64,000 bases of DNA, taken from Folioceros fuciformis (taxonomy: Eukaryota). Positions within the stretch are counted from its first letter, which is position 1. Every line of letters starts with the position of its first letter. The stretch is from NCBI GenBank assembly GCA_049999805.1, contig JBNGIO010005405.1, forward strand, positions 1-64,000, written 5' to 3'. The notes beneath the pieces were generated by a model. It was not told the origin of the DNA. It saw nothing but the letters and a program-made list of their open reading frames with translations, and made no database searches. The position numbers were made by a program, and so were the translations under genes. Below are positions 1 to 64,000 of the stretch, in pieces.

Positions 1-11674: not shown

Positions 11675-14017
11675 TCACAGCCTGGCCTTCGCGCTTAGTC
11701 CAGCTGCAATCTTCTGGCCCAAGCTCGCATCACACTGCAGAAGGAGAGCAAAGATGGGATCAGATAATTGTGGGGAGCAGAGCACCTAGAACTGTCTTCC
11801 TAGACAACAAGTTCCCACAGTGTCAATTACCTGAGACCAGTACGAAATCCAAATGCTGCGAATCTCGTGGGTCACTCGGGGATCCGACAGGCCATCCACC
11901 CACATGTTCACGAACCTTTCCTGCCTGCAGATAGCCGAAAGATAGTTTGAGAAGGGTAAAAGCCAAGCGAAGACAAGTCTCGTTGCCCCCAAGCCAGTTC
12001 ATACCTGTCTGGAGCCCATGACCGGTACCGAATTCCTGGCTGCTGGAAATTGTTCTCCTTCTCAATCATAACCTGACACAGTTCACAGACATCCGTGAGT
12101 CCACAACGCAAACTCACCTTCGCAGCCTCCTTTTGAAAATGCTACAAATGAGAAATCAACCTCTAAGGCATCTTTCACTTCTCCTGCTCTCTCTGCTTTT
12201 TCTCTCAACTCTTCATCACTGACCTTCTCACGCTTCCCCGAAAGCGCGGCTGAGGGAATCGGCACCCTCTCCGAATGTCGCACCGGGTCAAACCTAGATG
12301 GGAAGTAGTTCACCTGTGTCAAGGCAAAACACCACACGCGTTGGAGGAGACATGCCCACCAGAAAGCAAAATCTCCACTGGGAAGGGACGTAGTTGACGT
12401 ACCTCCTCGTCCCTGTGCATGAAATTCATGAAACCCTCGTGATGGTTGTTGTGATAAGCACACTTGGGGGCATTGACAGGCAGAAGAAGGTAGTTCGGCC
12501 CCAGCCTGTGCCTCTGGGTATCTGCGTACGAGAAGATACGGGTCTGCAAGAGCTTGTCGTCGGTGTAGTATACACCTGGGACGACGAGGGCAGGGCAGAA
12601 GGCAAGCTGCTCATTCTCTGCGAAGAAGTTGTCAATGTTCCTGTTGAGAACCAACCTTCCAACCGGCTGCAGGGGGAACAACTCCTCGGGCCACGTCTTG
12701 GTAACATCCAGGGGATCAAAATCGTACTTATCTTCATCAGCAGGGTCGAGAGTCTGGATGAAAAGCGTCCACTCAGGGAAGTCCCCTGCGGCGATGGAAT
12801 CGTACAGGTCCTTGGTAGCATGGCTGTGGTTGGTACCGCCCACGATCACAGCCTCATCACCAATCAGGTTTTCCTCACCGCAAGTAGGGATCCAGTGGAA
12901 CTTCACAAACGTCTGTTTCCCCACCCTGTTGATCAAGGAGAAGGTGTGAACACCAAAACCGGGCATGTGCCTGTAGTCCTTGGGGATACCAACATCATCA
13001 AACAGGAAAGTGAACATGTGGCAACTCTCAGGATGGTGGGAGAAGAAATCCAGGATCCGCCACATCTCCTGAATATGGCTCTTGGGGTTGGGCTTCAGAG
13101 CGTGGACCATGTCAGGAAATTTCATGCCATCCCTGACGAAAAACACTGGCATGTTGTTCCCAACCATATCGAAGTTGCCCTGCACAGGCACAGCCCGAAA
13201 TGCCTCAATCCATACCAAGTCATTATCATCGAACTGCAACTCCTGCCCTAAGCCCTCGCCCTGTCACTACCCAACTCACCTCCCTGGTGTAGAACTTGAC
13301 AGCAAAGCCGCGAGGATCCCTGAGAGTTTCGGGGCTGCCACGCTCATGGATGACAGTAGAGAAACGCAGGATAATCGGAGTCTGAACACCAGGCGCCCGC
13401 AGGAAGTCGGCGCAGGTGAGATGGGAAACATCGTGGGTGACCTCAAAAAATCCTTTAGCGCTGGCACCTCGCGCGTGCACAACACGCTCCGGAATCCTTT
13501 CCCTATCGAACTGTGCAATCTTCTCCACCAAATGGTAGTCCTCCAACAAAATAGGACCTGCACAGCCCACAAACCCACCAACATCATTCCTCACCATGAC
13601 AGCGGCATCACTGAAACGCATCCCCCTCCCACCGGCCTCAAAATGGTGCCCCGGACGAACCTCGAGCCCCGACGGTGAGCGAGTGGTTGTTGTTCCATAC
13701 CGGTGCACCCGAATTGGTAGTGAAGTGGGACGAATTGTGGGCGCTGGATGGCCGATACTGCAATGTTCACCGAACAAGCAGGCCATTAGCAGCATCCTCA
13801 CTAAGGCCAGCTACACACACAAACACACACAGATCAAGGGGCATGCCGAGGCATCACCTCCCCGGGCATGGCCCCCTACCCTTCTCCCAATTGAAGCAAA
13901 ACACCCTAGGGAGACATTGTGCACACAAAATGCGAATTTTCCGAATCATGCTACGACTCGTGCGACTCAGTCAGGCGAATCGGGCAAGGGCGAAATGCGT
14001 ACCTTGTAAGGATCCAT
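11675..14017 (-). CDS. CAT: Monofunctional heme catalase, multi-exon
   Basis: Starts MDPYK| and contains [34 protein letters not shown] and [14 protein letters not shown]. The last exon is [19 protein letters not shown]. Confidence 0.97.
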
Positions 14018-14551
14018 GGCGGCAACCCGGAGCTCACACCCTGCGCGTCAGTGGGCTACAGGCCAGCAAGCACCCAGGGAAGAAATGGCCACAGGGAGAA
14101 GGACGCAGGTCAATTTAAAGGGGCGTCAAGACAAGGTTTCGCCTCCCGGTTTCGCCGTGACGCACTGATGGCGAAAACTTCATTGCCGTCGCAGTAGCGG
14201 ATCGTTTCGCGATTTCAGCCGCTACTCCGGATCGGGAAACGCTGCATCCAGAAGATCATGGTCGGTTTCACACGGCACCCAAATACCAACCTCAAATGGA
14301 TAAGGTCAGGCCACGTCAGCAGGGACGTAAGTTAATCGCATGGCCTTCGCCGTGACACGCGGACACCTGGATTTTCGGGTGGCAGCCGAAAATATAGTAG
14401 TAACACGTCCGGCAGGCCGAGGCTGGCGTGTTACCCCTGGTTCTACTGCTGCTATTTGGTATCCTCTGGACGTCCTTGTGGGAACTCGTCAGTTTCAACA
14501 GAAGGCAACTGCAAACATACCCAGCACGGATCCATCCAAAATAACACCATA

Positions 14552-17500
14552 CTACACAGGAGCCGGGGAGCTAGCTCGAGTCCCTTGTTCAAATGCGCCC
14601 CAGATCTCGGCGATCTCCTCGGCCGTCAAGGCAATGGAGTTGGCGTGCCCTATCCGCATAGGGGTGGAAGGCTGTGACATAGGGGTTGATCTATTGGACA
14701 TGGAATGAGGGGTGGAAGGCAGAGAGAACTGGCTCAGGTCGAAAATAGGCCCATCCGAACCTCTCGAGTCTACGGAGGAACGACGGGCATTGGAGTCTCC
14801 GGGGGTTGATGGGAGAGAGTACTGGCTCAGGTCGAAGATAGCACTCTTGGGAGAACTGGGAGCAGAGGAGGACAGCCTAACAGGCTTCTCACTGAGGGTA
14901 GAGATGACTTCTGAAAGCTGACTGTCTGTGATCTTGATAGGCCTTGGAGGTCGTGGGATAGCTGGAAGGGTGCCGGTCTTCTTACTAGCCGCTAGCTTGA
15001 CAAGGAAGTTGTCCGAAGCTGTCGTGGAAGGACCTTTGCTTAACACGGAAGGGCTCTGGTTGGCGACGACATCGAGGGTAGAAACACTCGGACCTTTCCC
15101 AGACGTGAAAGCCGTAGTCAGAAGTGGTTCCGGGATCTGATCAGGCAAATGAACAACATGAAAACCGTTAACCTCTACCACAATCTGTGACATTAGGACA
15201 CGACGAAGAGGAGAACAACGTGAGCGGAAGAGCTTTACCTGGGCTATCAACCCGTTGGATGCATCCTTCAGTGGGTGCTGCACGTCATGAAAGTCAAGTT
15301 CAGATACCTTTGACGATTTCACGGAAGCCTCACTTGACACCGCATCCACTGAAAGCTTGAAAGGAGACCCAAAAGCGTCCAAGCACACTTCGGATGCTGA
15401 AGTGTCCACCCTTGCAGAAGACGAGGCCTCAGAGTAGTAGCTAGTACCCTCTGACACAATCCCTCGAACATTGTTCAATACAAGGGACTTCGTACTCCAA
15501 TGTTCCTCAGAAACACCCACTCTCTGAGAGCTGAGGCTTTCACGATCTGGGACTATCACCTTATGACTGTCCTCCACACCTGTCTTGCTTCTGGCAGAAA
15601 ACAAACCAGCACTGCCTTCAGTCGAGACCAGAACCTCAACTGCTTCTTCGACGTTCAAGCCTTCACCTAGGGCGGGAGAAATAGCTGTTTCTGATTGTGT
15701 GACTTCGACGTCGACCCATAATGGTAGATCGGCCATCGTGGCACCTTCACCAGACAGCGTTTGTCCTTGAGGTCGAGCTTCATAATTGTCGCTTTCCTGC
15801 ACAGCTTCGGGGTTCACAACATTGGAGTGCGTACCGACGTCAGATGAGCCCGATAATGTGCCCTTGTTGACGCCCACGCTTCTTGTTGTTGGCAATGCCA
15901 ACGAAGGGTCCACAGTCTCGTCTACACTCTCCACCGACACGTCAGCTACAAGTTCATCCTTCGAAGCCGTGCTCGTCCTCGCGCGGAAGACTGGATCCCC
16001 AGATTCAAATTCGTCATCTACCTGCTCATTCTGAGGTGCAACTCCCGCAGACCCAGGAAATCCTTGTTCAACGTGGTTTTCTTGCTGGCTCACACAATCA
16101 AGATCTTCAGTTCGTACACCTTCATCTGCTATCGAGACCACTCCACCTCCGACTGGCAAACTTGTAGAAGCTGAGGTATCATTGCTCTCACCATCCTTGA
16201 CAGGTGCCTCCGAAATTGGAATGCCAACCAAGTCAGAGTGGCCATTGGGATTGGTCTCCTTCCACTCGGATACAACATCAATTCCAGACGCCACCGTGGG
16301 CATGGCTAGGGAGCTGGTTTCAGATTTGCAGGACGATGCCACATTGGCAGCTACTACTTCGGTCTGTGATGTGCTTGAACTCTTATACTTCACGTCTTCA
16401 ACCTGGAAAACTCCCTCCACAATCAGATCAGATGGTGGCCTTGTCACTTCCACGGGAATGCTAGCTTTCTCCGCATCTTCCTCTTGGTGAAGGTCACGCT
16501 TCCCAGACCCCACGCTCCCTCTACCCACGACGGCCACATCAGGACCTAGCCTGTCAAGACTGGCGAACTCAGGAGGCCCAACTTCCCTCGCTTCAAGCTT
16601 GTTCCCTTTGTCCTGGTCCAGAAGAAGCGAGGTAATCAACCAGCCCTCGCCGAAAGTAGGTGTTCTTGGGCTAGCAGATGTGACGATAGAGGCGTCAGTG
16701 CCGGCAAGCGCAGAAGGCACTGAGCTTTCACCCTGCGACTGCACTGAGTCAGAGTTCTCGAGCGACGCGCCTGCGCATGACTGGCTCTCCGGACCAGCTG
16801 AAGCGACGTCTGCATTTGAAGTGATGGCGGGGTCATCTGCGGGCTCCAACTTCGCATGTTTGTCCGTTTCTGTCCAGCCCTCACTGCAGAAAGCATCATC
16901 GGGAAGAACAGTCCAATCTCTTGAGCGCTTTGCAGACCGAGACCTCTTGATTTCAGAAGGGAGGGGCCTTGTCAGCACTCCAGGGACTGAAGGAACGAAG
17001 GAGGGACGCCAGGGTCAGTGGCCGTTTTTCCGGAAGATAACCGCGGACTGAACAGCAAACGCCTTAGCTAAGTCCTTACCTGGAAGAGCTTCTACACTCC
17101 GCAAGACAGGTGACTTAGGAGGCTGCCGCTTCAGAGCCTGCTCGCGTTTAAGAGTCGCATTGACACTGATATCCTTAAGAGCAGGTCGTCCGGCCTTCAT
17201 CAGTTTGGCCTGGTTAAAAGACAAGGACACGACAATCTCTTCGCTAAACTGCCTGCTGGTGCTCACAGAACAATCCTAGAGGCACAACACTACCACAGCA
17301 ATTGTGAATTCACAAGAAAAGTAGAGAAACATACCACTTCAGGCCTGGTCTTCGCAACAAGAGCAGATACAGACTCCTCTTTAAGTTCGGCAGACTCCTG
17401 TGGAGCAGCGAGCGACTTCTCCGCCAAAGCCGAGACGGCACTCACAACATCAGCCCTAGTCTCCGGGTCCTTAAAGACAGCAAAGTGGCCGCCAAAGTCC

Positions 17501-18030
17501 GTGCTAGACATTGAAGGCCCCCTCAAATGAACACGAGCATCCGGTGCAAGAACGTCGGGACGAGAAGGAAGGTGAGTGACTGGAGCCTCGGCAACTCCCA
17601 AGCCACGTTCCACAGATGTAGGTAGCCCAGAATCCACCTCCGGCAACACTCCCTCAATCTTGCTTACCGAGCCTTCATCCTTACCAAGAACCGGCACCTC
17701 CTCACTCACTGGCCTCAAGTCTTGGACATCACCAACCACTTGCTGAGTTGCAGCAGCAGCAGCGGCTCTGCTTTCGCCCCTACCGAGACTCTTGTCGGAG
17801 AGTCCTGCGGCGTACTGGAGGACGGGGACCTGGACAAAACCATCCACTTCAGCGGGCTTCTTCACCAAAGAGGCGTCCAACGTCCGACCGTTAGTCTCCA
17901 CTCTCTGCTTCTCCGCCACGGCAATATCTTTCCTAACCTCCCGGACTGTGATGTGCGGGCTCGTCGCTCTCCTCCCATTGACAGGAGCCTTGGAGCCATT
18001 GCTCTCGCCCTTACTGAAGCACTTTCCCAT
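14552..18030 (-). CDS. Unknown ~1,086-aa Ser/Val/acidic low-complexity protein with N-terminal MGKCFSK acylation motif (3 exons: 18030-17335, 17209-17080, 16986-14552)
   Basis: Three ORFs join in frame through two canonical GT-AG introns (phases 0 and 1), 3,261 nt in total. No family recognised. Confidence 0.7.
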
Positions 18031-19118
18031 GGCTGCTGGAGTCGATTCTCTTCTTCCCCGAGCTCAATGCCAGTGCCAGGGACGAAGAGAATGCTTCCTC
18101 TTGCTCGTCAACCCGACACAGAGCAGCAGTCTGGCACCAAGCAATCCAGACATGGTTCAATTCCCATGTGCCTCCAAATGCAGGCGAGCGAAACACAGAC
18201 TCCAAACACAGTGCGTGGGACCAAGCGCGAGATTACCTCCAACCGGCGTCTCGAGACGCAGACTCCTCATGGCCGCGCGGCGTGCGCAGAGTGGAGGAGG
18301 GGAGAACGCACCCGAGCAGTAGCAGCAAAGGGCGATGTCAGTGAAGGGAGGAAATGGAGGGGGAGCGAGGGGGTAGCTCGCTGACGCGAGACATGGATAT
18401 GACACTTTTCACCGGGCAAGGCATTCGCCCGGACAACACCTACCCAGGTGGCACACTCGCGTGCATGTTCGGCCAGTTGAATTTTAAGCTGGGTGCTCAC
18501 CCGCCAAAAACACGGCCACAGGTGAAGATAGCAGCAGGACATAAGCTTCCCTGCGATCCCCTCCTTGCACACGCCATATCCGGATACTTCATGGGCTGGT
18601 GCTCGAAGGGTTTGGATTTGAATAATGGCATGGCGCGAATGGGAGCGAATTCGGTTTTTAATTTTAAAATTTCCGGTTTTCCTCGCTCTTCTTACTTCCG
18701 GGATACATATCTGGACATCAACTCCACACAGGATGGATGGGACTGCCTTTCACCAAAGCGTTAAAGCTCACATACGGTGAGTACAGTACATGTACTGTAT
18801 GCAAGAAAGCCTGTCACATGGATAATCATACGTATAGATAATGTATGCATGTACGACTGAGTGAATGATTGTCCTCCGCTGTCCTCTCGCCATGAAGCCC
18901 CCACACCTGGAACTGGGCTTGGGCCTGGCCTGGGTCGTGACAGAAGGGTTGATTGGGAGGACCAGATTCAGCTGTGCCTGACCCTCACGATCGAGGAGGA
19001 GGAGGAGGGGTAAGAAGAGGTGGTCCGGGCGGGCTGGTTGTGAATTTGTAGCAGAAGCGGCATTGGGGGTGAGGGATGCGGAGGGCGGCCTGAATCGGTG
19101 CTCGTCAATCAATTTGTG

Positions 19119-22100
19119 ATGGAGGCGTGCGGGGCGAGGCGGGCGCTGCTCCCGGCGGCAATGTGGCCGCTGCAGGTGTCGGGGGCCGGGCTGAGGATGG
19201 TGNNNNNNNNNNNNNNNNNNNNNNNNNNNNNNNNNNNNNNNNNNNNNNNNNNNNNNNNNNNNNNNNNNNNNNNNNNNNNNNNNNNNNNNNNNNNNNNNNN
19301 NNNNNNNNNNNNNNNNNNNNNNNNNNNNNNNNNNNNNNNNNNNNNNNNNNNNNNNNNNNNNNNNNNNNNNNNNNNNNNNNNNNNNNNNNNNNNNNNNNNN
19401 NNNNNNNNNNNNNNNNNNNNNNNNNNNNNNNNNNNNNNNNNNNNNNNNNNNNNNNNNNNNNNNNNNNNNNNNNNNNNNNNNNNNNNNNNNNNNNNNNNNN
19501 NNNNNNNNNNNNNNNNNNNNNNNNNNNNNNNNNNNNNNNNNNNNNNNNNNNNNNNNNNNNNNNNNNNNNNNNNNNNNNNNNNNNNNNNNNNNNNNNNNNN
19601 NNGAGTGGGTCGTGTGGAGCAGCCGCTAGTATCGTCTGCAGTCGTGAATTTGGCAACCGAGACGGCGCTCGTGCGGGTTAACTCCGATGTCGAGCAGCCC
19701 AGTGCCTTGGACAGTGCGAAGAGGGAGCTGGCCGAGTTCCTCGCAAAGCATCTTACCAGCTGTGGGTTCAAGTCCACCGTCAGAGGTGAGGAGTAAGCGG
19801 GAGTGGGTTTTGTGGCATGGTGTAGCTGCTGGGCACCAGGGACGGTAGGTAGGATGCATTCCAGTGTGAGAGAGTGCGAGGGGGAGGGAAAGCCCGGCTC
19901 GTACTCCGGAGTGATAACACCCTTTTTCTCTCAGCCTTGCCCTTGCCCTTGCCCTTGCCCTAGTACTGAACTGCTGTATGCATGGGTGGATTGCAGAAGG
20001 AGTGTTTTGAAGGAAGAATCCAAGTGCAGGTCCTGCTCCCACTTCCAAGCTTCCCTTCCTATTCATTTGGAGGGGTTTCTCTTGAGATCTCAGCTTGCCT
20101 TGGCATACCGTGTCCACGGCCTTGCTTGTGGGAGCTTTTACCTCACGATGAGTTCCTAGTCCTAGCTCTTAGTTGCTGCTGTTGGGACTCCTGGACAAGA
20201 GTCTGATACAAACCCCAAAATTTTCATTCACCTGGAGAGTAGTGCCGTATATCTTGGCTGACCAAATGCGTAAGCATAGTCAGGAATTTTCAGTGAAATT
20301 TTCACTTTTGTGTACAAGAAACAAGGATTGATCAATCAATGCTGCAAGTTAATAGTTCGTGACTGTTTCTCTGCATTCATCCTTTGTCAGGACTTTTTCA
20401 TGGCTACTCCGTGAAGTGCAGACATGTCTCAACACTTGCCTTGTCAAATGTGTTTTTCATTGTCAATTTGTGAGGTGCTGGACATTTTCGTATTTTGAGG
20501 TGCCTGCTGATTGTATGAGCCGAAAGTCCTTGGTAGTCCTCCTGATAGCTGATGGTGGGCTTGGTGTTTTTCTCTTGACAGGCCAAGGGGTTGTGGGGGG
20601 TACTGTTACTCCAGCAGCTTTGCGGAAGCGAGAGGAGCGGCTTGCCCGCTTGAAAGATAGTGGTATATTCAGAATGACCTTTGATAGAGTTTGACAAGGC
20701 TCTAGCTGTTGTTCAAGACATACTTTACCGTCATCCAGGCAGTCCCTTTGTGGCACAATGCGCCTGAGATGTCGGATGTCTTGTGTGCCCTCCTGGAAGT
20801 CAACTGATGGTGTGTGACTTATCATGCAGGCAGAAGACTGGCTACAGCTTGGACTCTTGCCGCAGCTTGCCTTGTCGGCCACACTGCTCATTTCTTTGCT
20901 CACAGCGCTCCAGCCTGGCTTCATGTTCTCCACTCTACTGGCTTCCATGCCGCACTATCCCTCGCTGCGCTTGCTGGGCCCGGCCGGAAGTTGCTTACCG
21001 ATGGGTGGAAAAGCTTTTGGAAAAAATCGCCAAATATGAATACGTTGGTAGGCTTGGGAGCAGTTTCTTCCTTCGCTGTCAGCTCAGCAGCTCTTCTCCT
21101 CCCACATCTGGTAAGGCTCTTCTACGTGGACTCTGTGTTAGACGTACATATGCCGAGATAAGAGAGTGACAACTCCTAAGAGAGTGGCTTCCGGTTCAGG
21201 GTTGGCAAGCTTTTTTTGAGGAGCCAGTAATGCTGCTAGCTTTTGTGCTGCTGGGAAGGGCTGTTGAAGAGAGGGCAAAGTTGAAGGCGACCAGTGACAT
21301 GGCAGCACTTCTGAACTTGCTACCTTCAAACGCCCGCCTTGTGATGGGATTGAAACCTGATGGTCATCCCTCAGTCGAAGAAGTCCCTTGCAGTGCACTT
21401 TCAGTCGGAGATGCTGTCCTTGTTCTACCTGGGGTATTTCTTATCTCTAAACAGAGGTCATTCTAGGATGTGACAACCTGCAGCCCGTCTGCAGGACGAG
21501 CTCATGATGCGCCATTGGACCAGCCTAAGCTCATGACAGTAAGATGTGCCTGTGCTAGGACCGCATTCCGGTTGATGGAGTAGTTCGACAAGGACGGAGC
21601 ACTGTAGACGAGTCCAGTCTGACTGGTGAACCCTTGCCGGTGTTGAAACAAGCAGGAGTACGTGGTGCCAAACCTATCTCTCTAGCCTTGTGTCAGGCCT
21701 GCCATTGCTCGGTGGGGAGGCCTAATGTCACAACATCTGGCAGGATGAAGTAAGTGCAGGGACTGTGAACTACAACGGAGCACTGACGGTAGAAACTGTA
21801 AGAGCAGGCGGTGAGTCCGTTATGGGAGACATTGTACGGATGGTGGAAGATGCCCAGACCAGAGAAGCTCCGGTGCAACGTTTGGCTGATCAGGTTGGTT
21901 GACAGCACACGGCGCATTTCAATTGCACCTTGAGTGTAGCGTTCAATAGCCGTGAAAGCTGATGTCTGATGTGTTGCAGGTGGCAGGACGGTTCTGTTAT
22001 GGGGTTATGGCCCTCTCTGCTGCAACTTTTGGGTTTTGGAGCTTGCTTGGGCCTCAGGTATTCCCAGCCGTGGTGCAGCAAAGCCAGGCCTTTCTGCTAG

Positions 22101-24126
22101 GTCTCCAACTCGCATGCAACGTTTTGGTGAGAGCTACTTCAATCTGTTTTGAGATTGCTTTCTGATGGCATCAATGAAATCGGTCGGCTTTTGGCTAACC
22201 TTCCCTGGTTTGCAGGTCATTGCTTGTCCTTGTGCTTTAGGACTTGCAACTCCGACGGCGGTTCTGGTGGGCAAATCTGCATTTATGCAAATTGTTGACG
22301 TGTTGCGAATGGCAATAGATGGGCAGAAGTGAAACTTGCAAGTCTGATTTGGTCAGGTGGGAACTTCTCTTGGAGCACGAAGGGGCTTGCTTATTCGTGG
22401 AGGAGACATACTAGAGAAGGTCTCAGGTCTCGCCACAGTGGTCTTTGATAAAACAGGAACTCTGACAATCGGCAAACCGCTTGTCACGAATGTGTTTGCC
22501 ATTCCCAGTGAAGCTTCGGATGGTACATCGCCCCGTTCTCCAACGTAAGGAATATCTGCTGCCTCGTCCCCTGTGCATCCCTGTGTTTTATGTGCTGTTG
22601 GTGAGGTTTGGAGTTGGCAGGGAGTACCGGCTGCAAAGAGAGGTGCCAGAACGGGAATTGCTAGCTCTGGCTGCTGGTGTGGAGAGGACAACATCACATC
22701 CGATCGCAAGAGCTCTTGTACAGGCAGCTGCTGAGGCTGGCTGTCGTAGTGTTTCAGTACGTCCCTTCAAATCACAGCTGCCTCACCACCAACTCATGTG
22801 TGACACAGCGTTTTCCGCTCTACGAAAGATGCACTTGTGGTCGTCCTGATTCAAAATTTGGTCAATGTTCCTTACAGGTGAAGGAACAATCCTTCGAACA
22901 GGAGCCTGGATCTGGAGCGACTGCTATTGTGGAAGGCAAGAGGGTGACCGTCGGAACTTTGGAGTGGGTCCAAAGGTGGGTTAGAACATGCCACTAGCTC
23001 TCTTCTTCAACTGCTGTGCATACTTAGGTCTTACCCCTTGTTTCTGTTTGGGCCCACAGATATGGAGCACAGGGCACGTTCTCAGAACCAGCTGAGCAAG
23101 GAGAGACTACGGTGTATGTTGGAGTGGACGACCGCATCGCAGGAGCAATCACCATGCGAGATGATGTGAGGGACGATGCCTCGGAGACCATACGGGCTCT
23201 CCAAAGCATGGGTATCCGAACAGTAATGCTATCTGGGGACAAGAAGACGGCGGCAGAGGCTGTTGCTTCGCAGATCGGCATGGACACCGAGCAGGTCACT
23301 GTCGACTCCTAGTGTCTCTCATTCCATGGTCCACCACATTCATCAGCATCCGGCGTGTGATGCGTTGCAACCTATGGATGCAGGTGCATGCCGGAGTGAA
23401 GCCTTCTGGTAAGGCCCAGTTCATCCGGCAACTTCAGCAAGCAAACCAGAGAGTCGGAATGGTGGGCGATGGCGTCAACGACGCCGCGGCACTTGCCCAA
23501 GCAGACGTGGGCATTGCCATGGCTGGGGGAGTAGGAGCTGCGAGTGAAGTTGCCTCCATTGTCCTGATGGGCGACAAGCTAGCTCAGGTTCCCCACTCCT
23601 CCACTCCATCTCATCCATCCCGAACTTGCTCCAGACCTAACACCCAGGTACTTCAGGTGGTGGATGCCATCGAGCTCAGCCGGGTTACCTTGAGAAAGAT
23701 TAAGCAGAACCTGTTGTGGGCCTTCATGTACAACATCGTAAGTGTCACACCTTTCCCCATACCTTTTGCATGATGCACTGAGTGAGATGCCGACCCTGGT
23801 ACCCTCGCATCTGGCAGGTGGGACTTCCAGTAGCAGCGGGTGTGCTTCTTCCAATCACGAACACAATGCTGACCCCATCCATCGCTGGTGCTCTCATGGC
23901 TGCGAGCTCGTTGGGAGTGATGGCCAACTCCCTCATGCTTCAATGGGAGTACGAGCGTTCCTCAACTGCCTTGCATAGGTCTGCTGCCTCCAGGTCCACG
24001 GCACCTCATGCCAAGAGAAGTGTCTCCGCCAGTCCTCCATCTCAGGAAGTACGGTACCAGGCAGAGGAAGACGACATAGAGAAGGCTCTCCTTCCTCAGC
24101 AGGAGAGGGGCAAATTCGCCCATTGA
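19119..24126 (+). CDS. PAA1: Chloroplast P1B-type Cu-transporting ATPase PAA1/HMA6 (5' part in an assembly gap)
   Basis: The HMA-domain tail [18 protein letters not shown]...[12 protein letters not shown] is PAA1-like. Also present: [57 protein letters not shown] and MAASS. Start codon inferred. Confidence 0.9.
19203..19602. other. Assembly gap (400 N) inside the PAA1 5' region
   Basis: Run of Ns flanked by GC-rich sequence. Confidence 1.
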
Positions 24127-25050
24127 CGTCCCTGATTTGCGTGTCGGGCCGAGTCCACTATTCAGGACAAATCCGACACGTTGTTCCTCGACTATCGTGC
24201 ACAGAGGCATGCCACGACCCGTCACGAACTTTACCTGTTTATCATGTGCAAGTCGGAGAGGAGGGCGGCAGGTAACACGTGGGCTGCGGTTGGGCGAAAC
24301 TGGTTACATCGCCGTTGAACGCAAGCTTTGCTATTCGATTGACTTGGCGAAACGTTTCGCCTTGCCCTCGACTGCCGGACCTGGCTCGAGCATTCAGGAT
24401 GTTGTGGTTCGCGGATCGTTCGGCAGTCGCGCAACTTGCCTTCCCCTCGTCAATTGAAGGAAGCTACATATTTTGAAGTCTCTGAGACCAGGAGCTTGGC
24501 TGGCGCGGCCTGCCTCCTCTTTTTTTTCTGCTGGAGGAGCGAGCTGCTCATCTCTCTTTACTGGATTGGCATTCCGGGCCCAGCCGGAAGGGAGTCTGTG
24601 CTGTACGACTCCTGATACTATTGAGGACACAAGTGGTAGAATAGTCTCTGGGTGCTGTCACGAATTCAATTGATTCGTCGCGCGCGTTGTAAGCAAATTT
24701 TTTTTTTCTTTGCCATTGTCGTGTGTGCCGATTGTCCCTGGTGGAAAGGTGTGCTGTTCGTCGGTCTTGGAGTTTTGCATTCGTCTTGCAGTTGAAGGAT
24801 TGTTCCTATTGCAAGCGAAAGGTTTGCATCTCAATTGAGTGTTCGGACCTTCTCCATTTGGACCATCAGATTGCCGGGTAGAGTGTTTCCGGCCAGCAAC
24901 ACCTGGATGCTGGTTTTAGTACAGCACCCGACAAGCTTGGAAGGGGGCAAGGGTGTGTTGGGAAAATGAAATGGGGATAGATGTCCCTGTACTGAAGTGC
25001 ATGTTCCTTGCTGTTGGATAGGATTATTTGTTTGACCGGAGGGAGCAACG

Positions 25051-28000
25051 ATGGTGCAAGCTTTGCAGGCCGCGGTGGCGGTGTCAGATTTTCGATGCAG
25101 GACTTCCTCTAGTTCATCTTCCACCAGGAGCGTGTGCTCCTTGAAGCAGCGGAGGCGGTTGAGTCGATTTCTGCAGTCCTCGGAGCAGTATCATGGTGCT
25201 GCGATTTCTGGAAAATGTGTGTCCCGGCCAGATGTAGTTGTCTCCTCTTTGGCAGAGAGGGCAACCCCGGGTTTGCAGGTACTGCGGGTCTCCTTGCCGG
25301 GTAAAGTCACCTACAAGGCGGTCGTCTCAGCTACCAGGAAGATCAATCCCGATTTTGTTGGAGATCTCCTGAAGCAGAAAGGCGGGGCAGTTAAAGACGA
25401 GCTCAGAAGCCGTCTGGATATCGCTACGGATGCGATTGCGGATGTTTTTGGCCAGCGTGTTTTGCTTGAGCTGATCAGTGAAGAGATTGATCCAGGTAAT
25501 CTCATGCTGTGCGAGGAGCAGTACCACGTTCAGACTATGTTTGCTCATCGACATGGAATCGTAGGCCTTGATACTCTACATTTTTATCTGTTCTGTATGC
25601 CGGTTCCGAAATACTCAAGCTCGGCTGCCTGTGATTGGCTATGGCAGCTACTGGGTCTGGGGAGAGGAGTAAGGAAAGTCATTTGACGAATTGGTTGGAG
25701 CATGTATGGGGAGGCGAAACGGATGTGGAGTATACAGCTGAGTTTATTGTAGATGGGAGCTTCGGTACTCCAGGGGCAATTACTGTTGTGAACAAGCATA
25801 AAACTGAGCTCTATATCAAGACAATCTCGTTGACATCAGTGGAAACTTCGCAGACCTATTACTTTCTGTGCTCCTCGTATGTGGACAGTTTTGAAAAGCT
25901 CCCAGAAAAGAGGGTCTTCTTCAGGAATACGGTGAGATTCTTCCGCAGAACAGCTTTGATTGAAGGAAAAACGTAAAAGTCTGGATGGAGCTTGACATTT
26001 TCTGCGGAATCTCGTTTTTCCAGGCCTACCTGCCAGGGGACACTCCAGCTGGTTTAAAGGAAGTACGAGAAACGCAGCTCGCCAGCGTGCGAGGGAACGG
26101 CACCGGCGTTAGGAAGGTTTGGGAGCGTATATATGAGTACGATGTGTACAACGATTTGGGTAATGGTGACGCAAATGAGGATCTGGTAAGGCCCATTCTC
26201 GGTGGGAATGAGGATCTGCCTTACCCCCGCAGATGCAGAACTGGGCGTCCACCAACTAATGCAGGTGCAGTCTCTACTCCTTCCTATTGTTATCGAGGAC
26301 AATATCCTAGCTTTCCAAGCTCAACAACAACCCAGGAAAGCCAGGCTGGATGCAGCACTCCTTCTCTTGCATTCTACTTAGGGTGTCGTTATGTGGTTGA
26401 CATGTTGTTGTCCTACTCCAGATCCTTCCAAAGAAAGCCTGGAGCCACCTACCGGTAGCAACTACGTGCCTCGTGATGAGGCGTTTTCAGATGTGAAGCA
26501 GGCGGATTTTGTTGCCGGAAGCTTGAAGGCTCTCATGCAGCAACTTTTGCCGGCCTCTCTCTCAAAAAACACGGCCACCCCGACGGAGTTTGACTCTTTC
26601 GATGACATCGACGATTTATTCAAGTATGACGAGCAGGAAATACATTCGGACGGGTTCATCGACCGCATCTTCAGTGTGGTAGGAGAGATCTTCACCATTC
26701 CTGGAGAGCAGGACGCTGACAGCGGGTTGCAGTATCCATCTCCCTTGGTTGTCGAGGGTAAGCCATGCATCCTCCTTGTGGTAGTAGGCCGTCGCTGGCA
26801 CACACCGCCTCGAATGCGCATTGAGTTGTTATCTTTTACGAATGTGTGTGTAAACAGGTGACAAATTCAGGTGGATGCGAGATGATGAGTTTGGCCGTCA
26901 AGTCTTAGCAGGCGTGAACCCTGCAGTCGTGGAGCGACTCAAGGTAAATCTTGTAGAGATATTACCCTAATGGCACGGTTCCAAATTTCATGCCAACTTG
27001 TACTGATGTAGGGGAGGGTTCTCACAGGGCTTCCCTCCAGAAAGTTCTCTGGATACCGAAGTATATGGACGGAAAGAATCAGCTCTGACCAAGGAACACC
27101 TGGAGAAGAGCTTAGAGGGTCTGTCTGTGGAGCAAGTAAGAACATGGTACTGCTTGAACCTGGTCACATCAGCTGCTGGATGAGCTTGTATCTGATACCC
27201 GTGGCTGTTTCCTATCTCAGGCCATTGAAGAGAAAAGGCTCTACATTGTTGACAACCACGATCTGTATCTGCCTTTCGTGAACAAAATCAACGCTCTTCA
27301 TGACAGAAAAACCTACGCAAGTCGAGCCATCTTCTTCTACACTTCCAGCGGAATATTTAAACCAGTGGCCATAGAGCTGAGCCTGCCCCCGCCCGAGCCT
27401 GGCACTGAGGGGCGCAAGCAGGTGTTCACTCCTGGAGAGGGTGCCACAAACTCATGGCTCTGGCAACTTGCGAAGACTCATTTCTGTGCAGTCGACGCCG
27501 GAATTCACCAGTTATCGTCGCATTGGTTGGTATCAGCTGCCACCTGAATTTCGTTGATTGCTAGCCTACTGCTTCTCGGTCCTTCCTTTTCCTAACTGTG
27601 GAGATACACGTGGGAATTCCAGGCTCCGGACGCATGCATGCACGGAGCCCTACATCCTCGCCACCAAGAGGCAACTGAGTGCCTTACATCCTATTGCCAA
27701 GTTGCTTCACGATCATTTCCGTTACACTTTGCAGATCAATGGAGCGGCCAGACTCTCCCTCATTTCTGCCGGAGGTACGATTGAGCAGACGTTCACGCCG
27801 GGCAAGTACGCCATGGAAATCAGCTCGGCTATTTACAAACACACTTGGCGTTTCGACAAGGAGAGCCTCCCCGCCGATCTGATTCGAAGGTTAGTGCTGC
27901 CTTCGACGTTATCCTGTGCAAGATGGGTGATGCGACCGGAGACTGACGTGCTGCTGTCGGGAGATCAGGGGGATGGCAGAGGAAACTCCTCAAGGGGTAC

Positions 28001-28743
28001 TCCAGCTTACCATCGAGGACTACCCCTACGCAGCCGACGGCCTCCTCGTATGGAACGCAATAACGTCCTGGGTGGAAGAGTACGTATCCATCTACTACAC
28101 CGACTCCAAGGTGGTAGAGGACACTGAACTGCAGGCCTGGTGGACGGAAATTAGAAGAGATGGGCACGCAGACAAACAAGACGAGCCTTGGTGGCCGGAG
28201 CTGAAGAGCACGGAATCGCTGGTCCACATTCTGACCACCATCATCTGGGTCTCCTCTGCACAGCATGCTGCAGTGAACTTTGGGCAGTATGCCTACGGCG
28301 GATACATCCCCAACAGACCGACCTTGGCGAGACAACTCATTCCCGAAGAGGGGTCTCCAGAGTACGAAGCCTTCCTAGCCAGACCGGAGACGTTTTTCCT
28401 GGCCACCCTCCCCAACCAGGTACAGGCGACCAAGTTGATGTCTACAGTGCAGCTGTTGTCAACCCATTCTCGAGATGAGGAATTCATCGGCGAGCGGCCT
28501 GTGCACTGGACGGGAGACGAGCGAGCCGTAGCAGCCTTGAACAGATTTTCCTCGGCCATTCAGGCCGTAGGGGCGGAAATAGACAGCAGGAATAGGAACC
28601 CGAACCTGACGTTAAGGACCGGTGCTGCAGTCATCCCTTACCTCCTCCTACACCCGCGGACAGAGTTCGTGGAGAAGGACGGCGTACAGGTAGTTGTGCC
28701 TGGCGTAACAGGACGAGGGGTGCCAAATAGTGTTTCTATATAG
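25051..28743 (+). CDS. LOX: Lipoxygenase, likely plastid 13S-LOX
   Basis: Ser/Arg-rich transit-like N-terminus and a PLAT domain (FGTPGAI), then [44 protein letters not shown] and HAAVNFGQY, ending [10 protein letters not shown] at the positional-specificity site suggests 13-LOX. Confidence 0.95.
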
Positions 28744-28889
28744 CCCCATTTAGGCTCCTCTCCTCAGATGTGCGTTCGTCCTGACGTAAGCGGCCAGTTT
28801 GCGTATCCTGCAAAGGCTTAAAACTCGTTAAGTGAGATGAGCGCCATCCCGATGTGCGATTATCCACGTTGGAATCTGAAGACTTTATA

Positions 28890-30041
28890 TAGAAGAAAAC
28901 AAAGAAATGAAAGTTTCACCTACCTTGATAAGGGTAAGGGGAACAACCTCATTGTAGCAACCTGCAATGAGAAAAGCCAAGAATGGGCCTACCTCCCTTC
29001 TTTTAACTCCTCTTTATCGCCCCCAAGATATTGTTTTCATGTACAAGGTATGGCCTACTTACCACCGGGGCCGTTGAAGCGCAGCGGAATGAAGTTGCAT
29101 CCGCTGCGCTTGATGTTGTTTCAAAAATTGTGTTTGCCAAGGCCTTTTGTAGCACAATCAAAACCCATAGCCCGAAAAAATGCCACCACATCAGATTGGG
29201 AAGCCGTCCGCCGCTCCTATTAACATTGATGGGCCTTTGTGTAGGTCTTCAAAAACCTGGAAAAATCCTTACCCATGGCACTGTACGTTTCAATAGCAAG
29301 GGGGATGAACAACAGACTCTGTTGCACGAGTGTGTACTTGCAAGTCTTCCTTGTCGCGCTTTCTTCTGCCGCCCAACTTAGGGGTTGATAATGACGTGCT
29401 CGCTGATGGTTGTCCGAGTGGGGTCTATGATAACCACATCCGCTATAGAAACCTAATCCCCCTTGGTTAGGAAAAGGTCTTCAATGAGGGAGACACCGTT
29501 GAGCAAGGTATATCGGCGCTCCTTGTAGAGGAAGAAACTACCCTCCTTGGCCAAAGAAAACATAACGTCCCTCATTGCATTATGGGTGGTGATGTGCTAC
29601 CCGCGAATAGGACAATGCACTAGGTGGCTCTAGGGTCATCAAGGAGGACCCCACAACTACAAGAAGAAAGAAACCAGGCCAATGGCTAGACCAAGCCAGA
29701 GTGGAACCTCATTGCAGTAGAGAAAGAAGCTAGTGCGATTTGGAAAGCCTATATTCATCAACGGGCCAAAAGCCAAGAGCCAGCGCCCTTCCCCAAACAA
29801 GATCGAAGGCGTGTCCGAGCTAGCTTGTCAATAGAGCAGCTCTTGTTCACAATGCTTTTCCATAAGGGTGGTCTAAAGCCCCCCCATACCCCTACAAAGG
29901 AAGCAGGAAAAAGAAGGCATGACCAATCAAGCTTGTGAGGATAAGAGATCTCAGGCTCTCATGAGGGACTCTTGGAGGGGGAATGGCCCCTCCTCAACTG
30001 CGATGACACCTCCAAAACGCCTGAGTTTCCGATGGAGAAGC
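28890..30041 (-). mobile_element. Degenerate CRE-like RLE non-LTR retrotransposon, 3' portion
   Basis: With stops and frameshifts the minus strand reads RLRSCLGKGAGSWLLAR...FSTAMRF..GL...CSCG..LD...HLVHC....THNAMRD...ADVVIIDPTR...KTCKY...FIPLAIETYSAMGKDF...LQKALAN...NILGAIKRS*. This is a zinc knuckle plus an RLE-type domain. Confidence 0.75.
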
Positions 30042-30073
30042 TGAAAGGAAAGGAAGATGTTGATTGTAATCAA

Positions 30074-31116
30074 TGTCGTGAAATTGTCAGCATGTGTCCT
30101 ATTCCTATAACAGGTGTTCTGAACAGCAGCTCACACACTTCCTATCTGCCTACACACCAAGACTGAGCATTCAACTCATCTTCTTAGCATCCTCAGATGT
30201 TGCCCACTGGCTAGCCGTGTCCTCATAGCGTCCTCACAAAAGCAGTGACAGTGGAGGAAAATGGATTTATCCTAATTAAATTCAATGGAGGTTGGAAGGG
30301 TCTCGCAGATGGCACACAACACACACGTCATGTGAGTCACCCCAAGTTCAGGCCCTAGTGTCCACCACAGTAGTTACAACGAACACCAATGGCCAATCCC
30401 CAAACTACCCGACTCGCACACTCAGCGATTGGGTAGCACAAAAACATGAGCTGAAGTAAGTCATCTCCCTTTTGATCACACTGGCAAACAGCCCCTCCTG
30501 CGGACTCAAGTACATATGCACTGATTCTTAGAGCGTGACCCCAACACAGAACTTCCGGAAACTCGATTCGTGCTGACATTAATTGTTCAGCTCTTAAGAG
30601 CACAATGGGTCATGACACCGAATGCTTGCATACAAGTTCCCATCAGCCCTGTCAAGAGAACCCCTTCGGCGCTAGCTTGCCAGTCTACTCAACAGGAAAA
30701 GACTTCTCACAACTGAGGTTTCTCCCCGATTGCTTTGCACTTAGCTACTACGTCGCCACTCGCCCTGATGATGTTCTCCCCACCAGCCACGCGCTTCACA
30801 CTAGTGTTGCACTCCTCTTCAGCGGCTCGTCCACGCTCCAATGTGTCTTCATGTGTTCAGGCTGGTCCGACCACTCCTCCACCTCGCTGCTCAAGCGTGA
30901 AGACCACCTTGCAGTTGCTTGCTAGTACAGTATATATTGGCTTAAGCATGTCTGTCAGCTGACCCTGCTTAACGAACTACTAAGCTAACAGCCAACCCAG
31001 CTTAACGAACCACTAAGCTAACAGCCAACCCAACTTAACGAACCACTAAGCTAACAGCCAACCTAGCTTAACGAACTACTAAGCTAACAACCAGCACAGC
31101 TTAGCATGTCCTGACA
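30074..31116. mobile_element. 1,043-bp solo LTR (TG...CA) inserted in the copia 3' LTR, with a 4-bp TSD TCAA/TCAG
   Basis: The empty site in the other LTR is GTAA-TCAG-TGTAC. The filled site is GTAA-TCAA-[TGTCGTG...CCTGACA]-TCAG-TGTAC. Confidence 0.75.
30968..31099. repeat. 33-bp tandem repeat x4 inside the solo LTR (CTTAACGAACYACTAAGCTAACAGCCAACCCAG)
   Basis: Directly visible. It lies just upstream (minus sense) of a TATATA at ~30931, as expected for U3 enhancer repeats. Confidence 0.9.
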
Positions 31117-34100
31117 TCAGTGTACAAGGGGCTCAGGCTTATGAGAGCGGTTCGTGAAACATTGTGACGGTTCGCTTGACAATTGAGCTTAGGCTAGCTT
31201 ATGTTATTCCTAACACGCCCCCTTAAGCTAGATTAGAGATGAGCTATGAGCCATCAGCTAATGTCATCCCAAATCCACTACACCAGATTTTGTACTTGGG
31301 CTTCGGTAAGGCTTTAGTAAGAACATCAGCCCACTGATCGCTTGTAGGAGTGTAAGCCAGTGATAGTTCACCACTCTCCACCTTCTCACGAAGGAAGTGA
31401 AAATGCATCTTAATGTGTGTTTCAATCGATTGTGAAGCCTTGAGTTTTGAGAAAGCATAATTGTGGACTGGTTGTCACACATCAAACGAATGGGGCTATC
31501 ATGAGGAAAACCAAGCTCACAAAGAAGTCGACATAGCCACACAGCTTCCTTGGCAATGGCAGCAGCAGCAATGTACTCAGATTCAGTCGAACTCATAGCA
31601 ACTATGGTCTGCTTCCTGGACTGCCAACTAACAGCTCCACCTGCCAATGTAAAAACAAAACCCGTATACAATTTTCGAGAATCAGGATCTTCAGCCCAAT
31701 CTGCATCAGTCCAACCACAAAGGTTAGAATCTGAATGCTTTCTATGGTAACAGATGCCTCGACGTCAAGTAGCTTGAAGATATCTTAATATCCTTTTCAC
31801 AAAGGACCAATGAGTAGGACCAGGGTTAGACATAAACTGAGGCGTGTGAGAAGCCAAGAAAGCAATATCGGGATGAGAGTTCTGCACAAGGTGCGGAACA
31901 GAGCCTATAACTTGACAATAAGGTTGAGCTTTCATTGCAGCCCTTGCAGCATCGTCTTGAGGTGACATAACCTTGGTCAACTTCACACCAGCTTGTAAAG
32001 GAGTATCAATCGGATGGCAATTCTTCATGTGGAACCTGGTGAGAACATCATCAACATACTTTGCTTGATAGATGGTGATGATCTGATTTTCAGCATCATA
32101 TTTAACTTGCACACCAAGACAATACTCTAGAATGCCATTATCAGTCATTTTGAATTCTGAGTTCAGCTGTGACTTAGCATGCTTGAGAACCTAAAGACTG
32201 TCAGAAAAGATGGCTAGATCATCGACATAAAGTGCTATGATCACCAGCCCTAAAATTGAGCTTCTGACATAGATATTAGTATCAGCTGTAGTCTTATGAT
32301 AGCTGACCTTAGTCATGTACTGATCAAAACGGTCATACCACGCTCGAGGCGATTGTTTCAGCCCATAGATGGTGCGTTGCAATTTACAAACCTTCTTTTC
32401 CTGTCCAGGAGTGATATAACCTTCAGGTTGAGGCATGAAGGCTTCTTCCTTAAGGACTCCATTAAGAAAGGTAGTCTGCACATCCATTCGATGGACATGC
32501 AGTCGATGGATTGCTGCCAAAGCTAGCAGCACACACAAAGAGGTAAGCTTAACAACAGGGTTGAATACACCCTCATCAGAGTAATCAATACCCTTCTGTT
32601 GAGTATAACCACGGGCCACAAGCCGGGCCTTGTAACGAGCAAGAGTACCATCCGCTCAGTATTTTTTCTTGTACACCCATTTACAGGTGAAGGAAGATGT
32701 GTGAGTATCCATGTTTAATTAGAGATGAGTGAAGCATATTCTTGATCAGTGGCTATCTTCCACTAAGCAGCTTTGGGTCCGGATAGAGCCTTAGAGATAG
32801 ATGCTGGTTTGCCCCCTTGAGGAGGACGGGCCCAAGCACCATAGCCATGAGAAAAGTCCAAGTCTGCAAACTTGGTGGCTGGCACCCCTTGGGTGGAACA
32901 AGAAGAACGACGTAAAACAGGACTAGGAGGAGGGCCCATAATGCCGGGAGAGAGATGGCGAGGAGGTGAATCAGCTAAATCAAAAGAGCCAAGAGAAGGA
33001 AGAGAGTCACCAGATAAAGGAGGCCCCTCAAGCACTGCACTACGAGGAGAGGAAGGAGAAGAATCGGGGAAGAGACTTGCACTCCAACCCCAATCATCCT
33101 TGGAGCCAACCGTATGAGGGGGAGATGTCGGTGAAGCAAGCTCAACAGAGGGAACCTCAAGAGAATTATTAGGGTTTGGAGTAGGAGCCAAGTTGGTAGG
33201 TGGAGTCGAAAGAGAAACCAATGGAGGAACAACAACAGGGTTAGGAACTACAGGAACAGGGTAAGGGATAGATGGAGGGGAGGGCATCGGAATAAGAGAG
33301 TCCTCATCATAAGTGATGACTCCAGAATCTGAAGAGAAATTGTCAGATGGAGGGGCGCCCCCAGGAGCGGAAGCATGCAAAAAAGGTGTCTCATCAAATA
33401 TCACATTACGGCTGACAGTAACGCATTTGGTAGCCTTGTCAAGCAATTTGTATCCTTTGATACCCTCATCTTCACCATATCCAATGAAAGTCAGCTTCTT
33501 CGACGTAGGGTCAAATTTCTTATGTAGCTTGGAAGGAATGTGTTGATAGGCATCGCAGCCAAAGATTCATAAGTGTGTGATGGAGGGCTTCCTCCCAGTC
33601 CAACACTTAAACGGTGTTTAAGTTGGGAGTGAGGTAGTACTGCAGCGGTTCTGAACATAGCAAGTAGTAGCAGTGGCATCTGCCCGGAGAAAGTTAGGCA
33701 AACTTGCAGCAAGCAGGTTAGTGCGGCCACCCATGATTACTTCCTTTATGCGATTCTTAGCTTTACTGTTCTGCTGCTAGGAATAACGAGTGGCCATTTG
33801 ATGTTGAATACCCGCAGCAAGGAGAAAGGGTTTGAAGGCGATAAACTCGCCACCACCGTCTGTGCGCAAGACTTTGATGGTGTGGCCTGTGAGATTTTCA
33901 ACAAGAGCCTTGTACTTGCGAAAGGCAGTTAGGGCTTCGTGCTTATGACGAAGAAAGTAGAGGTGTGTGTAATGGCTGAAATCATCCAGGAGCAAGAAGA
34001 GATACGAATGGCCACCTAGGGAGACAATTTGCATCGGACCACTGAGATCAGCATGGATAAGTTCGAGAACCTTGGAGGTGCGACTGGAAGAGTGAGGATA

Positions 34101-35546
34101 AGAGTGAACCTTATGTTTTCCAAGAACGCAACCACTACAAAGAGGTATATCTTAATGAACTTAAGAAGGCCAAGAACCATGTCCTCCTTAGACATTCTTT
34201 TGATGTCGTGAAGGTGATGATGGGCTAACCGTAAATGCCAGAGCTTTGATTCTAATTCCACAAGCAAGTAGGTAGCGCTAAGACTAAGAACGGGAGCCGA
34301 TTGGCTAGGAAATATGCCACGAGCTACCGGATACAATCTGCTACAGGGAGGGCACGTGAAAGTCACAACGTCACCCTCTCGTGAAAAGGTATGTATGGTA
34401 CAACCTTGTTGAGTGAAAGAAATCCTACTTTGATCATGTGAGAGACACTTGAATATAGAAAGCAGATTGATTACCAAGCTAGGGACATGAAGAACGTCCC
34501 TAATCATAACCACTTGATTAGTAGGAAGTTGAACTTGGACAACGCCCTTGCCGGTGGCATGCAGAGTGACAGCACTTCCAACTTGAATAGGAAAAGGTGT
34601 TGATAATTTGTCAAGAGTGAGAAACCACTCACGATGAGAGGTCATGTGCTCTGTAGGGCCAAAATCCATGAGCCATTCATCATTGGCTTGGGAAAAAGGC
34701 AAAGTACGGTCCATGAAGAGAAAGGCGGACTTAGTAGCATGAGCAGAGGGCTTAGGTGTGGAACTCGGAGAAGGTATGTCAACACTATTAGCCCTATCCC
34801 TTTTAGGCTTCCTACCGTCATCGTTTGGCACAATAATGGTAGACTTTGTCTTTATGTGCAGGATTAGGTGAAGAAAACCAAGGTGTTTTATCAGCGCCAA
34901 AACGAGGCTTCCAAGGTTTCCTACCACTAGTGTAAAGGACCGTAGAGCCCTATGGAGAAGGAGACATAGAGAGGGAAGACTGCTTCATCATGCCTTCATG
35001 CATGATAAGAGCAATAAGGGAGGTCAGGGATAGAGCCTTAGAAGTACTCATTTGAGTAGAAATAAAGGGACCCCAGGAAGGGGTGAGAGCCCTAAGGAGA
35101 TGCATGACTTGAGTCTCTTCATCTAATTTGAGACCTGTAGAAATTGCAGCATCTAAAAATCCTTGCCATGATTCGAGGAATTCTAAGACAGGTTGATTTT
35201 CACCTAGCTTGCAGGCTAAAAGGAGATCTTGGGCATGTAACCGTGAAGCTACACTCGCCTCTTGGTAAGTACTTGTAAGTTTGCCCCACATCTCTTTAGA
35301 AGTAGGTAATCATTTGATAATGGGGATCAAGCGATCACCAACATGTAATAAAAATATCTAACCTAGCTTGTGAATCTTTGGCTAACCATTCAGGCTCGTC
35401 GGCCTTTGATACCCTAAGAGGAAAGGAAGATGTTGATCGTAATCAGTGTACAAGGGGCTCAGGCTTATGAGAGCGGTTCGTGAAACATCGTGACAGTTCG
35501 CTTGACAATTGAGCTTAGGCTAGCTTATGTTATTCTTAATAGAAGT

Positions 35547-35815
35547 GAGTCATCAAAGCTAGGGCAAAGAGTGCCTAACTGTTAAGAAAAGCAGTTAACG
35601 TAAAAGCCTTCATAGGCAATAACCCAATGCCACCTGAAGCAATGGGTAGGGATGCCTATCTCCTAGCCAAATCACCTGCAGTACAGTTGAATGAACATGG
35701 GCCAATAATGTCCTCTAATTCCTTCGGAACCTGCTTATCGAAGTCCCTCAATTTGGAAAGAAAATATGGGGATGGAGACACAGTCTGGACGAGGTACATG
35801 GGGGCGTTAGCGGGT
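35547..35815 (-). mobile_element. CRE-like LINE, upstream portion (RT thumb region), split off by the copia insertion
   Basis: The minus strand reads PMYLVQTVSPSPYFLSKLRDFDKQ...ARR*ASLPIASGGIGL...AFLNS*AL, matching the (Q)xxLP...GGxG...A..S motif. It runs into the TSD and resumes at 30041. Confidence 0.7.
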
Positions 35816-35862
35816 GGAGAGATGTCGTAGACCACCTACGTGTCCCAATGTGTGTCAAATCC

Positions 35863-36145
35863 TCCATCAAACCTACATCCACAATTTTGTCCATGAAATT
35901 GGAATCCTTCGTCAAACCTACATCCACAAATTTGCAATGAAATCGGAATCTTCCATCAAACCTACATCCACAAATTAGCAGATGAAATCGGANNNNNNNN
36001 NNGAATCTTCCATCAAACCTACATCCACAAATTAGCAGATGAAATCGGAGGGTCACCATTTAACCTACATGCACAAAGTAGCAGATGAAATCGGAGGGTC
36101 ACCATTTAACCTACATCCACGAATTAGCAGATGAAATTGGAGGGC
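35863..36145. repeat. ~45-bp tandem repeat, at least 6 copies (CCATCAAACCTACATCCACAAATTAGCAGATGAAATCGGA...), with an internal gap
   Basis: Directly visible; Ns at 35993-36002. Confidence 0.85.
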
Positions 36146-37022
36146 CAACGATAACCCCAGCAGATCCCAATAGAGAATCAATATTCTCCTCCTCAAATCA
36201 ACTTGCACCACACCCAACTCCCGCACCACACCCAACTGCCGCACCACAAGAAGGCCATCGAAGTCAGGTTGCATCAACAATCAACCCGGGGGCCCCAAAC
36301 TGGAGTGCGATGAACCCCGGGCGGGCTGCATCAACAGTCAACCCGGAGGCCCCAAACTGGAGTGCGGCGAACCCCGGGGCCTACCGAACCTCGGCCCCGC
36401 CCGACCTGGGCCCGCTGCCACGCCCGAACCGGCACGCCGGACCGGCCCCACAGAGAGAGAGCCGCCGGGCGCCCACGAGCCGCGGGGGGCCCATACGGCC
36501 GGGCGCCCCGACGGCCCCGCCGTAGCCCGCTCTCGGCTCCGACCGCCCCCGCGGCTCCCGCTCCTCGCCGCTCACTGTTGCAAAACCCTTCGTGTTGCAT
36601 TTGATGATGTACTGTAGTCGTGAGCATTAGCCGTGTGCCAGTCTACCCGTCTGCAGCTGCAGCTGCAGCTGCAGTGCGTGCAGAGCAGTGCAGGCCAGTC
36701 GCTCAGCACAGCTCTATCCTCCTCGTCAGGCGTGGCCACGTAACCTCCTGGTATACACGTTTTATGACACTCCAAGAAGGTGCATCCAAATACTGCCCGC
36801 TTCCTGCATGCTCCATATTCTTACCTCCAAGCGATAAACGTCTCAAAACCTGAACCTCGATTCATCTCGGCTTCCCTACTGTTGCTGCTGTAATCACATG
36901 GCTTGGTTGGCGTCCTTGCTTCGTTTAGCCGTTGCCGCCGCTTGTCCCGTGAGTGGATCCACGATTCGATGGGCAAAGGATTCCCCCAGTTCCACCTCTC
37001 TCCAGGATGAGCCACCATCAAA

Positions 37023-37283
37023 TCATGCAGGGGCAACGTCCAGGTCCATGATACTCTTCACTCGGGGAGCGTAAAGGTTATAGATGACAGCTTGCCGCTT
37101 CGCAATCTCCAGCTGCTGCTTGCCGAACTGGACGGCCTGTTCCAGCTGCTTCTCATCCTGTAGATGCCTATTCGCCACGAATCCCTCCCGACTCCTCCTC
37201 TTGATGTACTCCCGCACGTTTTAGTTGGAGAATTTGCCCGCCTCCCGCAACAGAGCTCGATACAACGCTGGCGGCGAAGACAT
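37023..37283 (-). pseudogene. ISD11: ISD11/LYRM4 (Fe-S assembly LYR protein) with an in-frame TAA at codon 21
   Basis: MSSPPALYRALLREAGKFSN*NVREYIKRRSREGF...QLEIAKRQAVIYNLYAPRVKSIMD. The stop at 37221-37223 sits where Tyr of the F..YN.REY motif is expected. Could be a base-call error rather than a pseudogene. Confidence 0.8.
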
Positions 37284-38235
37284 ACTGACCTCCGCGTTCC
37301 AGACAAAATCACACTCAAAACCACTCGAGAGCGCAGGGTGGCACGACCAACCGGCACCCCGATCTCACGGGAGTATCCACGGTCGCACTTGCCTTGTGCG
37401 GGAGCAGTACAACATAATCTAACACCAACGCCACAATTTCTTCGAAACGCAAAAAAAAATCGTCCTGGTAGACATCCAATGCTCCAAGCCCGCTTCTTTC
37501 CCTCCGAGCAAACTTTGTTTGGGCGAAGTAGGACAAGCATAGGCTGCTTTCATTACATACAGCACCTTTGTACTTTGCTCAGTGCTGCCTCCCTCCCAGT
37601 AGACATTGTTTTGGGTGAAGTAGAACAAGCTCTCTGGAGAAAGTATGGTCATCACGGACCCCACTCGAGATTCTAAAATCAATGTACAACTGATCCTTAA
37701 CCCTCCCGAGAAATAGAGGGATGCCTAGCACTATGCATAATGAGCAACGCAGCATAGCCTGCCATAGACGTAGCCAGGGCTACGTCAAGCTCATGGAGAA
37801 ACGACTTCGTAGGACCACGCAAAGCAGATCGTCTGGAATCCCTACGAGCCGGGCCCATGCGCACGCCAAGAGTTTGGGACGACTTGAATAGATGGACACG
37901 CCACGTTCTGTTAACACCAACGACAGATGCCGCTTCACCTTGACCTGTTTCATTAAGTTAGTTAACAGTATTCTATCAATAGTTGTGTTTTCCTCGAGAC
38001 ATCGATTCGACTGGAAACAGGTCTACAAACGCCGGACCCCTACTACAGCGTGTATGTAAGGCTTGCATGAATGAGGATCAGCTCGCAGTCTCCTGTCGCT
38101 CACACATCGATTTCACCTAGCCCGATCCTGCTAGTCTGATCCACTGTGCTAGAGCCGCTTGCGCCATCTTGCAGCGCCATCAACGTGTGCCATCAGCGAT
38201 CATCTGTGGCTTCCACGGTGAACGCAGGGGTGCGG

Positions 38236-38831
38236 ATGAGCTCGCCTCTGCATGCAGCAGCATGCACAGCGCTGGCACTGCTCGCAGTGCTGTGCAATAG
38301 CCGCCTCGCCTCCGCGAGTGCTCACGGAAAAGCAACGTTCTACACCGATTACCTCCGTAAGTACACCCCGTGGTCCCGATTCCGCATGCTTGTCATCCAG
38401 CGGGAGTGTTCCTGCGCTTGCCAACGCATGCGTGGACCGTCCCACGTCCGCATTCTGCAGTCGCTTTGGTTCCGAGCATCTCGTTGGCCAGTCCAACGAT
38501 CCTAGCGAGGTAGTGGGAACGACTAACTGTGTGTCTCGCAGCGTCGGCATGCTTCGAGTACGACCGGGGCCAGTTCCCGGCCGACAAGTACTTCGCGGCG
38601 GCAAGCGATGCGCTCTGGAAGGGGGGCGCCGTGTGCGGCCATTACTACTGGGTGTGGTGCAAGTCGGGCTGCACCAACAAGAATGCCATCAAGGTGCGGA
38701 TCGTGGACAACTGCCCCTCGTCCGCCGGCTGCACCAGTACCTTCGACCTCTCGAAGGAGGCGTTTTCCGCCATGGCCGACCTCCGCACCGGGGTCATCGA
38801 AGTTGGTTACAAACTCGCCAATTCCGGCTAA
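38236..38831 (+). CDS. Secreted EG45-like / plant natriuretic peptide-like DPBB protein (2 exons: 38236-38356, 38542-38831)
   Basis: Signal peptide, then GKATFY..YLP|SAC, FAAASDALWKGGAVCG, VRIVDNCP and FDLSKEAF. Confidence 0.88.
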
Positions 38832-39102
38832 AACTTTCAACTGCATCAAATTACTGAACTGTACATACAATCTGGACCAGGCCGGCTAAACTAAACAGCT
38901 GACTTTCCAAAGTAAGCAGGCAGCTTATGCGTATGAGTTTGGGCAGCCAGAAACGTGCTATGATTATGACTTTCCTCACAAAAAGACTCACCGCCTCAAT
39001 AAGAAGGCACAAGTTCTAGCTACACAAGGATGCCATTTGCTACTACAATACTTGTCTTGTTACGTCTTACAGGCTACCTCTGCTAACATGTTGTACACTT
39101 GA

Positions 39103-42100
39103 CTATGGTGTGTGGTCTCCAACGCCGCCCGCCAGAAAGGTGTGCACTTCCTCGTCATGCGCTATCCAGCTCCAGCCTGGCTCTTTCCACGCACTTTCCG
39201 TTTTCCTGCGCTTGTCCACAACCCGGGCGTCCTCTAGCAGGCCCGCATCAGCATACATCTGTGACATCAACACGTATGCTGCAGCATTTGTGGGTTGCAG
39301 ACGCACTGCCAAATCGAAGACTTGTTCTCCCAGAGATATATTACTGTGCTTCCTGCAGGAGCCCAGCACAGACATCAACATGGCAAGAGTGGGCTGCATT
39401 GGCATACTTGACAAGAGCTCTTCTACCATTGTGAAGCGTCCTGCACGACCCAGGAGATCTATCATACAGGCATAGTGCTCAGCTCTGGGAGCTATCCCGT
39501 GATGTATGTCCATGGATTTAAAGCACTGCACACCTTCCCACACCAGGCCAGCATGACTGCAGGCAGAGAGAAGCGAAAGGAACGTGACTTCATTCGGCTG
39601 GATGCCTGCCAGCACCATTTTTTCGTAGCACAGGAGAGCGTCCTGACCCATCCCGTGCTGACCATATGCTGCAAGAATTGCATTCCACGTCACCTCATTC
39701 TTTGTGGGCAGACTTTCAAACACTCTGCACGCATCGTCTAAACTCCCACATTTGGCATACATGTTCACCAGGCAGCTGCCCACAACGACATCCACTTCCA
39801 AACCTCTCGCTCGAACCTGAGCATGAAGCTTATGCCCCGTGTGCAATGCTCCGACGCTAGCACATGCCTTCAGGAGACAGGCGAATGTAACATGATCAGC
39901 GGCCGTGATTCCACGGTGACGCATCACGGCATAGAGATCAAGGGCCTCCTGCCCCAGCCCGTGCACGACATATCCCGTCAGCATCACATTCCAGGTCAGG
40001 ATGTCTCTGGTGTCCAGAATGTCGAACACTTTCCGGGCATCATCCAAGCACCCACATTTCGCATACATGTCCACCAGACAGCTCCCGACACCTGAATTAG
40101 CTTCCAAGCCCATTCCCATAACCTGCGCGTGGAGTTGCTTTCCCTGCTCCAAGGCTCCGATGCTGGCACACACTTTCAGAAGGCAACTGAACGATGCGTG
40201 ATCAGCAGGAGTGACACTTTCCTGCTGCATGCTTGCATAAAGATTGAGAGCTTCTTGTACTAGTCCATGCTCGGCGTAGCCCATCAGCATGGCAGTCCAG
40301 GACACCACAGTTTTTGTCTCCAACTTGTTGAACACACTTTGAGCATCACCGAGTTGACCGCATTTTGCATACATGTAAACAAGACAACTCCCGACAAATG
40401 AATCGTTATCAAGGCCACGTTCCTGAAGCTGCACATGAAGCTGCTTACCCTGGTCCAAGGCTCCGATATTAGCACTTGCTTTCAGGAGGCACACAAATGT
40501 CACATGATCAGCTAGAGCCATGCCCTCCTGCTGCGTGCTTGCATACAGAGACAGCGCTTCTTGGCTTAGACCGTGCTCTTCGTACGCAGTGAGCATGGCA
40601 GTCCACGTCACCACATCTCTTGTAGCTGACTCGTCAAACACCCGGCGGGCATCCTCTAAGCTCCCACACTTTGCATACATGTCCACCAGGCAGCTGGCAA
40701 TGACCACGTCGGCTTGCAGGCCCATCTCCTGAACCTGGTCATGTAGCTGCCTTCCTTTCTCCAATGCCCCGATACTTTTACATGCTTTCAAAAGGCACAC
40801 AAAAGTTATGTGATCTGCTAAAGTAACGCCTTCTTGTTGCATCGATGAATAGAGAGACAGGGCTTCTTCACCTAGCCCACGCTCAGCATATCCTGCGAGC
40901 ATCACGTTCCAAGTCACCACATTTCTTCTAGTCATGTTGTCAAAGGCAGCCCGGGCCTCATTTAAGCTTCCACATTTTGCATACATATCTATGAGGCAGC
41001 TCCCCACCATCACCTCAGTTCCGAGCCCTGCTTCCTGTATTTCTGAATGAAGCTGCCTTCCCCGGTGTAGTGCTCCACTGCTAGCACACGCTTTGAGCAG
41101 GCACAAAAACGTGACATGGTCAGGGAGAGTGATTCCCTCCTCTTGCATATTTGCATAAAGAGCAAGAGCTTCTTGCCCACGCCCGCCGTGAGCATACCCT
41201 CCAAGCAGCGCATTCCATGTGACCACATTTCTCGAGTCCAACTTGTCAAAGACCATGCGGGCATCCTCCAACCTCCTACATCTTGCATACATTTCCACCA
41301 GGCAGCTCCCTATAAATACATCAGACTCCAGCACACTACTCAGGATATCGGAGTGGACCTGCCTGCCTGACGTCAGATCTTCAGCACTGGCACAAGCCTT
41401 CAGTGCTGCCACAAAGAGATGATTATCTGCCAACATCTGGGATGAGTGTCGCATACTCAAATAGATCTCGATTGCCTGCCTGGCCTGCCCATTATCAACA
41501 TGTGCCTCAATTATGGAGGACCACGAGTGAGCATTGGGAGCAGCAACTCCATTAAAGACCTGCAATGCATCCTCCAGCCTCCCATAGGCAGCGTACATGC
41601 GGATGACGTGATTAGCCAAGAATCTGCTGCCCACATACCCACTTCTGACAATGAGGGAATGCACACCCCTGCCAGCGCCAACATCTTTGTGTGCAATGCA
41701 CCTCTTGATGACCTGACGGAAGAAAGCTGCGGACACATACCACCCTGGCCGCACTAGAACGTCCAGAACCTCAACGGCCTCCCTCAGATGTCCCTCTTCA
41801 CGTGATTTATCTCCCTTGCCGTGCACTGTACCCATAACGGGAACTTGGGGGCTGCCTGCATTGTGTCGTGATCAAAACACCAGCCCTAAACAGTGTACTC
41901 ACATGAGCATTATCACCACAAGTGCTCAAGTTACCTCATCTGACATGTACCGGCATCACTGCGCAGAGCTAGCCAGCGACTTCTCCCGCCATTGTATCTG
42001 CCCAGGTGCCTCCGCTGCCAACAGACAAAACATGAGCATCTGTCAAAGAATGCATCATGCAGTGATTTACAACATCAGGAGGTGCCACAAGGTCAGCAGA

Positions 42101-42170
42101 TCCTCACCACCGGTAGTTGCAGACATGCATTGCTCTGCTGACTTCTACAAATCCTCAGAATCAACCCCAT
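39103..42170 (-). CDS. PLS-class PPR protein, E1-E2-PG box (E+), no DYW; organellar RNA-editing factor type
   Basis: The 910-aa ORF 39103-41835 has ~7 PLS triplets, HYACMIDLLGRAG, LGSCRKH, AAYVLMS and WKEPGWSWI...VHTF. Two inferred upstream exons (42170-42108, 42014-41951) splice in frame and add an Arg-rich targeting-like leader. Confidence 0.88.
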
Positions 42171-42786
42171 GTTGCGAGCCTGAAGGCGGACACAGTGACC
42201 GCCAAGTTCCGGAACGAGTTCTAACTTGTTCCCATGTGTCTATGCTCTCACCCGAAAACTGTCCTGCTGGAGGGCCTCATCTGTTGCCCTGCTCCCTGGT
42301 TGAATTTTTTTACATACATCCAAGTCTTTGATATCGGTCACGACGGACTTTTCGGATCCCAGCGGATACGCCCTAAGATCAGCGTTCCTGGAACGCATCT
42401 CTTCATCATTGATTGTCCAACGATCTGCGTGCGCTTCTGGATCGTCCGTTTTCACGTCACCGTTCATCGGGGTATCTACGGAGTTTAGCCCACTCTTTCC
42501 AGTTCGAAAACCCTGGCTAACTTGGAAGATCAAGTTTTCTTTCAATATCAATCACTCTCTTCTGTTCTCTAATTCCTTAGGCAACCGCATACTAGCCTTT
42601 TTTAAGTCCACCACCAAATGTTGTTCACTTCCACTCCAAATGGTATACATCTTGCCAGTTATCTAGTTGAGGGACAACACATTGCTATGCACGACGCTGA
42701 TATAATGTTTTCTCGTTGTCCACGTTCTGGATTTTCTACCCTTCAAGGAGCGCCCATACACTCTACTTAATAGCATTTCTCATTGA

Positions 42787-43063
42787 GCTAACTTCTCCTC
42801 ATCCAAAGAACAACATTTTTGTGTTGTTGAAATGGTCATAATAAACGCCCCATGGGTCTCAAATTACAAGCATGTTGTCCTCATCTCTACGTAATGGCGT
42901 TTCTCTTTAAGCTAACTTTTCCTCATCCACAGAGAACAATAGGTTTGTATTGTTGATGTGGTCGTCATAGACTCCACTTAGGTCTTAGTTTGCAAGCATG
43001 TTTGACTTCATTGTTGATGTGGCCGTAATAGACTCCACTCAGGTCTTAGTTTCCAAGCATGTT
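42787..43063. repeat. Degenerate direct repeats (~125-bp pair plus ~60-bp duplication) in AT-rich intergenic DNA, probably a TE remnant
   Basis: AGCTAACTT(C/T)TCCTCATCCA occurs twice; TTGTTGATGTGG..GT.ATAGACTCCACT.AGGTCTTAGTTT.CAAGCATGTTTG occurs twice. Confidence 0.6.
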
Positions 43064-43885
43064 TGTCAAGCATATCGGCCAAGATTCAGAAGTACACTCC
43101 TCTACAAGTTGGATATGATATATATCCCCCATGCCATTCAGACCCCATGGGGCTATGTGCAAGGAATTTTCTAAGTTTCTGAAAACTTGTGCCAAGTCGC
43201 TTCACAACAAGAAAAATGGGCTATGCCTTCTTCCGCTGTTGTATATTGTAGCATTCTTTGGTAGAGGGTTCCATCGCTGTATAGCAAGCATTGGCTAAAG
43301 TCATGTACTTGCTTCATTGTGTAGCATTAGGCAAGGTTTGTCCAAGGTGAGAAGGTTGGATAAGTTGTTGTTGATCAAGCTATCATGAGGAAAGGAAAAA
43401 TCCATTGAAGAACAAGCTTCACACCTATGTATTCCAAGCTTCCTTACAGCTGGAATCTACTCTACACTGGGTATAGGGAATGTGTGCTTCTCATGGCTAT
43501 GCTTAAATAAGGCTTTAAACCAAGATCATAAGGACACCTTTTGTGCGGGACACAAAAGATGGTTAGCATGAACACAAACGATGGTTTGCATGATTGGCAG
43601 GCTTGGAAGTTTATATGTAGATTCAGAAGGATGTATATGACATACATCTGAAAATGAAACGCAGCTTCGTCGTGGGTGGTCTTAGGTGGGGAGTATTGGC
43701 GGAAAAGAAAAAAAATTCCTTAAGGAATGAAATAGAAGGGGAAACCACAAATGTTGCAGGGTAGGTCAGTGGAGAACTAAGAGAGAGAGTGTAGACGAAA
43801 GGAATTGACGTAGCCCTTTGTGGTGCACTGCCTCCTTCGACAGCTCCCTTCCTTCTTTGTAACAGCACGTACTCGGCCTGCCACC

Positions 43886-45907
<2,022 letters not shown>

Positions 45908-47908
45908 GTAATTTGCCGCATTGGCAATGTGCAGTGGGTGCTGTGTTCGTAGACTTTCTTGTATTGACACGAGAGGAGCAGGCGAGGCTGACAGTGCACG
46001 GACTGATGGAGCAGGATTTCGCTGACAAGCTTATCCCCAGCGAGCTATTGGGCTCTGAACAACCAAGGGTGTTGGCACCCCTAACAGGCCTGTTGCGACA
46101 GCTAGGTAGGGTTGCGTTCTCGTGTCTTGGTTCTCTCCTCCATCCCGCCCTGCTTGATTATTTATGCCATGGATGTGAGACCCTGGTGGGTGCTCCACAT
46201 ATGAGTCTGCAAAATGCACGGCAGTTTGACAAGTGCAGCAACTGGAGCTGGATGTGCTAAGAACTAGGTCCCTTGTCCTACATTTGGCCTTCCATGCCTG
46301 TTCACTGGGCATGCAAGTCCAGGGAAGACGAACTCAGTGGAGCTGTCCGTTCATTGCATTAAAGGACACTGCCGTCGAGAGTCGTTTGGTGATTCCCCGG
46401 AGAGTTAACTAGTCCATAGTAATGGACATGCCCCTCCTCCAGACGGTCAACCCCCTCTCGATACTCTACGAAAGCTTTCCTTTTTTTTTGGTACGTGGAC
46501 AAAACTCCCCACCGATTCCCAGATCCGAATTCAGCATCCGATACGAACGCGTCGATCTGATGAGCAGATCGTTCTCTATCGAGCCCATGACAATGCCGGT
46601 TGATTCCGTGACTCTTGATTGCCAGTGAGTCGTCCAACAACCGCGACATTTGCTTTCCTGGTGCGAGTCTTCTAAATCTGCTCCAGGCGACGTACGTCAG
46701 TCTCCGCCGTGGTGCCTCAAACCAGTTGGTGTCCGGAGCTGGTTCCTAGACAATCTATTCCACCATTGTTTAGAGCTTGTTCCCAGAAAAAATGTACCAC
46801 AATACAGCCATCCTAAGATGAGTCTTGAGCGATCACATTGCACAGAACGCCGTCCAACTCACCTGTGTCTTAACCGATTGTCGGCAACCGCTGGACGTGC
46901 ACATGTATGTTCCTCAGTTTGGGAATTCAGCACTTGGAGCCTGGCAGTTCAATATTTTCCTTGTGTGTGCCAGTTCAATCTGAGAAATAAGTTGTCCCAA
47001 ATTTCACCGAATGCATGGAACTGCAAGATTTCTTCCATAGCGTGCACGCAGAGAAGTCTGATTTTCTCTTTGCATTTTTTGGTAGGACTTTAGGTTTGTA
47101 GCAATGATTTGTGAAGTGGGGGAAGAAAGGTGATGTCTCCACCCACAAGAGCAGCGAAGGGTGATCCCCTTCCATGTTTACAGAAACTTGAAAGAAATTT
47201 GATGTTCCATGCCCATGGTTTCACTTGTTTCACTAGTTTGTGGGCAACTTTATGTAGACTAGGTTGTCTCTCTAGGGTCCAGGTCCAGGGTGCATGGACT
47301 GGAGGCTGCGTCCCCTGCATCTCTGGACTGACTGACCACGTTCGGAAAAGCTTGAAAAGCTGCCCACTGGAAGTTCTATCTCCAATTTTGAGAAGGCTAG
47401 AAGTAGCTGTCCACCAGCCTTCGCCTGGCCGGAATGCAAGGCAGCACCTTGCCCATGAAGTCGATGCTGACAAGCGCAGAGTCAGAGATCACGTTTGGGC
47501 TGGTCTCAAAGCCATGCCTCATCGTCCTCATGCCGCTGAGGCTCATGGTTTTTAGGTTGGCAGTAGCTACATCCACAAGACTATCTTCACTGACCATGTT
47601 TCGTTTTTTCGTCACTTGGTTCCACGTGTGGGCCACCGAATCCATGACACACCGAATTCAGTACAGTCGTTCATTGCAGATGGCGGCGAATTGAGTGTTC
47701 TATACATGAATAATTTGTTACAATGGAACATTCCCTAATGATATGAGCCTCCCTCCACATATGGTGGGTGGTAGAGGTATGGGACGACATCACGAGTGCC
47801 TGACACAGCTTGGCTTGCAGCAAGCATGTATCTGACCCCTCTTACAATAGTGCAGCCTAGTCTAATGTAGCTAAGCAGCTGTCAACGTTGAGATCTTCTT
47901 CGCCACTG

Positions 47909-50848
47909 TCATGGCGATTCATCTGCTGGTGAAAATAGTGACACAGATTGCCATTGGTGTCGACTACTGACCTTGGATGCTTTCAGGTGTTGGTCGATCT
48001 TGTTCCCAATCCCAGGATCTCTTGCTAGCATCTCCATCAGACCGCCACCGTGCACCCGACCTTCCGGAAGAGAAAGCGAATTCATGTTGAAGGCTCCATC
48101 ATCGGAGGTTCTCGAGGTGAGGACCTCACCAAGCTTACCACGGCTCGAGGGGGTTATGTCAGCAGCGCCCAAGTTTTGCATCGACAAGGGAACGAGTACC
48201 TTCGGCGGAATAAGTGATCCCAATAATGTAGTCTGGGACGGAGGATAACTGCCTGAGCTGACACGGTGGAGAGTTGCTGAGGGAGTGACCAATACTCCAG
48301 TCATGGAACTGGTTCCTTGAGGAAGGGGCCTGGAGGAAGCACCGAAAGCTGATCCCACCACTGACAACCCACTGTCCAAACCAGACTCGGTAGCTCCTGC
48401 TGCTGGTGGAGCCCATGAGTTCGCGTTGGCAGTTTCCATTCGTGACAGGTCCTCTTCACTAGAATCGATGCCAGACTCACCGAAGTCACGCATTTCAGAA
48501 TCTCCACTTGCAGTTTCTGTGAGGCCTGTTGTGCTTCCTGATGGATCTGCTGTTCGTTTGGTCAGTGTGGGTCCTGGCACAAGCCCTCGAAACAGGCCAG
48601 GTGAGAGTCCAGGGCCAATGACAGAACCCGCATGAACCCTAGTGTCATGCACAAGCCCACTATGAGCAGCACAAAGGCCGGTCTTCCCCCGGGCAAATCT
48701 CTCACAAGGCTCGGGTTTCAACGTACCCCCAGCCAAAGACACACCATCACATGCGTATGCAAAAAATGGCGATCCCTCTACACCCCACTGACACCGCTTG
48801 CCTCCACCGTGAGCCTTGCAGAAATCTGTACTTCCCTGGGCACTCTTCCCACAAGCTTCGAACTTGCATCGCTTTCCTCCTCCATGTCGAACACAGTGAT
48901 CCGTCCTCCCCCGAGCACTTTTCGAGCAACCCTCAACAGCACAGCGCTTACCACCACCATGGGCAACACAGAAGGCTGTCCCCCCGTGCACACTCTTGCT
49001 GCATATTCCTCCCCCTTCATGCATGCATCTCTTGCCGCCTCCGTGGCCCTTGCAAAGAGGCGTGCTCCCCTCGGCGCCTTTATTACAACCTGCAATCATA
49101 CATCGTTTCCCTCCCCCATGGGCTTTGCAAAACATTGTACTTCCTTGAGCACCTTTGGTGCAACCTTGAAATTGGCATCTTCTGCCACCTCCATGCGAAA
49201 TGCAAAGCCCAGAATATCCCTCTGCACTCTTTGTGCACCCTTCAGTCTGGCATCTCTTTCCTCCACCATGCCTAATGCACAGCCCGGAACGGCCTCTGGC
49301 AGCTTTAGAGCAGCCCTCAGAGCTGCACCGGCGTCCCCCCCCGTGCCCTATGCAGTAATCTGTCTTGCCTTCGGCACTCTTCGTGCACCCCAGCTTTTGA
49401 CACCTTCGCCCGCCACCATGTGCCTTACAATACACAGTGCGCCCTTCCGCTCCCTTGTTACACCCTTGTTTCTCACATCGGCGACCTCCTCCATGAGCTA
49501 TGCACAAGCCAGAGGCACCTCGAGCCCCTTTCCCACACCCACGGAACTTGCACACTTTGGACACCTTCTCAGACGGTGGTACAGATGCTGAAGTGGTGGA
49601 CGTCGTGCAGCTGGTTGATGTTCTCATGCTCATCGGGAGCTCCTGCTCCACCCTATTCACATGACACTCCGGCACAGGCTCAGCAGGCCTGGGAACTTTC
49701 GGCAAATGTTCGTGTACGTGACTGCAAGGGGGCGCCGGATGAGGACTTCCCATCAGCAAAGACGGCATGAAACCACCACTGGTCCTCCATCGAGCGGACG
49801 AAGAACCCTCGTCCAACACAGGCACAGGACCACCAGATGCTCTGACAATTTCTCGGTTATCCACCGCAATTTCGCGCAATCCCAGCTCTAAGAGCATGCC
49901 AGACTCGCAGTGAGCCTTCCTCATGCTCGAAAGCTTTTCTCCTTCCCTATTCTGGCCAGAAAGATTCCCCATGGACCCAAGCTCCAAAATAAAACCCGGA
50001 CTGTTCTCCATGTGCCTGGACAGGCCACCTCGTCTAGTCCCCTCAAATGACCGCCCACCTCTGCTTACAGATTCACCAAGATTTCCCCTTTGACCTAACT
50101 GCAACTGTACACCCGAATTCAAGTTGTGGTCTTCGTCAGGATGATTGTAAACGGATCCAGAATCCCTCGACTCTCTGGACTGGCTGCAGTCCAGATGACT
50201 AAACAAAAGCCCGTCACATCCAGACCCGATGGACAGAAACCCATCAGACGCTCTGGACCTCACAGACGAACCCAAGAACGAGCCTTGACTGTCCGGACTC
50301 TCCGAGATAGTGTCCATCTGACCCAACGACAGAGTGGTGGGAGAATCAATATCAAAGCAGAAATTGCCCCCCGAAAAACTAGCAGCACCTTGGCTGGGCC
50401 GGATGTCGATAGGGGAGCTCCCTTGTCCCAGGACAAGAGAGCTGCCCAGATCCTCCTTCAAACCACTCCCCTTTGCACCCCTCTTCCTCTTCCCCCCGGA
50501 GGAGCTGGCTTGGCCACGCCCATCCCTGGGAGCTTCAGTTGGACAATCAATCTTCGGGCCCCAAGACCAACATCCAGCAGAATAGATATTACCACCATCC
50601 ATCTCCCTGGGAGTGTCCGTCCCGATGGACAAAGTCGTGGTGATGGCAGATTGGGAAGAATGCACGTACTGGAGGTCGGGATCATTCAACCTGGTCACGA
50701 GCTGCTCGCTTCTTCCATCCCCGCAGAAGGGAAAGTTGCTTCTCTGCTGCACGTTCTGCACTCTCCCATCTCCTGCATGCAGAAAACTAAAAGCCTGCGA
50801 GGATCCTGCCACTCTGCTGTCCCCATAGGATTCGCGCCGCCCAGTCAT
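47909..50848 (-). CDS. WRKY19-like Cys/His zinc-finger repeat protein (At5g64550/At1g64140-like), single coding exon, 979 aa
   Basis: Ten C-x4-C-x-K-x-A-x-G-x4-C-x2-HGGG modules plus a degenerate eleventh, L(E/Q/S)LG motifs, LDEGSSSA, and a C-terminal PEGRVHGGGL. Confidence 0.9.
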   Translation of the reverse strand: MTGRRESYGDSRVAGSSQAFSFLHAGDGRVQNVQQRSNFPFCGDGRSEQLVTRLNDPDLQYVHSSQSAITTTLSIGTDTPREMDGGNIYSAGCWSWGPKIDCPTEAPRDGRGQASSSGGKRKRGAKGSGLKEDLGSSLVLGQGSSPIDIRPSQGAASFSGGNFCFDIDSPTTLSLGQMDTISESPDSQGSFLGSSVRSRASDGFLSIGSGCDGLLFSHLDCSQSRESRDSGSVYNHPDEDHNLNSGVQLQLGQRGNLGESVSRGGRSFEGTRRGGLSRHMENSPGFILELGSMGNLSGQNREGEKLSSMRKAHCESGMLLELGLREIAVDNREIVRASGGPVPVLDEGSSSARWRTSGGFMPSLLMGSPHPAPPCSHVHEHLPKVPRPAEPVPECHVNRVEQELPMSMRTSTSCTTSTTSASVPPSEKVSKVCKFRGCGKGARGASGLCIAHGGGRRCEKQGCNKGAEGRTVYCKAHGGGRRCQKLGCTKSAEGKTDYCIGHGGGRRCSSEGCSKAARGRSGLCIRHGGGKRCQTEGCTKSAEGYSGLCISHGGGRRCQFQGCTKGAQGSTMFCKAHGGGKRCMIAGCNKGAEGSTPLCKGHGGGKRCMHEGGGICSKSVHGGTAFCVAHGGGKRCAVEGCSKSARGRTDHCVRHGGGKRCKFEACGKSAQGSTDFCKAHGGGKRCQWGVEGSPFFAYACDGVSLAGGTLKPEPCERFARGKTGLCAAHSGLVHDTRVHAGSVIGPGLSPGLFRGLVPGPTLTKRTADPSGSTTGLTETASGDSEMRDFGESGIDSSEEDLSRMETANANSWAPPAAGATESGLDSGLSVVGSAFGASSRPLPQGTSSMTGVLVTPSATLHRVSSGSYPPSQTTLLGSLIPPKVLVPLSMQNLGAADITPSSRGKLGEVLTSRTSDDGAFNMNSLSLPEGRVHGGGLMEMLARDPGIGNKIDQHLKASKVSSRHQWQSVSLFSPADESP

Positions 50849-50903
50849 GTTTCCTCACGCCACCCGCCCACCCCTCCGCCCACGTCCACAACAAGCTCTG
50901 CAA

Positions 50904-51303
50904 NNNNNNNNNNNNNNNNNNNNNNNNNNNNNNNNNNNNNNNNNNNNNNNNNNNNNNNNNNNNNNNNNNNNNNNNNNNNNNNNNNNNNNNNNNNNNNNNN
51001 NNNNNNNNNNNNNNNNNNNNNNNNNNNNNNNNNNNNNNNNNNNNNNNNNNNNNNNNNNNNNNNNNNNNNNNNNNNNNNNNNNNNNNNNNNNNNNNNNNNN
51101 NNNNNNNNNNNNNNNNNNNNNNNNNNNNNNNNNNNNNNNNNNNNNNNNNNNNNNNNNNNNNNNNNNNNNNNNNNNNNNNNNNNNNNNNNNNNNNNNNNNN
51201 NNNNNNNNNNNNNNNNNNNNNNNNNNNNNNNNNNNNNNNNNNNNNNNNNNNNNNNNNNNNNNNNNNNNNNNNNNNNNNNNNNNNNNNNNNNNNNNNNNNN
51301 NNN
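50904..51303. other. Assembly gap (400 N) upstream of the zinc-finger gene
   Basis: Run of Ns. Confidence 1.
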
Positions 51304-54108
51304 CATGTACATACTCAGGGGGAAGGAAATCCGGGGCAGGAAGAAGGACAAGGCCTGGAAGCCGGCACCCGAGGGGAGCAGGCGGAGGAGCAACCGGGCA
51401 AGCACGTCCTGAGGATGCAGCAGTTAAGGACCCACAACTCTAGAAGGCGCTGGGATCTGCGCTACGAGACGCAAGGGAGGCGGCGCACGGGCGAGAGGGC
51501 AACAGCGTCGCGAGCGAGGCAGCTTCAGGGAGTCGGCTCGACTGATGGACGCCCGCCCGGCGGGAGCCTCAAAGCAAGCAGGCACGCAAGCAAGAAAGGT
51601 GAGGACGAAATCCCAGGAGCGGCAGCCGGCTCTATACGTGCCTCGCGCCCCCTGTACGCCGCACTGTTTCTCGGGCCAGCGCTAGGCCTGTCGCTGGGCC
51701 ATAGGCCGTAGAGGACGGGTGAGGCGCGGCCAGGCTATAGGCTCTGCCCGAGGGCGCTGGTCCCAAGGCGGACTGCGGGCGGTGCTAGGCCGGTGGGACG
51801 CCGATCAGGCTAAAGCAGACGTCGTCTAAAATAAGCGTCGCCTTTAACGCCGGGAAAAAGAGGTGTGTGCTCGGCACGGCCCCGCCGGATTCCTTTGTTC
51901 TTTTGTGCAGCGGAGGAATCTTATGCCGGTTTGCGCTGGCAATGGCTGCCGCATGCTCACCGTCTGGTAGGCTGGTCACTGGTGCTGGCCGTGGCTGCCC
52001 GCTGCTGCGAGTCTTGGAGTTCTAGATTCTGAATCCTGCAGTATGTGTGGTGAGCGCAAGAACCTGGAGCTGGGATGAGTAGTTTTGCTGCTCTAGCGTG
52101 TCCTCCACATTTTGCTTCTCTCTCTATTTACTTAGTCGCGTCGCGCAGCGCAGCCTCGAGTCTGGAGTCTAGTGCTGCGATTTGCACAGTTGTTGTAAAA
52201 CTTGTGAACAAGGTTTACAGGCCCGGGTGTGATGGAATCTCTTGCTGGCTGGCTAGCCTATATCAGCCCGGTATCGTCACGTGATGGAAGCGAGCTGAGC
52301 TGAATATGCAAATGACTGTGCAGTGATTTTGTTTAACGCATGCGTCGGAGTTAGACGCAAGTAGGTCTTGATTTTGCACCTGGGACGTGGAGAACCGGGG
52401 GAGAGACCTGCATCGATTCTTTGGTGTGATCGAGGATCGGAAAGATATGTTTGATGTCGGATTCTTGATTTCTTCCGACTGCCGGCTCCTTTCGTTCACT
52501 TGCTGGAGGATGACTTAGATCAGCCAAAACCTAGCTTGAGGCGTTTGGCATGCTTGTCGATGTATTTAACATGGTGTGTACTCTTCATCACGTTGCGCCA
52601 TCACGTTACTCCCCGCGAGCGGAAGCGGGAGCAGGTTTAGGTCGCAGCAAGCAGGAGGGGGGGCGTGGGAGCCACGAATGAGACCCTGGTTGGCGCCATG
52701 GGGCTGGCTAGAGCAAGTGGCAAACTTCAAGGAGGCCATTGATGCAGGCAAGCACACTTGCCTCGTAATTGGCGCAGATGCTTCTACTGTGTCCTTGTGG
52801 TTTAATGTGTGCACCAGCACAGCCTATTGCGGACGTGAGGTCGATGAAGAGGGGTGCTCCCGGCCTGCTTCTCTGTCTGCAGCAGGGACAAGGGTGTTGT
52901 CCCAGCTCTGTGCCACTGTTGGACGCGAGGAGGCCCTTTGGGCAACGCAATGGAGCAACGGGAATGGTTCTTGCCCGGAATAGCGTCCAGGAATCTAGCG
53001 CCTTGAGGGAGAAAGGGCGGGCCGCGACGGTCGTCACACGCTTCCAGCCAATGGCATCGCTTTGTCAGGCGGGGCCACCGGTGGTAGGGCCGTCGCACGG
53101 TGCCGAGAGGCCCCAAGAGATTCCAGTGGTGCCCCGCTATTTTAGCTGCCAACAGGCTCGAGGAAAACTGCAACTGGGGCATGACCAGTGATGGTTGGAA
53201 ATCCGGAGAGCTGGTCGCTTGGTCACACATGCAATAGGTTTTACATGGCTGAAATATCGGACGGCAAGCTAAACTATACTAAATCCGCCTTTTCCATGTC
53301 CAGCTTGTCTGTTGACAGCTTGCCACCGCCCCGTCCCTGCCCTTCCCCTCGAATTGGGAGCTCGGACTTCATGCTGGATTCTAGTGGACAATGAGAGAAG
53401 GCTGGTCACATTCAACCTTGCAGCGAGATGCCGCTCCCCGTCCGACACATGGAAAATAGCATTTCCGCCAACAGTACTGTATCAGAGTGATACTGCGGCA
53501 CTGCAGGGTTTCGCAGGACACATCCGAAGTTCTACTTGCAAACCCAGCATATGTGTATGTCCCAGTTCGACATTTGTCAATCGTGTTCTGGAAAACTACG
53601 GAATGGCTGATACAATGTCCCTTTCGTGCACTCACCGTTCAGCATTCACATCACTCCTGTAGGTCTCCTTGTAATCTCATGATCATGTATAATGGACGTC
53701 TCTCTCCTGCAATCCAAGCCAACTTTACTTCCCGCCAGGCTTGTTGTACTGTGTAAGAGCCCAACGACGTGCACGTCACAAAAATTACGTCTAGACTCTA
53801 GAGTCTGGACATATTACTGCTGTATGTCTTGTCATTCTAGTTCTGGAGTTACAACAGGACTTGAAGCCCAGCTGACAGCCAGGGGTGAGAGGTGGCGCGT
53901 GGGGCCGGACTTCTGCAGCGCGCCGTACTCATTCGGGTACTTGCCTTTTGCATACCAGCCTAGTGCACATGGAGACGGACTGCTGGCTCTATTACAAGGT
54001 GTTGACTTAGCAGCGCTGAGCCACTTAGGCAGGAGGAAGCGATGTCGAAGATCCTCCAACTCTGCCTCCGAATGCTTGAGACAGTCTCTGTTGGGCACTT
54101 CGATGCTG

Positions 54109-57100
54109 TTAGTCTCGGAGCCTTGATTCGTTTCCATGCTTGGGAGGCAGAAAGCATCACTTTGTTTCTACAAAACAAAGTGGTCGATACTGGGAAAGCA
54201 AAGCTGGGCTGGGGTACCTGACTGCGCATGAAGGAGGATCTTTCAACCACCTCACGCTTTTGAAGATCCAGCTCCCTTGTGGTCATCTTCAGGTGCTGTC
54301 TAGATCTGGCGAGCTGAGACCTGAGCAGCACCAAACTGACAACTAATATTGCCAGGATTCCTATCAGGATGCCTGGATTCCCAATCCACTCAAGCACGAT
54401 CCACACAATACTGGGTGCTCTCTGCAACACAATACCGCCCGCAATGAGAACGTGGCAGCCAATCTGGCAATGACGGATAGAGTTTGTTTGGCCCAACCTG
54501 AATGTATGTTGATAACACCGAATACATAGTTCTCTCATCGCGCACAGGACCACAAAAGCTTGTAGTGCTTTGCACCAAAAGAAGAGACACTGGGACACTG
54601 CACAAAATTAAGGTGAGACATAGCAAGCCATAGGTGACGTTGGATGTTCGAGACGCACTATATCGCTTCTCCAGGGCAGAACATGTTTTTGTGAGGGATA
54701 GCTGTGGACATCAGCACGAGCCAAGGGTCAAGTTCTGGCTATCTTCTTCACGAACCAGGAACCAGGAGTCTGCTTTTACCTTCATGCAGTAGAAGGTGAC
54801 GAGGTTGACTATCACTGCCAAAGGTGCTGCGGCAGGAGCAAAACAGGAGCCGATCCAGATGAGGGCTTCAAGGTACAGAACGTCAAGAGCCATGTTCTCT
54901 ACTGACATTTGCCTCTTAGACTGTCACAACAGACCTAGTCAGCTCTGCAGCAGAGATTTGCAACTACAACATGCATCATCAAAGCCAAAGAGCGAACCTT
55001 GAACACCCATAGAGTAATGAATCCTGTGAGAAGCTCCAGGCCATTGTTGATAAGGGTCGTGGTAATGATAAGCCTGATGAGCTGTGCCCCAACTGTGTTT
55101 TCCACACAGGTCGGTACGCACCTCAAGTACTGCAAATCCAGAAAGGGTCTCAGAAGCTCCTTTCAGCATACCGTCATCGAGCTTGCATGTCAAGTGACAG
55201 TTCGCTCTGTTCAATGCAAGATGGCTGCAATCGATGTACCTGGTCCACAGTGCAAACACCCCACGTTCCAAGGTTCACATTTGTGCAGCAGATGTATCCA
55301 TCACCACACGAGGACGTTGATACAGAGCAATCTGCATATTCACGTTCACCGTGACGTTCACGTCGAGCACCGTTGAGCATCATAAAGAGCCTGAATTGAG
55401 AGCATCGAATGGTCACAGTTTCGTTGAATCTTTCGGACAAACAAGGTTGCTTTCGACATTCAAACTGATTCAGAAAATGGCAAACCTTGTGATAAGAGTA
55501 GAGAGGTTGACTGCTCTCAACAAGTAGAGCTTCACCAGGAGAACCCGATCGTGCAAAGCTGGATTCCAGTTCTCTATTGCCACAATAAGACGAGTGATCA
55601 TAGGTCCTACTACATTCAAGGCCGCTAAAAGTAGAGGTTGTCCAAATCCCGTCCCTGAGGAGAAGTACTATTGTCATGCCATTGCAGACCCCAAACGTGA
55701 AAACTCTTATGTGACGGTGCTCAAAACAATGCATAAGTTGCATCTATTTCACACAACTAGCCATTCTGAAACACTGGAGAGGGAAGGTCCAAAATGCAAA
55801 ACCAATTTTCTTGTTGATTTTGCCAGCATATTTCACCAGGAAAACTATAGCCACCACACTAGCACCCAGGGACAGTGGCCACAAGACAAAGGCTGCAAAA
55901 TAGCCCTGCCATCAACATGGGAATTTAAGCATGCATAATGCAAAACAAGATGCTCGAAGGGTTACGATTCACGGGCAGCAGCTTTCGAATTTAAACGAGG
56001 CAGACTGAAGGTGGCAAACTTACAAGACGGTCCCTCCATGTGACTCCAGTTGTCGCAGCTTTGCTTGAAATATCTGCTATCAGCTCCTGCAGTTCTGTCC
56101 GAATGCTCCGCCTCAGCTTTGCTGCTGCCTGTCATCCCATTTAGCAGTTGAATCCATCTGAGTTTGTGAAAAATGACGTCCCTGCAAGGAGGATCAAAGG
56201 AACTCCATCGAAGAATCAGCTGCAAAAGGCTCAGCTCTCACATCATGAGAAGTCACGTGGAAGTCCCAAGACGTAAACACCAGGGCTGAACAAGGAAACA
56301 CACTACTCTTATATGGCATCGCAACATCACCACTGCCCATTATCCTTGATGCTATCCTGCAAGCGTATGCAGCAAAGGGGAAACATGCCACCATGAGAGC
56401 CAGGCCTGCAGGTTATTTCCGAAGTCAAACGAGCGGCTGAACTGACAGCCGTCCAGACTGTGCCTGCAATCCCATGAAAGCAGCGGGCAAAATATATGAA
56501 AGCATGGAGTATCAAGAGGTTCACCTAACAAGTAGAGCGATCAAGCTGACAAGGAACATAATGGCGATTGCAGTAGGATATGCCCAATCCACACGATATG
56601 CACCAGGCTGATCAGCTCGGCTGTAGAAGTAACCTCCGAAATACACCCACGTCCTCTCTAAAGCATCACCCTTCACCATACCTTCGAGTGAGTTATCATA
56701 AGTAACACTGACATAATGCAAGTATAGATGTGATTCTGGTGAACGTATAACAGGCCAGAGGACCCCCGATTGGAGCTTCACATGTGAATACTTGAGATGC
56801 AGACCCTACAATCTAGGAACCAAATGCCTCGGAGAAATCATTTCAGGGTGGTGGAAAAACATGTCCATCCCAGTATAGCGCGGAAATTGATCTGTGATAA
56901 AGCAATATCCCAATGCTATGCAGGCCCGCTTCGACAAGTTGGATAGCTAGTGGGACACTTTGACCATCAAACAAACTGTGCAAGGTTCAGCAAAAGAAAA
57001 CGGCTGACGCAAGTGCAATCAACCTGTACAACTGCCTTGAAACCCGGCTTCGTGAACAACTTCCATGAGTAACCGGGCGGAGGCTTGACCCAGAAAGGGA

Positions 57101-58628
57101 TTATCAACATTCCAACCCATATTGCAGCGATCATCACGTTTAGAAAGAGCACCCATCGTAGGAAAGCAAACGCCAGCATCACGGCTGACCCAAAGGCTCC
57201 TTCGATTGCTTTGAGAGATTCCAACCAGGGGCTCCAATGAAATTTCCATCTTTTGGTCTGGAGATGCAGTGTGTCAGGGAAAACACTAGTAAATGAACGG
57301 AGCAAAGGGGATAAATCGTCACAGTTCGATGGGGATGAACACACCCCCTGAGCAGCTTTCTTAAGTCGTCGCTTGTATGCCCAGCGCTGGAAGCAGGAGC
57401 ATCTGCCGAAGGTGGACGCTTTGGGATGGCCATCCTTTTCAATCAATTCGATTCTTTCTTTAGCCCTTTTCACAGTATCTGAGACCTGCCCACGTACAGG
57501 AATGCATTGTTAGCCCCAAATCGACATCATCGTAGGCCTCCACCCTGTCAATTTCACAACATCAAGGACCACCAAACTTATGGGTGAAAAGACCTCTACC
57601 CCATAATGTTCCAGTCTAAGGAGTGAGCTGCAGCAGTCAGAAGTAAAAACGCTTAAAAATTTGCCATTAATTTTTGTTCGAAAAGGAAGCTGTAGCAGTC
57701 AGGAAGATTGGATTTGAACCATTTTCCGATGCATGTCCTGCTCGGCAGCATCCATGTTCTCCTGTTCGACATTTCGTTGCGATCCTTCTCTGAAAGGAGC
57801 TTCTGCGCTCCCTCCTTTCCCGAATCCCTTTTGGTGCACAACCGAAGTCTTCTTGGATGACGATGAGATGGTATCTCTACTAAACCTGCTTGCAGGTAGA
57901 CGACTGTCAGGGTTCCCGGCTGGAATATCTGCTGCCCCACCCTGGCTGCTGGGGGAGACCTCAGGAGGCTGATCAATCACAATGGCTGTTTCAGCAGCCG
58001 CTTCTGACACGGCATACTGCGCAGAATTTGGGAGGGAAATCGGCGATGCTGAAGGACCTGTTAAGAGTGAAGGGGCCAGGCTAACATGAGAGCCAGCTGG
58101 CATTCCTTCAGGACTGTCGAGCAAAGCATCTTGTGCACTTCCAGCAGCACCTGTGGCAGGCATCTCCTCCCTGTTGCCAACATGCATGATCCTTTCTCGG
58201 ATTGGTTGCTCAGATTGTGAGGAGAGGCCAGTCATGGAATTCTTGCGATACCGCGGCCTTGGAGACTTGGAGTCATCTGGATACCCCAAAGGTGCTATCC
58301 TGAAATCGTGGGCTGATGGTGCAGACTCACGCACCTCCGGACGAGGAGGAATGAACTGAGACCTAAACTGGCTCTGCTCAGCACGAGTAGAATCCAACTC
58401 AAGAAAGGTTGCTGGATGGGAGGATAGAACACTACGACGAGGTGGACTGGCATCATGAGAGAAAATGGACATAGGCTCGATCGTGTCCGCCTTCGGTACC
58501 ACTGCAGGGTCCAAGGGTGGAAGCTTGCCTCTAGGTTGAGCCATGTTCTCAGGCTTGATATCCTGTGCGCGTAAGGGGACCCATTTCTGAGGGTGGAATA
58601 TCCTCTTGCCTCCAGATGACGAGGCCAT
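54109..58628 (-). CDS. Transmembrane channel-like (TMC family) protein, multi-exon
   Basis: Collinear TMC motifs: W...LKAIEGAFGSAVMLAFAFLRWVLFLN; YFGGY; YPTA; VFTSWDF; IRTELQELI; IENWNP; CVENTVGAQLIRL; SVENMALDVLYLEALIWIGSCFAP...VTFY; FCGP. Long disordered N-terminal exon. Start and last exon are uncertain. Confidence 0.85.
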
Positions 58629-59313
58629 GAAGGTCAGATTGGCGAGCCAGGCAGACACGGCTCGTCTACATCAAGGCAGCTGGGAAAGAGAGGCAGAAAG
58701 AGATGAAATCTTCGCTGTCCATGCCGTTTCTTTACCAAAAGGCCCTGCCAGCAATTGATGCATTGTGTCCAGGCATGGTGCCTAACACAAGAGGAGACCA
58801 ATTGCACGCATATGCATTGAAACAATCGCCACCAGAGCTTCCATCACCTAGCTCGCACCCACAAACCCTACAAAATAGCAGCTGCCATCCAGAACAAACT
58901 GGGACATGCTCCCAATTCACCTGTGGCCCAGTACAAGGAACCAGCAGATGCAGTGGGCAAAACACACAAAGAAGCAGCCATGGGCAGAATTATCGTATGC
59001 ACAGGGAGGCGAACTACACCGCAGCAACTTTATCGCCTCGATCACCAGACTCCATCATGCTCATTAATCGCCCCCACATTTTTTCTTCAATCTGAAGTCG
59101 CCACACCTGACAGTTGGCTTTTGTCTCTCCAGTTTCATGTGACAATTGCTACAACCGTTTTGCCCGGTAAAAGCCATTTTCGCCTAGTATTCATAAGACC
59201 TGTGCTGGAAATGACACGCATCATCCCTCTCTGTTCATCCTGGTTTGGCGACACCAGCGGAACCTTCACAATGACACCGTGGAGTTGAACCCTACGAATG
59301 CCTACTCAGGATT

Positions 59314-62300
59314 TCATGTGCAGCCCGTTAAACCAGAAGCGAGCTCCTGCAATTTTGCATATAGCTCCTTCCTCTCTGGGTGGTTGTGGTCTTCCACCAA
59401 AAAGGAGTGAACCTGATTGTTCAGCTCAATCCAGGTCCTCCCAGGTGTTTTTTTCACTTTGGCAGCTACCATCCTCCTCCTCAGTTCTGCCTCCTCTTCC
59501 CACATGCCTGCTGCTATGTACATTTCTGACAACAGCACGTAAGCAGCTGCATTTGCAGGTTCGAGCTTCACAATATTCTCAAAGCATTGTCTCCCCAAGT
59601 CCGTGTTGCCCTGAGTTTTGCATGCTCCAAGCAGGGACATCCACAGTGTGACATCAGGCTGCACAGGCAATTCATACAACAACGCCTCCGCCTCAGACAA
59701 GTGGCCAGCACGGCCTAGAAGGTCAACCAAGCACGTGTAGTGCTTAATGTCTGGACTTATCCCAAATCTTTGGGACATTGTTTTGAACACACCGTGGCCC
59801 TCAGTCCACAAGCCAGCATGACTGCAGGCAGATAGAATGCAGGCGATGGTGACATCATTTGGCTTCAAGCCTTCTTGTTGCATCCGCTCAAACAACACAA
59901 GCGCCTCCTGAGCACGCCCATGCTGAGCAAGTCCTGCTATCATCACAGTCCAAGAGACGACATCTTTCTGTGATAAGCTGTCAAACACAAGAACTGCTTC
60001 CTCTAGGCTGCCACATTTGGCATACATGTCAATAAGGGTGTTTCCGATGACTCCATCCAGCTTCAGCATACATTTCTTCAGCTCTGAGTGAAATTGTCTG
60101 CCCTGATTGAGAGCAGCTACGCTGCCACATGCCTTCAGGATGCTCAGAAAAGCTATCTCGTTTGGCTGGACACCCTCGGATTGCATTTGCTGAAATAATT
60201 GAAAGGCTCTACTCCCATGTCCGCGCTGAGCATATCCAGCGACCAGTGTCGTCCAAAGCACCAGATCCCGATGTGGCAGCTGGTCAAACACTCTCTGAGC
60301 ATCATCCAGGCTTCCATATTTTGCATACATGTCAACAAGCACGCTCCCAACAGCAAGGTCCGACTTGTACTCAGTCTTGGCAAGCAGGCTATGAACCTCC
60401 TTCCCCTGATTCAACGCTCCTGAGTTGCTGCAGGCTTTGAGAACGTTTATAAATGTCACCTTATTGGGACGTACACCAGACTCTAGCATGTGGTGAAACC
60501 ACTGCAGGGATTCAAAACCTCGTCCATGTTGGTTGTACCCCCCAATCAAAGAAGTCCATGATACTACGTCTTTGTTAGGCATACTTAAAAAGACTTTGAG
60601 TGCTTCCTCCAAACTCCCGCATTTGAAATACATGTCAACCAGCGCATTTCCTACGACGTTATCCAGTTGGTAGCCCTTCCTGCTTAGCTGGGTGTGGACC
60701 TGCTTTCCCTCATCTAAGACCCCCAGGGTGGCACAAGCTTTGATGATACTCACAAATGTGACCTTATTAGGCTCCAGTCCCTTTTCTTGCATTTCTCTGA
60801 ACATTCTGAGACTCTCCCAACCCTGCCCGTGCTGGGCGTAACCTGCAATCATTGTGGTCCATGAAACGACAGATTTTTTCTGCATCTTGTCAAAAGTTTC
60901 TCTCGCTTCAATCAAGCTTTCACACTTGGCATACATATTAACAAGACTGTTTGCGACTACAACGTCAGTGTCTAGCCCAGCTTGTATGATGTGTCTGTGG
61001 ATCACCCTACCCTCTGCCAGAGCTGCTGTGCCTGTGCAAGCTCTAAGGACAGCCGCATAAACATTTGAATTTGGCCTAAAGTCTGAAAGTCGCATATCCA
61101 TATACAATTGTATAGCCTTCTTGCCTTCACCGTGGTAGACATGTGCTGCGATGATTGCCAGCCAAGTGTATGCATCTCGCTCTTCCATCCTACAGAATGT
61201 GACATTTGCCTCTGAAAGACTTCCACATCTAGAAAAAAGGTGGATCAGCTTATTTCCCGCTTGAACACCAAAACCGTTATCCAATTCCAGCAATAATGAA
61301 CGTATCCGCCTACCATTGAGCATATCTCTCTGTTGTACGCACATGTTTAACAGATGATGTAAGCTCTCTGTGGACAGTCCGCGGCCCTGAACTTTTGACA
61401 TGATAGCTGCATCAAGTGCACTACTTAGGCTTTCCTTCTCACTTTTTCTCCTAACAACATCGTCCATGCTCACATCACCGAGCACCCTGCATACAAGAGG
61501 ACTAAGGAATTAGCAATCAGTAAGAGAGCCTCTTCGCACATTGACTTGCCATTCAGGTCGTTTAAACCAGTGCTACATGTCTCAACTAGAAACCTACCCT
61601 AGGCTGTTTTGCATTTGGCTCATCAATAAATCCAGCTTTTCGTAGATTTGCTTTCTTTGTGGGTGATCTACATCGTTGACTGAAAAGACGTGCACTTCAT
61701 CTCTAACCTCAATCCAAGTTTTGCCAGGTACTTTCCTCACTCCTGCACTCCTCAACTTCTTTCTCACCTCTGCTTCATCTTCCCACCTGCCAACTGCAGC
61801 ATAGAGGTTCGACATCAGGACATATGCAGCCAGGTTTGAAGGCTCTAACTTCACTAAACATTCAAAAGCATGCCTCCCTAGCTCCAAGTTTCCGTACTTT
61901 TGACATGCGCCAAGTAGAGATGTCCAGACTACGGCCTCAGGTTCCATCGGCATTCTTTCAATGAGCTCTTTCGCTTCATTGATCTGGCCAGCACGTCCTA
62001 AAAGGTCAACCATGCAGGCATAATGGCGCATTCCTGGAACGATCCCAAATTTGTCGGACATTGAGCAGAACAGGCGATAACCCTCATCTAACAGCCCAGC
62101 ATGGCTGCAGGCGGAAAGAACACAAACCAGAGTGACATCATCCGGCTTCAGTCCCTCTCTTAACATTTGCTGGAAGAGTTGAATGGCCTTTCGACCATTC
62201 CCATGCTGAGCATACCATCCAATGGCCGAAGTCCAGGACACTAGATCCTTGTCTGGCATTTTGGCAAAAACGTTCCAAGCATCATCTGGGCTGCCACATT

Positions 62301-64000
62301 TGGCATACATATCAAGAAGCGTGCTCCTGACAACTGCATCAGATTCAAGCCCTCTTGCCTCAAGTAAGGCATGAACCCTCTTCCCCAAGTTCAGTGCCCC
62401 AACCGTGCCACAAGCTTTCAAAAGGTTCAGGAAGGTCACTTTGTCAGGCTGCAGACCCTCTTCTTCCATTCTTACGAAGAGTTTAATAGCATCTTGGCCA
62501 TGCCCAGAACTCCCATAACCTCCTATCATGGTAGTCCAAGACACCACGTCCCTGTTTTCCAGCCTGTCAAAGACCTGACCTGCCTCTTTCAGGGCGCCAC
62601 ATTTCAGATACATGTCAAGGAGGGCATTTCCTACAACAATTTCACCATTTACTCCCTTTTCCACTATCAGAGAATGAAACTGCTTGCCCTTTTCTAGATC
62701 TTGTGCCGCAGCACAAGCGTTCAAGAGGCCCACGAATGTGATACTGTCTGGTTCAAAACCATGCTCCTGCATCTGACAAAACATTTGCAAGGCTTCGCGA
62801 CCACGACCATGGTGAGCAAAGCCTGCAATCATAGCATTCCAGGTAACCAGATTTTTTTCCCGGACATTGTCAAACACTCTACGTGCCTCTTCTAGGCTCC
62901 CACATTTGATGTACATATCAATGACCGAGTTCATCACGAAAACAGTCATCTCAGACGGCGTCTGTTTGATGTGGTTGTGAATCATTCTACCCTCTGTCAA
63001 AGCTCCTACGCATGCACATGCCTTGAGAGCTGCAGCATAAACATAGGCATTAGGTTTAAGGTTGGACTGTCTCATCTCCAGGTACAACTTGATGCCTTCA
63101 TCGCTCTGCCCATGATTGATATGTGTGAAAATCATGGCCTGCCAGGAGTATGTATCTGGTTCACGGACAGCACGGAATGCTTGATTCGCATCCGCCAAGC
63201 AGTTGCATGAGTCAAACATTCGAATGATGTTTCTGTTCAGAAAACTTGAGTTGAGACCCCTTCGCGTGACAAGGGCATGCAACAACCTTCCAACTTCCAG
63301 GTCCTTTCTCTGTATGCACCCTTGCACGATGCTACACAGTACGTGTGTTGGAATCTCAGCACCTTGCTGGTCTATCCACTGGAGAGCACAACATGCCTCT
63401 TTTAGCCGCCCCTCTATACACAGCCTACCAACAACTTCAATATGCCCAGTCAATCTGCGTTCTTTCCCAGACCTGTGAAACATGGAAGCTCAGAGTTGAC
63501 AATGCACTTACAATACAGTCAATGGACATATCATATTTCCACAGTACCCGTTTAGAACATATACCTGGCTGGATCTATTGAGAGGCTGACGCCGGGCTTC
63601 ACTAAGAATTGAGCCCTTTCTTTTAGACCTGATGTCTTTTTCAAAGCCGCTAACCTCGGCTTCACCCAGGAGGGATTCCACCAGCTGTCCGTCCATAAAG
63701 TGTCCTTCGTCACACTATGAACAAAATCTGGGTAGCTCACATCTGTCTGCAACAAACAGCAGAAAATTCAGACCATGAGGGGAAGAGATGACCACTTCGC
63801 GTAATAGGAACCTTAGATAATTGCAGACCTTTCTCCACCTGTGGTCCCACCACAGCGAAGGATTGGTGAAAAAATTTCTCCACAGATCCTCTGTTGCAAT
63901 CGACTGAGCTGCAGGCCATGACTCACGGCTTGTATCCGCTCTGACGTGGGCTGCGGTGCTGACAGTGAAACACGACCAAACCAATGGAGTAATGCCAAGT
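59314..64000 (-). CDS. PDF-motif + tandem double PLS-E+ PPR protein (exons >64000-63829, 63746-63565, 63472-61598, 61486-59314); 5' end outside the window
   Basis: Three GT-AG introns (82, 92, 111 nt) all keep frame. They join LWRNFFTNPSLWWDHRWRK|TDVSYPDFVHSVTKDTLW...PSWV to the 629-aa and then the 723-aa PPR ORF, each ending E1-E2-PG box. The PPR calls are certain; the fusion is inferred from splice signals. Confidence 0.8.

Follow-up and report, generated by a model that had tools for sequence, protein, structure and literature searches.

PLS-class PPR proteins of the E+/E2 subclass, such as CRR4, CLB19 and SLO2 of Arabidopsis, are organelle editing specificity factors that have no DYW domain and rely on a DYW protein in trans. 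PLS-class PPR proteins are, to our knowledge, taken to work with a single array and a single C-terminal end on one target or on a few that resemble each other. Exitrons, i.e., exonic introns, and read-through conjoined genes are established concepts as well. The PDF motif of the OSB family is described in passages of PMC6963530 and PMC13393729; the definition used here is a stretch of about 50 residues with a conserved Pro-Asp-Phe.

The locus considered here lies at the end of the window, the whole 64,000-nt stretch of Folioceros fuciformis DNA that was analyzed (contig JBNGIO010005405.1), and contains two minus-strand PLS-type PPR frames of 629 and 717 codons, assigned to one gene. It resembles E+/E2 PPR genes in the order P1-L1-S1, P2-L2-S2, E1, E2 and a PG-box tail ending where the deaminase core would begin, but differs from them in having two units in one frame, several introns, and an N-terminal PDF motif. 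This motif is shared with the OSB family; here, however, it is followed by PPR arrays, and the OB-fold that stands ahead of the motif in OSB proteins is not visible within the window. As in exitrons, a 104-nt GT..AG segment within a coding exon is taken out of the RNA; as 104 nt is not divisible by three, excising the segment truncates the protein, unlike the trimming caused by an exitron. As in conjoined genes, a stop codon between tandem units is spliced out. Taken as a whole, the locus is probably one multi-exon nuclear land-plant gene for a PDF motif and two PLS-E+ arrays, in which splicing decides whether the second array is translated.

Exon structure and the N-terminal PDF motif

The features of the locus, in window positions, are as follows.

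63829..63999, minus strand: exon a, truncated at the window end, with an uninterrupted frame and donor AAG|GTCTGC; its last ~20 codons are the first half of the PDF motif
63747..63828, minus strand: intron, 82 nt, GT..AG, phase 0; its removal rebuilds an ungapped PDF motif
63565..63746, minus strand: exon b, carrying the second, Pro-Asp-Phe half of the PDF motif and a linker, in frame with exons a and c
63473..63564, minus strand: intron, 92 nt, GT..AG, phase 2; holds the ATG (63483-63481) of the 629-aa ORF
61598..63472, minus strand: exon c, array 1 (Pfam, hand segmentation, 303-nt periodic repeats)
63483..61594, minus strand: 629-aa ORF of the ORF listing (array 1)
61794..61897, minus strand: E1/E2 intron ('exitron'), 104 nt, AAA|GTACGG...TGCAG|TT, placed by contig arithmetic
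61487..61597, minus strand: intron B, 111 nt, phase 2, AGG|GTAGGT...TGCAG|GG; holds the stop codon TAG of array 1 (61596-61594)
59314..61486, minus strand: exon d, array 2, with stop TGA at 59316-59314 and an internal ATG at 61467
61467..59314, minus strand: 717-aa ORF of the ORF listing (array 2)

Joined, exons a-d form an uninterrupted frame of 1466 codons with one stop at its end, as computed over the window; this length is a lower bound, as the gene runs past the window end at 64000, and its true N-terminus lies beyond the window, array 1 not being the gene start. The ATG at 63483, just 5' of the acceptor of the upstream intron, falls inside that intron, exon c beginning at 63472, and the 629-aa ORF therefore falls short of a complete gene; the first ATG of an ORF can thus lie within an intron.

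Contigs of four runs (X1, X2, X3 and X7) were compared with the window. The RNA label of the runs is itself a guess; as they skip GT..AG segments at 12 introns of neighboring genes, the runs behave as cDNA, a status judged by such joints only, and their contigs report the presence of splice forms, not isoform levels. In one X3 contig (record 15) the aligned piece ends at 63470, with 769 more letters of the record beyond it. A contig of the relatives extends 2399 letters past its aligned piece, of which about 2 kb would fall outside the window. Mean depths of X3 and X7 in the bin 63344-64000, the one place where read depth or uncovered parts were used as evidence, are 13.7 and 34, i.e., the contig depth multiplied by about 480/657 and 435/657, respectively, which weakly matches cover of exons a-c alone. 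The 82-nt intron is not represented by a direct RNA joint among the 15 joints listed of 163.

A phmmer search with exon a yielded 21 matches at E<=0.001, each with the motif repeated 2-10 times; an SSB domain was found in four of the 19 matches scanned, and one match is named OSB3 by its source. In pairwise comparisons with P0256, a 1371-aa protein predicted from a public RNA contig, exon a scored E 7e-8 and exon b scored E 5e-9 to 4e-8 against its three PDF motifs, and the motif formed by exons a and b is collinear with those found in P0243 and P0256. The two exons are therefore the halves of an OSB-type PDF motif, which the gene carries but which does not file it as an OSB gene. Pfam gave no match for exon a and no meaningful match for exon b, the best E-value of the N-terminal exons against PDB sequences was 0.84, and their best score against the atlas, 0.77, was uninformative. 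P0256 has its three PDF motifs directly before a PLS array, as here, and is collinear with exons a-c, hence the N-terminal architecture recurs. It is 33-34% identical to arrays 2 and 1 and differs from the present gene in that its only array is long and has one P2-L2-S2, a truncated E and one Pfam E motif; neither a second PLS-E unit nor an SSB-like OB-fold was seen in its sequence.

Two PLS arrays with E1-E2 and PG-box ends

By hand segmentation, array 1 consists of L-S, three P1-L1-S1 triplets, P2-L2-S2, E1, E2 and a 45-aa PG-box/E+ tail, and array 2 of L-S, four P1-L1-S1 triplets, P2-L2-S2, E1, E2 and a 44-aa tail of the same kind, the PG-box string being visible in both tails; the 303-nt periodicity (three copies in array 1 and four in array 2) has the same counts. 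The P-L-S triplets of ~35/35/31 residues place the arrays in the PLS class, and P2-L2-S2, E1 and E2 at the C-terminal ends agree with the E+/E2 subclass. Both ORFs match Pfam PPR families at E 1e-63 to 1e-86. The E_motif (PF20431, cut-off 27.3) was detected with 70.0 bits in array 1 (residues 530-592 of the 629-aa ORF) and 49.5 bits in array 2 (residues 621-681 of the 717-aa ORF), the Eplus_motif (PF20430) scored 23.0 and 23.3 bits, slightly below its cut-off of 24, and the Pfam search gave no match to DYW_deaminase (PF14432) at E<=0.01 in either ORF. Pfam and hand segmentation thus bear out the sequence-only reading that each unit is a full PLS array with E1, E2 and PG box and without DYW; its further claim of two complete stand-alone modules does not hold, as array 1 is preceded by PDF-motif exons and the N-terminus is outside the window. 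The arrays share 45% identity across 578 aa and would be expected to read different sequences. From family knowledge, the product may be an E+-type specificity factor that binds organelle RNA and is served by a DYW deaminase in trans.

The same reading had taken one array and one C-terminal end as the norm. Doubles are on record among public gene models: two E motifs were found in four of the five long matches scanned. As in the fusion, P0003, P0017 and P0031 (Cryptomeria japonica RefSeq) and P0030 (Cannabis sativa) have two E motifs each; P0017 and P0031 also have two DYW domains, unlike the units described here. These models (1679-1898 aa, with an internal DYW and 36-41% identity to array 1) are unvalidated, whereas the join in the present gene has RNA-contig support and a stop inside an intron. 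If it is a true gene, 'fused tandem PPR' gene models would not always be annotation errors.

No orthologous protein was found in any database searched. Neither ORF occurs as an exact match in the protein collection, no protein relative exceeds 45% identity among the matches listed (120 of 334 and of 6497), and none of 71 candidates for residues 1-110 of array 2 reached E<=1e-5. Among metagenome contigs, the best 80 of 569 relatives are at most 46% identical; a crude regex scan of these 80 loci, which detected the window pair as its positive control, returned 60 PLS ORFs in 60 loci, with no same-strand PLS ORF pair within 600 nt and no ORF with two S2 or PG boxes.

Splicing between the arrays

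Intron B begins one base before the stop codon of array 1, so that its splicing drops the stop and array 2 is read in frame. The donor side reads ...CTA GG|GTAGGT, with TAG at 61596-61594, and the acceptor side ...CTGATTGCTAATTCC...TTGTATGCAG|G GTG CTC; codon GG|G, split by the intron, leads into the second frame, whose ATG (61467) follows six codons later. If the intron is kept, the frame of array 1 hits TAG at once, and three more stops follow. The donor hexamer, acceptor and length fit those of the 12 RNA-supported introns elsewhere in the window (76-120 nt, mostly TGCAG-ended), and GT..AG ends, local consensus, size and absence from RNA together characterize the segment as a spliceosomal intron.

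The only same-organism contig over the region, X1 record 4 (5912 nt, 0 mismatches over 5.4 kb), was placed on 57718-61485, covering array 2 unbroken, and on 61898-62856. Between these pieces, 197 letters of the record stand for 412 genomic bases, for which three canonical GT-AG solutions exist. The solution with skips of 104 and 111 nt has pyrimidine-rich acceptors, and its middle exon starts at 61793, which is also the arithmetical end of two contigs from related organisms, X3 record 14 and X7 record 20 (1670 letters, less 1484 aligned and 5 between, leave 181, spanning 61613 to 61793). Solutions of 125+90 nt and 162+53 nt were rejected, having purine-rich acceptors and fitting neither the joint of the relatives nor the contig end at 61793. 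Both skips in X1 record 4 rest on this arithmetic, which gave a unique canonical solution when applied to the neighboring gene. Contigs of the two related organisms (X3, X7) join both arrays in frame: in X3 the listed joint 61487->61613 with 5 letters between amounts to a net 120-nt skip, which preserves the reading frame between the arrays and shortens the linker by 9 nt relative to the window.

The absence of intron B, computed for X1 and read from a listed joint for X3, supports the 61597-61487 spacer as a real intron. The sequence-only reading had proposed a stop codon inside a spliceable intron that joins the arrays in frame, as well as an RNA check across 61598->61486; sequence and contigs agree with the former, and the contigs do skip the spacer. 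It is very improbable that the joints are assembly or alignment artefacts among PPR paralogues: many partial and back-joined alignments do occur among the PPR repeats, and conserved motifs near 60004 and 62127 coincide with contig breaks, but X1 record 4 is free of mismatches, both skips are canonical GT..AG of typical lengths, and there is no long flanking repeat, only 62-nt families at 66-81% identity.

Another explanation assumes two tandem PPR genes, array 1 with the PDF motif and array 2 translated from its own ATG, a chance donor at the first stop being spliced to an acceptor before the second ATG in a read-through chimera that is a by-product RNA. This ATG indeed stands only six codons past the acceptor, and X1 record 4, frame-broken upstream of array 2, continues into the next downstream gene, meaning that read-through (or overlap) between neighbors happens here. 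However, merely 126 nt separate the stop from the ATG, the first 32 residues of array 2 are acidic-rich and would be unlike a targeting peptide, the junction in relatives differs by 9 nt and is still in frame, contigs of X1, X3 and X7 cross the junction unbroken, and both PPR exons start in phase 2 at a comparable distance from the first alignable helix; we consider separate genes unlikely. The downstream gene had been guessed, from recall, to encode a channel-like membrane protein; this had no Pfam support and was dropped.

The frame break in X1 record 4 is due to the 104-nt intron (61897-61794), which this contig lacks as well. Its removal takes out the greater part of E1 and the beginning of E2 and causes a frameshift; a stop is reached 648 visible codons on, 177 nt ahead of the intron B junction, and array 2 is out of frame. 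This contig thus does not encode the fusion, and the complete fusion frame is present in no matched contig of the same organism or relatives. The 104-nt splice could be the normal one, the main product being a truncated PDF motif and PLS array without an E domain, and array 2 a 3' UTR of a decay-prone transcript. The fact that the only same-organism contig has this intron removed favors such a view, but the frame remains open through array 2 and through E1/E2 of array 1, and all six listed coding pieces of the two arrays (60002-61487 in array 2, 62127-63470 in array 1) align to three relatives with 0 gaps at ~10% difference, while pieces reaching non-coding sequence have 24 and 10 gaps. The end of the relatives' contigs at 61793 is a weak hint that both splice forms exist there. 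A truncated protein as the usual product is accordingly quite unlikely.

Under the favored single-gene reading, removal of intron B with retention of the 104-nt intron would yield the two-array protein, retention of intron B would yield the PDF motif with array 1 only, and removal of the 104-nt intron would shift the frame, so that the protein would end within E1 and lack array 2. The fusion protein could thus be made from spliced RNA. Two earlier proposals are affected: in the retention switch the protein does end after array 1, but the predicted product is PDF plus array 1 and not a plain single module; as for one protein from both modules, the junction is in frame, but the same-organism contig is frameshifted. 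A bivalent factor with two docking sites that bridges RNAs is conceivable. In its full form, a 'double-headed' organelle factor with the PDF motif and two PLS-E+ arrays, with its frame preserved in at least three related species and with two splicing choices controlling array 2, is a tentative and rather doubtful proposal. If true, two RNA sites, or RNA and single-stranded DNA, could be held together, and two docking ends could be offered to trans-acting deaminases.

Origin of the second array and published parallels

The second array may stem from the large PPR exon having been duplicated in tandem, or captured, along with the acceptor end of the preceding intron, after which a donor may have arisen at the stop of the first copy; this would show that large repeat-protein exons can duplicate and be joined by a stop codon turned splice donor. 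In each PPR exon, which starts in phase 2, the first alignable helix follows after 32-35 codons. Over their first 32 residues, exons c and d resemble each other no better than shuffles do (1452 of 2000 reach the score), and the two introns preceding the PPR exons show no similarity (372 of 1000 shuffles reach the score), so the duplication origin is weakly based.

In the literature texts listed, whose supplements may contain such cases, wording for a double PPR array, an internal E/DYW or a tandem PPR-DYW was not found, and 'PDF motif' occurs together with 'pentatricopeptide' in one general review only. The passages of PMC13386178 on domain fusions contain neither a double PLS unit nor PDF-PPR; they describe RRM-, MORF- and zinc-finger-PPR fusions. 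The wording 'two DYW domains' occurs in one paper, on maize EMP21. A conserved, transcribed gene with a PDF motif ahead of two full arrays of different predicted codes would test whether two arrays act in one molecule, a question also relevant to designer PPR editors.

Gene structure and the intron between the arrays

The locus most likely represents one gene that encodes a PDF motif and two PLS-E+ arrays, in which an intron (intron B) deletes the stop codon of the first array.

63999-63829, minus strand: exon a, in frame with array 1
63746-63565, minus strand: exon b, in frame with array 1
63472-61598, minus strand: exon c (array 1), its start placed by splice-site reading
63483..61594, minus strand: 629-aa ORF (ORF listing)
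61467..59314, minus strand: 717-aa ORF (ORF listing), within exon d (array 2, 61486-59314)
61897-61794, minus strand: 104-nt segment within E1/E2 of array 1, AAA/GTACGG...TGCAG/TT

The 629-aa ORF ends with ...CTA GG/GTAGGT, its TAG occupying 61596-61594, and the acceptor side, 111 nt past the donor, reads ...CTGATTGCTAATTCC...TTGTATGCAG/G GTG CTC. In the computed splice, excision of 61597-61487 yields GG+G (Gly) and Val-Leu-Gly-Asp-Val-Ser, followed by the Met of the second ORF, confirming the sequence-only reading that the first stop codon lies within a donor and that the second ORF is entered in frame. With intron B retained, the computed frame of array 1 runs into the TAG and three more stops; the proposal that retention gives a normal single-module protein thus holds for the stop, but not for the rest, as PDF-motif exons precede array 1. 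These two additional exons lie upstream of 63483 and are followed by GT..AG introns, 82 nt and 92 nt long; the ATG of the 629-aa ORF falls inside the 92-nt intron, so this ORF does not amount to a whole gene. Joined, exons a-d comprise 4401 nt with 1466 open codons and one stop.

A search of 1.84 billion representatives with exon a returned 21 matches at E<=0.001, the matched stretch being about 20-40 residues long and present in 2-10 copies per matching protein. [quoted passage not shown] In pairwise matches exon a corresponds to the first half and exon b to the second half of such motifs, and splicing a to b restores an ungapped motif by comparison with the printed motifs of the matches. Judged by sequence, exons a and b carry the 'PDF motif' of OSB proteins, which passages of PMC6963530 and also of PMC13393729 describe. 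This motif lies within 63565-63999 (minus strand), interrupted by the 82-nt intron and immediately 5' of the PPR array. The database protein P0256 (1371 aa, from an RNA contig) has three PDF motifs followed by one PLS array; it is collinear with exons a-c, with a single array versus two at the locus, and therefore the PDF-plus-PLS architecture recurs, though rarely.

Contig evidence for the join

Four sequencing runs were aligned: X1 comes from the same organism and shows 0 mismatches, whereas X2, X3 and X7 come from three related organisms and differ by about 10%. All four are presumed to be RNA from their label, and behave as cDNA, since they skip 12 GT..AG introns within neighbouring genes. 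Record 4 of X1, a 5912-nt contig, aligned at 57718-61485 and 61898-62856, with 197 letters replacing 412 genomic bases in between; its middle piece was inferred by arithmetic. Three canonical intron solutions fit this gap: 104 + 111, 125 + 90 and 162 + 53 nt. The first, which puts the middle exon at 61793-61598, was chosen because of its pyrimidine-rich acceptors (purine-rich in the other two), its donor at the stop codon and the exon start at 61793. X3 record 14 and X7 record 20 end at 61793, coinciding with that start (by arithmetic, 1670 letters = 1484 on 60004-61487 + 5 between + 181 from 61613). As a control, the same enumeration on the next gene gave a single canonical solution.

The X3 joint 61487->61613, which has five letters in between, skips a net 120 nt; hence the arrays are joined in frame in that relative, the linker there lacking 9 nt relative to the window. 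The join across 61598/61486 expected from the sequence-only reading shows up as the skip in X1 record 4 (by arithmetic), and in the relative as this in-frame joint. An artefact was considered as a rival; the gene structure is real and transcribed.

Loss of the 104-nt segment is computed to shift the frame, with a stop after 648 visible codons, 177 nt ahead of the intron B splice joint, and array 2 out of frame. As the segment is removed in X1 record 4, the only same-organism contig does not encode the fusion. Two further rival explanations are that the locus yields mostly truncated protein, and that read-through makes a chimera from two separate genes. Both arrays appear constrained as coding, since all six listed pieces confined to the arrays have 0 gaps versus 24 and 10 gaps in pieces reaching non-coding sequence. 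Under the preferred one-gene reading, splicing would give a two-array protein, a one-array protein if intron B is kept, or a protein truncated in E1 if the 104-nt intron is removed; both the two-array protein and a bivalent mode of action are putative. Two relatives, from two studies, have contigs ending at 61793, a weak hint that both splice forms exist there; contigs carry no information on isoform levels.

Backward joints and irregular skips within the PPR repeats of the relatives' contigs (X3 and X7, 59995-62867; e.g., 62844->59995, 60303->60009, and 59832->60310 with TA..AG ends) are most likely partial paralogue alignments at the 88% threshold.

Domain make-up, relatives and origin

Both ORFs match PPR families in Pfam (E-values about 1e-30 to 1e-86). 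With a cut-off of 27.3 bits, E_motif scored 70.0 and 49.5; Eplus_motif reached 23.0 and 23.3 bits, slightly below its cut-off of 24, and no Pfam match to the DYW deaminase was found in either. Motif naming and the 5th/last-residue code follow the PPR literature. By hand segmentation, array 1 consists of L-S, three P1-L1-S1 triplets, P2-L2-S2, E1, E2 and a 45-residue PG-box tail; array 2 differs in having four triplets and a 44-residue tail. Each module is thus, as first described, a PLS array with an E1-E2-PG box and without DYW, and either array taken alone is a PLS unit of ordinary E+/E2 type. The two arrays share 45% identity, and their predicted codes, from the same segmentation, are unlike.

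Two E motifs were found in four of the five long matches scanned (predicted proteins from public annotation), two of them also having two DYW domains. These unvalidated gene models of 1679-1898 aa, P0003, P0017, P0031 (Cryptomeria japonica) and P0030 (Cannabis sativa), are either real double-unit PPR genes or fused tandem-gene models. No orthologue was present among the matches listed from protein and contig collections, and the 60 PLS ORFs from 80 plant-like metagenome loci (the best 80 of 569 relatives) included none with a close partner on the same strand. Literature searches of main texts turned up no report of either a double PLS unit or a PDF-PPR architecture.

Both PPR exons begin in phase 2, 35 and 32 codons 5' of the first alignable helix, and terminate at an identical point of the E+ tail (hand segmentation). 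Shared phase, spacing and end point suggest, though weakly, because exon starts and introns resemble each other no more than shuffles do, that the pair of arrays may have arisen by tandem duplication or capture of the entire PPR exon along with the acceptor of its upstream intron.

Neighbouring features

X1 record 4 runs unbroken from array 2 via its stop and a 686-nt spacer into the next gene (56524-59313, minus strand), and X2 record 7 likewise bridges 58108-60028, reflecting either read-through or overlapping neighbour transcripts.

Next gene, minus strand: ATG at 58628; 303-codon first exon; exon 57485-57345; piece 57257-56524

Its first exon (303 codons) has no Pfam match. A third PLS-type PPR frame (39103-41871, minus strand; 922 codons, E motif 37 bits, PG-box and S2 strings) is solitary, 17.4 kb away from the pair. 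An open frame of 981 codons at 47909-50854 (minus strand) contains 11 WRKY19-type zinc-finger repeats (PF24906, 235 bits) and is spanned without introns by X1 record 2 (47683-50903). The N runs at 2386-2395, 19203-19602, 35993-36002 and 50904-51303 (820 in all) are probably assembly gaps, the last adjoining the end of contig cover of the zinc-finger gene at 50903.

What the first reader, a model, noticed from the sequence alone, without database searches (positions are those of the whole stretch)
63472..64000. OSB-type PDF single-stranded-DNA-binding motif fused N-terminally to PLS-PPR arrays
Seen: two small exons encode DLWRNFFTNPSLWWDHRWRK-TDVSYPDFVHSVTKDTLWTDSWWNPSWV and splice in frame (AG|G = Arg) into the PPR exon. 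Established: this matches the PDF motif (W..FF.NP..WWDNR..K...PDFKHK.T..ALW....P.WV) of plant organellar OSB/PTAC9 proteins, which binds ssDNA. Inference: an editing-type PPR tethered to nucleoid ssDNA or R-loops, linking organellar RNA editing to transcription or genome maintenance. I know of no functional description of this architecture, though uncharacterised database entries may exist.
Basis: partly seen in the sequence, partly recalled or inferred. Interest (0 to 1): 0.8.

Follow-up and report, generated by a model that had tools for sequence, protein, structure and literature searches.

The report
PDF motif leader on PPR gene
[quoted passage not shown] This combination is common in database entries from mosses, liverworts, lycophytes and ferns, but I found no paper that describes it.

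Summary
On the minus strand, two exons encode one complete PDF motif directly upstream of a 631-codon PLS-class PPR frame with E1/E2 motifs.

- **Profile match:** a profile built only from 63 PDF motifs of 17 named OSB proteins scores the spliced peptide at 40.7 bits. Among 2,739 six-frame ORFs of the window, only these two exon ORFs match it.
- **Splicing:** a transcript-like contig from a ~92%-identical relative joins the two exons exactly at the predicted 82-nt intron. Both donors give AG|G.
- **5' end:** the gene's 5' end lies beyond the window.
- **Architecture:** it is not unique. 151 fetched proteins (Diphasiastrum, Sphagnum, Calypogeia, Adiantum) carry PDF plus PPR. PDF is N-terminal in 150 of 151, and 57 end in a DYW-like tail.
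- **Origin:** PPR-linked PDFs form one group in a motif tree, nearest the C-terminal PDF of two-PDF OSBs.
- **Prior description:** no Pfam or NCBIfam model covers PDF, and eight literature searches found no description of the combination.

Function is inferred: an accessory single-strand nucleic-acid-binding head on an editing-type PPR. I also noticed splicing that links this PPR array to the next one downstream.

The parts
63829..64000 (-). Exon A (3' part only; open at the window end). 63829-63891 encode the N-terminal half of the PDF motif (E-D-L-W...W-W-D-H-R-W-R-K).
   Evidence: Frame open from 63999 with no ATG. Donor AAG|gtctgc after 63829. OSB-PDF profile positions 1-21, E 1.6e-4 among 2,739 ORFs. 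The relative's contig covers 63829-64000 without a break and continues 670 nt upstream.
63747..63828 (-). Intron 1, 82 nt, GT..AG, phase 0. It splits the PDF motif between K and T.
   Evidence: Sequence. Skipped in X2 record 13, whose record positions 842 and 843 join 63829 to 63746.
63565..63746 (-). Exon B. 63639-63746 encode the C-terminal half of the PDF motif (T-D-V-S-Y-P-D-F-V-H...N-P-S-W-V-K-P-R-L-A-A-L), followed by a linker.
Evidence: OSB-PDF profile positions 25-56, E 5.2e-6. The long form scores 40.7 bits against 36.1 for the short form. The relative's contig is unbroken from 63746 to 63563.
63473..63564 (-). Intron 2, 92 nt, GT..AG, phase 2 (AG|G = Arg).
   Evidence: Sequence CCAG|gtatat ... 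tttcacag|GTCTGG. The junction is inferred. The depth of X2 in bins 63284-63467 and 63468-63651 fits record 13 continuing at 63472-63400 (my arithmetic).
61598..63472 (-). Exon C, 1,875 nt (divisible by 3, phase 2 at both ends). It holds the PLS-class PPR array and the E1/E2 motifs (about 61612-61896), and ends about 15 residues into where a DYW domain would start. If the following intron is retained, the stop is at 61594-61596.
   Evidence: Pfam: PPR_2 E 2.2e-76; E_motif 70 bits (cut-off 27.3) at aa 532-594; Eplus 23.0 bits (cut-off 24); no DYW family. Length and phases. A single BLASTP alignment runs colinearly from PDF into PPR in 10 of 10 homologues tried.
61794..61897 (-). Optional 104-nt GT..AG intron inside the E-motif coding part (an 'exitron'). 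Its removal shifts the frame and gives a stop five codons later.
   Evidence: Skipped in X1 record 1 (0 mismatches) and in relatives. Retained in X2 record 10 and X5 record 20. Boundaries and frames.
61487..61597 (-). 111-nt GT..AG intron that contains the stop codon of the first PPR frame and joins it, phase 2, to the second PPR frame.
   Evidence: Skipped in X1 record 1. The donor GG|gtaggt and acceptor gcag|GGTGCT give an in-frame join.
59314..61486 (-). Second PLS PPR array with E1/E2 motifs (frame 59314-61509, 44.6% identical to the first). It lies on the same transcript contig as the first array. Whether it belongs to the PDF-bearing protein is open.
   Evidence: Pfam on ORF2. X1 record 1 is continuous from 58500 to 61485. 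Identity and in-frame joins from exon C or directly from exon B.

Best explanation
What it is (about 0.9). The window end holds the 5'-truncated start of a nuclear gene on the minus strand. Its first visible exons encode one OSB-type PDF motif, spliced in frame onto a PLS-class PPR array with E1/E2 motifs and no DYW domain. The gene belongs to an old, expanded family of PDF-PPR proteins that I found described in no paper. The family is present in mosses, liverworts, lycophytes and ferns. Its PDF seems to derive from one capture of the C-terminal PDF of a two-PDF OSB gene.

How it works (about 0.4, inferred). PDF is a compact ~55-residue alpha/beta mini-domain, rich in conserved Trp, Phe and basic residues. 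In AtOSB1 this motif alone is reported to bind single-stranded DNA. Placed on the N-terminus of a PPR tract, it would sit on the 5' side of the RNA element the tract reads, because PPR tracts bind RNA N-to-C along 5'-to-3' (recalled knowledge). There it would add sequence-independent grip on single-stranded nucleic acid. Whether that is the transcript itself or the displaced DNA strand is open. The PPR repeats would supply specificity, and a DYW deaminase would be supplied in trans for this E+-type member.
For: Shown:
- Motif, frames and splice signals.
- OSB-only profile: 40.7 bits. Only 2 of 2,739 window ORFs match, and they are adjacent and colinear.
- The exon A-B junction is present in a relative's contig.
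- A profile of nine PPR-linked motifs retrieves 17 named OSB proteins among the 120 listed hits of 759 and finds 63 PDF motifs in them.
- 209 of 317 fetched proteins carry PDF: 151 with PPR and 58 without. 57 of the 151 end in a DYW-like tail, and copy number is 1, 2 or 3 in 117, 28 and 6 proteins.
- PDF is N-terminal of the PPR array in 150 of 151. By source name, 79 are Diphasiastrum, 48 Sphagnum, 5 Calypogeia, 1 Adiantum and 18 unnamed (taxon labels read by me from the tables).
- All 120 listed hits of a PDF-only query restricted to 468-1491 aa have PPR Pfam domains.
- 24 PDF positions are at least 90% conserved among 60 full-length PDF-PPR proteins. The window keeps 21 of the 24.
- In the motif tree of 281 rows, one branch (SH-aLRT 90) holds all 99 PPR-linked PDFs, the window's PDF and a single OSB-type motif. 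The label needs 2 changes on the tree, against a shuffled mean of 81, with 0 of 500 shuffles as low.
- AlphaFold models give PDF as helix-strand-strand-(strand)-helix, with pLDDT 71-87 in a PDF-PPR protein and 90-97 in an OSB-type protein.

From papers (passages seen):
- The PDF of AtOSB1 suffices for ssDNA binding and the OB fold does not contribute (PMC6963530; PMC6451138).
Against: - No binding data exist for any PPR-linked PDF.
- AtOSB1 and AtOSB2 are reported to prefer ssDNA over RNA (PMC4166229 passage). That fits the rival DNA-tether reading better than an RNA clamp.
- This copy has lost a Lys of the PDFKHK core (K73S in P0070 numbering) and has D51N.
- The 5' end, and therefore the start codon and targeting peptide, is outside the window.
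- For the window's own organism no contig covers 63468-63835. The B-C junction rests on sequence signals, homologue colinearity and indirect depth arithmetic in a relative.
- The runs are only guessed to be RNA. A processed retrocopy in DNA would look the same.
- The tree rests on 63 columns, and 168 of its 278 inner branches are unresolved.
- The only contig of the same organism that spans the 3' part has the 104-nt intron removed, which truncates the frame before the E motifs.
Confidence: 0.6

Rival explanations
1. PDF tethers the PPR protein to single-stranded DNA of the nucleoid (transcription bubbles, R-loops, replication or recombination intermediates). Editing-type RNA recognition would then be coupled to transcription or genome maintenance.
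For: The only biochemistry reported for PDF is ssDNA binding, preferred over dsDNA and RNA (passages in PMC4166229; PMC6963530; PMC6451138). The PDF core is conserved between OSB and PPR contexts.
Against: Nothing here tests DNA against RNA. PPR-linked PDFs form their own clade with their own consensus (for example FF and an A-x-LAAM tail where OSB motifs have L-V and S-K-L), so specificity may have shifted. No localisation data exist.
Confidence: 0.2
2. PDF in PPR proteins is not a nucleic-acid binder. It is a protein-contact or capping module: it stabilises the first PPR repeat, mediates oligomerisation, or recruits a partner such as an OSB or a trans-acting DYW protein.
For: PDF abuts the first PPR helix with a short linker (median gap about 0 residues; linker pLDDT 62-68). 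AtOSB2 is reported to be a tetramer (PMC6963530 passage). Family members with 1-3 copies exist.
Against: PDF occurs equally on members that carry their own DYW domain (57 of 151), so recruiting a DYW cannot be its general role. The conserved exposed-type aromatic and basic residues are typical of single-strand binders (inference).
Confidence: 0.13
3. The PDF exons are a passenger. They are a leader captured by exon shuffling that supplies the start codon and targeting peptide, with the motif itself functionless in this gene. Alternatively, the locus is decaying and produces mainly unproductive transcripts.
For: The same-organism contig carries a frame-breaking splice. This copy has lost a core Lys. 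PPR families are reported to expand by retroposition (PMC13386178 passage), which spreads any attached leader.
Against: 24 motif positions are at least 90% conserved across moss, liverwort, lycophyte and fern members, and 21 are kept here. All frames are intact over more than 700 codons. Intron-retaining forms of the 104-nt intron exist in relatives.
Confidence: 0.05
4. The PDF exons belong to a separate upstream OSB-like gene and are not part of the PPR gene. The fusion would be an artefact of reading adjacent genes together.
For: The 5' part is outside the window, so an OB-fold exon upstream cannot be excluded. No same-organism contig crosses 63468-63835.
Against: - 151 independent database proteins have the same order and spacing, with no SSB family in the Pfam lists of PPR-type rows.
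- The phases match (AG|G).
- The relative's contig continues past exon B by 73 nt, and depth fits exon C.
- The window's PDF groups with PPR-linked PDFs, not OSB PDFs.
- No stop or terminator-like end follows exon B in frame before the donor.
Confidence: 0.02

Closest known systems
[quoted passage not shown]
   Same: The ~55-residue PDF motif, with the same core (W..F/L..NP..WWD.R..K....PDF.H..T...LW....P.WV). The OSB-only profile scores 40.7 bits. The nearest OSB motifs are the second PDF of two-PDF, SSB-domain-bearing proteins P0170, P0178 and P0191.
   Different: No SSB/OB-fold domain is visible. PDF lies at the N-terminus rather than C-terminal of an OB fold. It is followed by a PPR array. 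There is a single copy in the window. A Lys of PDFKHK is replaced.
PLS-class PPR proteins of the E+ type (RNA-editing site-recognition factors that lack their own DYW deaminase)
   Same: PLS-type repeats, an E1/E2 block, and an ending a few residues into the DYW region. The best database relatives are PLS/DYW proteins of lycophytes, gymnosperms, ferns and mosses at 33-44% identity.
   Different: It carries an N-terminal PDF motif. None of the additional PPR domains listed for Physcomitrium (RRM, LAGLIDADG, SMR, NYN, CBS, SAP; PMC9459714 passage) or in the 2026 fusion survey (PMC13386178 passages) is PDF. The coding region has introns and is spliced onto a second array.
Unnamed PDF-PPR proteins in public databases (for example 'hypothetical protein O6H91_...' of Diphasiastrum complanatum, 'CY35_/BDL97_...' of Sphagnum, 'unnamed protein product' of Calypogeia fissa, 'GOP47_0023879' of Adiantum capillus-veneris)
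   Same: Same order (leader, 1-3 PDF, PLS array, E1/E2, with or without DYW). The same PDF subtype in the tree. A colinear alignment from PDF into the first repeats.
   Different: Only about 30-39% identical over the first 330 residues. This gene's PDF is split by an intron, and its PPR exon is followed by a splice into another PPR array. 0 of 259 fetched PPR proteins have two E-motif blocks.

Membership tests
OSB family (organellar ssDNA-binding proteins) | At least one PDF motif | tested here: met
   OSB-only profile of 63 motifs from 17 named OSBs: 40.7 bits, E 8e-15 (Z=1), profile positions 1-55 of 57.
OSB family (organellar ssDNA-binding proteins) | SSB-like OB-fold domain N-terminal of the PDF motifs | tested here: inconclusive
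   No SSB family in the Pfam scans of the exon ORFs. Pfam lists of PPR-type PDF proteins show no PF00436. The gene's 5' end is outside the window, so an upstream OB exon cannot be excluded for this copy.
OSB family (organellar ssDNA-binding proteins) | Binds single-stranded DNA | not testable with these tools
   Reported for AtOSB1/2 only (passages).
PLS-class PPR, E+/DYW editing factors | Tandem PLS-type PPR repeats | tested here: met
   PF13041 E 2.2e-76 (7 stretches) and PF01535 E 3.6e-63 (9 stretches).
PLS-class PPR, E+/DYW editing factors | C-terminal E1/E2 motifs | tested here: met
   PF20431 at 70 bits against cut-off 27.3 (aa 532-594). PF20430 at 23.0 bits, just under cut-off 24.
PLS-class PPR, E+/DYW editing factors | DYW cytidine-deaminase domain | tested here: not met
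   No PF14432 hit. The frame ends about 15 residues after the HP..K start of that region, or is spliced onward. It is therefore at most a site-recognition factor that needs a deaminase in trans.
PLS-class PPR, E+/DYW editing factors | Organelle targeting and a defined editing site | not testable with these tools
   The N-terminus lies outside the window and no organelle genome or editing data are available.
PDF-PPR architecture (database-only, unnamed) | PDF motif(s) directly N-terminal of the PPR array in one polypeptide | tested here: met
   In-frame GT..AG junctions. The A-B junction is seen in a relative's contig and the B-C junction is inferred. 150 of 151 family members have this order.
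PDF-PPR architecture (database-only, unnamed) | PDF of the PPR-linked subtype | tested here: met
   The window's PDF lies on the PPR side of the one branch (SH-aLRT 90) that separates 99 PPR-linked from 180 of 181 OSB-type motifs. It scores 66.5 bits with the PPR-PDF profile against 40.7 with the OSB profile.

The most novel reading that the evidence does not exclude
The locus is a modular specificity switch. One leader (targeting peptide plus PDF) is spliced either onto PPR array 1, onto PPR array 2 by skipping the symmetric 1,875-nt exon C, or onto both in tandem. An in-exon 104-nt intron acts as an on/off valve. One promoter and one PDF head would then serve several RNA targets. More broadly, the PDF-PPR family would represent a lineage-wide way of loading editing factors onto single-stranded nucleic acid at the nucleoid, before MORF-type helpers arose in seed plants.
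Probability: 0.15. Interest if true: 0.8.

Novelty: new variant of a known kind. Interest (0 to 1): 0.6.

Why it matters
PPR editing factors are usually pictured as a targeting peptide, a repeat tract and E/DYW domains. In seed plants they need helper proteins (MORF, ORRM, OZ), whereas early land plants are thought to use simpler editing complexes.

A conserved, OSB-derived single-strand-binding motif on the N-terminus of well over a hundred PLS, E and DYW proteins in mosses, liverworts, lycophytes and ferns would be an unrecognised built-in accessory domain. It has no Pfam or NCBIfam model, so domain-based surveys cannot see it.

It gives a concrete, testable hypothesis. Delete or swap PDF in a DYW-type member in a heterologous editing assay, and run EMSA on ssDNA versus RNA. 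That would show how affinity is supplied, or how editing is coupled to the nucleoid, in plants without MORFs. It also widens the known uses of the PDF motif beyond genome maintenance.

Tried and rejected
- **Own genome:** not held, so the 5' end could not be extended and paralogues could not be counted.
- **Pfam on the exon ORFs:** nothing. There was one 0.12 chance-level hit.
- **Family models for PDF:** Pfam and NCBIfam return 0 families on a three-PDF protein, so no family model exists.
- **PDB by sequence with the PDF profile:** 0 chains at E up to 1.
- **Fold searches with the three-PDF model:** Foldseek best E 3.2. VIA-align over 48,161 chains gave best Z 3.3, with 0 at Z 5 or more. This is no clear match, which shows neither novelty nor a different fold.
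- **ESM Atlas with the PDF part:** no usable hit.
- **RNA evidence:** no RNA holder is listed for the stretch. All runs are 'RNA?' guesses kept as contigs. The same-organism run X1 has no cover at 63468-63835.
- **Other PDF copies in the window:** none. The third PLS frame at 39103-41871 has no PDF upstream.
- **Two-array fusion proteins among homologues:** 0 of 259.
- **BLASTP of short versus long splice forms against homologues:** it did not discriminate between the donors.
- **Per-column comparison of the KHK positions:** it failed because of insert columns in the hmmalign output.
- **Script problems:** a nested script step failed, so its 'combined' profile was in fact OSB-only. The counts were redone.
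- **Papers not held:** Zaegel et al. 2006 (PMC1785405) and Gutmann et al. 2020 (DOI). Either could mention PDF outside OSBs. Supplementary tables of PMC13386178 were not seen.
- **Earlier scan notes:** none for this genome.
Full report
**1. What is in the sequence.**
The feature lies on the minus strand. A 631-codon frame (61594-63489) is a PLS-class PPR protein. Pfam gives PPR_2 at E 2.2e-76 and PPR at E 3.6e-63. It gives an E motif of 70 bits (cut-off 27.3) at residues 532-594 and an E+ motif of 23.0 bits (cut-off 24). There is no DYW family.

- The first ends AAG|gtctgc after 63829 (phase 0).
- The second begins ttgttgcag|ACA at 63746.
- The PPR exon begins tttcacag|G at 63472. Either donor therefore gives AG|G = Arg and continues in the PPR frame.
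- The first frame is open to the window end and contains no ATG, so the start of the gene is outside the window.

**2. Is it more than chance, and is it the OSB motif?**
A search with the PPR frame returned 120 listed relatives at 33-44% identity. Of these, 10 (regex) or 12 (profile) carry the same motif at their N-terminus. The WWD-to-PDF spacing in them equals the spliced spacing in the window.

I aligned nine of these N-terminal motifs (A1) and searched the 5.8-billion-protein collection for longer proteins.
- 759 proteins reached E 0.01 or better.
- Among the 120 listed, 17 are named OSB1, OSB2, OSB3 or 'organellar single-stranded DNA binding protein' (E 1e-63 to 1e-32).
- By my count of the table, 62 have PPR Pfam domains: 61 from Diphasiastrum complanatum and 1 from Adiantum capillus-veneris.

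The A1 profile finds 63 PDF motifs in the 17 named OSBs. From those 63 alone I built an OSB-only profile.
- It scores the spliced window peptide at 40.7 bits (long exon B) or 36.1 bits (short exon B), E 8e-15 and 2e-13 at Z=1.
- Among all 2,739 six-frame ORFs of at least 12 aa in the window, only the two exon ORFs match it: E 5.2e-6 on profile positions 25-56, and E 1.6e-4 on positions 1-21. The next best is E 1.1.

**3. Splicing evidence.**
No run is on record as RNA; all are contig sets guessed to be RNA. Laid on 58500-64000, a 1,099-nt contig of a related organism (X2 record 13, about 92% identical) covers 64000-63829 and then continues directly at 63746-63563. That is the predicted 82-nt intron, removed exactly.

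The longer exon also adds residues (K-P-R-L-A-A-L) that fit the tail of both profiles (+4.6 and +7.4 bits). I therefore place the end of exon B at 63565.

The contig has 73 further letters that the table does not show. X2's depths are 12.7, 6.24 and 6.92 in bins 63284-63467, 63468-63651 and 63652-63835. These equal what record 12 plus record 13 would give if those 73 letters lie on 63472-63400. This is my own arithmetic and is indirect.

The same-organism run X1 has no cover at 63468-63835, so the junctions are not shown for the window's own organism. A processed retrocopy in DNA would give the same picture, although it too would record a spliced mRNA.

The spliced product aligns colinearly, in a single BLASTP alignment from PDF into the first repeats, with 10 of 10 family members tried.

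**4. The architecture is a family.**
- 151 also have a PPR array and 58 do not.
- Of the 151, 117 have one copy, 28 have two and 6 have three.
- 57 of the 151 end in a DYW-like tail.

PDF lies N-terminal of the PPR array in 150 of 151. The exception, P0131, reads PDF-PPR-PDF-PPR. By source name, 79 are Diphasiastrum, 48 Sphagnum (seven species), 5 Calypogeia fissa, 1 Adiantum and 18 unnamed. I took these labels from the tables.

A query with the PDF part of a Sphagnum protein, restricted to 468-1491 aa, gave 133 hits. All 120 listed have PPR domains.

In an alignment of 60 full-length members, 24 PDF positions are at least 90% conserved, as strongly as canonical PPR positions. The window keeps 21 of them; the differences are D51N, K73S and E77D.

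These sets are what the searches listed. They are not a census, and the absence of the architecture from seed plants or hornworts is not shown.

**5. Origin.**
I built a tree from 281 PDF motifs, thinned from 419 at 85% identity and using 63 columns.
- One branch (SH-aLRT 90) carries all 99 PPR-linked motifs, the window's motif and a single OSB-type motif (P0201, copy 2).
- The PPR/OSB label needs 2 changes on the tree, against a shuffled mean of 81, with 0 of 500 shuffles as low.
- The nearest OSB motifs are the second PDF of two-PDF proteins that carry an SSB domain (P0170, P0178, P0191).

This fits one capture of a C-terminal OSB PDF by a PPR gene before the moss, liverwort, lycophyte and fern lineages diverged. 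However, the alignment is short and 168 of 278 inner branches are unresolved. One search likewise lists algal-looking entries (P0179, P0171), which I did not examine further.

**6. Fold.**
AlphaFold2 was run on a Sphagnum PDF-PPR-DYW protein with 60 homologues (mean pLDDT 83.9). It models PDF as helix 37-50, strands 55-57 and 70-72, a bridge at L-W, and helix 88-95. The pLDDT is 71-87 in the motif and falls to 62-68 in the short linker before the first PPR helix.

A three-PDF OSB-type protein gives the same unit three times at pLDDT 90-97. No solved chain matches by sequence. No clear structural match was found either: Foldseek best E 3.2 and VIA-align best Z 3.3.

**7. How it probably works.**
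- *Established in papers (passages seen):* PDF is a ~50-residue motif. That of AtOSB1 suffices for ssDNA binding while the OB fold does not contribute. OSBs prefer ssDNA to dsDNA and RNA (PMC6963530, PMC4166229, PMC6451138).
- *Recalled, not from a call:* PPR tracts bind RNA in parallel, N-terminus to the 5' end.
- *Inference:* an N-terminal PDF would lie on the 5' side of the recognised element and add sequence-independent contact with single-stranded nucleic acid.

Protein contact or capping, and a functionless passenger, are weaker rivals. The cross-lineage conservation argues against the passenger reading. This copy lacks a DYW domain, so at most it recognises a site and would need a deaminase in trans.

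**8. Downstream splicing (seen in passing).**
A 5,912-nt contig of the same organism (X1 record 1, 0 mismatches) covers 62856-61898, 61793-61597 and 61485-58500. Both gaps are canonical GT..AG introns on the minus strand.
- The 111-nt intron (61597-61487) contains the stop codon of the first PPR frame. It joins that frame in phase to the second PPR frame (59314-61509, 44.6% identical).
- The 104-nt intron (61897-61794) lies inside the E-motif coding sequence. Its removal shifts the frame, with a stop after five codons.
- Relatives show both the spliced and the retained form of the 104-nt intron.

Exon C is 1,875 nt with phase 2 at both ends. The forms A-B-C-D (1,409 residues counted from the start of exon B) and A-B-D (784 residues counted the same way) are therefore both in frame. 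Neither was observed as such. None of 259 fetched PPR proteins has two E-motif blocks, so a double-array protein would be unusual.

**9. Known or new.**
'PDF motif' occurs in five papers of the library. Three are on organellar DNA maintenance and none links the motif to PPR proteins. Further searches found nothing: OSB + PPR + lycophyte; Diphasiastrum + PPR; DYW + N-terminal extension; OSB + DYW + Sphagnum.
- The Physcomitrium PPR overview lists RRM, LAGLIDADG, SMR, NYN, CBS and SAP as additional domains (passage).
- The main text of the 2026 survey of editing-factor fusions has no occurrence of 'OSB' or 'single-stranded'. Its supplements were not seen.
- Zaegel 2006 and Gutmann 2020 are not held and could bear on this.
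- No Pfam or NCBIfam model covers PDF. This would explain why domain surveys miss it.

**Verdict.** This is a real feature, a member of a widespread PDF-PPR family that exists in databases but that I found described nowhere. It is a new variant of known kinds, and its function is inferred only.

Noticed in passing
window 61794-61897 (-): A 104-nt canonical GT..AG intron lies inside the E-motif coding sequence of the first PPR frame. It is spliced out in the same-organism contig and retained in some contigs of relatives. Its removal shifts the frame and truncates the protein just before the E motifs.
   Followed up: partly
window 61487-61597 (-) and 59314-61509 (-): A 111-nt intron removes the stop codon of the first PPR frame and joins it in frame to a second PLS/E PPR frame. 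Exon C is 1,875 nt with the same phase at both ends, so skipping it would put the PDF leader directly onto the second array. Neither the skip nor the in-frame double-array form was seen in a contig.
   Followed up: partly
window 62034-62127 (-): Contigs of a related organism (X3 record 15) skip a further 94 nt with GT..AG ends inside the PPR-coding exon. The same-organism contig does not skip it. In the window's sequence, splicing this intron together with the 104-nt and 111-nt introns leads to an early stop.
   Followed up: partly
window 47909-50854 (-): A 981-codon open frame with nine WRKY19-type zinc-finger stretches (PF24906, E 3.1e-71).
   Followed up: no
window 39103-41871 (-): A third PLS-class PPR frame with an E motif (922 codons). 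No PDF motif was found anywhere else in the window.
   Followed up: partly
window 34016-34984 (-): A retrotransposon remnant (Pol beta-barrel domain and gag pre-integrase domain).
   Followed up: no
proteins P0131, P0172, P0206, P0121: Odd PDF contexts in database entries:
- a Diphasiastrum protein reading PDF-PPR-PDF-PPR (P0131);
- PDF motifs inside a Striga 'ICR2' entry (P0172) and a Coptis kinesin entry (P0206), possibly fused gene models;
- a Kingdonia protein with 13 PDF copies (P0121).
   Followed up: no
window 57699-58670 (-): A 323-codon Ser/Pro-rich open frame with no family match lies downstream of the second PPR frame.
   Followed up: no
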